Source of the DNA: an uncultured cyanobacterium
GTDB taxonomy: Bacteria; Cyanobacteriota; Cyanobacteriia; Cyanobacteriales; Microcystaceae
Length of the DNA: 64,000 bases
Reading direction: 5' to 3'
Assembly: GCA_963807635.1 (NCBI GenBank)
Contig: CAWEDJ010000067.1
Span: 1 to 64,000 of the forward strand
Shown here: one piece after another, positions 1 to 64,000 of the stretch
How the letters are laid out: every line of letters begins with the position of its first letter
Numbering within the stretch: the stretch's first letter is position 1
Notes under the pieces: generated by a model
What the model saw: the letters and a program-made list of their open reading frames with translations, nothing else
Databases searched by the model: none
What the model was told of the DNA's origin: nothing
Made by a program: the position numbers and the translations under genes

Positions 1-658
1 AGGAGTTTTCTATCGTCGTAACGGGTCATACGCAAAGCGATCGCGCTGAAACTTTTTTATATAATTTAATGCGGGGATCGGGTAGTGACGGGCTTCAGGC
101 AATGACTTGGCAACGAGAATTAGCTCCTAATATTCCGTTAGTTCGACCCTTTTTAAATATTTCTCGCGCTGAAACGGGTTTGTTTTGTCAACAGCAACAA
201 ATTCCGATTTGGGAAGATGCGTTTAATGAAAAACTCCACTATGCCCGTAATCGCATTCGTCAACAATTATTACCGTATTTAAAAACAGAATTTAATCCTC
301 AAGTAGAAACAGCGATCGCGCAAACGGCTGAACTGCTACAAGCAGAAGTCCAGTATTTAGAAAATATTACGGAAACATTATTTAAACAAATTGTGAATAG
401 TGAATTAAATCAATTAGATCGTAATCAACTAAAAAATCTTCCTCTAGCATTACAAAGACGAATTATTCGACACTTTTTAAGGCATAATTTAGAGACTTCT
501 CCTAATTATGAACAAATCGAAGAAATTCTTCAGCTAATTCCAGCCCCTAATGAGGAATAAGGACTAGTACTTTTTCCAATAATGTAGCCGTAGAAGTCAA
601 AAATCATTGGTTAATCATCATTAAATTATCTGATGGTAAATTTACTCATAAATCATAA
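1..658 (+). CDS. tilS: tRNA(Ile)-lysidine synthetase, 5' partial; apparent frameshift near 552
   Basis: TGHTQSDRAETFLYNLMRGSG, VRPFL and RNRIR motifs; C-terminus continues in another frame to TAA at 656-658. Confidence 0.9.
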
Positions 659-739
659 AAACCTTGTAGGGTTTTAGTCACCCAATCCAGAAAATGCAAG
701 ATTTTCTGATAATTACCATAATTAATTCAAAAAATATTT

Positions 740-1904
740 ATGTTCAAAAATCTGATCGAAACCTATAAAACAAACAAAAATTTATCAGAAGAAAATCCAG
801 AAATTTTTAATATCTTAATTGGATTTATTGTTGTTGTCGGTGTAATAATTTATCTTTACTACTTTAAATTTTCAGGTAATATCACAGGTTTTTTTAGGAT
901 TGGTTCAGTTTTACCCCTTTCTCCTTTTTTGAATCCCAATCAAACCTTTATTTTTCGAGATGAATTAGGCTACGATGGACAACAATTTTTAAGTTTATCT
1001 CTAGATCCCTTTTTGCAATATCTCGATACCCTAGCAATCTTCGATCATCCTGCCTTTGTTATCGCCGCATTCTCTATCCCTTATTGAGTTATTTTTTAGG
1101 ATTCGGCAATATTCAAATTATTCCCTATGTCATGGTTGCTATTAACGCGATCGCGATTGTATTAATGATTTGGGTAACAGGTTTATATTTTAAATCCTAC
1201 TCAGTCAAGGTTAATCAAGCTTTATTTGTCTTGACAATTCCTGGGGTTTGGATCGTACTATCTCTTTCAACATCGGATTTACTCGCGGGTTTATTTTTAG
1301 TGTCTGCCTTCTATTTCTACCAAAACAATAAACCGATGTATATGAGTTTAATGGTGTCTCTAGGTTGCCTAACGAGGGAAACCCTAATGCTCCTTTGGAT
1401 GACCTTGATAGTTTCTTCTATGTGGCAAAAAAAAATATCTTTATTTTAAATATTTAGAAATGGCAATTATTCCTCCTCTAGCTTGGAATATTTATGTGAT
1501 TCTATTAGGGTTAAATGGTGCGCCAGGAACAGGTAATTTCGCCGCCACTTTTCGGAATTATTGAAAAATTTTTATCGTTATTTACCGAAAAATTTAGTTC
1601 TAAAATTATTTTTGAAACCTATTTATTCATGCTATTAATCCTAGCTTTTGCTTTGATTTTTTGGCTCTCCTATCCTCTCCGTTCCCCAAATCGTGCAGTC
1701 CTGGTCTGTAGCCTAATCTATTTAGGACTGTTCAGCGTGAGTAGCCTACTGATTCTTAAGTATTATCTCGACTATTCGCGGGTTTTTCTAGATGTTTATT
1801 TTTTAGCTTTACTGAGTATTAATTTTCGTTCATTTCCCAGAAAAACTCTTTTCTTTTCAGCCTCAAGTTTAGCCAGTATTGCTTTTTTAGTGTTGCATTC
1901 TTAG
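740..1904 (+). CDS. Multi-pass membrane protein, AZOBR_p60025-like cell-surface glycopolymer/glycosyltransferase family, split into 3 ORFs by frameshifts
   Basis: GYDGQQF motif, RILYP-like motif in the alternate frame near 1065, LTRET motif, many TM segments. Confidence 0.6.
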
Positions 1905-2138
1905 AAAATCTCGCCTAAGATAAGGTTTTTCCAAAGCGATCGCCTAATCGAAGACGTTGATTTCCCTAGATATAACCTAAACTCACGATAAAAGGATGCA
2001 TTTTATTGAAAAGCGAGAAATTGATCCCTAGACAGTTGTTTCAAGCCTTCCCCAAAAATCTACGATAAGCTAGAGGAATGAATTTTCCAACTACTCGGAA
2101 AAATCGCCATAGTTAGTAGCGACGGTGGTACTGACTCC

Positions 2139-3438
2139 ATGCTGCGAATCATTACGGATCAAGCTGAGGCACTCACGGAATTAGGACGGATTAATCATCG
2201 GTCAACAGATCGAGATTTTCGTCTTCAGGAAACTGCGGTGCGCGATATTTTAGAACGTGTTCGTGTCCAGGGTGATGCGGCTCTCTTGCCATCAGCAGAT
2301 TCTCCCCTTAAAACGCCGAGTTTGCGGGTAAGCGGCTCAGAACTGGATGTAGCCTATCAACAAATTCCCAAGGATTTATTAAGTGCGATTCAAGTGGCCT
2401 GTCGTCAATTGGATGCTTTTCACCGCCAACAGTTGCCAAATCCTGGGTAAAATTTGCCGAAGATGAGGTCGTCCAAGGAAAACGCTATCTTCCTGTGCAA
2501 CGGGCGGGGCTTTATGTGTCGGGCAGTAGGGGATCTCGTCTGAGTAATTTATTAATGCAAGCGATTCCTGCGAAGGTGGCCCAGGTTCCCCAAATCGTGA
2601 TGGTCACCCCTGGCAATGGGGATTATAAAATTGCTCCCGATCTGTGGTGGCGGCCCAGGAGGTGGGCATCGAAGAAATTTATCGTTTGGACAGTGTGAAG
2701 GCGATCGCGCTTTCGCCCTACGGAACTCGAAGTATTGCCAAAGTGGAAGTGATTACGGGAACGGGGGATCTGGAGGTGGCGATCGCGAAAAATTTAGTCA
2801 ACGGGTTAGTGCGGATCGATAATCCTATTGAACGAACCGATCTAGTGGTCATTGCCGACAGTAGTGCCAATCCTTTACAAATTGCGGCGGATCTTTTGTC
2901 CCAAGCCGAACAAGACCCGACTTCAGCCTTAATTCTTTTTACCTCCGATCGCCAGATTGCCGCGACGGTTCAAGCGATTATTCAGGATTATTTTCAAGAA
3001 AATCCCCAAAATATCTTGATGCAAAAGGCGATCGCCCACTATGGGTTGATTGTAGTGCTGGATTCCTTGGATCTGGTGGTGGAGATGGTCAATCAATTTT
3101 CTCCCTATTACCTGCTGTTGGCAGTGGTCGAACCCTGGGACTTAGCCGAAAAAATTCACCATGCCCGCACCATTTTTCTCGGTCAAAGTAGTCCTAAAGC
3201 GATCGGCGATTATATGGGCGGAAATTCCCTATTAATTTCGACGGAAGGAACCCTACGTTCAGCCTCCACTGTTGGCGTGGAAACCTTTTTAAAACAATCT
3301 AATTTGATTCAATATTCACCGACCGCCCTTAAAAAGCTCTCTCAAACATTACAAATTTTAGTCAAGGCAGAGGGTTTAGCCGCCCCAATGGAAACAATTC
3401 GGTTACGCAATCCTAATCAAAAACCGACCGATCCCTGA
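2139..3438 (+). CDS. hisD: Histidinol dehydrogenase-like protein (divergent paralog; 2 frameshifts; stop codon supplied by the IS3 end)
   Basis: VRxxGDAAL, AGLYV, IPAKVAQV, ADLLSQAE and GDY motifs across ORFs 2139/2495/2644. Confidence 0.75.
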
Positions 3439-3495
3439 AGTGGCCCCCCAAAACTGGACAGTAGTGTAAGCTCTAAATCGAAACCCAGGAGATCT

Positions 3496-3812
3496 ATGAG
3501 CAACAAGAAAAAACAGTACGGTGCCCAGTTCAAAGCCAAAGTCGCCTTGAAGCAATTCGAGGAGAAAAAACGGTATCTGAATTAGCCAGTCAATATGAAA
3601 TTCATCCAACAATGATTAATGGATGGAAAAGAAAAATATTGGAAGAAGCTAGTCAAATCTTTGAGACAGAAAAACAAGGAAAAGAAATCAAAGAAAAAGC
3701 TGAAACCCAGATAGATGAACTATATCGACAAATAGGAAAGCTAAAAGTCGAGCGAGATTTTTTAGTAGACAGGTCGGTACAATTGGGGCTGCCGACCGAA
3801 AAACCTTGGTAG
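3496..3812 (+). CDS. IS3 OrfA (HTH), frameshift near 3548
   Basis: AGGAGA RBS; MSNKKKQYGAQFKAKVAL...ELYRQIGKLKVERDFL. Confidence 0.8.
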
Positions 3813-4627
3813 ACCCCAAGCATCCTGAATTGTGTATCCAACGTCAATGTGAATTATTAGGAATAAGTCGTTCGAGTTATTATTACGAACCGAAGGAAAT
3901 AAGTTCCGAAGAATTAACGCTATTGAGACTGTTGGATGAGCAATATATGAAAACACCATTTTATGGGAGTAGAAAAATGACAGTATACCTCAATACGTTG
4001 GGTTATGAGGTAAATCGAAAAAGAGTGATACGATTGATGAATCAATTGGGGATACAAGCAATTTACCCAAAGAAACGAACAACAATACGAAACCCTGAGC
4101 ATCAAATTTATCCTTACTTATTACGAGAGTTAAGCATTGAAAAAGCCAATCAAGTGTGGTGTACCGACATCACCTATTTGCCAATAGGAAAAGGACACTT
4201 TTATCTAGTCGCCATTATGGATTGGTTTAGCCGTAAAGTCTTATCATGGAGGATGAGTAACACGATGGATGTTTATTTTTGTAAGTCAGCTTTGGAGGAA
4301 GCATTATTAATTTATGGCAAACCAGACATCTTTAATAGTGATCAAGGAAGCCAATTTACTTCAAAGGAATTTACAGGATGTTTAAAGCAAGAAAACATCA
4401 AAATTAGTATGGATGGAAGAGGACGTTGCTACGACAATATTTTTATTGAAAGATTGTGGCGTTCTCTGAAATACGAATTAATTTATATTTATTCCTTTGA
4501 GGATGGAAAACACTTGACAGAAGAGGTAAAGAAATGGTTTAATTTCTATAATAAGGAACGTTTCCATCAAGCCTTAGAATATCAAACGCCAGAGCAAGTC
4601 TACGGTCAAAGTTTGAATTTGACTTGA
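3806..4627 (+). CDS. IS3 OrfB DDE transposase (rve)
   Basis: WCTDITY, FNSDQGSQF and DNIFIERLWRSLKYE motifs. Confidence 0.95.
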   Translation: MVDPKHPELCIQRQCELLGISRSSYYYEPKEISSEELTLLRLLDEQYMKTPFYGSRKMTVYLNTLGYEVNRKRVIRLMNQLGIQAIYPKKRTTIRNPEHQIYPYLLRELSIEKANQVWCTDITYLPIGKGHFYLVAIMDWFSRKVLSWRMSNTMDVYFCKSALEEALLIYGKPDIFNSDQGSQFTSKEFTGCLKQENIKISMDGRGRCYDNIFIERLWRSLKYELIYIYSFEDGKHLTEEVKKWFNFYNKERFHQALEYQTPEQVYGQSLNLT

Positions 4628-4768
4628 GAGAACGTTTTTAGTTAGGGAGTCCGTTAACTTCAGAGCTTCACTCCCCGCTATTTTTGTTCAGCCTATTGGG
4701 GCCACCTCACCCAGTTAGGGTTAAGATTAACTATTTAAACTTCATCCATTTTGAGAACTTGAATTTTT

Positions 4769-4857
4769 CGCCCCCCTAGCCCCCCAACTTTGGGGGGAAA
4801 AGTTAGGACTAATATAATTTCTGGTAAGTCCCCCAGTATTGGGGGATTTAGGGGGCG
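4769..4857. repeat. C/G-rich cyanobacterial inverted repeat (double hairpin, REP/MITE-like)
   Basis: CGCCCCCTAGCCCCCCAACTTTGGGGGG...CCCCAGTATTGGGGGATTTAGGGGGCG; related hairpin at ~20369-20417. Confidence 0.6.
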
Positions 4858-4915
4858 AGAACGATGTTTTTCGGGTTAGATGAGGTTTAGCTTAAATCTT
4901 TTAAGGAATTATCCG

Positions 4916-5670
4916 ATGAATTGGGAAATCTCGACCTTTATCACCAATCCCTGGAGTTTGGCCGTTAGCTTAAATACTCTCTTGCTCGCGATCGCCTTTA
5001 TTGTTCCTAAAAAATTATTAACAACGACGGGTTATCTTCATGCCTGGGTCTTGGGTGTTATTGTGTGGGGAAGTTTGGGTTGGCAGGGTTACGCGATCGT
5101 CATGTTTTATTTTCTATTCGGTTCTGCCGTGACTCGTATTGGCTTTAAGCAAAAAGAAGCAGAAGGTATTGCCGAAAAGAGATCGGGACAACGCGGCCCC
5201 GAAAATGTCTGGGGATCGGCTCTAACAGCAGCTCTTTGTGCTTTATTAACTCTCTTCGTTGATTCAACTTGGCAGAGCTTATTATTACTGGGTTATGTCG
5301 CCAGTTTTAGCACCAAATTATCCGATACCACCGCCAGCGAAGTCGGAAAAGCCTACGGAAAAAGCACTTTTTTAATTACCACCCTCAAGCCTGTGCCACG
5401 CGGAACGGAAGGCGCGATTAGTTTAGAAGGAACCCTAGCAGGAATTGTCGGTTCTCTATTGATTGCGGTTTTGGCTGGGGCTTGGGGATGATTGATGTAT
5501 CGGGAATTGGTCTTTGCGCGATCGCGGCTTTTATTGCTACGAATATCGAAAGTCTGATTGGTGCGACCTTGCAAAATCAATGGGATTGGTTAACCAATGA
5601 GGTAGTAAATGGCATTAATACTTTTATCGGGGCCGCGATCGCCATTTTTCTCGGTATTCTGATAAGATAA
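4916..5670 (+). CDS. DUF92/TIGR00297 membrane protein (frameshift near 5485)
   Basis: GQRGPENVWGS, KLSDTTASEVGK, VPRGTEGAISLEGT and NEVVN motifs. Confidence 0.88.
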
Positions 5671-5713
5671 GAGACTATTTAACTCATTTATCCCTAAAAA
5701 TAACCATAAAACC

Positions 5714-5736
5714 GTAGGGGCGTAAGGCTTACGCCC
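5714..5736 (+). repeat. GTAG-type REP palindrome
   Basis: GTAGGGGCGTAAGGCTTACGCCC; identical copy on the - strand at 38346-38368. Confidence 0.8.
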
Positions 5737-5755
5737 TCAAGCTCAGACTAGAACT

Positions 5756-6757
5756 ATGAATCAAAAAATGTTCGTCACAGGGGGAACAGGATTCGTCGGT
5801 GCAAATTTAATCCGCCTACTGTTGCAAGAAGGTTATCCCGTCAAAGCCCTCGTTCGTCCTGGGAGTTGCCTAGACAATTTAAAGGATTTAGATATCGAAA
5901 CGGTTCCAGGAAACCTAAATGATCCCAATTTAAGCGAAAAAATGCGGGATTGTCAGGGATTATTCCACGTTGCGGCCCATTATTCCCTCTGGCAAAAAGA
6001 TCGAGATCAACTTTATCAAAGCAATGTTTTAGGCACTCGACAAATCCTGTTATCCGCAAAAAAAGCTGGGATCGAACGCTGTATTTATACCAGTTCCGTT
6101 GCCGCGATCGGTTTAGATAAAACAGGAAAGCCCGTTGATGAAAGCTTTCAAAGTCCCGTTGAAGATCTCATTGGGGAATACAAAAAATCGAAATATTGGG
6201 CAGAACAGGAAGCCCTCAAAGCGGCTAAATCGGGTCAGGAGGTAGTGATCGTCAATCCCAGTACGCCCATTGGCCCTTGGGATATTAAGCCAACTCCGAC
6301 AGGAGATATTATTCTACGGTTTTTGCGGCGACAAATGCCCGCCTATGTGGAAACGGGTTTAAATTTAATCGATGTGCGCGATGTGGCCAAAGGTCATCTC
6401 CTGGCTTGGGAAAAAGGGAAAAGTGGCGATCGCTATATTCTGGGCCACCACAATCTGAGTCTCAAGGAAATTTTAGAAATGCTATCCCAAATCACAGGAT
6501 TACCCGCCCCGAAAAATACTGTTCCTCTCTGGTTGCCCCTAGCCGTTGCCTGGTGCGATGAAAAATTATTAGCTCCTTTGGGAAAAACGCCCTCTGTCCC
6601 CCTGGATGGTGTACGGATGTCAGCCCATGCGATGTATTACGATGCCAGTAAAGCCGTTCGAGAACTGGATTTGCCTCAATCCTCTATTCAACAGGCTCTC
6701 AAAGATGCGGTAGATTGGTTTAGGCAACATCAATACATCAAAAATATGGACTTATAG
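5756..6757 (+). CDS. hpnA: Hopanoid-associated NAD-dependent sugar epimerase/dehydratase
   Basis: TGGTGFVG, FHVAAHYSLW, YKKSK and DIKPTPTG motifs. Confidence 0.82.
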   Translation: MNQKMFVTGGTGFVGANLIRLLLQEGYPVKALVRPGSCLDNLKDLDIETVPGNLNDPNLSEKMRDCQGLFHVAAHYSLWQKDRDQLYQSNVLGTRQILLSAKKAGIERCIYTSSVAAIGLDKTGKPVDESFQSPVEDLIGEYKKSKYWAEQEALKAAKSGQEVVIVNPSTPIGPWDIKPTPTGDIILRFLRRQMPAYVETGLNLIDVRDVAKGHLLAWEKGKSGDRYILGHHNLSLKEILEMLSQITGLPAPKNTVPLWLPLAVAWCDEKLLAPLGKTPSVPLDGVRMSAHAMYYDASKAVRELDLPQSSIQQALKDAVDWFRQHQYIKNMDL

Positions 6758-6836
6758 TTTATCGTAATGAATATTTTACTTGCGGTAAACAAGGGGTTTA
6801 AACCCCTTGCCTCCTGACCAATTTTGATCAATTTTT

Positions 6837-7244
6837 TCAAGCGAGCATCGGTGTCATTAATGGAGTCAAAAAAGTTTCACTTAATGCGGTTTGTAATGCC
6901 TTAACTTTTTTCTCAGTTACATGATGTTCTACTGGCTCTAAAACTGCGATCTCCTCTTGATCCTCATCCTCCAAATCCTCATCCATTTCGTCAGTAATAC
7001 AAAGACGCTCACAGGGAATCGTATCCGATAAAATAGAACTTGCCATCATTCCCGTATGAATTTCTAATTGCGCTTGGGGAAGAGCTTCAAAAACAAGACG
7101 CTGCCCTGGAAAAACGACTCGTTCAAAATACCAATTAGGAATATTCGTAATTCGAGCGATTTGAATATGACTACTGGCATTTACATAACAGCAAAGCAGA
7201 AAATTCGTCTGCCCGCTAGGAAGGGGATCAAGGATCTGAGCCAT
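6837..7244 (-). CDS. pirC: DUF1830 protein, PII-interacting regulator of carbon flow (PirC/CfrA)
   Basis: QILDP...CCYVNA..IQIARITNIPNWYFERVVFPGQRLVFEA..LEIHTGMMASSI.SDTIPC, recalled as closely matching Synechocystis Sll0944. Confidence 0.8.
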   Translation of the reverse strand: MAQILDPLPSGQTNFLLCCYVNASSHIQIARITNIPNWYFERVVFPGQRLVFEALPQAQLEIHTGMMASSILSDTIPCERLCITDEMDEDLEDEDQEEIAVLEPVEHHVTEKKVKALQTALSETFLTPLMTPMLA

Positions 7245-7287
7245 AATAATTCAGGAGATCTTAAAAATAGTTTGTGATTACCCCCAT

Positions 7288-7331
7288 AAACTAACATTGC
7301 TTGATCCCCGTTAGCTGTAAAGATAATTACA
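7288..7331 (-). promoter_or_regulatory. NtcA-activated promoter of pirC
   Basis: TGTA-AAGATAAT-TACA at 7316-7331; TAGTTT -10 box 23 nt downstream on the - strand. Confidence 0.75.
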
Positions 7332-7652
7332 ATCGATGTCTTTTTAACCCCTACGTGTCGCCATTCTAGCCGCTTAATTGTTTCAAAAACTACAAAAAAA
7401 GTTTTCTGAAGGGCGCATCCCGATCGCCGTATTTGTCTTGAAATAGCTATTACTCTTGATCCCTGGAGATTCCCCGCCGATCCCCTGAGCGAGGTTTTAT
7501 TTCCACAGAGAACATTAAGATATATTACAATTATGAAGGGTGCTAAACGTCAAAGGCAACATTTGAACGAGTAAGACCCCAAGCTCCGCGATCGCCGTTT
7601 TCTTCAGATTTTCAAAACTCACCACCGACAAACTCTCTTTCTCTTACCCACC

Positions 7653-9221
7653 ATGACTCAGCGCATTCTCTACGTCCGTCTTCCCTGCAACCCGATTTTT
7701 CCCATTGGCGTTGTCTATTTAGCTGATCATGTCCATAAACTTTTACCCGATATTGAACAAAAAATCTTTGATTTAGGCACAGTTCCGCCCCTAGACTTTA
7801 AAAAAGCCCTGGATCAATGTATTGATAACTTTAAACCTACTTTACTGGTGTTTTCATGGCGAGATATTCAAATCTATGCCCCCGTCGGTGGTCGTGGTGG
7901 TAATCCCCTCCAGAATGCCTTTGAATTTTATTATGCAAAAAATCCTTTGATTAAACTCCGAGGCGCATTAGGGGGATTGAAGGTGACAACCTCCTATTAC
8001 ACGGAGTTATGGCAAAATATTGGCTTAATTAAGCGGGGACTCAAACGGGCTAGACAATATAATTCTGATGCTCGTGTGGTCATCGGTGGTGGTGCGGTCA
8101 GTGTTTTTTATGAACAATTGAAAACTCAACTGCCCCAGGGAACCATTGTTTCGGTGGGAGAGGGTGAAACCCTATTGGAAAAATTATTGCAAGGTAAGGA
8201 ATTTCGAGATGAACGTTGTTATGTGGTTGGAGAAAGTGATCCCCGCGATCGCCTAATCCATGAAGCCCCTACCCCCTTAGAGAAATCTGCCTGTAATTAC
8301 GACTATATCAGCAAGATTTGGTCAGAATTTGACTATTATTTACTGGAAAATGATTTTTATATCGGAGTCCAAACCAAGCGCGGCTGTCCCCACAACTGTT
8401 GTTACTGCATTTATACCGTCGTCGAAGGTAAACAAGTCCGTATTAATCCCGCCGAGGAAGTGGTCGCAGAAATTCGTCAACTCTATGACCGAGGAATTCG
8501 TAATTTTTGGTTTACCGATGCCCAATTTATCCCTGCTAAAAAATTCATTGATGATGCTATTGAATTATTAGAAAAAATTGTTGAATCTGGCATGACCGAT
8601 ATTCACTGGGCGGCCTATATTCGGGCCGATAATTTGACCCCCAAACTTTGTGATTTGATGGTGAAAACGGGGATGAATTATTTTGAAATCGGCATTACCA
8701 GTGGTTCCCAGGAATTAATTCGGAAAATGCGGATGGGCTACAATTTACGCAACGTTTTACAAAATTGTCGAGACCTCAAAGCGGCAGGTTTTAATGATGT
8801 GGTTTCGGTCAATTATTCCTTTAATGTGATTGATGAAACCCTAGAAACCATTCGCCAAACGATCGCCTACCATCGAGAATTAGAAGCAATTTTTGGAGTC
8901 GAGAAGGTCGAACCCGCCATTTTCTTTATTGGTCTGCAACCCCATACCCTATTAGAAGAATATGCTTTTAAACAGAAAATTTTAAAGCCTGGCTATGATC
9001 CCATGAGTATTATGCCCTGGACAGCTAAAAAACTGCTCTGGAATCCCGAACCCTTTGGTTCTTTCTTTGGAGAAGTTTGTTTACAAGCTTGGAATCAGAA
9101 TCCTAATGATTTTGGGCGAGAAGTGATGAAAATTTTAGAAGAAAGATTGGGCTGCGCCGATCTCGAAGAAGCCTTAACTGCTCCTGTTGGCGATCGCGTC
9201 ATTGATCTCGTGGCTGTTTAA
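7653..9221 (+). CDS. B12-binding radical SAM protein (PSII high-light acclimation, Slr0320-like)
   Basis: RGCPHNCCYC motif; N-terminal RLPCNPIFPIG. Confidence 0.85.
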   Translation: MTQRILYVRLPCNPIFPIGVVYLADHVHKLLPDIEQKIFDLGTVPPLDFKKALDQCIDNFKPTLLVFSWRDIQIYAPVGGRGGNPLQNAFEFYYAKNPLIKLRGALGGLKVTTSYYTELWQNIGLIKRGLKRARQYNSDARVVIGGGAVSVFYEQLKTQLPQGTIVSVGEGETLLEKLLQGKEFRDERCYVVGESDPRDRLIHEAPTPLEKSACNYDYISKIWSEFDYYLLENDFYIGVQTKRGCPHNCCYCIYTVVEGKQVRINPAEEVVAEIRQLYDRGIRNFWFTDAQFIPAKKFIDDAIELLEKIVESGMTDIHWAAYIRADNLTPKLCDLMVKTGMNYFEIGITSGSQELIRKMRMGYNLRNVLQNCRDLKAAGFNDVVSVNYSFNVIDETLETIRQTIAYHRELEAIFGVEKVEPAIFFIGLQPHTLLEEYAFKQKILKPGYDPMSIMPWTAKKLLWNPEPFGSFFGEVCLQAWNQNPNDFGREVMKILEERLGCADLEEALTAPVGDRVIDLVAV

Positions 9222-9240
9222 TCACCTTGGAAAATGAACG

Positions 9241-9717
9241 ATGAAATGGGAAGAAGTTTGCAACAATCAAGAATTACAAAATTTACCCTTCAAAATTGAA
9301 CTCAATAAATGGGGACAAATTGTAATGAGTCCAGTAAAGATTAAACATTCTTTTTATCAAGGAAGAATTCAACGTTTATTGGAATCTTTATTGCAAACAG
9401 GAGAAGTGATGCCCGAATGCGCGATCAATACATCGGACGGCGTTAAAGTTGCTGATGTTGTTTGGTGTTCGGACGAAAGATTTGATCAAATTCAAGATGA
9501 AGTATCGGCTTCTATTGCACCAGAAATCTGTATAGAAGTTAAATCTATCGGTAATACTTTAGAGGAAATGGAATTCAAGAAAAAATTATATTTTGAAGCC
9601 CAAGCAATGGAAGTCTGGATCTGTAATGAGCAAGGTGAGATAACATTCTATAATGAGCAAAATGAATTAACCCAATCTTTGCTAGTTCCGTATTTTCCTC
9701 AGCAAATTAAACGTTAA
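9241..9717 (+). CDS. Uma2 family (DUF820) endonuclease-like protein
   Basis: IELNKWGQIVMSP, VADVVW, APEICIEV and EVWIC motifs. Confidence 0.88.
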   Translation: MKWEEVCNNQELQNLPFKIELNKWGQIVMSPVKIKHSFYQGRIQRLLESLLQTGEVMPECAINTSDGVKVADVVWCSDERFDQIQDEVSASIAPEICIEVKSIGNTLEEMEFKKKLYFEAQAMEVWICNEQGEITFYNEQNELTQSLLVPYFPQQIKR

Positions 9718-9814
9718 GGAATGAAAATTTATTCAGTTGTGCATTTGAAGTTCCAAAGCAAGAGCTTCATCTTTATTCAAACAACAATATGCCTAAGTTA
9801 TTTATTTTCATTAT

Positions 9815-9856
9815 TAAATAAGGTGCGTTACATTTCATTAACAAACCCTACTAGAT
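9815..9856. repeat. 42-bp REP-like repeat, copy 1
   Basis: 40/42 identical to 12279-12320; shorter copy at 10568-10598; GGTGCGTTA...TAAC(A/G)CACC hairpin ending CCCTAC. Confidence 0.8.
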
Positions 9857-9982
9857 CCGCAATCGCACTACTGAAGAATTAGCGATCGCATCTAACCCTG
9901 ATAGATTACCCTAAAAATAGAAAAGGAGAAGTTCACAGCTTCCCCTAATCCATCAAACAAAGATCTAAAGGAATAATACATC

Positions 9983-10222
9983 ATGGCAACCACGATTGAA
10001 ACCGATTTAAAAGAAGTTCTCACTAAAATTGACAGTCGATTAGAGCATATTGAATCTGGTCAAGCCGATATAAAGGTATCTTTAGCTCGTCTTGAGGAAA
10101 AATTAGACTCTGTTGATAAACGAGTAAATGGCTTAGAAAGTAATCAGAATAGACAAATATGGGTCTTAATCGTTGCCGTTATTGGAGCCATTGTTAAATT
10201 TGGATTTTTCCCTAATCCCTAA
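9983..10222 (+). CDS. Small coiled-coil protein with C-terminal TM helix (XhlA-like)
   Basis: AAGGA RBS, heptad pattern, hydrophobic C-terminus. Confidence 0.7.
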   Translation: MATTIETDLKEVLTKIDSRLEHIESGQADIKVSLARLEEKLDSVDKRVNGLESNQNRQIWVLIVAVIGAIVKFGFFPNP

Positions 10223-10628
10223 ACCGCGATCGCCGTGACGACTTTTGATCATCAGATGATCATCCCGAAAGAAATGTTGACCTCTAGGCGTTCAATACTA
10301 AAGCTAGTGGAATAAGGATTTCCCATTCCCAATACCTATAACTGAAAAATTTTACTAAGAGCCAAAGCGCGATTCATTTTGTTAATTTAAGCAATGCGAT
10401 CGCACTAAAGAGAGTCAGGGGCGATCGCGGGTTGGAGTTTGGAAAAATCCTAATTCAATGAAACCTTCTGCGTTTAGGAAAAGGGCTAGGCAAAAATAGA
10501 AAATTTTACTAAGGGAGAGAACGCGATCGCATTTTTAGGTTGAAGGGGTAAAGGGCGATCTTACTAAAAATAAGGTGCGTTAAATTAACACACCCTACGA
10601 AAGCGGCGATCACACTAAATACTAAATA

Positions 10629-12278
10629 GAGCTTGCTGAAAAAAGCTGAAAGCCTTATAAGAAAAGAGATGAGGGGATTTAGAGAGCAAAAAAAGTGCAA
10701 AAAAAAGGTCTAAAATGAGTGAAAAGGCTTGCACCCCTCCCCTTCCAGAGCATTGAACGATGTACCCCAAAAAAGAATCCGAAAAATCGACTGTTGAAAA
10801 CTTCAAAATACCAAGTGAGTGGAAGCCAAAAGAAGAAAATCGTTGGGTAATCATGTCAAAAATAATTCCGTGGGAGGAATTTGAAGAAGAATATGCAAAA
10901 CAATTTTCAGAAAATAAAGGAGCGACAGCCAAACCATTTAGGATGGCATTAGGGTCATTAATAATAAAAGAAATATTGAGAATAAGTGACCGAGAAACAG
11001 TAGAACAAATAAAAGAAAACCCTTACTTACAATATTTTATAGGACTAGAAGTATATGAAAATGAGGAGGCATTTGATGCGTCACTGTTAGTACATTTCCG
11101 TCAAAGAATAGGAATGGACTTGGTGAATCAAATAAATAAAGCAATGGTAAAAAAAGAAGAAGAAATATTATCAGAAGTAAAAGAAAAAAGTGAAGGGGAA
11201 AATCAGAATAGAGGAAAGCTATTAATAGATGCAACCTGTGCACCAGCAGACATCAAATATCCAACAGATATAGGAATCTTGAATGAGGCAAGAGAAAAAA
11301 CCGAAAAAATAATAGACAACTTGTATAAAAAAACTAAAAAAAAAGGAAAAAAACCAAGAACCTATAGAATAAGAGCCAGAAAAGATTACTTAAAATTGTC
11401 AAAAAAACGCCGTCCGTCGAGAAAAGAAAGGAGAAAGGGCATAAAAAAACAAATCCAATATATCAAAAGAAACCTTTCCCATATAGAAAAATTAAGAGAA
11501 GATAAAGAGGTCGCAAAATTAAGTAAAAAAGACGAAAAGATACTGTCGATAATACAAAAAGCCTATGAGCAACAAGTAGGAATGTATGAAAATAAAGAAA
11601 ATAAGGTAGAAAATAGAATTGTGAGTTTGACTCAACCTCATGTTCGTCCCATTGTTAGAGGAAAAGCGGGAACGCCAGTAGAGTTTGGTGCAAAACTATC
11701 AGCAAGTTATGTGAATGGATATCTTTATTTATACCGATTAAGTTGGGATAATTATAATGAATCAGGCGACTTCAAAGGACAAATAGAAGAGTTTAAACGT
11801 GAGACAGGCTACTATCCCCAGTCTGTTCATGCTGATGCAATCTATCGCACAAGGGAAAATCGCGCTTTTTGTAAGGAGAAGGGAATTCGATTGAGTGGCC
11901 CACCCTTGGGAAGACGACCCACAAATATTAGTCCAGAAAAAAAGAAAGAAGCTCTTCAAGATGAAAGAGACCGTAATGCTATTGAAGGCAAATTTGGTCA
12001 AGCAAAGAGACGATTTAGCCTCAATCGAGTTATGACAAAACTTCCTGATACCTCTGAAACCGCTATTGCTATCACCTTTTTAGTCATCAATCTTTTTGCC
12101 CTGCTTCGGCAGGTTTTACGTTTTTTTTGTCTTTTTCGGAAGAAGAGCTTATTTTTCTGCCCTCTTATTAGCCCAGCTTATGCTTTGTGTTGACAATTCA
12201 TTTAACCCTTATGTTTTACTCGCCTTAAATTCATAAATTAATCCCCTCTTCCTGTTTTTTGACTTTTTCAGCAAGCCC
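10629..12278 (+). mobile_element. IS5-family insertion sequence (~1650 bp)
   Basis: IRL GAGCTTGCTGAAAAA / IRR(rc) GGGCTTGCTGAAAAA; 6-bp target duplication TAAATA. Confidence 0.92.
10760..12193 (+). CDS. IS5-family DDE transposase
   Basis: LIDATCAPADI, VEFGAK, ADAIY and RNAIEGKFGQAKR motifs. Confidence 0.95.
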   Translation: MYPKKESEKSTVENFKIPSEWKPKEENRWVIMSKIIPWEEFEEEYAKQFSENKGATAKPFRMALGSLIIKEILRISDRETVEQIKENPYLQYFIGLEVYENEEAFDASLLVHFRQRIGMDLVNQINKAMVKKEEEILSEVKEKSEGENQNRGKLLIDATCAPADIKYPTDIGILNEAREKTEKIIDNLYKKTKKKGKKPRTYRIRARKDYLKLSKKRRPSRKERRKGIKKQIQYIKRNLSHIEKLREDKEVAKLSKKDEKILSIIQKAYEQQVGMYENKENKVENRIVSLTQPHVRPIVRGKAGTPVEFGAKLSASYVNGYLYLYRLSWDNYNESGDFKGQIEEFKRETGYYPQSVHADAIYRTRENRAFCKEKGIRLSGPPLGRRPTNISPEKKKEALQDERDRNAIEGKFGQAKRRFSLNRVMTKLPDTSETAIAITFLVINLFALLRQVLRFFCLFRKKSLFFCPLISPAYALC

Positions 12279-12337
12279 TAAATAAAGTGCGTTACATTTC
12301 ATTAACACACCCTACTAGATACTGATCATTACAAATC

Positions 12338-13927
12338 TTAATCTCGTGTCCTAATTTCCATCTGTGTCGGCATAACCCAAAAAACCCCAGCCCCATTTAA
12401 GACCGAGCATTTTGTAAAGTGATTTTTTTTATTTAGATTAATATTCTTTAAACAAAGAGGACATTTAACTAATCTATTGTTTATAAATTCAGAATTGTAA
12501 TCTGTTTTTATAATCTGAATATAGTCATTTAATTCTTCAAATAAATCCGACTTACTTATATAAGATATGCTAAGAATTTTTTGCCTAATTATTTCTGCTA
12601 ATACAAACGATAGCCTATTTTTTTCCTGATTTAATCTTCTATTTCTATCATATTCTATCTCCAACTGTATTTTTTTAAGCGTTATTTGTTCATCATAAAT
12701 TTCTTGTTTTTGTTTACGTTGATCTTCAATTTGTTTACGTTGATCTTGAATTTTTTGGAAATATAATAGTTTATTTTGACGTATATCTTCAGATTCTTGA
12801 ATTAAGAAGTTAAGCTCAAAATTTGATAAAAATAATTTTGATAAGAATTCCTCGACCTGATTTTCAACAAAGATTAACTTTTGCACTGAATAGTGTAAGT
12901 ATTTTTTCTCGTATAACTTATTAATTTTCCAGTAAATATTCAATACTTTTTTATTTTTACTAACGTTTGATATTGACTCATCAATTTTTAATATTTCAGC
13001 TATTTTTTGACTTCTCTTACATATAGGAGGTAGCTTTCTGCTTCTATAAAAATCTTCATAAATAATTATCGTTAAATCAGGCTCTATCGAAAATTTATAA
13101 TCATTAAAACTATTATCTAAAAAACTAGATTTTTGGTTTGCTGAGTATTTAGACACACCAATTTTAATATAAATATTTAATTTTTTTTCATTAAAAATAA
13201 GCGGAGTATTTGTGATTTTATTTGTCTTTTTATCAGAAGAAATTGATATAGATCTTCTTTTTTCACCACTATACATAGAAAGATGATAGACCCAATCAAC
13301 TTTAAATAAAAACACGAAAATATTAAATATAATTTTTTCTTTTTCCATATTTTTTTGGTTATAAAGAATAAAATTAATAATTCGTAACAATATTGAAGCT
13401 GTATATGGCAAAGTTAAATAGTCAATGACTTCAGCAAGAATTAGCTTTTGTAGCTCTAGATCATCTTTGTTAGTGAAAACATTATCAGGCAATGTATTTA
13501 ATTCAGATATTAATTCTTTTTTATGATGTTTAAATTCTTTAATATAATCATTAACTAAGTCTTCATATATTGCTTCATTTTTATTTATTAAAACATCGTA
13601 TTTAAAATCATGGTAAGTATTTGAGATTATATCTATAAAAAATTGTTGAAACAGAATTTTTCTCTGATTTTTACCTTCAATAGTTAATTCTCGCCAACAA
13701 TGTAGATTATAAGAGGAAGATCTTAACACACATATTTCTTGGCTATTTTTGTTCGTTTTATATAACTTAAAGTGGGCAAAGTGTGGACTTTTATTATCTC
13801 CATGTTTGAGAAGCACTTCTTCTCCACAATTTAAACATCTTAAGCCCAATTTTTGATAATCGTTATAATCAACTTCGTCCGCTCTAATTATAACTCCCCC
13901 TAGATAAATTGATTTAGCATAAAACAT
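12338..13927 (-). CDS. Very AT-rich hypothetical protein with N-terminal CoiA-like Zn finger
   Basis: LRCLNCGEEV..HFAH..C; C-terminal CPLC..H..KC; no HIP1 sites seen. Confidence 0.65.
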   Translation of the reverse strand: MFYAKSIYLGGVIIRADEVDYNDYQKLGLRCLNCGEEVLLKHGDNKSPHFAHFKLYKTNKNSQEICVLRSSSYNLHCWRELTIEGKNQRKILFQQFFIDIISNTYHDFKYDVLINKNEAIYEDLVNDYIKEFKHHKKELISELNTLPDNVFTNKDDLELQKLILAEVIDYLTLPYTASILLRIINFILYNQKNMEKEKIIFNIFVFLFKVDWVYHLSMYSGEKRRSISISSDKKTNKITNTPLIFNEKKLNIYIKIGVSKYSANQKSSFLDNSFNDYKFSIEPDLTIIIYEDFYRSRKLPPICKRSQKIAEILKIDESISNVSKNKKVLNIYWKINKLYEKKYLHYSVQKLIFVENQVEEFLSKLFLSNFELNFLIQESEDIRQNKLLYFQKIQDQRKQIEDQRKQKQEIYDEQITLKKIQLEIEYDRNRRLNQEKNRLSFVLAEIIRQKILSISYISKSDLFEELNDYIQIIKTDYNSEFINNRLVKCPLCLKNINLNKKNHFTKCSVLNGAGVFWVMPTQMEIRTRD

Positions 13928-14208
13928 ATAGTTATAAAATTAATTGGATAGATTTCAAGAAAATTCTAATACATTAAATAAATTATACATAAAAAAAATA
14001 TCTCGTGTCTTAATTTCCATCTACGTCGTCATAATCCCTACTAAGGAACAATTGGCGAATCGCAAGTAACCTCTGTACCAAATAAAATTTTTCGGCAGTC
14101 GATGTGCATTAGAATTGTTGGCCTGCACTTTGCAACAATCTTTTATTTCAATTGTACATCTATGTTGCCTTCAACCATCTTCAGAATATGCCAAGTTAGG
14201 CGCAGTAA

Positions 14209-14568
14209 CTATTCCCAATATTTTTGTTGTATCGCTTCTAAAATGTAAGCCATCAGTAAAGACAAACCTGAACTCTGTATACCATATTTGTCTTTTTCAT
14301 CTCCCTCCATACCGAATGCAACATCACTTAAAGCATTTAGAAGCCCATCTCGTTGCTTAAGGGAAGCTCCCTTATTGCGTTCAAGGAAAAAACTGAGATC
14401 TAAAACTCCAGGAAGCTTTTCGTCCAACAGTTCAAACAGATTTTTTTCTTCTAAGCCCTTGTAAACGTCATTAAATGAAATTTTATTTCCGTGTCCTTTT
14501 TCGATAGCCGCATTTACCTGCCTTCCTAACAAGCACAGCATAGAAAGCAAAGGCTTCTGTTCTGACAT
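14209..14568 (-). CDS. Hypothetical protein
   Basis: 119-aa ORF with protein-like composition. Confidence 0.55.
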   Translation of the reverse strand: MSEQKPLLSMLCLLGRQVNAAIEKGHGNKISFNDVYKGLEEKNLFELLDEKLPGVLDLSFFLERNKGASLKQRDGLLNALSDVAFGMEGDEKDKYGIQSSGLSLLMAYILEAIQQKYWE

Positions 14569-14928
14569 ACATTACACCACTAATACAAAAATTGATCGAA
14601 TAGCTTTATTTTAGCGCGATCACCACTTTTGTAGGATACGTTAATTTATTCAAGCGATCGCATTCATTCAAAGATTTGTCGTGAATATCAAAGCTTTTTC
14701 GTTATAGCAGATTAACTCGTTGGCGTGAAACTTAGGTTCCATGCTTATCTGTGATCGCCAACTTTAGCGTGTCCCTTGCGATCGCCCGTTTTTTTATAAA
14801 GATTATCTAACCATTTTAAATATTTTCTGTTTATCGCGATCGCGGCAGATGGTTTAAAAACTGTCTATAATCCGACCGTCAGAGCAGACTAAGTTATCCG
14901 TTATTGCGATCGCATCTTCGGTCACAAC

Positions 14929-16023
14929 TTAATTCGTAGCATTAGCTAATTCCGCTAACTGTTCCTGTTGATCTTGGGAAATACAGGATTGAATAATTTC
15001 TTCCACATCCCCTTCCAAAATGGGCGAGAGAGAAAAGTTTTTCCCTAAACGATGATCTGTAACCCGATTATCTTTGTAGTTATAAGTCCGAATTTTCTCG
15101 GAACGGGAACCCGTCCCCACCTGCGATCGCCGCATAGAACTCACTTCTGCCTGTTGTTCCTGGAGTTTAAGGTCATAGAGCTTCGCCCGTAGAATTTGCA
15201 TCGCCCGTTCTCGGTTTTGGAGCTGCGATCGCTCTTCCGTACAAAAAATGCGAATTCCCGTCGGTTTGTGCATCAAATCAACGGCAGTTTCTACCTTGTT
15301 CACATTTTGTCCCCCCGCGCCCCCCGAACGAGCAGTAGTCATCTCAATATCCTTGGGATCAATGTGAATTTCCACATCATCGACTTCGGGCATAATCGCT
15401 ACCGTTGCGGTGGAGGTATGTACCCGTCCGCCAGATTCCGTCACAGGCACACGCTGAACCCGATGCACCCCCGCCTCAAATTTCAATTTACTGTAAACCT
15501 GTTCCCCCTTAATTTCTAAAATTGCTTCTTTAAAGCCGCCCATTTCTGCTAAGGATTCACTCAGTAAGCTCACTTTCCAGCCCACTGTTTCGGCATAACG
15601 AGAGTACATCCGCACCAAATCTCCCGCCCAAATACTGGCTTCATCACCGCCCGTACCTGCCCGAATTTCTAACATGATATTTTTGTCATCGTTGGGGTCA
15701 CGGGGCAACAAAAGAATTGTCAGTTGATGCTCTAATTGTGCTAATTTTTCTTCTAATTCTTCTACCTCTAAACTAGCCATTTCCCGCATTTCGGGGTCAC
15801 TATTGGCTTCCTTGAGGATTAAACGAGAATCTGCCAAATCTTCCTTTGTTTTTTTCCAAATCTCGTAGGTATTAACCGTTTGTTCTAGGGATGAACGAGT
15901 TCTCGCCACCTTTTGAAATTCGTCTGGATTGGTCGCAACATCGGGGTCGGCTAACAAACGAGTCAACTCCTCAAATGTTTGTTCAACCGATTGTAGTTTG
16001 TCCAGTAGATAAGTTTCAGCCAT
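14929..16023 (-). CDS. prfA: Peptide chain release factor 1
   Basis: PVT tripeptide and GAGGQNVNK motif. Confidence 0.97.
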
Positions 16024-16126
16024 TTTACACTGTGTATCGATACTCTTTAGGGTTTTATTATAACCTGAGTTCAGTCGATTCTTGAAGTATTCTCTAGGCT
16101 GAGAGCGTAGGAGGTACGGATAGCTC

Positions 16127-16939
16127 TTAAGTTTCTAAACGAGAGGAAAGTAACTTTAATTTCCCTCCACAGGCTTTACAATAAACCGCATCAATATCAT
16201 GAATTGCTAAATCACAATCAGGACAACCTTTTGCAGAATTATTAGTGGTTTTGAGTAATTGTTTGACCAAATCTCCCACTTGCCAAGGAATTAACACAAT
16301 TCCCGTTAAAATCATGAAAATGGTGATCAATCTTCCCATTGGAGAAAAAGGAAGAATATCCCCAAAACCCACCGTCGTCATGGTGACAACACAATAATAA
16401 AGCGCGTCAAAAAAATTATCGAATAATTCTGGATTATTAGGATTTTCGACTTGATAAATGAGTCCAGAATAGATAAATAACGTGGAAAATAGAACTAAAT
16501 ATATCCGAATAAAAATGACCTGATCTTTGACTTTAAATTTAACCGCAAACAGATCACTATTGCTTAAACGAATTAATTTCAGCAGACGAAACCAACGAAA
16601 AATCCTGAAAAAACGAACATTAATCCCCCATAAAAATAAAGGAATGATTGAAATTAGGTCAATAAGAGAAAAGAAATCAACCACAAATTTAAGCCGCGAT
16701 TTAGCTGACCAAAATCTTAAACCATATTCGATCGCAAATAAAATTAGAACGAACTGGTCTAAATAATTAAGAATTTCGCGAAATTGGGGAGAAATTGAAT
16801 AGGTTTGAATAACAAAAATAATCAGGGATAATATGGACAAAGCCAAGATCGCGAGATTGATCCCAAAACCAATGGGAGTATTGACTTCTTCAAAATATCC
16901 CCCTATTTTTTCCCGATAATTAGGTTGAGAATCCGTCAT
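16127..16939 (-). CDS. Voltage-gated-type K+ channel with C-terminal Zn ribbon
   Basis: TTVGFGD filter, [14 protein letters not shown]4 helix, CPDC/CKAC. Confidence 0.88.
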
Positions 16940-16952
16940 CTTTATTATGATC

Positions 16953-17729
16953 TTAAAATACGTCTTTCATTCCCCGCAATTTCCCGAAAACTCTGGCGGG
17001 TTCCGTCAAGCCCATTGCTTTTTTCAGGGCCTCGCTGTCCCATCTTAAAAAAGGATTGGTGCGTTTTTCGACTCCTAATAAGGAGGGAATGGTCGCTTCT
17101 CCCCGCGATCGCAGTTCTTGGACTTGGTGATAACGGTTTTGCAGGTCGGTATTGTCGGGATCAACGGTGACAGCAAATTTGAGGTTGCCTAAGGTGTATT
17201 CATGGGCGCACCATACTCGCGTATTATCGGGTAATTGGCGTAATTTGCCAATAGAATCGACCATTTGGGCAGGAGTTCCTTCAAAGAGACGGCCACAGCC
17301 CCCCGCAAAAATCGTATCCCCACAAAACAGTTCGCCTGTTTCTTCAGAGGATGAAGGTGGGAAATAGTAGGCAATATGGGCGCGGGTATGACCTGGAATA
17401 AAGAAAACTTCTGCTGTTCGATCGCTGAATGGGACGCGATCGCCTTCCTGGAGATAAACCATTTGACCTGGAATTCTACCCCGATCCTCTGCGCCACCAT
17501 AGACCGTTAATTGGGGAAATTTTGCTATTAAAGCTTGATTTGCTCCCACGTGATCGCCGTGATGATGGGTATTAAAAATGGCGACTAATTCTGCTCCTAA
17601 TTCTGTCAAACAATCCAACACAGGCTCAGGCTCGGCGGGATCGACAACGGCGGCAATATTTTTCTGGGGATCATGCAGTAAGAAAATATAATTATCGGAT
17701 AGGGCGGGAAGGCGTTTGACTTGTAACAT
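16953..17729 (-). CDS. gloB: Hydroxyacylglutathione hydrolase
   Basis: THHHGDH, GHT, CAHEYT and TNPFLR motifs. Confidence 0.95.
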
Positions 17730-17837
17730 AGTTTTATAAAATGGAATTCTCTCACTTATGGTAACGATATTCTAGGGTTTTCTGGCTCAAACGTTCCCCA
17801 AAATCAGTCTTTTCATTCGCCCCCTCATACAACGCCC

Positions 17838-18529
17838 ATGAATTCAGACCGCATTATTGTTCCCCTCGATGTTCCAACCCTCGAAGCCGCGATCGCCTTG
17901 GTTGATCGACTGCCCGAAGTCACCTTTTGGAAAGTTGGCTTAGAACTCTTCGTCAGTACGGGGCAGAAATATTACACATTTTAAAAGACCGCGATAAACG
18001 CATTTTTTTAGACCTAAAATTTCACGATATTCCTAACACGGTGATGTCCGCTTGTCGTTCAGCCAGTGAGTATGGCGTAGATTTATTAACACTCCATGCA
18101 ACGGCGGGAAGAAGTGCCTTGAAATTAGCGGCGGATGCCATGATTCAGTCCCAATCTTCCACTAAACTGTTAGCGATTACGCTTTTAACCAGTTTGATTT
18201 CACGGGATTTAGCTTTTGATCTTAAAGTTCCCTTAGAATTACCTGAATACGTTTTAGAAATGGCCCTGATGGCTAAAGAATCGGGCATTCACGGAGCCGT
18301 CTGTTCTCCCCAGGAAGTCCGTCAATTGCGAGATGTTTGTGGCTCGGATTATCTTCTTGTTTGTCCAGGGGTCAGACCGCTCTGGGCCAGTAGTGGGGAT
18401 CAACGCCGCGTCATGACTCCAAAGGAGGCGATCGCCGCAGGAGCAGATTATTTAGTCATCGGTCGTCCAATTACCGCCGCACCTTCACCCGCCGAAGCAT
18501 GGGAAAAAATTTGTCAAGAAATTGCTTAA
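17838..18529 (+). CDS. pyrF: Orotidine-5'-phosphate decarboxylase (frameshift near 17960)
   Basis: IIVPLD..KVGLELF, then [16 protein letters not shown] and VIGRPI. Confidence 0.93.
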
Positions 18530-19140
18530 AAGTTTCTATCAATCTGGGGATCTTGGGTCTTTTAAATTTCATGGTTGTCAGTCAATCCGCGATCGCTCAA
18601 GAAACTGCTTCTCGGTCTGCCTGTCCCCAAAAATTAGCCGATCTAGCCCCCCAAATGTTGGCTGATTTACCCAGTTATACTAATCGGGTGATTCAACGTA
18701 GCATCATCAACCATACGCAAAACTTGATGCCCCGCAACTATGTGATCGTCGCCAGTCATCCTGAATTGGAGCCATTACCTCTAATTAACCGACAATTTCA
18801 ACCCGTTTTTCCTGACACTTCTCAACAGCTTTTTTTTACTCTTTTAGAGCGGCAATATGCTACTCAAAGAGTTATCGAATTACAAAACCATTATTGGGCT
18901 TTTTTTGATTTAACCGATCAGCAATGGCGTTTAATTCTGTTGTTTTCTCAGCCATCTTCCTGGGATAAAAATGAGCCGTTTGGGTTGACCCAGGAATCCG
19001 AGAATAGCGCGATCGCCCAGGCAATCAATCTATGGTTACGAGATTGTAATGCGGGAGCCATTAAATTTCCAATAGCCGAGAAAAATTCAGAAAAAACCAA
19101 TTTTGACGGAGCTAATTTAGAGCCTGAGCCGTCACCCTGA
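18499..19140 (+). CDS. Conserved cyanobacterial exported hypothetical protein
   Basis: Signal-like N-terminus; [12 protein letters not shown] and WLRDC motifs. Confidence 0.7.
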
Positions 19141-19210
19141 TTCACAACTTAAGGTAGGATAGGAAACAGTTTATTTGCATCATTAATCCTAATCTAACCC
19201 CCAAAATCCT

Positions 19211-20345
19211 GTGGCACATTCGGACTCTTCCCCTAACTCCCTAGCTCGTACTCCGCTTTTTGACCTAATTGTTGAACAAAAAGCCAAAATGACCGAATTT
19301 TCTGGTTGGGAAATGCCCGTTCAGTTTACGGGTTTAAAACAAGAACACAGCGCGATCCGCAATGGTGTCGGGATGTTTGATATTTCCCACATGGGTAAAT
19401 TTGTGATGCAGGGTAAGGATTTGCTCGCCGAATTACAAAAGTTAGTTCCCTCGGATTTAAGTCGTTTACAGGTGGGATTGGCTCAATATACGGTTTTGCT
19501 CAATGAAAGCGCGGGCATTATTGACGACATTATCATTTACTATCAGGGAGAAACGGCATCAGGAGAACAGCTTGCCACCATTATTGTCAATGCGGGGACG
19601 ATGGAAAAGGATAAAGCCTGGTTTTTATCCCATTTAGATACTAATAAACTAAATTTTGAAGATTTATCCGCAGATAAGGCCCTAATTGCGATCCAAGGGC
19701 CAAAAGCCTTGACCACGCTGCAAGCCCTCGTTACGGAAAATTTGGCGGACTTGCCTGCCTTTGGTCATTTAGAAACCACTATTTTTGATGAGCCTGCCTT
19801 TATTGCTCGCACAGGCTATACAGGGGAAGACGGTTTTGAGATTATGGTCGATCCTGATGTTGCTGAGACCCTATGGCGATCGCTCTTGGGGGCGGGGGTG
19901 ATTCCCTGTGGACTAGGGGCGCGGGATACCTTGAGACTAGAAGCGGCTATGTGCCTCTATGGTCAAGACATCGATGACACGACAACGCCCCTCAGAAGCA
20001 GGATTGGGCTGGTTAGTCCACCTAGATAGCGCAGGAGAGTTTATTGGGTGCGATATTTTGGCAGATCAGAAGCTAAATGGGGTAAAACGGCGTTTGGTGG
20101 GCTTAGAAATGGGCGGTCGGCATATTGCGCGACACGGTTATCCCGTTGTCATGGAAGGCGAAACCATCGGAGAAGTGACGAGCGGAACCCAGTCTCCTAC
20201 CCTCGAATCTGCGATCGCCCTGGCCTATGTCGCGACTCCTTTCAGTAAAATTGGTCAAACCTTAGAAGTAGAAATTCGAGGTAAAACCTATCCTGCAAAA
20301 GTGGTTAAAAAACCTTTTTATCGCTCTGCTCATAAGCCTAAATAA
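19211..20345 (+). CDS. gcvT: Glycine cleavage T protein (frameshift near 19990)
   Basis: FDISHMG, RTGYTGEDGFE, GLGARDTLRLEA and GEVTSG motifs. Confidence 0.95.
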
Positions 20346-20465
20346 ACCCAAAATATTGCATTAACTGATCCCCCCGCCTTTGGCTTCCCCCCTTATCAAG
20401 GGGGGCTAGGGGGGATCTCATTGATATTTACATCTGCATTTTAATCAAATTAAATTGGTATCGAA

Positions 20466-21642
20466 ATGTCAGAAAAATCACACCGATTAAAGCAAATCAT
20501 TCTAGCTAAAATTCAAGCTAATTCTGACAAACGCATCACCTTTGCTGAGTTTATGCGCCTTGGCTCTTTATCATCCCGACTATGGTTACTACAGTTCTGG
20601 TCAGGTGGCGATCGGAAATAAGGGAGATTTTTTTACGGCTTCTTCCCTGGGCGCAGATTTTGGCGAACTGTTGGCTGAACAATTCGCGGAAATATGGGTG
20701 ATTCTGGATCGTCCTGAAGCCTTTCAAGTCGTAGAAATGGGAGCAGGGTTAGGGGATTTAGCGATTGATATTTTAAATTATTGGCAATCAAATTATCCTG
20801 ATTTATTGCAAAATGTTGAATATAGTATTATTGAAGAATCACCGTCATTGATCGCCACACAACAAGAAAAATTGCAATCCTGGCGAGAAAAAGGAATTAA
20901 TTTAAGTTGGAAAAGTTGGTCAGGTTTAGCAAATAATTCAGTGACAGGCTGTTTTTTTAGTAATGAATTAATTGATGCGTTTCCTGTCCATCAAGTCATT
21001 TGGCAAGATCATCAATTGCAGGAAGTTTATGTTGGGGAAAATCGGGGGGAATTCATTGAAATTATTGCTGAACTTTCTACAACAGAATTATTAAATTATT
21101 TTCAGCAACTTCAAATTAATCTAGATTCAGGCGATTATCCTGAAGGTTATCGGACTGAGGTAAATTTACAAGCCTTAGATTGGTTGGATCGGATTGCTCA
21201 AAAATTAAAACAAGGCTATTTGTTAACCATTGATTATGGTTATTCTGCTCAAAAATATTACCATCCCCAACGTAGCCAGGGAACTTTGCAATGTTATTAT
21301 CAACATCGCTATCATTCCGATCCTTTTGTTAATTTGGGATTGCAAGATATTACGACCCATGTGAATTTTACTGCCCTAGAAAATCAGGGTAAATCTCTTG
21401 GTTTAGAAACTTTAAGATTTACAAACCAGGGTTTATTTTTAATGAGTCTCGGATTAGGCGATCGCCTGATGGAACTTTCGACAGGGAAATTCAGTGTTGC
21501 AGAAATCTTCAAACGGCGGGATGCTCTCCATCAATTGATTGATCCTACGGGACTGGGAAAATTTGGCGTTTTGTTACAAGGACAAGGGTTAAGCATCACC
21601 CAAAAAACGCGATCGCTCAAGGGATTTAGCCCAGAAAGATAA
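20466..21642 (+). CDS. NDUFAF7/MidA-type SAM-dependent methyltransferase (frameshift near 20553)
   Basis: ITFAEFM..ALYHP.YGYY, GDFFTA, EMGAG, SNELIDAFP, IDYG and QDITTHVNF motifs. Confidence 0.88.
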
Positions 21643-21778
21643 TATCGCTTGGATAAAGTTTTCAGGCGATCGCGATCCAAGGCGAGAGTTCTGCTCCAGT
21701 TGTGTCTCATTTTTGCTACACTAGTTTCAGCGTAGGCGACCCCATTGGCCGTCTATCCCTATCTTGAAAAGCTTCGAG

Positions 21779-21803
21779 AAGTGGGTTTAGCCCGCTTTTT
21801 TAT
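21779..21803 (+). terminator. Terminator-like hairpin in the rimP leader
   Basis: AAGTGGG-TTTAG-CCCGCTT followed by a T-run, just upstream of rimP. Confidence 0.55.
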
Positions 21804-21815
21804 TGTTCAACCGCG

Positions 21816-22278
21816 ATGACCCATCCTTTAATTCTCCCCATTCTTGACCTGGCGATACCGATCGCCGCCGAATTGGGTTTGGATATTGTGGACGTGGCGT
21901 TTCAGACCAACAAAAGGCCACCCATTCTACGGATAGACATTCGCAATCTCCAACAGGATACCAGCCTAGACGATTGCGAAAAAATGAGTCGGCCCTTAGA
22001 ACCCCATTTAGACTCGACCCCTGTGATCCCCGAAAACTACGTTCTAGAGGTTTCCAGTCCAGGGATTTCTCGCCAATTATCTCAGCGATCGCGATTTTAT
22101 CGCCTTCAAAGGATTTGGTGTACTCGTAACCAGTACCGAACCCTACGAAGGAAATCAACAATGGCAAGGAAGATTGCAGGGACGGGATGAAACCCAGGTT
22201 CATCTCAGTCTCAAAGGACGATCATTTTCCATTCCGCGTCATTTAGTCGCCAAAGTGCAATTAGATTCGCCATCTTAA
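21816..22278 (+). CDS. rimP: Ribosome maturation factor RimP (frameshift near 22080)
   Basis: LDDCEKMSR and YVLEVSSPG motifs; first gene before nusA. Confidence 0.93.
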
Positions 22279-22329
22279 GGAGAACCTGAACCAAGATGAT
22301 GTAATTACTTTTATTGGAGTTTACCACCG

Positions 22330-23565
22330 ATGTCTCTCGTTAGTTTGCCCGGATTACCCGCCATGATTGAAGAAATCAGTCAACGGCACAATTTACCCCA
22401 CTCTGCCGTTCAAGAAGCCCTACGGGAAGCTCTATTGAAGGGTTATGAGCGTTTTCGTCGTTCCCAAAGTATTGGTCAGCAATTTGCAGAAGAATATTTT
22501 GAAAATTTTGAAGTAGAATTGGATACTGAGGAAGAAGGATTTCGCATTTTATCCACCAAAAGAATTGTGGAAACCGTCGAGAATACCGACCATTCTATTT
22601 CCCTAAACGAAGTCCAGGAAGTCGCGGCAGAAGCTCAATTAGGGGATGAAGTCGTCCTAGATGTGACCCCCGATCAAAAAGATTTTGGGCGGATGGCAGC
22701 CATTCAGACGAAACAAGTTTTGTTGCAGAAATTACGGGATCAACAACGAAAAATTATTCAAGAAGAATTTCAAGATCTAGAAGATACGGTCTTAAATGCC
22801 AGGGTTCTGCGCTTTGAGCGTCAATCGGTAGTGATGGCGGTCAATAGTAGCTTCGGTCAACCCGAAGTTGAGGCAGAGTTACCCAAACGGGAACAACTCC
22901 CCAATGATAATTACCGCGCCAACGCCACATTTAAAGTCTATCTCCGCAAGGTCAGAGAAGGTTCCCATCGAGGGCCTCAGTTAATTGTTTCTCGTGCTGC
23001 CGCAGGATTGGTGGTTGATCTCTTTACCGTCGAAGTTCCTGAAATCGAAGAGGAGATCGTCCGCATCGTCGCGGTTTCCCGTGAAGCTAATCCTCCTTCT
23101 CGTTATGTCGGCCCACGCACCAAAATTGCCGTTGACACCCTAGAGCGGGATGTTGATCCCGTGGGAGCCTGTATTGGAGCCAGGGGATCTCGCATTCAAG
23201 CAGTGGTGAATGAGTTACGGGGCGAAAAAATTGATGTGATTCGTTGGTCGCCCGATCCCGCTACCTATATTGCTAATTCCTTGAGTCCTGCCAGAGTCGA
23301 TCAGGTTTATTTGGTCAATACGGAAGAACGTCATTCCGTTGTTGTCGTTGCTGAGGATCAATTGAGTTTGGCGATCGGCAAGGAAGGTCAAAATGTCCGT
23401 TTAGCCGCTCGGTTAACGGGTTGGAAAATTGATATTAAAGATCCTGCCACCTACGCCAGGGAACAAGTAGAACAGGCTAAGGCGAAGGAAGAAGCCGCTA
23501 AACTGCCTGTCAGTGAAAAATTAGATTTAGAGACCTTTGAAGAAGCGGCATTGGAGGAAGAATAG
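22330..23565 (+). CDS. nusA: Transcription factor NusA
   Basis: FGRMAA, DPVGACIG and AIGKEGQNVRLA motifs. Confidence 0.97.
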   Translation: MSLVSLPGLPAMIEEISQRHNLPHSAVQEALREALLKGYERFRRSQSIGQQFAEEYFENFEVELDTEEEGFRILSTKRIVETVENTDHSISLNEVQEVAAEAQLGDEVVLDVTPDQKDFGRMAAIQTKQVLLQKLRDQQRKIIQEEFQDLEDTVLNARVLRFERQSVVMAVNSSFGQPEVEAELPKREQLPNDNYRANATFKVYLRKVREGSHRGPQLIVSRAAAGLVVDLFTVEVPEIEEEIVRIVAVSREANPPSRYVGPRTKIAVDTLERDVDPVGACIGARGSRIQAVVNELRGEKIDVIRWSPDPATYIANSLSPARVDQVYLVNTEERHSVVVVAEDQLSLAIGKEGQNVRLAARLTGWKIDIKDPATYAREQVEQAKAKEEAAKLPVSEKLDLETFEEAALEEE

Positions 23566-23567
23566 AA

Positions 23568-23858
23568 ATTAAAAGTCATTTAAGGCAAAAAAAGCCTGGC
23601 GATCGCCGCTGTATCAGTTGTCGAAAGTTAGCCCCAAGGAATGAATTTTGGCGAATTGTCCGAGTCTATCCGTCTCGACAGGTACAATTAGATGAGGGGA
23701 TGGGACGCTCTGCCTATCTTTGTCCCCAGTCTAGTTGTCTTCAGGCGGCTCGACATAAAAATCGCCTTGGACGTGCTATCAAAGCGACCGTTCCCGAACA
23801 GATTTTCCAAGATCTTGAGGAGCGATTGGCAACAACCAAAACCCAGGGGTCAGTCTAA
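23568..23858 (+). CDS. ylxR: YlxR/RnpM family RNA-binding protein (not in ORF track; start codon unclear)
   Basis: Manual translation RRCISCRK...GMGRSAYLC; lies between nusA and infB; TAA at 23856-58. Confidence 0.82.
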   Translation: MKSHLRQKKPGDRRCISCRKLAPRNEFWRIVRVYPSRQVQLDEGMGRSAYLCPQSSCLQAARHKNRLGRAIKATVPEQIFQDLEERLATTKTQGSV

Positions 23859-24089
23859 AACTTTTTTGTCCCTAGATAACTTTATTTAGAAAAAATCATT
23901 TATCGTTACTTCATAGGAGAAATGCCTTCATCTATCTTAATTAAAATATCAAAACATAAAACCTATTTTATTTGTTTATAAAAATACTATCGACTTAGTG
24001 GCACTATGACGGTGCTTTACAATAGTTGATGACGGAATCACTGGCCAACCATCACTCAAAATTTGTTACTTAGCTCAGGGGGATAATGG

Positions 24090-27000
24090 ATGAACAACGC
24101 CAAGGTTAGAATTTATGACTTGTCCAAAGAATTGCATTTAGAGAATAGAGACCTCTTAGACATTTGCGAGAAATTGAATATTTCAGTCAAAAGCCATAGC
24201 AGTACGATTAGCGAGTCCGATGCTGAACGGATTAAAACAGCCGCCGAAAAATATGCTTCCTATCCCCCTGGCTCTAGAAGACCCGAACCTCAGCCAGTGG
24301 AACGAAAACAACAAATTTTAGCGATTCATCATAAGAAAGAGCGTTCTGGTGAGGCAATTTCCCCTAACCCAACCCCTGCTACAACTTCAGTTTTGACCGC
24401 GCCCCCTGCTTCTCCTCCATCTTCTAATTTGTCTCATCCCACTCCTGAACGATCGCCTGTGACCGAAAAAAATCCTCCCAAAGCTAATGTTTCTGAACCG
24501 CGTCCCCGCCCAGAGGGTGCGCCTCGTCCAATTTCTCCTGTTGTCCCAAGTAGTAATGGTGCGTCTTCTGGGACGACGGAAAATCGTCAGCCCCGTACTT
24601 CAGCCGCTAGTCAGTTGATCAAACCATCGATCAATCGCGATCGCGAAGCGGCACTGCGTGATCGCGGACAAGCCGCTAGTCAAACCCCTAGTCAAACCCC
24701 CAGCCAACCTCCCAGTAAACCGTCTAGTCCCCCATCCGAAGAACGGAGTCGTGAGAGTAAGGTTAGTAAACCTGTGATCATCACCCTCAAAGATTCTCTC
24801 GTCAAAAAATCGGAAAAAGCTCCAGAAAAAGCTCCCAATAAGACGGGTGGACTCCAACGCCCTGGGGAAAAAGTCAAGGCAAAAATAGAGTTAAATCGTC
24901 CTAAACCGCCCCAGGATGAAGATGATAATCTTCCCGAATTGCTAGAGTTTCCACTAGATGGAGAGAGCGCAAAAAATACCGATGATGATTTGTTGGACGA
25001 TCCCGCCACGGAACTTCTCAAGCAAAAACCCCAATTGAAGCGTCTGACCGCTCCTCGCCCTGCTAAACGCAGTAAATGGGAAGAAGAAGAGGAAGAACAG
25101 CGAGAAAATAAAGCAAAAGCGGCGGCTAAAAACAAACGTCGTCCTTCCCTGCTTGATGATGAGGATGACGATGATGCCGCAGCCCTGAGTGCGAGTGCAG
25201 CCCAAGCCGCGTTAGTCAGTTTATCTATTGCTCGTCCTGCTAAACCTGCCTCTATGATGGCGGCCACCAAAACCAAAGCTCCTTCTGTGGGTCATCGTCC
25301 CCGTAAAGCACCCGTTAAAGCCGATGGCAGTAACACTGGTCGAACCAAAACTGACCGTCGCGATCGCAAGGAAGTAATAGAGCGACCCGAAAGCATCTTG
25401 TTATCGAGTAGTTTGACGATCAGAGAATTGGCGGAGTTGTTAGTTGTTTCTGAAATGGAAATTATTAAACATCTTTTCCAAAAAGGAACTGCCGTTCAAA
25501 TTACCCAAACCTTGGATGAAGCAACCGCTCGTTCCGTTGCGGAAGATTTTGGTGTCGAAATCCTCACAGAAGAAGTGATTGCCGCCGCCACGAAAGTCAC
25601 GGAAATGCTGGATGCAACGGATTTGGAATACCTAGAACGTCGTCCTCCCGTTGTCACTATCATGGGTCACGTGGATCATGGTAAAACCACCCTATTGGAT
25701 TCTATTCGGAAAACCAAGGTCGCCCAGGGAGAAGCGGGGGGCATTACCCAGCATATTGGGGCATATCACGTTGATATCGAACACAATGGCAAATCCGAAC
25801 AAATTGTTTTCTTGGATACGCCAGGTCACGAAGCCTTTACGGCCATGCGAGCGCGCGGAGCCAGGGTGACCGATCTTGCCATCCTAGTCGTTGCCGCTGA
25901 TGATGGCGTTCAACCCCAAACCCGTGAAGCGATCAGCCATGCCAAGGCCGCCGAAGTTCCCATTATTGTTGCCATTAATAAGGTGGATAAGGAAGGAGCC
26001 AACCCAGACCGCATCAAACAAGAGCTTTCGGAACTCGGCTTAGTCTCTGAAGAGTGGGGCGGAGATACCATCATGGTTCCCGTCAGCGCACTCAGAGGGC
26101 AAAATCTCGATACCTTACTAGAAATGATTCTTCTAGTTTCCGAAGTGGGAGAATTAGTGGCCAATCCCGATCGCGCCGCCAAAGGAACCGTCATTGAAGC
26201 TAATCTTGACCGTACACGAGGCCCAGTTGCCACCTTGCTGGTGCAAAATGGAACGCTCCGAGTCGGTGATGTGATTGTCGCTGGGGCAGTTCTCGGTAAG
26301 ATTCGAGCCATGATCGATGATCGGGGTAATAAAGTCGATGCCGCGACTCCATCTTTTGCGGTAGAAGTACTCGGTTTGAACGGTGTTCCCTCTGCGGGCG
26401 ACGAGTTTGATGTCTTTACCAATGAAAAAGAAGCGCGGGCCCTCTCTGAGCAACGGACAGATAGCAACCGACAAACCAGACTTCAGCAACAAATGTCGTC
26501 TCGTCGCGTAACCCTGAGTACCTTATCCGCCCAGGCCCAGGAAGGCGAACTCAAAGAGCTTAACCTCATCCTCAAAGCAGACGTTCAAGGTTCCGTCGAA
26601 GCTATTGTTGGCTCCTTGAGTCAGTTACCCCAAAATGAGGTGCAAATTCGAGTGTGGTTGGCCGCGCCTGGAGAAATCACCGAAACGGATGTGGATTTGG
26701 CTGCTGCCAGTGGTGCCGTCGTGGTGGGCTTTAATACCACTTTGGCGACCGGTTCTCGACAGGCGGCGGATCGGGAGGGAGTCGATATTCGGGAATATGA
26801 CATCATCTATAAATTACTAGATGATATCCAAGGCGCGATGGAAGGTCTCCTAGACCCCGAAGAAATCGAAACCCCCTTGGGTCAAGCCGAAGTCCGAGCA
26901 GTCTTTGCGGTTGGTCGCGGGGCTGTGGCAGGTTGCTATGTCCTATCGGGTAAGATCGTTCGGAATCGGAATCTTCGGGTACGTCGGGGAGGAAATGTTG

Positions 27001-27173
27001 TCTATCAAGGCATGATTGATTCTCTCAAACGGATGAAGGAAGATGCACGGGAAGTCAATGCTGGCTACGAATGCGGTATTGGGATTTCTAAGTTCACCGA
27101 TTGGAAAGAAGGCGATATTATCGAAGCCTATGAGATGTCGATGAAACGTCGTAGTCTTTCTCCGTCTAATTAG
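24090..27173 (+). CDS. infB: Translation initiation factor IF-2
   Basis: [13 protein letters not shown] and NKVD motifs. Confidence 0.98.
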
Positions 27174-27200
27174 GATGAATTCCCTGAAAAACTAAATGAT

Positions 27201-27238
27201 AGTCGGCTATGGAGAATCTTTTCCCTGTAGCCGATTTC
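27201..27238. terminator. Hairpin between convergent infB and amine oxidase genes
   Basis: AGTCGGCTATGG...CTGTAGCCGATT. Confidence 0.55.
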
Positions 27239-27359
27239 ACTTTAAATTGATCTTAGGATTGGGAAAATTTTTAACGGAAAAGAAACTGATAAGATTCCAT
27301 CTGCCGTGACCGACTCCTACACTCCGAGTCAGTGTTCTCAACTCTCCAGTGAGACCCCA

Positions 27360-28733
27360 TCATACTTTCAAGATTTCCTTCGCGACACGCATACCAGACA
27401 AATATGCGCCGTGAGCAGTCCCAAAATAGCTTTCCTCAGAGGCTTCCCCTGCAAAAAATATAGACCCTTTCAGAGGGGCGGCAAGTTCCTGGCGCATCCT
27501 TGGCAGTGAGCCAACAGGATTATAGGAATACGAACCCAGGGAAAACGGATCAGTTGCCCAACGAGTAATTTGGTAATCAGTTGGGTCGGGGATACCTACT
27601 CCATAGATTTTTCTTAAAACTTCCATCGCACTGGCAACGATTTGTGTATCTGACCATGCTTCAATCTCTCTCCCTCTGTCGGCGGCATTAAATCCTAGCA
27701 GTATGGGCATATTGGCTACATGATTGAAACTTACCCATTCTGTCCATTCACCAGTTTTTTCCGAAACGTACTCCAACCAATCAACATTAACCGACCAAAA
27801 GACTTCAGGAAATCGAAGATAACATTTGTTCAAGACTCCCATACCCAGGTTAGCGATCGCATTCTGTTTATTTCGTGGTAATTCAGGAATGAAACGTACA
27901 CTCTTAGACTGCAAAACCCCAAGCGGCAGGGTAACTACAACGTGGTCAGCTATAAACTCGGCTTTTTGGGTAATCACCTTAATAGGAGACTGATCCCATT
28001 GAATTTCTTTTACCACCTGACCCAGTTCAATGTTTAACCCTTGTGCTAAAAATTCTGGGATAACTCTAAATCCTTGAACGAATAGAGCGTCATCGCCAGA
28101 AAAGGTTTTATCACTGTCATACCATTGTACGGAAAGGCTTTGAGTACTTCCTGAATACTCCTGTTCGATTTCAGCACTCAAAATAAAGTTGATGAAACGA
28201 TATGCTTCCGAGGATTTGTCCAACTGAGGGATCAGAGGTTGAATCGCCTGTCGAATCGAAACATCAATCTCCTCGTTTTGTGTCTGCTTCAAAATCCTAA
28301 ATACTTTCTTCCTCAAATTCTCCATCTGGACTTCCTCTGCTTTGGAGAGTGGCTGGCCTGACGTGTTATAGGTGATTGTCCTGTCGTAACTCGTGATAAG
28401 ACGTTTGGCTTTGATTTGTTCCGCCAAAGTGGTCAAGGGGTTGCCCTGAGTTCCATGTATCCAGGTTGCCCCCAAATCCAAAGGCATATCAGTCCACTTA
28501 AGACTCGTCCAAATTCGACCACCGATACGCTCGCGAGCTTCAATAACAACAACTTCGTGTCCTTGTCTGTGTAATTCTCGTGCGGCGGCAAGGCCTGCTA
28601 GTCCAGCACCAACTACCACGATACGCTTCCTGTTAGATGCCTCTGCATATTCTTGCGAATTGTCACCACAAGCATGATTGACAATTCCCATTAACGTCAA
28701 GCCGAATAGGGTTAAAAAATCTCGCCTATACAT
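27360..28733 (-). CDS. Flavin monoamine/polyamine oxidase family protein with Tat/lipoprotein-like signal
   Basis: MYRRDFL...NHAC; GAGLAG, GGRI, LGATWIHG, GSYSY, FAGEA and GTAHGA motifs. Confidence 0.88.
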   Translation of the reverse strand: MYRRDFLTLFGLTLMGIVNHACGDNSQEYAEASNRKRIVVVGAGLAGLAAARELHRQGHEVVVIEARERIGGRIWTSLKWTDMPLDLGATWIHGTQGNPLTTLAEQIKAKRLITSYDRTITYNTSGQPLSKAEEVQMENLRKKVFRILKQTQNEEIDVSIRQAIQPLIPQLDKSSEAYRFINFILSAEIEQEYSGSTQSLSVQWYDSDKTFSGDDALFVQGFRVIPEFLAQGLNIELGQVVKEIQWDQSPIKVITQKAEFIADHVVVTLPLGVLQSKSVRFIPELPRNKQNAIANLGMGVLNKCYLRFPEVFWSVNVDWLEYVSEKTGEWTEWVSFNHVANMPILLGFNAADRGREIEAWSDTQIVASAMEVLRKIYGVGIPDPTDYQITRWATDPFSLGSYSYNPVGSLPRMRQELAAPLKGSIFFAGEASEESYFGTAHGAYLSGMRVAKEILKV

Positions 28734-28899
28734 GATTGCACCTCGACCTCGCAGACTACTGCCCAATGATGGAATATAGTCACACTTTACCTATATTTTG
28801 TTACAAGCAGGTTGCTATTTTTTAGAGTTTTGATTGAAATTCTCTATGACTCAAATATTTTGAAACGGTGGGACGATTTATGATCACCGATTAGAAATA

Positions 28900-30627
28900 T
28901 TAATAATAATTTCCCACCTTGCGATGATGCACGGCGGTTAACGCTTCGGGATTCGAGACTCGTCCCTGATTGACTTTGCTATAAACAATCCAATGATCAC
29001 TGCATTCCATCCGACTGAGAACTTCACATTCTAGATAAGCTAAAGCCTCTGTTAAAATCGGGGAACCATTACTGGCCAGTTGGGTATTTACTCCTGCAAA
29101 GCGATCGGCACCAGGGGGAAATCGCTTGAGGAAATGTTTCATTAAAGGCTGATATTTCCCTTCTTCTAAAATATTTAAAACAAAGCGATCGCCGACCTGG
29201 AGGAGAGATTCAATCGCACGATCTTTAGCCACAGCAACGGTAAAGCCAGGGGGATCGAAACTTGCTTGCATAACCCAGGACGCTAACATCGCACTTTTCA
29301 TTTCGCCCTTTTGAGCAGTGATAATATACAACCCGCCACTGATACGACCGATCGCTTTTTCAAGTTCATTGTCAATAGATTTTAACTGCTTAATCTTGCT
29401 AGTTTGTACCAAGACTTGCCCAAAATCCGTTCCTGATTCTTCACAGAGCTGATAAATATTTTCCGTTGGAGTATTTTTAACTTTAATTGCTTTAAATACT
29501 TCCTTCAAACCGGCTTCTAAAAACTTCGTTAACAGGGGATCAATCGGTTCATCATTCCCACCATAGGATTCAAATAGACCAATCGTTTGTTTTGGATTAA
29601 CTGCCGCTAAAATCGTTCCCAAATTAGTCGCAATTTCCTTGGCATTGTCTCCCGTTAAAGGGGGCATTCCTAAAATAATTCCTGCGGATCGATTCACTAA
29701 TTCTTGCACTTCCTGGGCATCGGCTGACCCTAAATCGACCATTTCCACCGCAACCCCCGTTTTGGTCACCCCCCGCGCAATACTTTGAGACAGGCGATCG
29801 CTGAAACCGTAATCTGCCGTATAAAAAATAGCAACGGTTTTATCGGATTTGGCTTGGGATTGACTCCATTTACGGTAACGAGCCAATAATTCAGTGACGT
29901 TATATTGCAACAACGGGCCGTGACCATTGGCAACCAAACGAATTTCTCCCAACTCATCCATGCGTTTCATGGCGGCTAATACCGAGCGGGCATTCGGCCC
30001 CATCAGACAATCGTAATAAAAGCGATAATCAGGTTCAATTTTGCTTAAATTTTCATCAAAAAAGGCTTCAGAACAGTAGTGCATCCCAAAAACATCGCAG
30101 GTAAAAAGGGTGTGGGTTCCCTGGTCATAGGTCAGGATCGTGTCGGGCCAATGCAAATTCGGTGCGCTAACAAAATCTAAAAGATGTCCCTTGCCTAAAT
30201 CTAGCTGTTCTCCACTTTTCACCAAACGGCGTTCAAAGGGATGATGGACAAAATTTTCTAAAAACTGGATGGCGACCTTGGAACCAATCACGGTAATTTG
30301 GGGCGCGATTTGCAAAATATCTTTGACTAAACCACTATGATCGGGTTCGGTGTGGCTAATAATCAGATAATCAATGGTTTTCGGGTCAATTAGTCCCGTT
30401 AAGGTGTCTAGATAAAGCTGGCGAAATTTTTCGTGGGAGGTATCCACTAGGGCGATTTTTTCCCCCCGAATCAGGTAGGAGTTATAGGTTGTGCCATTTT
30501 GCAGACCAAATTCAATATCAAAGCGATCGCGATCCCAGTCCAAGGAACGAATGGTGGTGGTATCGGCGGCAATGCTGGTCGTCTGGATGGTTAATCGCTT
30601 TTCGGTTTTAATCGGCGTGGCTACCAT
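28900..30627 (-). CDS. flv3: Flavodiiron protein (class C), Flv3-like
   Basis: RSLDWDRDRFDIEFGLQNGTTYNSY, intact HTEPDH, flavodoxin and flavin reductase domains. Confidence 0.82.
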   Translation of the reverse strand: MVATPIKTEKRLTIQTTSIAADTTTIRSLDWDRDRFDIEFGLQNGTTYNSYLIRGEKIALVDTSHEKFRQLYLDTLTGLIDPKTIDYLIISHTEPDHSGLVKDILQIAPQITVIGSKVAIQFLENFVHHPFERRLVKSGEQLDLGKGHLLDFVSAPNLHWPDTILTYDQGTHTLFTCDVFGMHYCSEAFFDENLSKIEPDYRFYYDCLMGPNARSVLAAMKRMDELGEIRLVANGHGPLLQYNVTELLARYRKWSQSQAKSDKTVAIFYTADYGFSDRLSQSIARGVTKTGVAVEMVDLGSADAQEVQELVNRSAGIILGMPPLTGDNAKEIATNLGTILAAVNPKQTIGLFESYGGNDEPIDPLLTKFLEAGLKEVFKAIKVKNTPTENIYQLCEESGTDFGQVLVQTSKIKQLKSIDNELEKAIGRISGGLYIITAQKGEMKSAMLASWVMQASFDPPGFTVAVAKDRAIESLLQVGDRFVLNILEEGKYQPLMKHFLKRFPPGADRFAGVNTQLASNGSPILTEALAYLECEVLSRMECSDHWIVYSKVNQGRVSNPEALTAVHHRKVGNYY

Positions 30628-30952
30628 AATTTCCTCCCTCAGATTTCTTTCTAGTTTATCCTGTTCTCTTCTCAATTCCCATTGATAATCATTATTGAAA
30701 TGATTGTTTTGTTTAAACTGATCATCGCTTTTTGATGTGAGTAAGAAAAGATGAACGAAATTTAAAGAGAATTAGTCATTTTAAAAATCTGCTCAATTTT
30801 GGGTGATTCCAAAACTACTTTACCGAGATTCTTTGTCAGAATATCTTGAATTTTTATGAACAATCCCTAAAAATCTCGGTATCTTTTCTCCAATCGCTGT
30901 AATATGAAGACGGGATAAATAATTAGACAATAGCCTCAAAGGAGTTAGGAAA

Positions 30953-31165
30953 ATGACAGCCTTAACGCTCTCGACCCAGGAAATTTCAGCCATGAGTGCT
31001 GAAGAAGTCGCAAATTTAGCCCAACGCTTAGAAGTCGATGACTACAACAATCCCTTTGAAGCTCTACAGGATTGGCATTTATTGCGCGCGATCGCCTTTC
31101 AACGTCAAGAGTTAGCCGAACCCTATCTTTATTTACTCGATATCGAAGCCTACGACGAAGCTTAA
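30953..31165 (+). CDS. DUF2555 small cyanobacterial protein
   Basis: LAxRLExDDYxxPFxxLxDWHLLRA.AF pattern; lies upstream of coaBC. Confidence 0.75.
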   Translation: MTALTLSTQEISAMSAEEVANLAQRLEVDDYNNPFEALQDWHLLRAIAFQRQELAEPYLYLLDIEAYDEA

Positions 31166-31171
31166 TCTTCT

Positions 31172-32380
31172 ATGTTCAAGCAACGGCGGGTTTTAGTCGG
31201 TATAGGGGGAGGGATTGCCGCCTATAAAGTTTGTGCAATCATTTCCCAATTATTCCAATCAGGAGCCGAAGTTCGGGTTATTCTGACCGAATCTGCCCAG
31301 AAATTTATTACTCCCCTAACCGTCTCTACCCTCAGCCGCCATCCCGCCTATACCGATCAAAACTTTTGGCAACCCACTCATTCTCGTCCGCTACATATTG
31401 AATTAGGGGAATGGGCAGATGTTTTTTTGATCGCGCCCCTGACTGCTCAAACTTTAGGGAAATTAGCCTATGGATTGGCGGATAATTTATTAACGAATAC
31501 GGTGCTGGCTTCCCGTTGCCCCATTTTGCTGGCTCCTGCGATGAATACGGAGATGTGGGAACAGGTTTCTGTGCAACGGAATTGGCAGTTAATTGCTCAA
31601 GATCCCCGTTATGTTTCTGTTGGGACTAGTGTGGGTTTACTTGCTTGCGATCGCGTGGGTAGAGGCAGAATGGCGGAACCTGAAGTGATTTTGAGTACCC
31701 TAGAATCCTTATTGCTAACCCAAGGAAAACAAGATTTAGTCGGCAAAAAACTCCTCATCAGTGCGGGCGGAACGAGGGAATATCTCGATCCTGTGAGATA
31801 TATCGGCAATCCTTCCACAGGAAAAATGGGATTAGCCCTCACCCAAGCGGCACTAGATCGGGGTGCGTCGGTGTTCTTGGTTCATGCTCCTTTAACGGAA
31901 AAAATAACGCATTCTGAACGCTTACAACTTATTTCTATTATTAACGCCGAGCAAATGGAAAAAGCGTTGATTAATCATTTATCCGAAGTTGATTGGATCA
32001 TTATGTGCGCGGCCGTTGCTGATGTTAAACCTGCCCATTATGTTAGTTATAAACTCCCGAAAAAAGAGTTACCTTCCCATTTAGAATTACAATCCGTTCC
32101 CGATATTGTGGCAAACTTAAGTGAATTAAAACAACCCCATCAATTGCTGATTGGTTTTGCTGCCCAAACGGGGGATATTATTCCACCTGCTCTCGATAAG
32201 TTACACCGAAAAAATCTAGATTTTATTGTGGCAAACCCGATTGATCAACCGAATTCAGGTTTTGGGACAGATACTAATCAGGCAGTTATTCTGAATCAAC
32301 AAGGTCAAACAAAAGCGATCGCGTCTTGCAGTAAGTTGGCATTAGCTCATCATCTTTATGATTTTATTTTGCAGAGTTAA
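31172..32380 (+). CDS. coaBC: Phosphopantothenoylcysteine decarboxylase/ligase
   Basis: [27 protein letters not shown] and AAVAD motifs. Confidence 0.95.
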
Positions 32381-32527
32381 AGTTAAGTTGGCGATCGCTG
32401 GATTTCAGCTAATAAGGCTCATTTTGACTCGTTGATTAAGTGCGGTAGCAATTTTTTGTAGCATTATTAGGGGATTGTCTTGATAGTCAGCGTCCTCTAG
32501 ATTTTCAATAACGGATTGTTCTACAAA

Positions 32528-32875
32528 CCACGTTCCGCAGGTTCCAAAGAACTTTTAAACAATTTTAAAATCCTTACGGGGCAAGAGCTTTGCAAATTAC
32601 TGTCTTGTTTACGAGCTTGTACTAAAACGAAAAAAAGGCTTGTCGTTATACTGAATTAAGAAAGCATCTTTTTACTGATGACCAATATTTTCCTTTTGCT
32701 TGATGAGAAAATTAACAGTAGAGCAAAATATTTTTACCCCAAAAGCCTTCAAAGCTTTGTCAAATAAGGAATATAGCTTTTTCAAGAGTCTTACCTAATC
32801 AAGGAATTAATCTACGGGGCGAAAAAGCAGTACAAATGTATTATCTCGTTCCTTGAGTCAACCTGCGGAATGCGG
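32528..32875. mobile_element. Putative MITE (non-autonomous IS derivative), 348 bp
   Basis: 16-bp terminal inverted repeats, 14/16 match: CCACGTTCCGCAGGTT vs rc CCGCATTCCGCAGGTT; no internal ORF; no clear TSD. Confidence 0.6.
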
Positions 32876-32901
32876 TCTCTAACGGCGATCGCGGAGTAAT
32901 T

Positions 32902-33909
32902 TTAGTAATTTTTCCTTCTGGACGATAGATGATGTATATTTTGTGATCGCTGAACGGTTTCTGAGGGTAATTCGCCGAAACGTTTTTGATAACTCTGACT
33001 ACATCTTCCCAAATGTCCAAACTGATATTTGATGATCAAATCCGTAATTCCTAAGGGTGGCATTACCTGTTTTAATTCTTGATGTAAGGCATCCAATCGT
33101 GCTTGTTTCAAAAATTGGAGCGGTGAACAGTCGTAATATTTTGCAAAAGAGCGTTGTAAAGAACGGCCACTTACCCCGATCGCCGAAGCAATATCTCCTA
33201 AACTAATCGGTTTTTGTAAATTTGCCATCATGAATTCCTGAGCCATTCTTACCGTGCGATCGCTAACTATTCCCTCATTTTTTTGAAGAAAAGCAGAATA
33301 ATTATGGGGATGATATTGCAGTAATCCCGTCACTAAAGTTTGTTCTAATTGGGGTAAAAATAGAGAGTTACAAGCCGTTGATTGCCAAGCAAATAGAATA
33401 AGTTCCTTAAGACTGTGACCAAAGACAGTGGTTAGATCCACTTCGGGCTGAAAAGTAATGAATGAATTGATGGATTTCCCTGATAAATTAGCTAATTCTT
33501 GATGTAATTTTTGGTAGGGAATACAGATAGAAATTCCCTGACCTCTCGAACTAATCTGACCCGTTAAGTCCTGTTGCGGACTAAATAAATGAGCTGTTGT
33601 GATGGAAGAAAATATTGGCTCAGACTGATTAATTCTTTCCTGAATAATTCCTTCTAGAGGAAGATAAAAAACGTATAAATCATCTGGCTGAAAACGGATT
33701 AATTTCTGCGCCCCTTGCCATTGTAAATAGACCATTGCTGATTGATGAAAGTTGGCATAATAATAACGAGTTAAAAAGGGAGAATTCGGTTCTAAAAATT
33801 CACTTTTGCAAGGGCCGATTAACTGCGTTAACATTACCTCCGCCTCTTCGTAATTATCACTTTCAAGCAGGGGAGTTCTATCTAGGGGGAACAATAATTG
33901 AGGATTCAT
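32902..33909 (-). CDS. AraC/XylS-family transcriptional regulator, divergent from the NHase-like operon
   Basis: C-terminal double HTH: ISLGDIA..GVSGRSLQ..SPLQFLK..RL..HLGR.SQSY..RFGELPSET. Confidence 0.93.
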   Translation of the reverse strand: MNPQLLFPLDRTPLLESDNYEEAEVMLTQLIGPCKSEFLEPNSPFLTRYYYANFHQSAMVYLQWQGAQKLIRFQPDDLYVFYLPLEGIIQERINQSEPIFSSITTAHLFSPQQDLTGQISSRGQGISICIPYQKLHQELANLSGKSINSFITFQPEVDLTTVFGHSLKELILFAWQSTACNSLFLPQLEQTLVTGLLQYHPHNYSAFLQKNEGIVSDRTVRMAQEFMMANLQKPISLGDIASAIGVSGRSLQRSFAKYYDCSPLQFLKQARLDALHQELKQVMPPLGITDLIIKYQFGHLGRCSQSYQKRFGELPSETVQRSQNIHHLSSRRKNY

Positions 33910-34122
33910 TTAAAAACAGGAGCGAACGAAAAAGGAAGCAAAATTAAAAACTGATACAAAAGTTATATCGCTTTTTGTCCAAAAAACGACAACTTATCTC
34001 TAAAGTCGTCGCAAATTGGATAGCTTGCAACCAATAAACCCTATAGAGTGTTGGTTATGGGGTTTGCAGTGTACTCAAGAATTTGCCTCTAAACCCAATC
34101 TTCAACAAAAGGATAGGACATC

Positions 34123-34467
34123 ATGAAAAATTTAATCCCAGGAACGATCGCGGCTTTTGTATTAGCCTCTGTCAGTTTTGGTCTCGTCACTCAGCCTGCC
34201 TCTGCGGAAACCGTCAAGGGGATGGCGCAGAAGGGAGGGGCAAATTGCAAAATGAAAGCGGTAGATCAATTCAGTGTCCCGATGTCGGATGTGAGTGTCT
34301 CCTTGGGAGCAACCCTACAGGAGTCCATCGATAAGGGTGACATCACTTTAAATGACATCAAAAAGGATGGTTTAAGTTTTAATTGGGTGGTCACACGGGA
34401 CGGCAAAAAAATGGAAGGTTATTGTAATACCAACGGAAAAGGCAAGGTTACTGAATTTAGACAGTAA
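34123..34467 (+). CDS. Small secreted protein with two cysteines
   Basis: AGGA RBS; Sec signal ending QPASA; ANCKMKA...EGYCNT. Confidence 0.8.
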   Translation: MKNLIPGTIAAFVLASVSFGLVTQPASAETVKGMAQKGGANCKMKAVDQFSVPMSDVSVSLGATLQESIDKGDITLNDIKKDGLSFNWVVTRDGKKMEGYCNTNGKGKVTEFRQ

Positions 34468-34562
34468 TATTCTGCTTTTTTAAAGCCAAAATTATAGTCT
34501 GGGAAGAGGATTAAAATTAAAACTCGTCCCATTTTTTATTAAATTGTGTGAGGAGCGAATTA

Positions 34563-36409
34563 ATGAAAAGTTTACTGATCAAAACCTTAAAAATATTTCC
34601 CCTAATCCTGGGCGGTTTTGGACTCATATTACCCGCCGCGATGTCGCAGACACACTTCGCGATCGCTGATGAATTATCGTCCCCAACGCCTGAAGTTCTA
34701 ACGGAAAAAGATCCTACCAACATAATGTTATCAACCCCTGAAGTTGATCCCTCCGCCAATCAACTTTTGCAACAAATTCAACGGCTAAGACAACCCAAAG
34801 GTTTTCAAGTTACGAATAATGATTTATCCCAGGTTACAGATGTAAACCAATTGCGGGATGTGGAGCCGACTGCTTGGTGTACGAAGCTCTCAAAAGTTTG
34901 GTGGAACGCTATGGCTGTATTGTGGGCTATCCCGATCGCACCTTTAGGGGAAATCGAGCGTTATCTCGTTGGGAATTTGCGGCGGGCTTAAATGCCTGTA
35001 TGAATACAATGGAGCGACTGCTTCAGGAAAATGTAGCAGTGTTACGGGAAGATTTAGATAAATTAAAACGATTAGCTCAGGATTTTGAAGTAGAATTAGC
35101 CGCAATGGGAGTAAGGGTAGATAACCTCGAAAGTCGGGTTTCCTATCTCGAAGATCATCAATTTTCTACGACGACTAAATTATTTGGAGTCGCGACCATG
35201 TATGTGGCAGGGGTGGCAGGAAATAGAACTGCAACGAGTAATATTATTACGGATCAAGGGAGAAAAACGCTCCGTCCTTCTGAACAGATACAACGTCAGG
35301 CAACCCTTCAATATTCCAGTTTATTATCCTTAACGACAAGTTTTAGTGGAACTGATAGTTTATCGGTTGATTTGTGGACAAGTAATTTAACCCCCTTTAG
35401 TTCTTCCCTCGCAGGTTTTACGACTAATGTGACGGGAAGTTATATGAGTCGTTTGTCCTTTGATGCACCGCCTTATAATAATAGTTTAGCGATCGCAGAT
35501 TTGATTTACAAATTCCGTCCCTTTGAGAATCTGTCTGTATTTATTGATGCCGTTGGTGGAGAAGTTTCAGGAGAATTATTAACATCAACTCAACCTTTTG
35601 CCATCTTTGCACCCTATACGGTTTCTATTAGCCGTTTCGGTCGTTTTGACCCCATTTATTATCAAACCTTAGCCCGCCCAGGGGTTGCCGCTAACTACAA
35701 ATTTAGTGATCAATTATCTTTAGGAGCAGGGTTCTATGGAGACTTTGATAATGGAAATCCCAAAACAGGTTTTTTCAACGGCGGTAATGCGGCGATCGCC
35801 CAGTTAGCCTATTTTCCCACCGACACCCTGGGCATGACCCTGGTTTATGTCCGTTCCTATAATCCTGCGGGGCCAGGGGTTGCCGTATCAGGTCAAACGG
35901 GCAGTTTGTACGCCGATCAACCCTTTGGAACGAGTTTCCTTCCCCCTGGGGCTTTTGGCAATCCCAATCCTGCTCCTGCTTCCATTGCCACTTCTGCTGA
36001 TCACACGACCTTTGGTTTTGGTTGGCGAGCATTGCCGGAATTAGCCTTTACAGGAGATATCGGTTTTGCTTTTGCCCACGCAGAACAAGCGAACCCCGCT
36101 TTTAATGTCAATGCTGGGGATAGTGCTACCATTTTTGAATGGAATTTTGGTCTATCTTTAATTGATTTATTTGGGCAAGGAAATGTCGGTTCTTTGATGA
36201 TTGGAAATCCCTATCGTGTGATTAGTCAAAGTAGTAGTGGTTTACGACCTGAAGGCGATACGACTTGGCATATTGAAGCGGCCTATAAATACAATCTCAA
36301 CAATAATATTTCGGTGCAACCAGGTTTTTTAGTGGTTATTCATCCTGAAAATAATAACAGTAATCCTCCTATTTGGATTTGGCAATTGAAAACCTCCTAT
36401 TTCTTTTAG
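34563..36409 (+). CDS. SLH-domain/OprB-type cyanobacterial outer-membrane porin (frameshift near 34876)
   Basis: SQVTDVNQLRDVEPTAW/YEALKSLVERYGCIVGYPDRTFRGNRALSRWEFAAGLNAC, QFSTTTKL, terminal Phe. Confidence 0.92.
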
Positions 36410-36490
36410 CAGTAGTTCTTAAATTTGAGGACTTAGAGACCAAGCCCCTAGCCAATTTCATTTTTACCTATTTTCTATCAACTATTCACT

Positions 36491-37476
36491 ATGAGCCAAA
36501 ACAATCATCCTTCCGAACCCCAAAATACAGAAGAAAAAACCAATGCTTCTCGTCGTAAATTTCTGCAAAATGTCGGATTAGCGGGATTGTCCGCAGGAGC
36601 CGCAACGGTAGCAGGTCAAGGGCTTTTAGAAGATGTCAGTGCTGAAACCCCCGTTAAAGATGTCGTCACTCCCGACGAATCGCGGGCCATGCACGGAGGT
36701 TCCCCTGTTGCAGACACGACCTTTAAAACTCCCGAAGGTAGTACAGAAGTCGTGCTTCCCCCGTTAAAAGAACGAGTGCTGGCCATTAAACAATTACTGA
36801 TTGAGAAAAAAATTGTCAGCGAAGAAGGAGTCCAAGGCTTTGTCAACTATTACGAAAAAGTGGTTGGCCCTCACTTCGGAGCCGCCGTTGTTGCCCATGC
36901 CTGGAAAAATCCTGACTGGAAAGCCAAACTATTAGCTCCACCAGCAGATAAACCTTTTCAAGCGGCCATTTTGATTCGAGATTTTTTATTTAACACGGTT
37001 AACCCTGATACGGGAAAACCCTATCTCAGTGATCAAATTACCTTTGGTCTAACGATTGGCCCGAAGGCGAATATATCCGTATTTTTGCCAACGGAGAACA
37101 GCAAGAAAATGGCAAAACTATCTTTGTTCATAATCTTGTTACTTGTACGGTTTGTTCCTGTTATCCTCAAGCCCTTTTAGGAACTCAGCCTATGTGGTAC
37201 AAATCCCAACAATACCGCGCTCGCAGTGTGTCCGATCCCTTTGGCGTATTGGTAGAATTTGCAGAAGATGCCCATAAAGGTAAAGCGGATCATTTGAAAC
37301 AATTTAAAGATTACACTGCTAAAATTGATGAGTTACGGGTTTGGGATTCTAACTCAGAAGTTCGTTTTTTTGTCATTCCAGAAATGCCGAAAGCCTGGGC
37401 AAATTTAAGTGAAAATGAATTGCGAAAACGGGTAACACGCAATGCCATGTTAGGAGCAGAAATTCTTTACAGTTAA
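36491..37476 (+). CDS. nthA: Nitrile hydratase alpha-like subunit with Tat signal (~328 aa after correcting a 1-nt deletion near 37060)
   Basis: GPHFGAAVVAHAWKNPDWK; frame-1 HNLVTCTVCSCYPQALLGTQPMWYKSQQYRAR; RVWDSNSEVRF; N-terminal SRRKFLQ. Confidence 0.9.
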
Positions 37477-37508
37477 CTTTTTGATTCACCATTTAAGGAG
37501 CAACAATT

Positions 37509-38331
37509 ATGGAAGGGCCACACTACAACGCAGGCTGGACGGGCTACGGCAAAATTCCCTTTAAAGATCAACCCGACAATCAAGCCTGGTTAGAAGAATG
37601 GGAAGGCCAACTGGGCGCGATGTTTGCGACGTTGAGTACCGTTTTTGAAAAGGGTTTAAAACCAGGTCAACCTGTTCCTTTTTGGGGCTTAGATGCGGCT
37701 CGTTGGGGTCGGGAAACCATGAATCCCCGCGATTACATGAATCGTAACTACGATGCTTTATGGTTGGAAACGTTATGTCTTTTAATCACAATGTATGGCG
37801 ATAAATTAGGCGTTTCTGTTGCCGAAATGGAAGCCCGAAAAATTACGACAGCTCCTGCCCAAAAACGTGCTAAAGCTATTCGAGATCAAGCTTTCAAAAA
37901 AGCTGTACCCTGGGGTGGGTCGTCCTGATGCAAAAGGATTATATCAATCGGAACAATATGATCCTGCGAAGGTGGGTTCTATTGAGGCTATTGGGGCTAA
38001 AGCTAAATTTAAAGTGGGCGATCGCGTGCAGTGTATTAATCAACTTTCCACAGGACATACCAGGGAATATCCCTATTTTCGTGGCAAAGTTGGGACAATT
38101 GTTGCGTACTACGGTTTAGCAGAAGAAAAACGCAACGAGAAAGGACAAATTGAATTTCAAGGAGTTTACTATGCTCCCTATCCTGATATTGCTTGTCGCG
38201 GTTTACAAAAGTTCTATACGCCTTTGTATAGCGTGCGCTTTGAAGGAAAAGATCTTTGGGGAGAAGAGTTTGTTGATCAGCGATCGGTTATCTATGCGGA
38301 TGTTTTTGAACCTTATGTGAAATTAGTCTAA
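37509..38331 (+). CDS. nthB: Nitrile hydratase beta-like subunit (~273 aa after removing one A from the run at 37896-37901)
   Basis: AAGGAG RBS; MEGPH..GYGKIP..EWE, LDAARWGRETMNPRDY..W, FKVGDRV..GHTREYPYFRGKVG and LYSVRF..DLWG..FEPY motifs. Confidence 0.88.
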
Positions 38332-38345
38332 TTAATGCAATCTCT

Positions 38346-38368
38346 GGGCGTAAGCCTTACGCCCCTAC
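38346..38368 (-). repeat. GTAG-type REP palindrome inside the NHase operon
   Basis: GGGCGTAAG-C-CTTACGCCC plus CTAC; identical to 5714-5736. Confidence 0.8.
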
Positions 38369-38399
38369 ACAATCAACTAATCAAGCTTTTTAAAAAATT

Positions 38400-38899
38400 A
38401 TGACAATTCTCGATCCGATTCTGGAAGAATTAACCCAAGAACCGATTCCCCCTTTATTGAAAGATGATGGCAACCCATTTTTCGAGATTCCTGGGAAGCT
38501 GAAGCTTTTGCGATCGGCAATTTGTTAATTAAACAAGGCTTTCTTTCCTGTTTAGAATGGGTGAATATTTTCAGTGAAGAAATTAAAAAAGCTCAAGTTC
38601 AGGGTGATCCCGATCGCGGCGATACCTACTATAGTCACTGGTTAAATGCCCTAGAAAGAGTATGTATCGAACGGGGTTTAACGGACTGGGAAACTTATCA
38701 GAAACAACTACAACTCTGGCATCAAGTGGTTTTAAATACGCCTCATGGTGTTCCCCTGGCGATCGAAAATGCCTATTTAGAAACCGACGATCACCACCCT
38801 CATCATGATCATTCCCATCATCACGGGCATCATCATCACCATCATTCAGACAAATTACCTGAAAATATGCTCAAACCTGTGGCAGTCTTCAAGCGGTAA
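38400..38899 (+). CDS. Nitrile hydratase accessory/activator protein with His-rich tail (~166 aa; frameshift near 38475)
   Basis: Corrected reading DGNPIFRDSWEAEAFA, EW, YYSHWLNALE, NTPHGVP; tail HHPHHDHSHHHGHHHHHH. Confidence 0.87.
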
Positions 38900-39026
38900 A
38901 AATGATGGATTTCCTATAGTCACGGTTATTTTTGTTACAAAATCTCGTTGAATTGATTGATTATAATCACGAACGTGAGGTAACTCTCTCAAGTTTTTCC
39001 TTGACTAAACTTTTTTGAGCTTTTTT

Positions 39027-39491
39027 ATGGATTGTCGTCACATTCAGTTTTCTGTTGATAAAAACCTAATTGACTTGGGCCAACTACAATCTCTTTTTAA
39101 TGTGTCTGCTTTTTGGGCAAAGGATAGAAGTCTCCAGTCCCTCGAAATTGCGATCGCCCATAGTGAGCCTGTGGTAAGTGTGTGGGATCATTCCTGTCTG
39201 ATAGGATTTGCGAGGGCTACCTCTGACGGTATTTATCGAGCGACAATCTGGGATGTGGTCATCCATCCCGACTACCAAGGAGCAGGGTTAGGACGAAAAC
39301 TGGTACAAACGGTTTTAGCCCATCCCCATATCAATCGAGTCGAAAAAGTTTACCTAATGACCACGAACGAGCAGAATTTTTATAGCCGCATTGGTTTTGA
39401 GGAAAATCAGACCACCACAATGGTCATTAATCTTCAGCAAGGTTTGATCCAGCAGGAGTTGCTAATTGCAACACACCCTGTATCTGTGTAA
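39027..39491 (+). CDS. GNAT N-acetyltransferase (Ycf52-like)
   Basis: GFARATSDG, WDVVIHPDYQGAGLG and FYSRIGF motifs. Confidence 0.88.
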   Translation: MDCRHIQFSVDKNLIDLGQLQSLFNVSAFWAKDRSLQSLEIAIAHSEPVVSVWDHSCLIGFARATSDGIYRATIWDVVIHPDYQGAGLGRKLVQTVLAHPHINRVEKVYLMTTNEQNFYSRIGFEENQTTTMVINLQQGLIQQELLIATHPVSV

Positions 39492-40245
39492 TCGTTTCCG
39501 TTGAATTCGCTTTATTGATAGATGAAAGAATCAGTTCACCGCCCATTTTTTGGAAGAGGATCTGGGCTAATAGGAATTTCATTTTAGGAGAATGATGGAG
39601 ATTTTCACTAAATTTTTTCCATTGTTCTATATTCTTTGTTTGGGTATCCAGGGGAGAATCAGGATCTTTTTGCCAACTTTCTAAGGGACAGGGAATATCT
39701 AGATCAATATGGGCTAAATTCTCCGTTTTATTGCCTTTAATGCTGACTTGAATCGATCCTTTAGTCATTTCTCGGATTCCCGTATCGATCAACATGACAA
39801 GGGTTTGTAAGAGGCGACCTTGATCGACTAAAACGTTAACAGGTGCAGAATCGGGAGTAATAACGACTTTTAAATTACGATTAGCAGATTGTAGCTTTGT
39901 AAGAGACTCTAATTCAAAACAAATTGAATTCAAATCAATAGGTTCCAGATTAAATGGCACTGCCCCGTAATCTAGTTTGGAAACTAGGATCAATTCATCA
40001 ATCATTTCCAATAATTTTTGGGCAGATTGATAGGCGTGTTCTAAAAATTGTTTTTCTTCTTCAGGATTTTCACAAAAATCAAATAAAATCAACTGATGTA
40101 AACTAATTAAGCTACTCAAGGGCGATCGCAACTCATGGGCGGCTCTTCCCAAAAAACCTGTTTTAAGTTGATTGATTTCCTGGGCCATTTGATAGGCGAT
40201 TTTGGTATTTTCTAATTCTGTGGTTAGTTGTTCAATATCACTCAT
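39427..40245 (-). CDS. Sensor-less histidine kinase-like protein (HisKA plus degenerate HATPase)
   Basis: HELRSPL H-box; no recognisable N or G boxes. Confidence 0.75.
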   Translation of the reverse strand: MSDIEQLTTELENTKIAYQMAQEINQLKTGFLGRAAHELRSPLSSLISLHQLILFDFCENPEEEKQFLEHAYQSAQKLLEMIDELILVSKLDYGAVPFNLEPIDLNSICFELESLTKLQSANRNLKVVITPDSAPVNVLVDQGRLLQTLVMLIDTGIREMTKGSIQVSIKGNKTENLAHIDLDIPCPLESWQKDPDSPLDTQTKNIEQWKKFSENLHHSPKMKFLLAQILFQKMGGELILSSINKANSTETITQIQGVLQLATPAGSNLAED

Positions 40246-40857
40246 GAATTTGTTGAAAAGTTTTTAAATTATTGACTTGAAAAGTAACGCAACCGACACG
40301 TAAAGTTTTCCACCCGTGACCCGTCCATTGAATGACTGTTGAGGGTTTCCCGATCGCCTGAACGTCCTCTAAATTATCACAATTCAGGGTTGCTACGTCA
40401 GGAAAAACCTGAGCGATCGCTGACATTTGCATTAGGGGAGGTTGTCCCGACAGATTTGCGCTAGTTGTTGCTAACGGGCCAGTTTGAGCCAGGATGTCTA
40501 GGGCGATCGCAGAATCAGGAATGCGAATACCAATGGTTCCAGAATTCAGGGGATTCATCTCAGCAGGAACTTTCTCAGAAGCAGGTAAAACCAAGGTTAA
40601 TTGCCCTGGCCAATAATCTTCGGCGATCGCTTGCCAAATCCCTCTTTCCTCCTGTGTCCCCAGAACATAATCCCAAATTTCATTCACCGTTGCCGCCATT
40701 AAAATTAACGGTTTATCGGTCGCTCTTTGTTTGAGGTCAAAAATCAAATCGGCCTTTTGGGGTAAAACAGCTAAACCAGGCACCGTATCCGTCGGGAAGC
40801 TCACCACTTCCCCGCGATCGCCTTTTGAATTAATTCAGCTTGAGTAACTAAGGGCAT
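40238..40857 (-). CDS. tsaC: L-threonylcarbamoyladenylate synthase (frameshift near 40812)
   Basis: FPTDTVPG, KQR..DKPL, WPGQLT, GIRIP and TSANLSG motifs. Confidence 0.9.
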
Positions 40858-40875
40858 GGGAGAAATCTTTTAAAT

Positions 40876-41764
40876 TCAATAGGCCACAACAAAACGTTCG
40901 ATACCTGCTAAATCCTTTAAAAGTTGAATACCTTGATATTGTCCCTGATTTTCTAATAATTCGGCAACCCCAGGGAGCCTGACCTGCCATGATTTCCACT
41001 AGCCACAATCCCCCCGCAACCAGATAATCAGGAGCCGTTTCTACCAAATGACGAATGGCGACTAAACCATTTTCTCCGCCATCCAGGGCTAAATGGGGTT
41101 CATGCTGAGTGACTTCGGGTTGCAGGCCCGCAATCATTGAACTAGGGATATAGGGCGGATTAGAAATCATTCCCTGAATCTGTCCTTGGAAATGGGCCAA
41201 CGGTGTCCACCAAGAGCCAGAAAAAAACTCGATGCGATCGCCTAACCCATAACTTTGGGCATTTTCCTGGGCGATCGCCAAAGCGTCTAAACTGGTATCC
41301 ACCGCAAAAATCCTTGCTTCGGGAAAACAACGGGCTAATCCCAAGGCGATCGCGCCGCTTCCTGTGCCTAAATCCACCCAATTTCCCTGATTAAGCTGGG
41401 GATTAATCACTTTCTCCTGAGAGAGCCAATCAATGATTAATTCGGTTTCAGGACGGGGAATCAAAACGGCAGGGGATACTTTCAAAACAAAATCACGCCA
41501 AGGAGAAAGACCCGCCAGATATTGAATGGGACAGTTTTCCGTGAGACGGGTTTGCCATCGCTCGTTTAGAACTGACCAGGATTGGGGAATAGGAATCTGC
41601 GATCGCGACTCAAAAGAACCCAGACGGAGGGAAAGTTTATCCACATCCGTCCAAATTTGCAAGAGCCAGTCCACCTCATCAGGGGAGATTTCCTGCGCGA
41701 TCGCCGCTTGTCTTGCTTGTTTGCGCCAGACAGCCAATTCTTGACCAGAAACCCAAAAGGACAC
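40876..41764 (-). CDS. prmC: Release factor glutamine methyltransferase (frameshift near 40972)
   Basis: LIPRPETE, DLGTGSG, NPPY and ALDGG motifs. Confidence 0.95.
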
Positions 41765-41781
41765 TTTCGTCTTGCCAATAA

Positions 41782-42563
41782 TTACTTAGGGGGTTTGTTA
41801 TTGGCAGGAGCCGCAGGTTTGGCATTACTCGCCCCAGGAGCTTGGTTAGACTGTCCCTTAATCGCGGTTTGGATAAATTTTAAGGATTCTTCCGTGGGAA
41901 CTAAACGAATACTCTTGAGCATTTTATCGTCACTGCTTTGTAAAGTACCCATCACATTTTCCAGGGCAATGACATCAATTTTGATGGTAGAAGCGAGTTC
42001 GGGCTTATCCTTTTTAAAGCGATCCACCATTTCTTGAATTTGCTTTTCTTCAAAGAAAAAGGGAATAATTTGTTCATTATTTTGCTGGATAGTCAAATAG
42101 CCCTGTTCTTTACCACCACGAGCCACATACAAGGGAACGCCCCCCTGATATTTTTGACCGCCGCCGTGAGTAACTTAGTCGCAATCGCCACTTCCGTCGG
42201 AACGGGAACATAGGCAAAATTGAGGGCATCAGTTTTCCCCGCATTCGCGATCGCCAACTTGTAAACTTCCCCCAAAGAAACAGGCTGAACCGTTACCTTA
42301 CTTGCAATATCAGGTTTATCTTTCTTTAATTGTTGAAAAAACTTTTGTGCTTCCTGTTGACTCACAAAAATTCCCGTCACCTTTTTATTGTTATCAATGG
42401 CAACCAGAGGCGCACCCTGGGCATCGGCAATGGTAAAAACGGGAATTCCTTGCAAAAGCTTGACAACTTCTTCCGTCGGCAGAGCCAACACCTTTAAAGT
42501 TTGTCCTACTAAAGTCGTTAATACCGCTCCACCGACCAGACCCCAACGGATAAATGAATTCAT
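41782..42563 (-). CDS. tic22: Tic22-like periplasmic chaperone (frameshift near 42150)
   Basis: L.GIPVFTIAD..GAPL, VSLGEVY, GVPLY, IPFFF and IRLVP motifs. Confidence 0.85.
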
Positions 42564-43117
42564 GCTTTAAAAACCTCGGACAAATAATTTAGGTACTGTG
42601 AACAAAAAAACAAACGAGAGACTCCCCACCGTTTACGACAGCAAACGCGATTAACAGTGTATCGCAATCAACTCAATTTTTAAGACTCTTTAGTTTAGCT
42701 TAAGGAAACTCCGCTCGTTGGATATAGGTCAGTTGACCCAGACAACAAACAAAATTTTTTAAAATTTACTTTCCCAGATGAATTAATCAAAGACTGTAGA
42801 CGAATCTTTTTAAAAAAGGTTCCTCATGGTCTTTATCCTAACCCTAAGCAATTCAAGATCAAGGGATAATTTGGTAGGTTAAAAAACTGTCACTTTTCGG
42901 ATGAATTCTTCGGAATTGAAGCTAGTTTAATTAACAGATACCCTCTAGGTCTATTGGAGATTTTGGGGGTTTTGGGACTATGGCAAGCTGATTGAAAAGC
43001 CCAAATGTTGATTTTTAAAGAAAAATGAGCGATTCAATGGGAATTATCGACAAGAATTGACAAAAAAGAGCTTGTAAAATACCTTTTTTCTAAAATAAAT
43101 CCCATATTTCTGGGTAA

Positions 43118-43336
43118 ATGTCTCTTTTCGTTGAAGTTGGAACTTTCAATTTTCTATCATTCGGATCGATAATAGAGATAGGGAAGTCAGACGAAAAATA
43201 TGCCGATTCCCTGAGAGGGTATATGTTTAGCACCTTTTTCTATCCCTATTCCTGGACTTATTTGTTAGTTAAGATCGTGGTTTTAGCGATCGCGCTCTTG
43301 CTTTGGTTCATGATGACCACTGCTCCCGTCATCTAA
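43118..43336 (+). CDS. Small hypothetical membrane protein
   Basis: 72-aa ORF with hydrophobic C-terminus; start uncertain. Confidence 0.35.
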   Translation: MSLFVEVGTFNFLSFGSIIEIGKSDEKYADSLRGYMFSTFFYPYSWTYLLVKIVVLAIALLLWFMMTTAPVI

Positions 43337-43391
43337 ATCACGTTGAATTTAGCTTCAGACAACGGGCAAGATTCTTGGATCGCAACTTTTT

Positions 43392-44750
43392 CTACACCTT
43401 GGCCGCACGGTTCGGGCCTGGCTCATTTTCCCGTACCTTCTTGCCACGCCACACCAAACGGATGGGAGTTCCCTTAAAACCGAGTTGTTTGCGAAATTGA
43501 CTTTCGATATAGCGTTTGTAATTTTCGTTAAACCGTTTAGGATCATTAACAAATAACGCGATCGTCGGCGGTTGGGTTGTCACCTGGGTTCCGTAATAAA
43601 TTTTTCCTTGTTTGCCCTGACGAGTGGTCGGCGGAGAATGCCAGCTAACAGCTTCTTCTAAGACTTCGTTGATTACGGCGGTACTCACTCGACGACAATA
43701 CTCGGTATTCGCTTTTTCCACCGCATCGAGAATATTTTGTACTCGTTGCCCAGTCATGGCACTGACAAACATCATTTCCGCCCATTCCATAAAATAGAGA
43801 CGGGACATGAGGTCTTTTTGATATTCATAAATGGTAAAAGCGTTCTTTTCAACCGCATCCCATTTATTGATAATTAAAATCACGGCCCGACCTTCTTCGG
43901 TGATTCGCCCTGCGAGTTTGAGATCCTGTTCCGTTACGCCGTCTAGGACATCTAGCACAAAAAGAATAACATCTGCCCGACGAATGGCCTTAAAAGCTCG
44001 ATTAATACTAAAAAATTCGGCTCCATATTCTACATTCTTTTTACGGCGAATCCCTGCTGTGTCAATTAAGCGATAACGGGTTTCTCCCCGCTCAATGATC
44101 ATGTCAATCGTGTCCCTAGTGGTTCCTGCAATGGGGCTGACGATCGCCCGTTGTTCTCCCGTTAAGGCATTCAGTAAACTAGATTTACCGACATTGGGAC
44201 GACCGATAATGGCAACTTTGATTTCATCGGGTTCAGAATCGGGGTCAACGATGGGTAAATGAATGATTAATTCGTCTAATAATTCCCCTGTGCCATTGCC
44301 ATGAATCGAAGAAATCGCGTAGGGTTCACCTAATCCTAATTCCCAAAATTGAGCGGCCTGAATCATGCCCTGTTCAGGGGATTCGCATTTATTGACCGCC
44401 AGAAGTACAGGCACTTTTTGTTGGCGCAACCACTGGGCAATTTCTTGATCACTGGGAGTGGGGCCTTTTTGGCCATCCACCACAAAAATAGCCGCGCTCG
44501 CTTCTGCAAGGGCTAACATGGCCTGTTCGCGGATCATCGGTAAAAATTCGCTGTCATCATCAAAGACCAATCCGCCCGTATCTACGACTTGAAATTCTCG
44601 GTCTTGCCAATAGGAAGGTTGATAAGTGCGATCGCGGGTGATTCCAGGTTCGTCATGGACGATCGCCTGTTGATTTCCAGCAAGACGATTAACTAGGGTA
44701 GATTTGCCGACATTCGGTCGGCCAACAATAGCAACAATGGGCAGGGGCAT
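43392..44750 (-). CDS. der: Ribosome biogenesis GTPase Der
   Basis: Two GRPNVGKS G-domains. Confidence 0.97.
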
Positions 44751-44847
44751 AATTCGGGGTCACGGAAAGACTAGCTTTACTATCTTAGCCGAAACAACTT
44801 GAACCTGTTGAAAAATGTCTTTTAATAGGAATCAGTTTTGATTTGTT

Positions 44848-45676
44848 CTAAAATTCATTACCTAACAAAAATTTTTGAATCGCGATCGCCACTCCATCTT
44901 CCTCTACATCGATGGTCACCCAATCCGCTATGGCTTGAACCTCTGGAGGGGCGTTCCCCATTGCGACCCCAATCTCGGCATACCGTAACATTTCCAGATC
45001 ATTGAAATTATCTCCAATGGCCATCACTTGCTCAGAAGTTAATCCTAAAATTTCTTCGGCCAGATGGCGAACCGCTAACCCCTTATTGGCTTGGGGATGG
45101 GTTAATTCCAGATAAATTTCTGTCGATTGGGTGACATGGAGTTCATCTCTGCTGAAGCGATCGCTAAAATGAGTAATTAATTCTTGGATTAAGGTCGCAT
45201 CCTGACTCACAACCAGGAGTTTTAAACTAGATCGCTCGGCAATGGAGCCTAAATCTGGCACAATAACGGGTTTTGCTCCAGAACGCAACTTATAACGCTC
45301 GGTTTCTAGGGTAATTTCCCTGACGTACAGTTGATCATCATAGTAACAATGCACATCCAATCTGGATCTAAACTGCGGCTGTTCCAGATGATCTAAAAGT
45401 GCCAGAGCAATATTGGGCGTGACGGATAATTCTTGATAGGTTTTGTCGGTTTGGGGATCTTTGATTAACGCGCCATTGTAAGCAATTAGGGGCAGTTGGG
45501 AACCGATATCGTGATAAAAAGGCAGGGGCCGAATGGTACATTCTTCCCGTTGCGAGGGCGACCTGAATTCCTTGAGCCTGAACTGCTTTGATCGCCGATT
45601 TAATCGGTTCACGGACGCTATTGGATTCTCCCGCGATCGTACCGTCAATGTCCAGGACTAATAGGCGAATATCCAC
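44848..45676 (-). CDS. Cof-type HAD-IIB hydrolase (frameshift near 45525)
   Basis: LDIDGT, LATGR, NGA, GDNFND and MGNA motifs. Confidence 0.9.
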
Positions 45677-45697
45677 AAACGACCCCTAACTTACTAA

Positions 45698-45770
45698 CGA
45701 ACACGGAGGGATTCGAACCCCCGACCCTCAGGACCGGAACCTGATGCTCTATCCACTGAGCTACGTGTCC
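45698..45770 (-). tRNA. tRNA-Arg (CCG)
   Basis: GGACACGTAGCTCAGTGGATAGAGCATCAGGTTCCGGTCCTGAGGGTCGGGGGTTCGAATCCCTCCGTGTTCG; 73 nt; no encoded CCA. Confidence 0.96.
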
Positions 45771-45796
45771 ACAAACGATCCTTAAGATAACATTTT

Positions 45797-46900
45797 TTAG
45801 TCGCGATCGGGGAGAAACTTTGCGCCGCGCTGTTGGAGGCTTTCTCTGAGGGTGTCGGTCATGCCAGCATTATCACCAAAAAGGGTTTCGGTAAGTGTCG
45901 CACTACTAAGGTTTGCGTTAGTGATATTGGTCTGAGTCAAATTAGCATGACTTAAATTGCTGCCAATGAGATTGACGAGGGCCAAGCTCGCTTTATGAAA
46001 ATCCGTATATTGCAAATCCGCGCTTTCTAAATAGGCTCCACTCAGATCTGCTCCACTAAAATTAGCATTCCTCAGATTGGCTTCACTTAAATCCGCATCG
46101 GTAAGAATTGCGCCTCGAAAATTAAGACAAGAGAGGTCTGCACCACTCAATTCAACGCTATTCAGGACGGCTCCTAGAAAATTCCCTCCTGCCAAGTCTT
46201 TTTTCAGATTCAATCCTGCGATTTGAGCGAGTTCAGCTAAATTTTGAGTATCGGCTTCATAAATTTGATCAATGATATTTTGAAGTTCTCCTAGCTTTTC
46301 TGCACTAGCTTCAAGAAATTTGGGAGTGACGGGATCGTATTGGGGGATAGAATCGGCGATCGCGTACTGAACGCTACAAACCTGGGGAGTAAAATAATGT
46401 TGCACCAAAAAGCGAGCTAAAACCCGTTCTAGAATGCCGTGCTTATTGGGGCTGAGATCGTGCCGCCATAAATTCTCGGCGTTGGTGATAGAAAGATCGG
46501 CGGGACGAATTTCCCAAGTTCCTGTGAGATAACAAGGCTGATCGTTGAGAATAATGTTACCCAAGGGAATATCTTGATGAACCTGATCGAGAAAACTTTT
46601 GCCACGAGGAGGAAGCAATTGCCACACAAATCCTGACGTTTGCTCATTGGCCAATCGGGAAATATTGTCTCTTTGCTCAGGAAGAGGGATGAATTCACCT
46701 GAATTTAGCTTGAGTTTAAAGAGTCCTGCCTTCAATGCCAATTTAACCCTTCCCCCTAACAGCGATCGCCACTGCTCTTGGTAATGGAGACCGAGGGAAA
46801 GGGAAAAGGTCTTTTCTGAAGGATCAAAAATCCCTGTAAGGTCGAGTTCAACCCATTCGGGATAAGGATTTTGGATTTCTAGCAGATGAATCTCTGGCAT
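45797..46900 (-). CDS. Pentapeptide repeat protein
   Basis: A(D/N)Lxx repeats in the C-terminal third. Confidence 0.9.
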   Translation of the reverse strand: MPEIHLLEIQNPYPEWVELDLTGIFDPSEKTFSLSLGLHYQEQWRSLLGGRVKLALKAGLFKLKLNSGEFIPLPEQRDNISRLANEQTSGFVWQLLPPRGKSFLDQVHQDIPLGNIILNDQPCYLTGTWEIRPADLSITNAENLWRHDLSPNKHGILERVLARFLVQHYFTPQVCSVQYAIADSIPQYDPVTPKFLEASAEKLGELQNIIDQIYEADTQNLAELAQIAGLNLKKDLAGGNFLGAVLNSVELSGADLSCLNFRGAILTDADLSEANLRNANFSGADLSGAYLESADLQYTDFHKASLALVNLIGSNLSHANLTQTNITNANLSSATLTETLFGDNAGMTDTLRESLQQRGAKFLPDRD

Positions 46901-47099
46901 AGCTCAAGAAAAATTGAATGATTCTGGATAGGCACATAGCCTTAATAATGACCTTCTTGCTGTCCTAGTGTCTAGTCCCGATGAATAGCTTAAACAAAAG
47001 ATCAAAGAAATTAGAAAAAAAGTCATAAAAAATCGACTTTGTGTATAATCATGATACAGAAATAGAAAGTTCTTTTCCCGTCTTTAACTCAAGAATTTG

Positions 47100-47777
47100 A
47101 TGGATCAGTCACTCACTCAAGACAAACCGCTCACAGCCGTATTCCGCCGCTTGGGAAATAGTTCCTTTCCTCCTGTTGTAGAAAGTTTTGATCGCAGCAA
47201 AACAATCTTTTTTCCAGGAGATCCCGCCGAAAGGGTTTACTTTTTACTCAAAGGGGCTGTTAAGCTTTCCCGTGTCTATGAAGCGGGGGAAGAAATTACC
47301 GTAGCTTTATTGCGAGAAAATAGCGTTTTCGGTGTTTTATCCTTAATTACGGGGCAACGATCCGATCGCTTCTACCATGCCGTAGCCTTTACCCCTGTGG
47401 AATTACTCTCTGCCCCTATCGAACAGGTAGAACAAGCTCTCAAAGAACATCCTGATTTGGCGATGTTGATGTTACAGGGTCTCTCTTCTCGGATCTTACA
47501 GACGGAAATGATGATCGAGACCCTGGCTCATCGGGATATGGGATCGCGCCTAGTGAGTTTTCTGTTGATTCTGTGTCGAGATTTCGGGGTTCCCACTTCG
47601 GAGGGGATTCGGGTGGACTTAAAATTGTCCCATCAGGCGATCGCCGAAGCCATTGGATCGACTAGAGTAACGGTAACGCGACTTTTAGGAGATCTAAGGG
47701 AGGGGGAATTGATTTCTATTCACAAGAAAAAAATCACCGTCCATAATCCTGTTGCATTAAGCCAACAATTTACCTAA
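47100..47777 (+). CDS. ntcA: Global nitrogen regulator NtcA
   Basis: [34 protein letters not shown] motifs. Confidence 0.98.
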
Positions 47778-47786
47778 ACCTGAGAT

Positions 47787-49280
47787 ATGACCAGCGCCTA
47801 TATCCTCATTCTCGTCGTATTAATTTTTGGGGGATTAATCGCGGCTTTAGGCGATCGCCTGGGAAGTAAAGTCGGGAAAGCCAAACTACGAATTTTTAAT
47901 TTGCGACCCCGACAAACCGCCGTCGTCTTGACCGTCATGACAGGAACCTTGATTGCGGCTACCACTTTGGGGGTACTATTTACCTTTAGTAAATCCTTAA
48001 GAGAAGGCATTTTTAAACTAGATGATATTCTCAAACAATTAAGAGTTGCCCAGGCTGATTTGGAAAAAGCGGCTAGGGAAAAAGTAGAAATTGAAAAAAA
48101 ACTTAAAGCGGCTAAAATTCAGGAAAAAGTCGCCAAAACTCAACAGGAATCTCTACAAAAACGGAGTAAAGAAATTAATGAAAACTATAATCGGGTTTTA
48201 AATAAATTAAAACAAGCTTCTTCAGCCGCTACAAAATTACAATCAGATGTCAAAATTTTATTAAAGGAACGAGAACAATTAGCCCAACAACGACAAACCC
48301 TAACCCAGGAAATGAATACCCTCCAAGCTCAGGTTAAACTCAGGGATAATGAACTCAATAAACGACAAGATAAAATTGCGGCCCAAGACAAAATTTTGTC
48401 TGAGCGTCAGGCACGTTTACAAATTTTAGAAAAACGGTTTCAAACGCTAGAATCCCAACGTCAAAAACTCCAAAGTGAAATTAATACACGAGATAGTAGA
48501 ATTAGTGAATTAGACCAGGCGATCGCGTTAAAAAATGAAACGATTAAAGTTCGAGAAGATAAATTAAAAGACCTGGAAAATCAACTGGGTTATTTAAATC
48601 GACAGGTTCAGATTTTAGAGCAATATTATCAAAATTATCAAGATCTACGAGAGCGTAGAATTGCCCTAGTTCGGGGACAAGTACTGGCTTTTGCTGCATT
48701 AAGAATTGTTAATCCCCAGGCGGTTACTAATGCGATCGATGAACTCTTGAGACAGGCCAATAAAATGGTACTGGAAGCCGTTTTACCGCCCAATACCCCC
48801 ATGCCTTCTTCACCCTTAGTTAAAATTACCAAAGCCCAGGTAGAACAGCTTGCTAATCAATTACAAAGCGGAGAAGATTATGTCGTAAGAATTATTTCGG
48901 CGGGGAATTATGTTCAGGGAGAAAATGATATTCGGGTCTTTGCAGATGTTGCGCCTAATAAATTAATTTTTCCAGCAGATGAAATTATTGCAACTATTTC
49001 AATGGATGCCTCCAATTTTAGCGAAGAAGATATTCAAAAACGACTCGATTTAATTCTATCTGCCGCTCGTTTTCGCGCTCGTCGAGAAGGTATTTTAGGG
49101 GGAATTCAAGTAGAAGATGGACGGGTAAAAACCTTAATCAAATTTATTGAAGATATTAGCAAAACAGGAAATCGCCCTGATGAAATACGAGTTGTAACAG
49201 CAACGGACACTTATACTGTCGGGCCCTTAAAATTAAGATTAATTGCCCTTAAAAATGGAGAAATCATTTTTGAAACCTAA
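47787..49280 (+). CDS. DUF3084 coiled-coil membrane protein
   Basis: GDRLGSKVGK...LRPRQTA; long coiled coil; lies downstream of ntcA. Confidence 0.85.
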   Translation: MTSAYILILVVLIFGGLIAALGDRLGSKVGKAKLRIFNLRPRQTAVVLTVMTGTLIAATTLGVLFTFSKSLREGIFKLDDILKQLRVAQADLEKAAREKVEIEKKLKAAKIQEKVAKTQQESLQKRSKEINENYNRVLNKLKQASSAATKLQSDVKILLKEREQLAQQRQTLTQEMNTLQAQVKLRDNELNKRQDKIAAQDKILSERQARLQILEKRFQTLESQRQKLQSEINTRDSRISELDQAIALKNETIKVREDKLKDLENQLGYLNRQVQILEQYYQNYQDLRERRIALVRGQVLAFAALRIVNPQAVTNAIDELLRQANKMVLEAVLPPNTPMPSSPLVKITKAQVEQLANQLQSGEDYVVRIISAGNYVQGENDIRVFADVAPNKLIFPADEIIATISMDASNFSEEDIQKRLDLILSAARFRARREGILGGIQVEDGRVKTLIKFIEDISKTGNRPDEIRVVTATDTYTVGPLKLRLIALKNGEIIFET

Positions 49281-49297
49281 CATCAAGAGAAAAGTAA

Positions 49298-49696
49298 ATG
49301 TTTTATTTAGGCTTTGACCCAGGACGAGATAAATGCGGAATAGCAGTGGTGGATACCAATTATGGTGTTCATTGTCATGAGGTTATTTTATCCGATGATG
49401 TTGCTGAAAATTTAGTCTCTGTCTGTCAACAATTTCCCATTGGACAATTAATTATGGGCAATCAAACGACGGCCAAACAATGGAAAGCCCAGTTAGAAAA
49501 GATTTTACCCCGTCCCATTCCCATTACAATGGTTGATGAACGCAATAGCTCCGTAGAAGCCCGCGATCGCTATTGGGAAATGTATCCTCCCCAGGGATTA
49601 ATCCGTTTAATACCCCAGGGTTTGCGAGTGCCTCCTCGTCCTATTGATGATATTGTTGCAATTTTATTAATTGAACGTTATCTTGCGCAGATTTAA
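49298..49696 (+). CDS. YqgF/RuvX-like RNase H-fold nuclease
   Basis: GFDPGRDKCG, VDERNSS and DDIVA motifs. Confidence 0.85.
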   Translation: MFYLGFDPGRDKCGIAVVDTNYGVHCHEVILSDDVAENLVSVCQQFPIGQLIMGNQTTAKQWKAQLEKILPRPIPITMVDERNSSVEARDRYWEMYPPQGLIRLIPQGLRVPPRPIDDIVAILLIERYLAQI

Positions 49697-49753
49697 ACGA
49701 GTTTCTAACACTTAATTATCAATTTTTAATTATCAATCATCAACTTTTAATTT

Positions 49754-50869
49754 ATGAACTGGTGGCAAAAACTTCAAGAAAATTCCCTTGCTCGTTTCGG
49801 TGCAATTTTATTATTAATTTTTTATTTAAGTGTTATTGCCGCCGATTTTATCGCTCCCTACGATCCCTACACTTCCCAAATAGACGGCTCCCTCCTCCCT
49901 CCTACCACCATTCATTGGCGAAGTCCAGAGGGTCAATGGATTGGCCCCCATGTTTATCCCACCACCCAAAGTCCGACCGATCTCATCACAGGCGATCGCG
50001 ACTTGAATGTAGATTTCAGTAAACCATCCCCCATCACATTTTTTGCTAAAGGAACTCCCTATCGTTTACTCCAATTAAAACTGCCCCTACCCCCTAAATT
50101 CCAAGAAAAAGAGATTTTTTCAGGAATTGAATTGAATCGTCATTTATTTGGTACTGATGGATCGGCCTACCTCAATCTTTTAGGAACCGATGAACAGGGA
50201 AGAGATCAATTTAGTCGCCTTTTATTTGGGGGAAGAATTAGTTTATTTATTGGGTTAGTCGGCATTGTTATTTCTTTTCCATTGGGAATGATTGTTGGGG
50301 GAATATCGGGTTATTTTGGGGGTTGGATTGATGCTATTTTAATGCGATTTGTTGAAGTTTTAATGACCATTCCTGGCATTTATTTGTTAGTGGCTCTCGC
50401 GGCTGTATTGCCTCCTGGCTTAACCAGCGCACAACGTTTTTTATTAATTGTTTTAATCACCTCTTTTATCGGTTGGTCTGGACTTGCTAGGGTCATTCGG
50501 GGTCAAGTTTTATCTATCAAGGAACAGGAATTCGTCCAGGCGGCCCAAGCAATGGGAGCAACACCTTGGCGTATTATTGTTCGGCATATTTTACCGCAAA
50601 CGGCTACCTATATTATTATCTCCGCCACCTTAGCTGTCCCTGGTTTTATTATTTCGGAATCTGTTCTAAGCCTAATTGGGCTAGGTATTCAACAACCCGA
50701 TCCCAGTTGGGGAAATTTACTTTCCTTGGGGACAAATGCCTCAATTTTAGTTTTGCAACCCTGGTTAATTTGGCCACCTGCTTTATTGATTATTTTGACG
50801 GTATTATGTTTTAATTTATTAGGAGATGGACTGCGGGATGCCCTTGATCCTCGTAGTTTACAAGAATAG
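49754..50869 (+). CDS. Peptide/nickel ABC transporter permease (OppC/DppC)
   Basis: LGTDEQGRD, EFVQAA..MGA and PSWG motifs. Confidence 0.92.
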   Translation: MNWWQKLQENSLARFGAILLLIFYLSVIAADFIAPYDPYTSQIDGSLLPPTTIHWRSPEGQWIGPHVYPTTQSPTDLITGDRDLNVDFSKPSPITFFAKGTPYRLLQLKLPLPPKFQEKEIFSGIELNRHLFGTDGSAYLNLLGTDEQGRDQFSRLLFGGRISLFIGLVGIVISFPLGMIVGGISGYFGGWIDAILMRFVEVLMTIPGIYLLVALAAVLPPGLTSAQRFLLIVLITSFIGWSGLARVIRGQVLSIKEQEFVQAAQAMGATPWRIIVRHILPQTATYIIISATLAVPGFIISESVLSLIGLGIQQPDPSWGNLLSLGTNASILVLQPWLIWPPALLIILTVLCFNLLGDGLRDALDPRSLQE

Positions 50870-51077
50870 AAAAATTAGTTCTATTTATCAGCTAATTACT
50901 TTAGGTAACTGATGAGAATTAAACTAATAGTATATTTTGTGATCGTTCCCCTCCCTTGATAAAAATGGTTTCCGTCAGACGGGCGGATTCTACAATTTTT
51001 AATGCTCACCCGATTAATCCTATTTTAACCCTCAGAAATATTCATATTTCAACCATAGACTAAACAGATACATAACT

Positions 51078-51560
51078 ATGTGGGAAAAATCAAAAACTCA
51101 GCTTATTAAACTAGCGTCTCTGTTGGGAGACGATCACTTTCTGAAAGTATTGCATTTTTTTGAGAAACTCATTGCCAAAATTCTCTCTACTTGTCTGATA
51201 ATTGTTATTTTTGTTTCTCTTGCTGATTTAATAAAATATTTATATACAGATCTTTTTGGACAGCATCCTGTTGGTTTTTTTGGGACAACTTTAATTGAGA
51301 TTTTTGGTCTATTTTTAAATATTCTAATTGCAATGGAGTTATTAGAAAACATTACTGGATACCTGAAAAAAAATGTTATTCAAGTTGAATTAGTGATTAT
51401 AACTTCCATCATTGCTGTCGCCCGTAAAATTATTATTTTCGATTTCAATAAATACGGCGAGATGCAATTAGCGGCATTGGTCGTGGCAACCTTGGGCTTA
51501 TCAGGAAGTTATTGGTTGCTTAAACAAATTAGCGATCGCCGAGAACAGAATCACGATTAA
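51078..51560 (+). CDS. PsiE-family membrane protein
   Basis: ILIAMELL...IAVARKIII motif. Confidence 0.82.
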   Translation: MWEKSKTQLIKLASLLGDDHFLKVLHFFEKLIAKILSTCLIIVIFVSLADLIKYLYTDLFGQHPVGFFGTTLIEIFGLFLNILIAMELLENITGYLKKNVIQVELVIITSIIAVARKIIIFDFNKYGEMQLAALVVATLGLSGSYWLLKQISDRREQNHD

Positions 51561-51854
51561 TACAATTAAGTCAAAACAATTATCTAGAATAATCCCTAAA
51601 ATTCAAATATTTTGCAGATCTGCGATCGCCTTTTTATGATAAATAAATTTAAAATTTTCCTATTAAGGGGGAACGTTACTCAACCAATGAAATGCAAGTA
51701 GCCTCCTGAATCAAGAAGAAGACTAGTCACAAGTCCCAGAAAAATATACAATTCTAGATAACTTGGCTAAACCCTAGTCCGTTGCTAACGCTGGGGAAAT
51801 TGATTATCCACGCCCTTATCATTAAAAATATCCCGTTAGGAGGAAAAACTTTTC

Positions 51855-52265
51855 ATGAAAATTCTATCTCGTTTTTTGGTTGTCCTGACTCTGATCGTCG
51901 GTTGCCTTGGTTTTCTAGGACAATTTCCCGCTCAGGCCCTGGGCTTTCCTTCTTCTTCAACGATTGTTGCGGAAGCTTTAGTCAATAAAGTCGATGCTAA
52001 ACTCACTACCGAGTATGGACAAAAAATCGATTTAAATAATAGCGATATTCGTGATTTCCGAGATTTACGCGGTTTTTATCCTAATTTAGCGGGCAAAATT
52101 ATTAAAAATGCTCCCTATGATGAAATCGATGATGTTTTGACGATTCCTGGCTTGTCTGACAAACAAAAAGAACAATTACAAGCCAATTTGGACAAATTCA
52201 CCGTAACCGAAACTTCTCAGGAATTGACTGAAGGCGATGACCGTTATAATCCTGGGGTTTACTAA
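51855..52265 (+). CDS. psbU: Photosystem II extrinsic protein U
   Basis: KIDLNN, GFYPNLA and DRYNPGVY motifs. Confidence 0.96.
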   Translation: MKILSRFLVVLTLIVGCLGFLGQFPAQALGFPSSSTIVAEALVNKVDAKLTTEYGQKIDLNNSDIRDFRDLRGFYPNLAGKIIKNAPYDEIDDVLTIPGLSDKQKEQLQANLDKFTVTETSQELTEGDDRYNPGVY

Positions 52266-52310
52266 ATACGGGTTTTTATTTATTTTCAAATAAATTAGAG
52301 AATAAGTTTT

Positions 52311-52341
52311 AGGGGGTTCAATGTTAACCCTCTTTTTTTTT
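52311..52341 (+). terminator. Intrinsic terminator after psbU
   Basis: AGGGGGTT...AACCCTCT followed by a T-run. Confidence 0.65.
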
Positions 52342-52553
52342 AATCAAAAATATTCAACTCCAAGGGTTTTGTTTTTTGAGGAATTGTCGATCGCGCCTAA
52401 AGGTTCGGACATTACCCATGCAGGCGATCGCGGAACCGAACCATCGATTTTCAACTAAGAACTACTCTAAAGGTAGAGGAGCAAAGCAGAAAGAAGCTTT
52501 ACTCTTGTAGAGTGAGGAGTAGCTGGTGAATGCTAATTCTGGAGGTAAGTCCT

Positions 52554-53015
52554 ATGTCGTTAATACGCTGGCAACCTTTTCGAGAAATTGATGAACTCCA
52601 ACGGGAAATGAATCGATTTTTCGATGTCTTGATACCCAAAGAATCCATTGGCAATGGTGAAAAGGCTGTATGGAACTTTGTTCCGTCTGCTGAATTGATT
52701 GATACTCCCGAAGCAGTCAACCTTAAATTAGAAGTTCCAGGAATCGACCCCAAAGATATAGACATTGAAGTAACCGCCGATTCCGTCAGCATTCGGGGTG
52801 AACGTAAATCTGAAAGCAAGACCGAAGAAAAAGGCATGACTCGCACCGAATTTCGCTATGGCGAGTTCCATCGAGTCATTCCATTACCCGTCCATATTAA
52901 TAACACCGATGTCAAAGCCACTTACAAAGACGGTATTCTTACCTTAGCTTTACCCAAAGTGGAAGAAGAACAAAACCGAGTGGTGAAAGTGGCGATTGCC
53001 GCAGGTGAAGGTTAA
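52554..53015 (+). CDS. hspA: Small heat-shock protein (Hsp20)
   Basis: GGAGGT RBS; WQPFRE, EFRYG.F.R and YKDGIL..LPK motifs. Confidence 0.92.
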   Translation: MSLIRWQPFREIDELQREMNRFFDVLIPKESIGNGEKAVWNFVPSAELIDTPEAVNLKLEVPGIDPKDIDIEVTADSVSIRGERKSESKTEEKGMTRTEFRYGEFHRVIPLPVHINNTDVKATYKDGILTLALPKVEEEQNRVVKVAIAAGEG

Positions 53016-53112
53016 TCTTGCCTGACAAATTTCTTAGATTCTATGATCAGGAGGTGAAATGCCACCAACTAAAGTTACTCTTAACTAATTTCTAAATAAT
53101 CCTTTAATGTTG

Positions 53113-53142
53113 GGGTGGGAGATTTTATCCCACCTTTTTTTT
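53113..53142 (+). terminator. Intrinsic terminator after hspA
   Basis: GGTGGGA...TCCCACC followed by a T-run. Confidence 0.7.
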
Positions 53143-53174
53143 GCAAAAGTTGTCACGAAGTTGGTAGGAAAGTA

Positions 53175-53993
53175 TTAGGGAGCGTCATCCCATTCAGGCG
53201 TTAGAGTCCGAAAATTAAAGTTTTTCACATTAGGATGGCAGGTGACACAGGTTTTTGATGTCATATCGGGGGGCATCGTCACCCTGGGGTGTAGTGCTTT
53301 AAAATAACGAGATTTTTCGACATAAAGCGGAAGAGGAGAATCGGGCGGCAAAGGACGAGAAAAATTACTTAAATAATCCCAAATCAATAATTGGGTCAGC
53401 CGATTGTAATTAGGAATGACAACCCCAAAATGGTTATCGGGTTTGCGTAAAATTTCTCGCCAACTTTCCGTCGGTAAAACCTCTGGGGGAATGGCAATGT
53501 GGCAACTCGCGCAGGTTTCCATATAGGCTTGAAACCCAGGTTCATAACGAGTCGGAACGGGATCAACAGACATCGGCTGATTAGGCGCGATCGCGGGCGG
53601 ATTGTAGAGAAATTTTGTTTCTGAGGGAGAAGGCTGGGAGGAACTGGGGGAAGGTTTAGGAGAGGGCTTGGGGGAAGGACTAGCAGAAGGTTTGGGTGAG
53701 GGACTAGGAGAAGGCTTAGCAGAAGGTTTGGGGAAGGGTTTAGGTTTTTGGGATGCGCCCGATGGAGTCGGTTTGGGGGTAGGGGATTTTTTAGGAGTCG
53801 GTTTGGACTGGGGCTTTGGTGTGGTCGATTTTGGTGGCGTTGTCTGGGCAGAAATTAATGATGTTGAAGGAGAGTTACCAGACTTTTCTAATGCCGATGC
53901 CATGCCCCACCCCAATCCAATCGTCCAAAAACAAACAACCAAAAAGAGAATTAGGGTTAATAGCGATCGCGTCAATTTCTGCAATTTCAACAT
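53175..53993 (-). CDS. Diheme cytochrome c (DHC) with Pro/Ser/Lys-rich linker
   Basis: CASCH and CVTCH haem motifs, HFG; N-terminal TM/signal. Confidence 0.85.
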   Translation of the reverse strand: MLKLQKLTRSLLTLILFLVVCFWTIGLGWGMASALEKSGNSPSTSLISAQTTPPKSTTPKPQSKPTPKKSPTPKPTPSGASQKPKPFPKPSAKPSPSPSPKPSASPSPKPSPKPSPSSSQPSPSETKFLYNPPAIAPNQPMSVDPVPTRYEPGFQAYMETCASCHIAIPPEVLPTESWREILRKPDNHFGVVIPNYNRLTQLLIWDYLSNFSRPLPPDSPLPLYVEKSRYFKALHPRVTMPPDMTSKTCVTCHPNVKNFNFRTLTPEWDDAP

Positions 53994-54003
53994 CAGTAAT
54001 TTT

Positions 54004-54924
54004 TTAAAGCTCAGTATTTTCAATAGGGACAGTCCGCAACAACCTTTCCACAATCGTTTTAGCTTGCTTTCCACTAGCGGTAATCAAACGATGGGACAAA
54101 ACATGGGGAGCCACAACCTTAATATCATCGGGAATCACATAATCCCGCTCCTCTAAAAAGGCTAAGGCTTGGGATGCTTTCTGTAAAGCCACCGCCCCCC
54201 TCGGACTGGCTCCGAGAATAATTTCATCATCAGTACGAGAAGTCCGCACCAGGTTGAGAATATATTGCTGTAACTCAGTAGTAATCTTAACTTGACTCAC
54301 TAGGCTTTGGAGATCTTTCACCGTCTCTAGGGAAATACAGGGTTTTAGATCATCCATTACCATCGGTTGTTGATGACGTTGGAGCATTTGCAGTTCTTCT
54401 GCTTCCGTCGGATAACCCAGGCTCAAGGAAACTGCAAACCGATCCATCTGGGCTTCTGGCAGAGGAAAGGTTCCCTGATATTCCACAGGATTCTGGGTAG
54501 CAATCACAAAAAACGGATAGGGGACAAAGCGCGTTTCCCCATCCACCGTGATTTGTTTTTCTTCCATCACTTCCAATAAAGCCGATTGGGTACGGGGCGT
54601 TGCTCGATTAATTTCATCCGCTAATAGCACATTGGCAAAGGCAGGGCCAGGCATAAACTCAAATTCGCGGGTACTAGGATTCCAAATATTGGTTCCTGTA
54701 ATATCGTTGGGTAATAGGTCAGGGGTACATTGCACCCGTTGAAAACGTCCATTAATCGATCGCGCGAGGGATTTGGCCAACAAGGTTTTTCCGACCCCAG
54801 GGACATCTTCTAACAAGGCATGACCACCGCTCAGGAGCGCGACAAGTACCAGACGGATCGCCTCCGATTTGCCGACAATGGTACGACTCAGGTTATCGGT
54901 CAGAATAGTAATTTGATCGCGCAT
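54004..54924 (-). CDS. MoxR AAA+ ATPase
   Basis: DVPGVGKT, DEINRA, ATQNP and GASPRG motifs. Confidence 0.93.
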   Translation of the reverse strand: MRDQITILTDNLSRTIVGKSEAIRLVLVALLSGGHALLEDVPGVGKTLLAKSLARSINGRFQRVQCTPDLLPNDITGTNIWNPSTREFEFMPGPAFANVLLADEINRATPRTQSALLEVMEEKQITVDGETRFVPYPFFVIATQNPVEYQGTFPLPEAQMDRFAVSLSLGYPTEAEELQMLQRHQQPMVMDDLKPCISLETVKDLQSLVSQVKITTELQQYILNLVRTSRTDDEIILGASPRGAVALQKASQALAFLEERDYVIPDDIKVVAPHVLSHRLITASGKQAKTIVERLLRTVPIENTEL

Positions 54925-55023
54925 GGTGGTTAAGAATAAAATTGAAATTTCTAGCGAGAATATCCCGTTTAATTTAACAGGTATTACAGCTATCTTTCCC
55001 GATTTTGGGGATGGAATTTACAT

Positions 55024-55959
55024 TCATTGTGAAAGAATTTCTTGGGCCTGTTGACAATCTTTGCTGATCTGGGATTTAAGCTCATTGAGGGAAGAAAATT
55101 TTTGTTCGGGACGAAGAAAATCCCATAGTTGAACCGTCAGAGTTTGTTGGTATAAATCTTCTGACCAGCTGAATAAATGGACTTCCGCAATCACCTGATT
55201 TTGACCCAAAGTAGGACGATGACCAATATTCATCACTCCTGCTAAATCGCGGTGGGGAGAATCTTTAATAGAAACTCGCACGCCATACACGCCTAAGCGG
55301 GGCAGTAATTTATAGTCGGGAAGTTGCAAATTAGCTGTGGGAAAACCCAACGTTCTGCCTAATTTTTGGCCGTCCATGACCATGCCTTGCAAACTATAGG
55401 GTCGTCCTAACATCTGATTGGCTTGTTTTATCCTGCCTTCTGCTAGGGCTGTGCGAATGAGGGAACTACTGATGCGCTGTTCTTGTTCTGTTTTTAAGGG
55501 AGTGATCACAACTTCTACGTTAAATTGAGCGGCGATCGCGGATAAATCTTGGGCGGTTCCCTGACGCTGATAACCAAAGCGAAAATCTTGACCAACGGTT
55601 ATTTTCCTAGCGTTTAAATTTTGGACTAAAATTTTCTCTACAAATTCCTGGGGACTCAACTGGGCCAAGTCTTGCTCAAAGGGTAGTAAAACCAATTGCT
55701 GAATCCCTAGTTTTTCTAATTGCTCGACTTTTTCTTCGAGGGTCGTTAACAATAATTGAGCTTGACCACTGAAAAATTCACGGGGATGGGGACTAAAGCT
55801 AACCACTGTCGGATATAGCCTATTTTCTTCCTTATTCGTACCAGAAACCCCAATAATTTGACTTAAAACTTTTGCATGGCCCAAATGAACGCCGTCAAAG
55901 TTGCCGAGGGCGATCGCGTTAGGGCTTAAAATTTCCGTTGTTGATGATGGTATCCACAC
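55024..55959 (-). CDS. ribF: Riboflavin kinase/FAD synthetase
   Basis: GNFDGVHLGH, ISSSLIR and GFPTAN motifs. Confidence 0.96.
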   Translation of the reverse strand: MWIPSSTTEILSPNAIALGNFDGVHLGHAKVLSQIIGVSGTNKEENRLYPTVVSFSPHPREFFSGQAQLLLTTLEEKVEQLEKLGIQQLVLLPFEQDLAQLSPQEFVEKILVQNLNARKITVGQDFRFGYQRQGTAQDLSAIAAQFNVEVVITPLKTEQEQRISSSLIRTALAEGRIKQANQMLGRPYSLQGMVMDGQKLGRTLGFPTANLQLPDYKLLPRLGVYGVRVSIKDSPHRDLAGVMNIGHRPTLGQNQVIAEVHLFSWSEDLYQQTLTVQLWDFLRPEQKFSSLNELKSQISKDCQQAQEILSQ

Positions 55960-56012
55960 GCTTTACATTTTGACACAATTTGGGAGAAGTTCAACCCGTT
56001 CTAAGGAAACGA

Positions 56013-56252
56013 TTAACGACGGACGACTGCGCTAACAATAGTCGTAATGGTAGCGGTGGCCAACAGTCCAAAGGCTAGGTTAACAACCCATTGGGATGCT
56101 TGCTGATAGGCAGAAAAGCGAATCCCCTGTTCTTTACTTTCTTGTCGTAAATCTCTGATTGCTTCGGCATTTTGTTCGACTAAATGCTGAGTGCCTTTTA
56201 ATTCGTCTGCTAGTTTGTCTAGCATTTCATCTGTCCATCTTTCGGTTGTCAT
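56013..56252 (-). CDS. Small coiled-coil protein with C-terminal TM helix
   Basis: ERWTDEMLD...YQQASQWVVNLAFGL. Confidence 0.7.
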   Translation of the reverse strand: MTTERWTDEMLDKLADELKGTQHLVEQNAEAIRDLRQESKEQGIRFSAYQQASQWVVNLAFGLLATATITTIVSAVVRR

Positions 56253-56319
56253 AATTATTTAAGGACATAAACTATTATGTCCCTACCACTACTTTGATAT
56301 GCAATACGCAAAATTAGCC

Positions 56320-56979
56320 TTAGATCGTAACCCCTAAAGGGATCGGACAAGCAACATTGGTTCCGCCCAAACCACAATAGCCATTAGGATTTTTGGCTAA
56401 ATATTGTTGGTGATAATCCTCGGCATAATAAAATTCGGGAGCCTCTAAAATTTCCGTTGTAATAGTCGAATATCCCGATTTATTGAGAGCTTTTTGGTAA
56501 AGATCGCGAGAATCTTCGGCTAATTTCTTTTGTTCGGCTGAATAGGTATAAATCCCCGAACGATATTGGGTTCCTGTATCGTTGCCTTGACGCATTCCCT
56601 GGGTGGGATTATGGCTTTCCCAGAAAACTTTTAATAATTCGCCATAACTAATCACTTTGGGATCATAAACGACAAAGACAACTTCATTATGTCCCGTCAT
56701 CCCCGAACAAACTTCGTGATAGGTGGGATTGGGGGTATAACCTGCGGCATAACCCACTGAGGTCGAATAAACCCCTGGTAATTGCCAAAATTTTCGTTCT
56801 GCGCCCCAAAAACATCCTAAGCCAAACATTGCGGTTTGGTAGCCATCGGGAAAAGGCGGTTTGAGGGGATTTTTATTCACAAAATGGGAAGCAGGGACTT
56901 TCATCTCGGTTGTCCGTCCAGGAAGAGCTTCGTTGGGGCTGGGTAACGCGGCTTTTTTGCCAAATCCAAAGAGTGCCAT
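56320..56979 (-). CDS. msrA: Peptide methionine sulfoxide reductase A
   Basis: GCFWG and AEDYHQQY motifs. Confidence 0.96.
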
Positions 56980-57090
56980 AGTGAGCTTGTCAAAGTAGAG
57001 AAGAAAGTTCTTTTCTAATATAACGAATCTTTAAGCTCTATCTGAATTTGAGGGGACTGTTTAAGATTGTTAAGATGGCGATCGCATTTT

Positions 57091-58027
57091 TCAAACAGGT
57101 TTCTGGGTAAATTGGCGCACTAGATCACAAAAATGGGCAATCGGGGGAATATTCAGGCGATCGCTGGCTGGTCACTAAAACCACTTGACGGGTGAAACCT
57201 TGTTTAAATTTTTGGGAATTTGCATTGGTTTCAGGCAATTCAGCTAGGGAGCGCACCGCTAAGGTGGGATCTTGACGAGCTTCTAAAAGAGCCGTTTGGG
57301 GTAAAAGGGCAATAATTTCACCTTGACGAACAACGCCGCGAAAGGCATCGAGGGTATTCAATTCCATCACAATTTTCAGGGAAATATCTTGATAATTAAA
57401 CCATTCCTGAACTAAACGCTGCATTCCGTAACCGTCTTTGAAAACGACCTGGGGATACTCCACCAACGCTGACCAGGGAACTTTTTCGTATTTCGCGAGG
57501 GGATGGGCCGCCGCCATTAAAATCTCAACCTGTTCTTCATAGAGTAATTCAACCGTCATATCAGGGCTAGAGGTCAAAAAGCGATTGTTCATGACGACGG
57601 CAACATCCACTAATCCGTCCCGTAAAACTTTCAAGGCGCGATCACTCCCCAGAGCGGTGACTCGTAACTGAATTTCGGGAAAATCTCGACAAAATTTCTG
57701 AAGAATCGGCGGTAAATAATGGGAACAGACGGAATGAATGGCGGCAATGCAAAGTTCGGGTTGTTTTCCCGCTTGCAGATCGGCAATTTCTTGACTGGCC
57801 GTTTCCCATTCCTGACAAATTTTACGGGCGCGGGGTAAGAGTTTTTCGCCTGCAACAGTTAATTTTGCCTGGGCTGTGCGATGGAAGAGGGGAAATCCCA
57901 AATCACTTTCCAATGATTGGATCTGCCGACTCACCGTTGATTGGGTAATGCCACATTTACGGGCAGCCTGACCAAAATTTCCACTTTCTGCGATCGCCAA
58001 AAATGCTTGTAACTGCTCAATCCGCAT
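57091..58027 (-). CDS. ntcB: LysR regulator NtcB (frameshift near 57165)
   Basis: MRIEQLQAF, LGSDRALKVL, QVVFKDGYGM; alternate-frame C-terminus DRLNIPPIAHF. Confidence 0.88.
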
Positions 58028-58067
58028 TGATCTTGCTTTTCCGATTACATTATTTCATCAAGTTTTG

Positions 58068-58109
58068 ACAATAACGAATTTCTCTCAAGGGTTTAGTAGA
58101 AATTGATAC
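58068..58109 (-). promoter_or_regulatory. NtcA-activated promoter of ntcB
   Basis: GTA-GAAATTGA-TAC at 58096-58109; TATTGT -10 box exactly 22 nt downstream on the - strand. Confidence 0.8.
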
Positions 58110-58213
58110 AACATGACAAGGTTAAGCTCAGGAATTTCAAGGTTGTCAACCATGGAATAAAGAAAGATCCCAGCATTGCTATAGTGAAGAAGGCTTAAAA
58201 ATTTATAAAACCC

Positions 58214-59296
58214 ATGTCATTGATTCGACTACCCTCACCAGAACTGATTCGAGATTGTGTCCGCCAAGCTTCCAGTTACGTCCCTGGGGAACAGCCCCAA
58301 ACAACGGATTTCATTAAACTCAACACTAATGAAAATCCCTACGCCCCTCCTGTCCAAATTTTTGAGAATTTACAACAAGATTTAGCTAAAGTTCGGCTGT
58401 ATCCCGATCCCGTTGCGACTCAATTACGAAAAGCCGCCGCTAGGGTTTGGGATCTTTCCGTCGATCAAATTCTGGCGGGTAATGGCTCTGACGATATTCT
58501 GAATATTGCTCTGCGGACGTTTGTAAATCCTGGGGAAGTTGTTGCATTTCTCGATTTAACCTATTCGCTTTATCAAACGATCGCCACTGTTCATGGCGTA
58601 GTTATCAAAAAAATCCCGTTAAATGAAAAATTTGAACTAACGGGACCTGTGATTTGTCCAGAAGCAAAATTGATTTTTCTAGCTTCTCCCAATGCGCCCG
58701 TCGGTAAACACTTAAACCGAGAATTTCTAGCCCAAACCTGCGCCCAAGCCAAGGGAATAGTCTTAATTGATGAAGCCTATATTGACTTTTCCGATGAGGA
58801 TCACTGGGATTTTCTGACCCAATTTGATAATGTGATTATTTCTCGGACGCTTTCTAAAAGTTATAGTTTAGCGGGAATGCGAGTCGGTTTTGGTATTAGT
58901 TCCCCCGCGTTGATTCAAGAAATGGACAAAGTGCGGGATTCCTACAATTTAGACCGTTTAGCGCAAAGTTTAGGGACAGCCGCTCTAGAGGCAACTGAGG
59001 ATTTTAAACCCATTTGGCAACAGGTTCGTCAAACTCGCGATCGCTTAAGCACAGAATTACGAAAACTCGATTTTGAGGTCTGTGAATCCGATTCTAACTT
59101 TGTCCTAGCGTCTCCTCAGTGGATTGGGGCATCGGAACTCTATCAACAATTAAAAGCGCGTAAAATTTTAGTCCGTTATTTTAGCCATCCCCGTATTACC
59201 AACTATGTTCGTATTTCCATTGGTACGGATGCAGAGATTGATCAATTATTAGTTGTCATGAAAGCGATTAAAACTGAATTATCCCCCACTAACTAA
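58214..59296 (+). CDS. hisC: Histidinol-phosphate aminotransferase
   Basis: KLNTNENPY, GNGSDD, DEAY and RTLSKSYSLAGMRVG motifs. Confidence 0.88.
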   Translation: MSLIRLPSPELIRDCVRQASSYVPGEQPQTTDFIKLNTNENPYAPPVQIFENLQQDLAKVRLYPDPVATQLRKAAARVWDLSVDQILAGNGSDDILNIALRTFVNPGEVVAFLDLTYSLYQTIATVHGVVIKKIPLNEKFELTGPVICPEAKLIFLASPNAPVGKHLNREFLAQTCAQAKGIVLIDEAYIDFSDEDHWDFLTQFDNVIISRTLSKSYSLAGMRVGFGISSPALIQEMDKVRDSYNLDRLAQSLGTAALEATEDFKPIWQQVRQTRDRLSTELRKLDFEVCESDSNFVLASPQWIGASELYQQLKARKILVRYFSHPRITNYVRISIGTDAEIDQLLVVMKAIKTELSPTN

Positions 59297-59428
59297 GCTG
59301 TCACAAATTGAGATTGCCTCATGATTTTGCTGACATTTTTGTGAAAACGAGCTTAAGCCCCCTTGCTTGTATGTGTTTTAAATAATTAACAGTTTCACCC
59401 GCCTTCATGCTAAATTTTAGGAAAAAAA

Positions 59429-60208
59429 CTATTCAGGAAAATCCACATTGACAATTTGCTTGTCTTGATTAAAGAAAATAAACAAATTGTCAGTTACTTT
59501 TTCAAACTGAATCTCCATAATCACCACATTTGGCGCCGACATTGTGCCGCCTGGTTGGTGTTGAATCGCTAGGATTTTTTGGAATGGGCCAGTCCGTTTA
59601 AGGAGGTTTGTCCAGCTTTTTTCAATATTTTCAGCAAAAAATTCTGTTTTGAGCGCAGGACTCAAATAACCTCTGGCACGAGCATAATCTTTAGCGACGA
59701 TATCATTGACAAATGCCTCAGCAATTTTCTCAACACTTTTATTAAAAGGCCAATTGACCGCGATCACTTCTTGCTTTTTATTAAAAGTAACCAAAATATT
59801 CTCAGATCCTTTGGCAAATTGAGTGGTCACCTTTACTACATCAGCATTAATAATATCGATCGCCTTAGAACGGATTACTTTTTGAAAGGGCCCAAACTGA
59901 CTAATGACTTCTGCTTCCCAGAGAGCTTGAATTTGTTCGGGTGTCCAATTTTTTTGTAGTTTTTTTGCTAAAATTGCTCTGGCTTGGCTAGACTTATTTT
60001 TCCCTAGTAATTCGATAAATTCTTCAGCTTGTTTCTTAATATCTTGTTTCTGGGTATCTGTTAAAGTCTGAGCAATTTCTACCTGAGTAACTTGAGATTG
60101 AGCTTGAAGGGGAAAAATAGCAGAAGCCACAAGAATAGCTAGAAATAAGCTTGATGAATTGATTTTTCCGTATTTTTGAGTAAATAAACGTAATTGATTG
60201 ATGAACAT
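59429..60208 (-). CDS. Exported protein with two DUF3887-like repeats
   Basis: Signal peptide; internal duplication AExF...W...GPFQK. Confidence 0.75.
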   Translation of the reverse strand: MFINQLRLFTQKYGKINSSSLFLAILVASAIFPLQAQSQVTQVEIAQTLTDTQKQDIKKQAEEFIELLGKNKSSQARAILAKKLQKNWTPEQIQALWEAEVISQFGPFQKVIRSKAIDIINADVVKVTTQFAKGSENILVTFNKKQEVIAVNWPFNKSVEKIAEAFVNDIVAKDYARARGYLSPALKTEFFAENIEKSWTNLLKRTGPFQKILAIQHQPGGTMSAPNVVIMEIQFEKVTDNLFIFFNQDKQIVNVDFPE

Positions 60209-60391
60209 TAAGTCACTCCTTAACCAATAAATTCTTCTCTTTAGTGTAAGAGATAAGAGTCACAGCGTTATCGTTATGTAACGGGGCTTTTGCTATGATA
60301 ACAAGGGGCTATGCCGTTGATGAAGTATTTGCTTAAATCGCCTACCCTCAAATCCCATCCTTTTAAATTCGATAGAAGTAGAGAGACTAGA

Positions 60392-62089
60392 ATGCTACGA
60401 CTGGAACACATTAGTAAAATTTATCCGACGGGCGAGGTCTTGAAGGATGTCACTTGGGAAGTCAAAACGGGCGATCGCATTGGACTCGTTGGGGTCAACG
60501 GTGCGGGAAAGTCCACTCAATTAAAAATAATCATGGGGGATATCGAGCCGACCTCTGGAGAAATTATTCGGCCAGCAAGTTTACATATTGGTTATCTGAC
60601 CCAGGAATTTGAAGTAGATCCCAGTCGCACGGTACGGGAAGAATTTTGGATGGTTTTTGAAGAAGCCAATCAGGTGCATCATCGTCTGAATCAAATTCAC
60701 CACGACATGGAAGCGGCCGATCCTGAAACCTTAGATAAATTAATCCATGAATTAGATGATTTACAGCGTAAATTTGAAGCCCTCGATGGTTACGGCCTAG
60801 ATACTCGCATTGAAAAAATCATGCCTGAAATGGGGTTTGACCTCGAAGACGGCGATCGTCTAGTCAGTGCCTTTAGTGGTGGTTGGCAGATGCGGATGAG
60901 TTTGGGGAAAATTTTATTGCAAAAACCCGATATCTTACTATTGGATGAACCGACTAACCATCTAGATTTAGAAACCATTGAATGGTTAGAAAAATACCTC
61001 AAAGGACTCAATACGCCAATGGTGATTGTCTCCCATGACCGAGAATTTTTAGACCGTTTGTGTAACCAAATTGTGGAAACTGAGCGCGGAGTTTCTACTA
61101 CCTATTTAGGGAATTATTCCACCTATTTACAACAAAAACAAGAACTTCAGGAAGCTCAACTGAGTGCCTACGAACGGCAACAAAAAGAATTAGAAAAACA
61201 ACAGGTTTTTGTCGATCGCTTTCGGGCCAGCGCGACCCGTAGTACCCAGGCAAAAAGTCGAGAAAAACAATTAGATAAAGTTGAGCGTATCGAAGCCCCT
61301 ACAAGTTCTGTCCGTTCTCTTCATTTTCGTTTTCCTCCTTCTTCTCGGAGTGGCAGGGAAGTCGTGACCATCCAGAATTTGGTTCATAGTTATGGCGATA
61401 AAATTCTTTTCTTGGATGCAGAATTATTAGTCGAACGTGGCGATCGCATTGCTTTTCTAGGCCCAAATGGTGCAGGAAAATCGACGCTCTTACGCTTAAT
61501 TATGGGCATGGAAACTCCTAGTGAAGGAATTGCGGAAATTGGGAAACATAATGTGATTTCTGGCTATTTTGAGCAGAATCAAGCCGAAGCGTTAGATCTT
61601 AATAAAACTGTTCTGGACACTATTCACGATGAAGTTCCTGAGTGGAAAAATGAAGAAGTTCGTACCCTCTTAGGACGTTTTTTATTTAGTGGAGAAACAG
61701 TTTTCAAAAAAGTTGAATCCTTAAGTGGAGGAGAAAAAGCTCGATTAGCCCTAGCAAAAATGTTACTCCAACCTGCTAATTTACTCATTTTAGATGAGCC
61801 GACTAATCACCTTGATATTCCCGCCAAGGAGATGCTAGAAGAAGCTCTGCAAAATTATGACGGAACAGTCTTAATTGTTTCCCATGATCGTTATTTTATT
61901 TCCCAAGCGGCGAATAAAATTGTGGAAATTCGGGATGGAGAGTTAATTCTTTATCGCGGAGATTACCATTATTATTTAGATAAAATTGAGGAAGAAAAAC
62001 AAAAAGCAGAACAAGAACGCATTGTCGCCGAACAAGCTGCTAAGTCTGCCGCTAAAAAGGCGAAACAAAAGGCTAAAAAAGGAAAATAA
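60392..62089 (+). CDS. ABC-F family ATPase
   Basis: Two GxNGAGKST / LDEPTNHLD domains; no TM segments. Confidence 0.94.
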   Translation: MLRLEHISKIYPTGEVLKDVTWEVKTGDRIGLVGVNGAGKSTQLKIIMGDIEPTSGEIIRPASLHIGYLTQEFEVDPSRTVREEFWMVFEEANQVHHRLNQIHHDMEAADPETLDKLIHELDDLQRKFEALDGYGLDTRIEKIMPEMGFDLEDGDRLVSAFSGGWQMRMSLGKILLQKPDILLLDEPTNHLDLETIEWLEKYLKGLNTPMVIVSHDREFLDRLCNQIVETERGVSTTYLGNYSTYLQQKQELQEAQLSAYERQQKELEKQQVFVDRFRASATRSTQAKSREKQLDKVERIEAPTSSVRSLHFRFPPSSRSGREVVTIQNLVHSYGDKILFLDAELLVERGDRIAFLGPNGAGKSTLLRLIMGMETPSEGIAEIGKHNVISGYFEQNQAEALDLNKTVLDTIHDEVPEWKNEEVRTLLGRFLFSGETVFKKVESLSGGEKARLALAKMLLQPANLLILDEPTNHLDIPAKEMLEEALQNYDGTVLIVSHDRYFISQAANKIVEIRDGELILYRGDYHYYLDKIEEEKQKAEQERIVAEQAAKSAAKKAKQKAKKGK

Positions 62090-62325
62090 GGGGTACTGAT
62101 TCAGTCTAATTGTTAGGCTGAAATCCTTACCTGATAAGGGATAAACAGAGAACACGAAGTTGAAGAAGCTCTTCCCAAGGATGCAGTTTCTTTCTCAAAG
62201 ATATTGAGTTGACCTTCACCTTTTACCAATTTGATGACTCTTTACACCGACATCTTCGCCCGACTAACCATCACTAACCATAGGGATCTGTGGGCGATCG
62301 CGAAATATTCAAGGTCAATCGTATT

Positions 62326-64000
62326 TTATCGAACAGGGGTACGATGCAATAACAAAAAGGTTTTAGCTTCTTCTCCTTTCATGGGTTTACTAAACCGATA
62401 TCCCTGCATCAAAAAACAGCTTAGATTTTCTAAAATATCGGTTTGTGATTGTGTTTCCACTCCTTTTGCAATTACCTGAATATTAAGATTTTTTCCCAAA
62501 TTGATAAAGGTTGTCATTATTTTGATCGCCTGGGGATTATCTTCCAACTTCGTAATAAAAGATTGATCAACTTTAATTTTTTTAATCGGAAGTTCGATCA
62601 AATAACGAATAGAAGCATAATGTTTACCAAAATCATCCAGACAAAAACTAACGCCTAGCTGGTCTAAAGATCGAATAATTTTTTGAGCATCTTCTATGTG
62701 ATGAAGCAGAAAAGATTCTGAGATTTCAAACTCCAGCCAACGTGAATCCAGTTGGGTTTCTGTTAAAATTTCTTCTAGTAATCGAGGAAGATTTGGATGA
62801 TAAAATTGCTTCTCTGATAAGTTCACAGACATGACCAAAGGAGAAATTCCTGCTTGTTGCCATCTCACATTTTGATTACAGGCTTCTGTTAAAATCCAAC
62901 GATTTAGGGGATCGGTCAATTCTGTTTTATCTGCCCAGGGAAGAAATTTCTCTGGTGTTATCAAACCTTTCTGGGGATGATGCCAACGAACAAACGCTTC
63001 GATCGCTTCTACCCCCCCTGTTTGTAGATTAATTTGAGGTTGGTAATAAAGATCTAATTCTTCGTATTTGATTGCCCGATGCAAACGTTTTTCTACCTGC
63101 GATCGGCGATTAGACAATTCAAGGGAAGAAGACGGAACGGATTGAGATTCTAACTTTGCTTGGGTTAGACGGGATTGTAAAAGATTCAGAATTTTTTGAC
63201 TATCATTAGCATCCTGGGGATAAACTGCAACGGCATGATGGGTTTGAATATGGATTCGCTCCCCGTTAATCGTCATATTCTGATGAATGGTTGAAAGAAT
63301 ACGCTGAACGATCGCAGTGGAATTTTCAATATTCTGAATTTGGGGTAATAAAATACTCACTTGGGAATCTCCCCAACGAGCAACAATATCTCCATTTCGT
63401 AAACGATTTTGAATACTTTTACCAATATTTTTCAGAATCTTATCTGCCCATTCTTTTTGAGCATCATGATGTGTGCCAGAAAAAAGATCCAAGTCAACTA
63501 ATAAAACTGCAACATGATATTGATATCGTTTTGCATTAGAAACTGCGATGTAAAGATATTCATTAAACAGGGTTTGATTGGGTAATCCTGTTACAGCGTC
63601 TAAATAGGAATAGTCCGCGAAGGTATCCTCATTATCGCTAGTTTTCTTGACATCCGTATCATCTTCTGAGAGGATTAGTGTTTTTTTTGCCTGTATATTT
63701 TCATCGGAGGAATATTGTTTATTCTCTTCTGACTCAGAATTTCCTTCCGAATTTAAACCCGATGTAAAAGTTGCACTGTCTCTTCTTCCCATATGATGGT
63801 AACTAGCATTTACGTCACAACCAAAATTAATTAAATCACCATCTTTTAACTCATGAACAAGACACTTTTCTCCGTTAACAAAAATACCATTTTGGCTTTT
63901 ATTTCCTTCTAAATCTCCATCAACAATTAGATAGGTAAATTGATTTAATTTAGTATTAAATTTGCGGACAAAGGTGGCATGATGTCGTGATAATTGACGA
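62326..64000 (-). CDS. FHA-GGDEF-EAL protein, 5' partial, degenerate catalytic motifs
   Basis: Frame stays open upstream of 63792 with FHA motifs SRHHA..SQNGIFVNG..LKDGDLI; WGDSQ, EAF, DDFG and KGVET. Confidence 0.85.
   Translation of the reverse strand, partial: RQLSRHHATFVRKFNTKLNQFTYLIVDGDLEGNKSQNGIFVNGEKCLVHELKDGDLINFGCDVNASYHHMGRRDSATFTSGLNSEGNSESEENKQYSSDENIQAKKTLILSEDDTDVKKTSDNEDTFADYSYLDAVTGLPNQTLFNEYLYIAVSNAKRYQYHVAVLLVDLDLFSGTHHDAQKEWADKILKNIGKSIQNRLRNGDIVARWGDSQVSILLPQIQNIENSTAIVQRILSTIHQNMTINGERIHIQTHHAVAVYPQDANDSQKILNLLQSRLTQAKLESQSVPSSSLELSNRRSQVEKRLHRAIKYEELDLYYQPQINLQTGGVEAIEAFVRWHHPQKGLITPEKFLPWADKTELTDPLNRWILTEACNQNVRWQQAGISPLVMSVNLSEKQFYHPNLPRLLEEILTETQLDSRWLEFEISESFLLHHIEDAQKIIRSLDQLGVSFCLDDFGKHYASIRYLIELPIKKIKVDQSFITKLEDNPQAIKIMTTFINLGKNLNIQVIAKGVETQSQTDILENLSCFLMQGYRFSKPMKGEEAKTFLLLHRTPVR

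Follow-up and report, generated by a model that had tools for sequence, protein, structure and literature searches.

Introduction

To our knowledge, the characterised nitrile hydratases (NHases) are treated as intracellular enzymes, and for most of them the natural substrate is not known. A Thr after the first cysteine and a Tyr after the third cysteine of the metal-binding motif mark the Co-type NHases. Those of Pseudonocardia thermophila (1IRE), Bacillus smithii (1V29), Bacillus sp. RAPc8 (2DPP) and Pseudomonas putida (3QXE) share with the enzyme described here the fold (TM about 0.77, 32–36% identity), the CxxCSC ligands with Thr and Tyr, the catalytic Arg/Tyr/Arg of the beta subunit and a P14K-type accessory protein. 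Thiocyanate hydrolase (SCNase) of Thiobacillus thioparus (2DD4), built from three subunits, has the same cobalt centre and fold and works without an amidase. Work by Yamanaka et al. in 2013 is said to have found that gamma Arg136 and beta Arg90 set its selectivity, and the PDB titles of 3VYG (R136W) and 3VYH (W116R) fit this idea. Ordinary cyanobacterial NHases, such as that on plasmid pAQ4 of Picosynechococcus PCC 7002 and those of genomes G047 and G052, have the same Co-type motif, the accessory protein and a HupE/UreJ neighbour, but are about 205 aa long with no signal, a YPW motif, beta-alpha gene order, a CobW-like GTPase neighbour and no porin. NHase activators are described as either P14K/NhlE-type proteins or COG0523 GTPases in a portion of PMC7193024.

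Export of a metal-loaded subunit lacking its own signal is established for Tat hitchhikers, where a single subunit bears the Tat signal, as in HybOC and PaoABC of E. coli (PMC4273604); these enzymes are unrelated to the NHases, and hitchhiking in the present case is our proposal. The cyanobacterial outer membrane is described in parts of PMC9705863 as shutting out organic solutes and passing inorganic ones. The cyanobacterial SomA/B-type porins (Slr1908 and kin) combine SLH and OprB domains and end in a Phe, features that recur in the porin below.

The window analysed here is a stretch of 64,000 nt from an uncultured cyanobacterium (genome G000). An earlier note on it had proposed an inducible envelope module in which a dedicated porin admits a nitrile-type substrate to a periplasmic NHase. 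A literature search, largely limited to open-access papers, returned no exported NHase and no such gene order.

Results

The gene cluster

The six genes that the earlier note had read in the window were found at its positions and in its order by Pfam and by sequence, including the NHase_alpha and NHase_beta matches that it had called for (Table 1). They are neighboured by coaBC and a GNAT.

Table 1. Features of the cluster, in window positions
Feature	Position	Strand	Remarks
AraC-family regulator (AraC_binding_2 + HTH_18)	32902..33909	-	Divergent, intact; PF12833, PF00165, PF14525 above cut-off
Conserved box 1, TGTCC-N6-CGACA, candidate regulator site	33976..33991	+	Intergenic alignment
Conserved box 2, GTCG-N6-GGATA, candidate regulator site	34008..34022	+	Intergenic alignment
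Small secreted two-Cys protein, 114 aa, Sec-type leader	34123..34467	+	No named family
SLH/OprB porin (SomA/B-type)	34548..36409	+	PF04966 and PF00395; one base missing near 34880
NHase-family alpha subunit with Tat signal	36491..37476	+	PF02979 on both pieces; one base missing near 37060
Twin-arginine motif SRRKFL in alpha	36548..36565	+	Followed by hydrophobic stretch and VSA-ET cleavage-like site
Metal-binding motif CTVCSC, then YPQ, in alpha	37144..37170	+	Sequence
NHase-family beta subunit, without signal peptide	37509..38331	+	PF21006 and PF02211; one extra base near 37908
Co-type NHase accessory/activator, His-rich tail	38400..38899	+	One base missing near 38471

That no amidase adjoins the cluster held, the amidase-family matches of the genome lying on other contigs. 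The stated lack of an adjacent cobalt transporter held for G000, where HupE/UreJ was not found, but not for many homologues: transporters of three unrelated families flank the enzyme at 23 of 75 loci (HupE/UreJ 12, CbtA 6, NiCoT 5). Clustering of the neighbours of these 75 loci, judged by eye and with many contigs short, gave no recurring amidase, solute transporter or COG0523-type GTPase activator, and no pyrrolopyrimidine cluster, the setting of the three-subunit toyocamycin NHase, was seen around the loci. Many loci lack the AraC gene, many the small protein and many the porin. A search for aldoxime dehydratase matched nothing anywhere, control genomes included, and carries no weight. Scans for sigma-70 promoters (8 against 14.8) and terminators (9 against 7.5) did no better than on shuffled sequence, and the single RNA run compared had almost zero coverage.

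A probably exported alpha subunit of a separate clade

The intact alpha orthologue, of 328 aa, has the NHase alpha fold in its predicted structure (E 2e-12, TM 0.77 by target). CxxCSC occurs in 118 of 120 alpha homologues, and in 115 of these 118 the YP is followed by Gln, CPQ being counted too; motif and fold together place the subunit in the NHase/SCNase superfamily. The window pattern CTVCSCY is of Co-type; the Fe-type motif CSLCSC has Ser after the first cysteine, a residue that appears there in 1 of the 120. Compared with known Co-type NHases, the alpha subunit bears a Tat signal, is longer at the N-terminus by about 35 further residues and contains two inserts in its interior. The signal comprises an S/T-RR-x-F-L motif, an h-region, a cleavage site and conservation across the clade: the motif is found in 111 of the 120 homologues, the other nine being N-truncated, both arginines are invariant among 51 aligned homologues, and a lipobox is added in seven. 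TIGR01409 scores 17.3 bits on the orthologue against a cut-off of 16.7, and TatC is present. Among ordinary alphas the pattern occurs in 2 of 58, both spurious-looking.

In the alpha tree (quick search, SH-aLRT only, midpoint root, groups labelled by motif), a single branch of length 0.76 (SH-aLRT 95) separates the window-type sequences (52 rows) from the rest. No enzyme with proven Fe-type, SCNase or toyocamycin NHase activity served as a reference in the tree, and the partial or broken alphas L059, L095 and L113 were left out. The long-branched clade, with its CSCYPQ motif, stands apart from ordinary cyanobacterial NHases and from thiocyanate hydrolases (YPR group), so that the clustering with cytoplasmic forms which the earlier note would have taken against its thesis is not seen.

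Beta subunit, accessory protein and family scores

Arg65, Tyr81 and Arg185 of beta, aligned to Arg52, Tyr68 and Arg157 of 1IRE_B with numbers counted from the alignments, are invariant in 20/20 sequences, as expected of the superfamily active site. The intact accessory orthologue passes TIGR03889 (70.4 bits, cut-off 46). Nevertheless, both subunits fall short of the NCBIfam equivalog cut-offs of TIGR01323/TIGR03888 (alpha 154.7 against 249.85, beta 113.3 against 152.2), and the reaction may therefore have shifted. The best reading of these sequences is that alpha and beta belong to a distinct cobalt NHase subfamily that has kept the metal ligands.

The porin and the distribution of the cluster

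The porin is 67–93% identical among carriers and at most 43% identical to any other porin among those listed, SomA/B-type porins included. It forms one clade of 27 rows (SH-aLRT 100) that splits like the alpha tree. Of 38 cyanobacterial loci, 35 have it beside the enzyme, against 0 of 37 others, and among 61 relatives a close orthologue is confined to the 6 that have the enzyme. Five duplicate-contig loci and repeat cuts were omitted from the counts over 75 loci and from the porin tree; the loci are redundant and related, and the counts overstate independence. By sequence, the porin is a subfamily of its own, tied to the enzyme as a cyanobacterial add-on to a wider core. Of the context that the earlier note had made a condition, Tat is thus retained throughout and the porin in cyanobacteria alone. 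The nearest other porins occur in mixed gene contexts with no hint of cargo.

The unit of Tat-alpha, beta and accessory protein spans four bacterial phyla, its alpha clade being hosted by cyanobacteria, methanotrophs, Chromatiaceae, Verrucomicrobia and Actinobacteria, and the module is cyanobacterial only in its porin part. The suggested synteny search found the cluster in the same 6 of 61 relatives; the phylum sample yielded 2 of 401. Flanks differ among carriers, and in picocyanobacteria the GC content of the cluster is far below that of its flanks. The four HIP1 sites named in the earlier note exist, with a fifth at 33256; for these five in 6.0 kb, the genome rate would predict 7 (P=0.29) and the dinucleotide content 0.04. 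They speak for amelioration in this lineage, but the patchiness, varied flanks and low GC do not extend the claimed long residence to cyanobacteria generally. The plasmid collection held no close member, all being under 60% identity. Locus L048, a 2.8-kb contig binned as Nitrosopumilus, was left out as an archaeal host.

Regulator, boxes and small protein

The best NCBIfam match of the AraC protein is AndR, below cut-off. An AraC of the window type is found at 26 of the 75 clade loci, some of them from Verrucomicrobia and Thiodictyon. Box 1 is conserved in 5/5 aligned intergenic regions and also in L016; box 2 follows box 1 at a distance of 31 bp and lies upstream of a -10 element resembling TAGAGT/TAGACT, and a similar single box precedes alpha in two of three Verrucomicrobia loci. 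Both boxes are candidate sites for the regulator. An NtcA-type site was not found in 32001–39000, which is odd for nitrogen scavenging.

The small two-Cys protein, which matched no Pfam or NCBIfam family, is present in 5 of 61 relatives, all enzyme carriers, and its homologues adjoin the enzyme in Methylococcaceae and Thiodictyon. Its model (pLDDT 80.5) combines a helix and a sheet, and its best matches in VIA-align, which place it only tentatively, are a designed cystatin fold (Z 7.6) and a PepSY-like fold (Z 5.3); Foldseek gave no match at E<=0.001, and an Atlas search gave unnamed clusters only. PF13983 (YsaB-like) did not match the window protein and reached E 0.025, under cut-off, on the two-Cys protein of the G012 locus. 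A complex prediction of this protein with alpha and beta scored 0.00 and carries no weight either way.

Discussion

We consider it likely, with a probability of about 0.65, that the cluster is a functional operon for an extracytoplasmic cobalt NHase of a distinct subfamily. The proposed envelope module is probably right as to predicted export, inducibility, porin linkage and enzyme family, but thiocyanate as one of its candidate substrates is disfavoured, its core is not cyanobacterial, and its porin may serve cobalt. The divergent AraC protein may well sense substrate or product and switch on one transcript through the two boxes. Alpha, beta and the His-rich activator would very likely assemble in the cytoplasm, with cobalt inserted and cysteines oxidised, as family knowledge and the linked cobalt transporters suggest. 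With similar confidence, the folded alpha-beta pair would be exported by Tat, with beta hitchhiking on the alpha signal, to end in the periplasm or, in some Actinobacteria, tethered as a lipoprotein. Across the cyanobacterial outer membrane, tight to organic solutes, the dedicated porin would, by a slight preference, admit the substrate. Hydration by the enzyme would then turn an R-CN that is polar or bulky into the amide, and since no amidase or amide transporter is linked, the product would have to use general uptake.

The four single-base frameshifts in the porin, alpha, beta and accessory genes could instead be real, the operon decaying in G000 while functional in relatives. Four shifts in 5.5 kb exceed the 1.8 expected, and the strain's own reads are absent among the runs compared (best share 0.28). 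Nevertheless, the probability of four or more is 0.10, and errors of assembly are the most likely source of the frameshifts: 7 of 27 control genes in G000 are shifted as well, two of them being, to judge by sequence, Trp-tRNA-synthetase-like and IPP-isomerase-like, and the cluster is unbroken in relatives. Contigs of three lake/runoff runs match the relatives' state at all four sites, dN/dS between G000 and genome G004 is far below 1 for all six genes (0.06–0.34), and the aligned segments hold no nonsense change. Decay, foreseen in the earlier note as a refutation, is accordingly improbable. A different location of the functional enzyme is likewise improbable. Cyanobacterial Tat serves both membranes, which sequence cannot tell apart, and the enzyme might detoxify nitriles near photosystems in the thylakoid lumen; yet the same signal occurs in hosts free of thylakoids and in lipobox forms, and the partner to which the enzyme is invariably linked is a porin of the outer membrane, which makes the lumen a remote prospect.

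A stronger competitor, although unlikely, keeps the exported enzyme and makes the porin the outer-membrane half of a cobalt supply, a small substrate diffusing in without it. The porin may carry cobalt because cobalt transporters flank many homologues: in L029, L031 and L161 the gene that separates the porin from alpha is HupE/UreJ, and non-cyanobacterial loci have cobalt transporters instead of the porin. The intact porin orthologue matches NF033921, named 'iron uptake porin', and an iron-selective porin is known in Synechocystis (parts of PMC9705863); NF033921 is, however, a broad subfamily model. According to the same parts, general cyanobacterial porins already pass inorganic ions, and in Anabaena no porin could be linked to cobalt uptake. 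No cobalamin riboswitch was found in 12 loci searched. The porin as an entry for the organic substrate is preferred, and the pocket bears on what that substrate may be. An SCNase-like action on thiocyanate or cyanate, freeing ammonia in the periplasm, would need no amidase, its anion would need a porin, and a new clade-invariant beta Arg68 (20/20) might replace the SCNase arginines. The position of NHase Trp116 and SCNase gamma Arg136 is Gln, however, and that of NHase Phe51 and SCNase beta Arg90 is mostly Ala, otherwise Phe, Leu or Tyr, and Arg in 0/20; both changes argue against thiocyanate. The enzyme has two subunits with beta unsplit instead of three, lies far from the YPR group, and scores 98 on TIGR03887 against a cut-off of 291. 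Thiocyanate, a candidate in the earlier note, is thus very improbable. Glu50 of beta is also lost and the Ile55 position is Arg; neither the aromatic pocket (alpha Trp116, beta Phe51) nor the signal-free form of Co-type NHases is found in the window enzyme.

As the substrate of the proposed exported NHase with its porin, the best single guess, though a doubtful one, is an N-cyano (cyanamide-type) compound that would yield a urea-type product for Urt and urease; there is an even chance that it is a different organic nitrile of polar character. Broader still, and only tentatively held, is a cross-phylum freshwater subfamily of the cobalt NHase fold with a reaction of its own, acting outside the cytoplasm on a widespread but unrecognised natural cyano compound (for instance N-cyano to a urea-type nitrogen source) and joined in cyanobacteria by a porin specific for that solute. 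Such a porin would be among the few in cyanobacteria with an assigned solute, and the reaction would fill a gap in the nitrogen cycle of lakes.

The export signal, remodelled pocket, AraC sensor and own porin would give three independent handles on a natural lake nitrile, bloom-forming genera included, and could show which solute a cyanobacterial porin carries. For whole-cell biocatalysis, the enzyme would also offer an NHase scaffold that is natively exported. Cyanobacteria are reported to convert N-cyano insecticides (portions of PMC13243292), a reaction for which the enzyme is a candidate, the link to this clade being hypothetical. As to urea use, no ureC turned up in the G000 assembly, which is 93.7% complete, and a formamidase was present in one of five genomes only, while urtA and ureA were matched in G000 and in 4/4 relatives.

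A probably exported branch of the nitrile hydratase superfamily

All six genes listed in the earlier note were found as described: a divergent AraC gene, followed by genes for a two-Cys small protein, an SLH/OprB porin, a nitrile hydratase (NHase) alpha subunit with a Tat leader, the beta subunit and a His-rich accessory protein. The intact alpha as a query returned 191 proteins. Among the 120 listed, mostly 300–350 aa long, 111 carry a twin-arginine leader and the remaining 9 are N-truncated. The same pattern occurs in 2 of 58 ordinary alphas, both spurious-looking. A lipobox is added in 7 of the 120, all in or resembling an actinobacterial branch (one named Nanopelagicales). In a profile search the group is compact: 8 representatives score at least 379 bits, and scores then fall, with some fragments in the gap. 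In a 151-row tree, the 52 alphas that combine the leader with YPQ after the CxxCSC motif lie together on one side of a long branch (length 0.76, SH-aLRT 95), apart both from the ordinary YPW enzymes of cyanobacteria and from the YPR group, which resembles thiocyanate hydrolase (SCNase). No description of an exported NHase or of this gene order was found in the literature searched, mostly without subscription papers.

The clade is rare: 6 carriers were counted among 61 relatives, and 2 in a sample of 401 genomes from the phylum (the source genome, G000, included). Its named hosts, all MAGs, are Snowella, Merismopediaceae, Microcystis, Leptolyngbyaceae and Cyanobium, and outside the cyanobacteria Methylocystis, Methylococcaceae, Thiodictyon/Chromatiaceae, Verrucomicrobia and Actinomycetota. 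The DNA runs with matching sequence are from freshwater or runoff. Tat-like leaders are also present on three alphas outside the clade (P0139, P0152 and P0165), two of which nest among ordinary enzymes in the 151-row tree, so that NHase export seems to have been gained more than once.

Integrity of the cluster

Four genes (porin, alpha, beta and accessory) differ from all relatives compared by a single-base indel, one in each. Ordinary G000 genes are often split in this way, about once per 3 kb of coding sequence, and other findings from this genome should therefore allow for indels. Among control genes (relatives' genes mapped to G000), 7 of 27 have frameshifts, 8 in all over 24.9 kb; 1.8 shifts would be expected in the cluster at this rate (P(≥4) = 0.10). 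urtA and one amidase-family gene are also split. In three DNA runs from related strains, the contigs have the relatives' state at the indel sites, all four being seen in those of one run (X4). Alpha, beta and accessory genes are intact and in the same order, within different flanks, in G003, G004, G014, G028 and G012, and dN/dS is 0.06–0.34 for all six genes (against G004). The four indels are very probably assembly errors. The intact relatives, the shifted controls and the low dN/dS speak against the decaying operon that the note had considered, and decay in the G000 genome is improbable.

Active site, probable export and possible porin cargo

The clade retains the cobalt ligands of CxxCSC and, in beta, Arg65, Tyr81 and Arg185; the alpha model has the NHase alpha fold, and the accessory protein passes the Co-type NCBIfam model; alpha and beta both score under the NCBIfam equivalog cut-offs. 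The enzyme belongs to the NHase superfamily and would work like a Co-type NHase, but departs from the characterised families in equivalog, pocket and location features. After YP the clade has Gln, where P. thermophila NHase has Trp116 and SCNase has Arg136 (PDB titles). In beta, the position occupied by Phe in NHase and by Arg90 in SCNase holds Ala in 16 of 20 clade members and Arg in none, and beta Arg68 is new and invariant (20/20). The aligned residues suggest a pocket that is probably roomier and more polar than that of NHase, without the SCNase anion site. Thiocyanate, among the substrates proposed earlier, is thus disfavoured: both SCNase pocket arginines are absent, the alphas are separate from the YPR group, and thiocyanate chemistry is quite improbable.

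Most likely, judging from sequence, the enzyme would acquire cobalt in the cytoplasm, leave folded through Tat with beta hitchhiking on alpha, and hydrate a polar nitrile in the periplasm. Tat hitchhiking has a precedent in the available part of PMC4273604, and TatC is present in G000. A thylakoid location of the exported enzyme is improbable. No recurring amidase or solute transporter was seen in the neighbour clusters of 75 loci, judged by eye and many on short contigs, so the product would have to rely on general uptake. Relatives have genes for taking up urea and for urease, and G000 has some of them; an N-cyano substrate therefore stays the leading, albeit weak, guess.

A porin is linked at 35 of the 38 cyanobacterial loci (in the other three, under 400 bp of sequence precedes the alpha core) and at 0 of 37 non-cyanobacterial loci, 25 of which have room for it. 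The porin linkage proposed earlier holds at the cyanobacterial loci and was not seen in the other hosts. A close porin orthologue (67–93%) is restricted to six carriers among 61 relatives, other porins listed reaching at most 43%. All 27 linked porins fall in a single clade (SH-aLRT 100), which divides as the alphas do, with a picocyanobacterial branch and one for Microcystaceae/Leptolyngbya. Since the loci are partly redundant and related, they demonstrate co-inheritance, not many independent pairings. The porin might carry cobalt rather than substrate: HupE lies between porin and alpha in three loci, HupE/UreJ, CbtA or NiCoT genes adjoin 23 of 75 loci, and, in the available part of PMC7689651, cobalt transport by HupE is proven in Synechocystis, while NiCoTs beside NHase genes are taken to be cobalt carriers. 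However, as far as the available part of PMC9705863 goes, cyanobacterial outer membranes pass inorganic solutes and exclude organic ones, and no Anabaena porin is tied to cobalt, which favours substrate as the cargo; cobalt is unlikely, though less so than the other alternatives.

Regulation and neighbouring genes

One AraC type was found at 26 of the 75 loci, in three phyla. The divergent intergenic region has two conserved boxes 31 bp apart; a search of window 32001–39000 gave no NtcA-type site. In Methylocystis and in some gammaproteobacterial loci, the place of AraC is taken by an XRE-type HTH regulator. The two-Cys protein is outside the module core. It occurs in 5 of 61 relatives, every one an enzyme carrier; two gammaproteobacterial loci have it next to the enzyme, and the database contains 154 homologues.

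Chromatiaceae loci have a second beta gene; in L051 the first of the pair carries a C-terminal extension that we take to be dockerin-like, and a PEP-CTERM-like gene separates the two. PEP-CTERM surface proteins recur beside the enzyme in Methylococcaceae. Behind AraC, Verrucomicrobia loci encode an EF-hand protein that looks secreted and a further, unnamed secreted protein; their beta has a C-terminal extension. Haloarchaeal alpha ORFs (L071–L086; about 380–390 aa) have a long C-terminal extension, possibly a fusion with another subunit. L024 and L112 are three-subunit, SCNase-like clusters of cyanobacteria, the second of them adjoining an asparagine synthase. In the window, 4 kb from the cluster, lies a presumably flavin amine-oxidase-like protein with a Tat-lipoprotein-like leader (RRDFL...HAC), seen at none of the other loci.

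Coordinates of features in the window and in other loci (L numbers)
Feature	Sequence	Position
Six-gene cluster	Window	32902-38899
Porin indel	Window	near 34880
Alpha indel	Window	near 37060
Beta indel	Window	near 37908
Accessory indel	Window	near 38471
Example region of indel-split ordinary genes	Window	40835-42563
Amine-oxidase-like protein (presumed)	Window	27360-28766 (-)
SCNase-like cluster, YPR, cyanobacterial	L024 (genome G022)	7754-9081
SCNase-like cluster, YPR, cyanobacterial	L112	2299-3552
XRE-type regulator	L037	3791-4306
XRE-type regulator	L038, L190-L192	
Two beta genes	L051	8873-11527
Two beta genes	L179	7843-10524
PEP-CTERM	L046	4112-4921, 8706-9359
PEP-CTERM	L021	3518-5137
PEP-CTERM	L044, L047, L049, L189	
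EF-hand protein	L041	3159-4396
EF-hand protein	L042, L043, L180-L183	
PIN-domain-like gene (presumed)	L019	2622-3035
PIN-domain-like gene (presumed)	L020	1889-2302
PIN-domain-like gene (presumed)	L153	2312-2740
PIN-domain-like gene (presumed)	L154	

History and probable mobility

The five HIP1 sites match the G000 rate, far above compositional expectation, and the GC content of the cluster region is 41.8% against 40.9%, which together point to amelioration in the G000 lineage. The long cyanobacterial residence read from HIP1 is borne out to that extent, in this lineage only. Picocyanobacterial copies are GC-poor (53–58% against 68–71% in the flanks), and this, with the patchy distribution and changing flanks, indicates a mobile module. 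In some genomes the module, or its start, is present twice (L019 and L020 in G028; L016 and L120 in G003). In several Microcystaceae copies, a gene that we take to be PIN-domain-like is inserted between alpha and beta, and may stabilise the mobile module.

Follow-up and report, generated by a model that had tools for sequence, protein, structure and literature searches.

Cobalt-type nitrile hydratases of a divergent clade, found chiefly in lake samples, with a predicted twin-arginine signal on the alpha subunit

Introduction

The nitrile hydratase (NHase) alpha subunit encoded at 36491..37476 on the forward strand of the window, by which is meant the whole analysed stretch of 64,000 nucleotides, is on its sequence a member of a divergent, cobalt-type NHase clade that is seen mainly in lake samples. 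The enzymes of this clade are predicted to mature in the cytoplasm and to be exported in folded form through twin-arginine translocation (Tat), and to this reading we assign a probability of about three in four.

The NHase family and Tat hitchhiking are both known already. For PaoABC and HybOC, export by hitchhiking has been established (PMC4273604), and in these Escherichia coli enzymes the signal sits on one subunit while signal-less partners are escorted after assembly, just as is proposed here for the clade. PaoABC and HybOC are redox enzymes with experimental proof of export, whereas the clade enzyme would be a hydro-lyase for which we infer it. The present finding adds a separate, deep clade that has lipoprotein and dockerin variants, a linked porin and an altered pocket.

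A literature search for periplasmic, extracellular, secreted, exported or twin-arginine forms, which covered few of the subscription journals, found no NHase described outside the cytoplasm. Periplasm, secretion and signal peptide go unmentioned in the available text of PMC7193024, as do signal and periplasm in PMC3323583, and the word nitrile is absent from the available portion of a 2026 review of the Tat system (PMC13673990). In PMC3462710, NHase and twin-arginine occur in connection with unrelated genes, and in PMC11928666 and PMC11316326 the search term occurs only in a reference line.

Results

A predicted Tat signal precedes the NHase core

In the open reading frame that starts at 36491 on the forward strand, residues 1-51 (36491..36643) are predicted to form a Tat signal peptide. 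A 19-residue n-region is followed by the motif S20-R21-R22-K-F-L-Q (36548-36568, with the arginine pair at 36551-36556), the arginine pair is followed by 21 uncharged residues (product P0018), and the peptide ends with V-S-A at residues 49-51 (ending at 36643), a cleavage-like site when judged by eye, as are the A-x-A-like sites in the alphas of relatives. The initial annotation had seen the Tat consensus in this peptide, and its observation is confirmed by the curated model TIGR01409, whose 19.8 bits exceed its cut-off of 16.7. The h-region is mildly hydrophobic, with a best 12-residue Kyte-Doolittle mean of 1.54, and the c-region is acidic, which counts against export. As genome background, a lenient Tat rule is passed by 15 and a strict rule by 2 of the 2656 open reading frames of at least 150 amino acids. 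TatC is encoded on contig C40 of the same genome and members of the TatA/B family on C98 and C11, so that the motif, the uncharged h-region and the presence of TatA and TatC in the host together correspond, on sequence, to Tat class I. TatC also occurs in all five other host genomes tested.

Alternative starts of the alpha gene, at codons 33, 67 and 88, are disfavoured, since the conserved arginine pair would then stay untranslated; the possibility, raised in the initial annotation, that the true start lies downstream of the pair is disfavoured with them. Between V-S-A and the start of the NHase core at R95 there is a linker (36644..36772) of about 43 residues, close to the 45 or so first reported. 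The linker is, however, not featureless: it contains a conserved G-G-x-P motif (36695-36706, residues 69-72), found in 98 of the 123 listed clade alphas. A monomer model built for an intact relative gives the linker low pLDDT.

The signal is conserved throughout a deep clade

The listed clade alphas consist of the best 120 of 191 matches to a query from an intact relative, together with three full-length representatives from a profile search. In that profile search the listed clade rows score at least 381 bits and all other rows at most 221, and the 28 clade rows included in a quick tree, built from 123 core sequences, come out as a single branch with an SH-aLRT value of 100 and a stem of 1.04. 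Three records that are fragments or chimera (P0130, P0134 and P0188) were excluded from this tree, and 88 other full-core control rows were retained in it. Record P0134 joins a porin start to a piece of a clade alpha, which is probably due to a deletion or a misassembly. Clade alphas are mostly 300-350 amino acids long.

The Tat rule is passed by 114 of the 123 listed clade alphas, the window product included, and all nine misses are truncated at the N-terminus; the signal is thus conserved in homologues, a check that had been proposed at the outset. After the first misses had been seen, the rule was widened to allow His after the arginine pair. With the same rule, five of 140 other alpha-like proteins pass, in a control set that holds many fragments and eukaryote-type beta-alpha fusions; four of the five seem to be genuine Tat-bearing conventional NHases, and the fifth seems to be a chimera. 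In the 123-row alignment the arginine pair is present in 114 of the 114 rows that have the column, and columns 2-20 of the n-region are at most 44% conserved. Among curated models at E of at most 0.05, TIGR02811 matches 95 of the listed clade alphas and TIGR01409 only 60 of the 123, a figure that counts against export.

Seven of the 114 clade signals end in a lipobox, and the named carriers of these are Actinomycetes. Actinomycetes have no outer membrane, and an exported enzyme would need an anchor. Tat lipoproteins correspond to class II in the portion of PMC13673990 available. One actinomycete genome has both a conventional alpha, on which no signal is seen, and a lipobox alpha.

Consider now the case that the arginine-pair peptide is a remnant or a chaperone-binding signal, for example a docking site for the activator, and that the enzyme stays in the cytoplasm. 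The six conventional cyanobacterial alphas examined, which are 205-211 amino acids long and leaderless, would fit such a history. A sequence of this kind would have to account for an arginine pair that stays invariant across 114 of 114 rows and has an uncharged stretch behind it, for a signal that switches to lipobox type in 7 of 114, for betas with an extracellular dockerin and for envelope genes that travel with the operon, and we regard the case as highly improbable.

Tat signals on NHase alphas have probably been gained more than once, since Tat-bearing conventional alphas are placed apart from the clade in the tree. These conventional cobalt-type NHases with Tat-like leaders (the P0404 group, P0139, P0151 and P0128) have the arginine pair on alpha, as in the clade, but their alphas are about 240-285 amino acids long and keep Trp116 (4/4 and 119/119) where the clade has Gln. 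The four that were included in the tree fall among signal-less alphas, and for these the starred branches require two changes or more. One of the control proteins leads to a second Tat-bearing lineage, in which 23 of 119 matches are positive. Among conventional cobalt-type alphas, the lineages with Tat-like leaders are P0404/P0441-P0471, P0139, P0151 and P0128.

Hosts among the listed matches are cyanobacteria, Actinomycetes, Verrucomicrobia, methanotrophs and Chromatiaceae. Those named are Snowella, Microcystis, Leptolyngbya, Cyanobium, Methylocystis, Actinomycetes, Verrucomicrobia, Methylococcaceae, Methylumidiphilus and Thiodictyon, and all of them are metagenome bins. The closest named matches to the cyanobacterium of the window are bins of Snowella and Merismopediaceae. 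The 19 DNA runs found to match this stretch come from lake, freshwater, runoff or mat samples. The clade is rare, occurring in 2 of 401 cyanobacterial genomes, while 5 of the 401 have conventional, leaderless alphas of 205-211 amino acids. A host labelled Nitrosopumilus (L036) was set aside, because its locus, on a contig of 2.8 kb from a bin of 3.9 Mb, is probably misbinned bacterial DNA. One bin (G028) has two copies of the operon, and in two Snowella loci a PIN-domain gene stands between alpha and beta (L015:3159-3569 and L016:1889-2299).

Frameshifts in the window operon

In the window, a divergent AraC-family regulator (32902..33909, reverse strand; Pfam HTH_18 and AraC_binding_2) is followed on the forward strand by a gene for a small protein of 114 amino acids (34123..34467) with a Sec-like leader, as seen by eye, two invariant cysteines and no family, by a gene for an outer-membrane porin of OprB/SomB type (34548..36409; NF033921, 448 bits) directly upstream of alpha, by the alpha gene itself, by the beta gene (37509..38331) and by the gene for a His-rich NHase accessory protein, or activator (38400..38899; TIGR03889, 51.9 bits over 46). 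On sequence grounds the AraC-family gene is likely to control the operon.

Four of these genes are interrupted by single-base indels relative to three relatives: a loss near 34880 in the porin gene, a loss near 37060 in alpha, a gain near 37908 in beta and a loss near 38471 in the accessory gene. As assembled, alpha is therefore a 229-residue open reading frame that lacks the metal site, PF02979 matches it in two pieces, as TIGR03888 does beta, and alpha would be about 328 amino acids long if intact. Intact alphas of 316-342 amino acids with the same signal are found in relatives G003, G014, G012 and G028, and an intact beta of 273 amino acids in the relative locus L014.

The four frameshifts are probably assembly errors. 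At the indel sites the window departs from contigs of three public runs, three of the four sites lie at short runs of G or C, and elsewhere in this assembly frameshifts affect 16 genes of a test set of 75 conserved genes from G005. In the window flank, comparison of conserved genes finds 5 of 22 rows frameshifted, corresponding to four distinct genes (38896-39488, 40835-41764, 41782-42563 and 44848-45676). With about one in five conserved genes split by an indel, calls of pseudogenes or split genes in this genome assembly are suspect. A UrtA-like gene on contig C36 is also split by an indel. The source reads were not found among indexed sequencing runs, the best of which shares at most 31% of words.

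If the operon were instead a decaying pseudogene in this strain, only the relatives would make the exported enzyme. Four neighbouring genes with a frameshift apiece, four in 4.15 kb, exceed background at a Poisson p of 0.015 for a region chosen post hoc, and the operon is patchy, being present in 2 of 5 congeners. On the other hand, there are no in-frame stops, and on the branch of this genome synonymous changes exceed non-synonymous ones, by 32 to 10 in alpha and by 15 to 4 in beta. Together with the indels at short G or C runs and the frameshifts in test genes and flank rows, this makes decay rather unlikely. Non-synonymous changes are unevenly distributed between this genome and L014, with 23 versus 1 in the porin and 4 versus 1 in beta, an imbalance that counts against assembly error. 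Promoter and terminator scans gave chance level only, and a single RNA run yielded two short contigs, of depth 2.7 and from a relative, which is no evidence of expression.

Envelope and metal genes accompany the operon

Gene context was surveyed at 75 loci, 28 from genomes and 47 from metagenomes, which include near-duplicates and are not independent, after exclusion of 14 conventional loci. A porin gene is present in 34 of the 75 and precedes alpha in all 12 cyanobacterial genome loci. In a porin tree with two outgroup porins only, the operon porins cluster and roughly follow the alpha groupings. Genes for a cobalt or nickel importer are found at 25 loci (HupE at 12, CbtB at 8 and NicO at 5), and an AraC gene likewise in 25. 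Homologues of the small protein at 34123 occur in 5 of 61 related genomes, all five being among the six with a Tat alpha, and such homologues adjoin the operon in Methylococcaceae, with two copies in L034, and in Thiodictyon. The Methylococcaceae operons L032, L033, L035 and L037 are flanked by PEP-CTERM genes, and the cobalt transporter genes cbtB and cbtA come after them.

Two tblastn queries, which detected the control L136, found an amidase-signature gene at none of the 75 loci; the survey was confined to amidases of this type. Urea as a product that is then used by urease was considered and found unsupported: pieces of a UrtA-like gene exist, but a search of this 94% complete genome found neither urease alpha nor FmdA.

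The initial annotation had placed the exported enzyme in either the periplasm or the thylakoid lumen. For cyanobacteria the periplasm is quite likely the right half of this statement, since many of the lineages that have the clade lack thylakoids and the porin travels with the operon in cyanobacteria. That Tat export could end in the thylakoid lumen follows from the operation of cyanobacterial Tat at both membranes by a sorting rule that is unclear, according to the part of PMC12341915 available. Against a lumenal enzyme stand the many thylakoid-free hosts and the porin adjacent to alpha at all 12 of the cyanobacterial genome loci, and the mild hydrophobicity of the h-region (1.54) also speaks against it, within a published link between hydrophobicity and lumen that covers Sec signals only. 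The lumen is therefore an improbable destination.

Signal-less betas, some of them with dockerins

Neither an arginine-pair pattern nor a hydrophobic start is found in any of 44 clade betas, so that the initial observation of a signal-less beta holds over the clade; by eye the accessory protein of the window has no signal either. Three of the 44 betas carry a C-terminal dockerin (PF00404, E 6e-9; 36.4 bits over 22.9 for the beta of L039), a feature limited to one lineage and absent from the window. An extracellular dockerin on a beta without a signal makes hitchhiking the simplest explanation, and the dockerin betas, together with the lipoprotein-type signals, lend independent support to export.

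In L039 (Thiodictyon) and L105 (a related metagenome contig) the gene that follows the dockerin beta encodes a protein of PEP-CTERM type with a Sec leader, and this is in turn followed by a second beta without dockerin. The complete set of Tat alpha, dockerin beta, Sec/PEP-CTERM cohesin-like gene, plain beta and activator spans L039:6824-11099 and L105:4962-9724, and its composition suggests two forms of one enzyme, one tethered and one free.

A complex model of the dockerin with the PEP-CTERM protein scores 0.76 against 0.06 for the best control, with a contact agreement of at least 97% and a partner pLDDT of at least 89, a mark attained by 116 of 157 solved pairs and by 2 of 215 mismatched ones. 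The model may pass through likeness to solved cohesin-dockerin pairs. When compared with cohesins directly, the partner has a weak Pfam match (E 0.23), an Atlas score of 0.86 to a cluster of which only 24% is cohesin, and a Z of 6.9 to the cohesin fold with an rmsd of 3.5 over 115 residues, a value tied with other beta-sandwiches. The identity of the predicted partner as a cohesin is thus a lead only. The arrangement resembles known cohesin-dockerin and PEP-CTERM exosortase systems in that a Dockerin_1 beta adjoins a Sec/PEP-CTERM beta-sandwich protein (L039, L105), and it differs from these anchoring systems in that the bearer of the dockerin has no signal of its own and the partner is only cohesin-like.

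In Verrucomicrobia the betas (L029:6623-7594, L030 and L031:7896-8867) have a C-terminal extension of about 50 amino acids. The extension has no Pfam or NCBIfam match, and we take it to resemble the tails of secreted verrucomicrobial proteins.

An NHase fold with a changed pocket

The model of an intact relative alpha has the NHase fold with a mean pLDDT of 74, residues 1-76 being disordered except for a helix at the arginine pair, and Foldseek matches it to cobalt NHase structures with E of about 1e-11. In the window, alignment to NHase and thiocyanate hydrolase places the metal motif C-T-V-C-S-C, followed by Y-P-Q, at 37144..37170. A Thr after the first Cys and a Tyr after the last are the cobalt-type pattern. 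The motif C-x-x-C-S-C is found in 121 of 123 listed clade alphas. In beta, R65 corresponds by alignment to R52 of 1IRE_B, and R185 to the H-x-R arginine; both are invariant in 15 of 15 sequences, and we take them to be the NHase active-site arginines. C-X-X-C-S-C is how the NHase metal motif is defined in the available part of PMC7193024.

By its alignments the clade enzyme would work like a cobalt NHase. It has the fold of the cobalt NHases of Pseudonocardia thermophila (1IRE, 3VYH), Pseudomonas putida (3QXE) and Bacillus/Geobacillus (1V29, 2DPP), and with them it also has in common C-T-x-C-S-C-Y, the beta arginines and the gene set of alpha, beta and activator. At about 30-34% identity to these enzymes, the clade differs from them by an alpha that is more than 100 amino acids longer, by the Tat signal, the G-G-x-P linker, insertions and a Gln at Trp116, by the lack of any linked amidase found, and by porin, lipobox or dockerin features. 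With thiocyanate hydrolase (2DD4, 3VYG) it has in common the cobalt fold and the cysteine motif, and it is set apart by an unsplit beta, Gln at Arg136, the Tat signal and a score of 98 bits, to be compared with 155 bits for the NHase model; the TIGR03887 cut-off of 291 is not reached. Intact relatives also stay below the NHase equivalog cut-offs, with 153-158 of 249.85 for TIGR01323 and 110-119 of 152.2 for TIGR03888. By these scores the clade alpha belongs to Pfam PF02979 and lies outside both the NCBIfam NHase equivalog and thiocyanate hydrolase.

Directly behind Y-P, 118 of 121 clade alphas have a Gln, as does 1 of 136 others. This residue aligns with alpha-Trp116 of the P. thermophila cobalt NHase and with gamma-Arg136 of thiocyanate hydrolase, a position that presumably helps to set substrate choice. 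The titles of PDB entries 3VYH and 3VYG refer to swaps of the Trp116 and Arg136 residues. Gln here replaces the pocket Trp or Arg. The substrate is probably of higher polarity than the ones that textbook NHases take.

This replacement, the long stem with several insertions, the absence of an amidase-signature gene from all 75 loci and the scores below the equivalog cut-offs would also fit an exported clade with another function, which could be action on a different small compound, C-N or C-S, or else cobalt binding without catalysis. Such a function, which overlaps with the preferred explanation as far as export is concerned, we consider unlikely, given that C-x-x-C-S-C and both beta arginines are conserved, that the NHase model outscores the thiocyanate hydrolase model and that the beta gene is in one piece, unlike the split gene of thiocyanate hydrolase.

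Discussion

The proposed pathway of export and action can be described as follows. Cobalt would enter the cytoplasm through HupE, NicO or CbtAB, and the His-rich activator would load it into alpha, whose cysteines would then be oxidised. Loaded alpha would bind beta, TatC would read the arginine-pair motif, and the complex would cross the plasma membrane, in good probability with beta as a hitchhiker. The signal would then be cleaved after V-S-A, or lipidated instead in Actinomycetes. In cyanobacteria the enzyme would reside in the periplasm and there convert a nitrile, admitted by the co-encoded porin, to the amide by hydration, while at Thiodictyon-like loci the dockerin on beta would tie the enzyme to the PEP-CTERM surface protein. 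That NHases mature by subunit swapping and cysteine oxidation is described in those parts of PMC7193024 and PMC11672702 that were available. Cytoplasmic maturation followed by Tat export with beta carried along, as first suggested from the window alone, is supported by the conserved signal, the signal-less betas, the Tat genes and the cobalt importers at 25 of 75 loci.

A wider reading, which we offer tentatively and hold to be possible rather than likely, is that bacteria of lakes, in at least four phyla, have by horizontal spread acquired an envelope enzyme with the cobalt NHase fold and a novel substrate, with its beta carried by Tat and sometimes clipped to the cell surface by dockerin and cohesin. 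The substrate would then be a small polar nitrile or an N-cyano compound, to which no characterised NHase is dedicated. Cyanobacteria are reported to hydrate sulfoxaflor (PMC13243292), an activity that is not tied there to a gene of this clade.

If this reading is true, it reveals a hidden step of freshwater nitrogen chemistry outside the cell, and Tat hitchhiking has a new use, in surface display. An exported clade would add to the Tat repertoire a non-corrin cobalt enzyme with oxidised cysteines, and it hints at a nitrile in lakes that is not yet known. It would also allow a test of whether export is gated by loading of the metal and oxidation of the cysteines, a matter of relevance to how NHases mature, and the natural lipoprotein and dockerin variants ease the testing of the hitchhiker claim. 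The clade would, finally, offer a natural route to NHase biocatalysts that are periplasmic or displayed on the surface.
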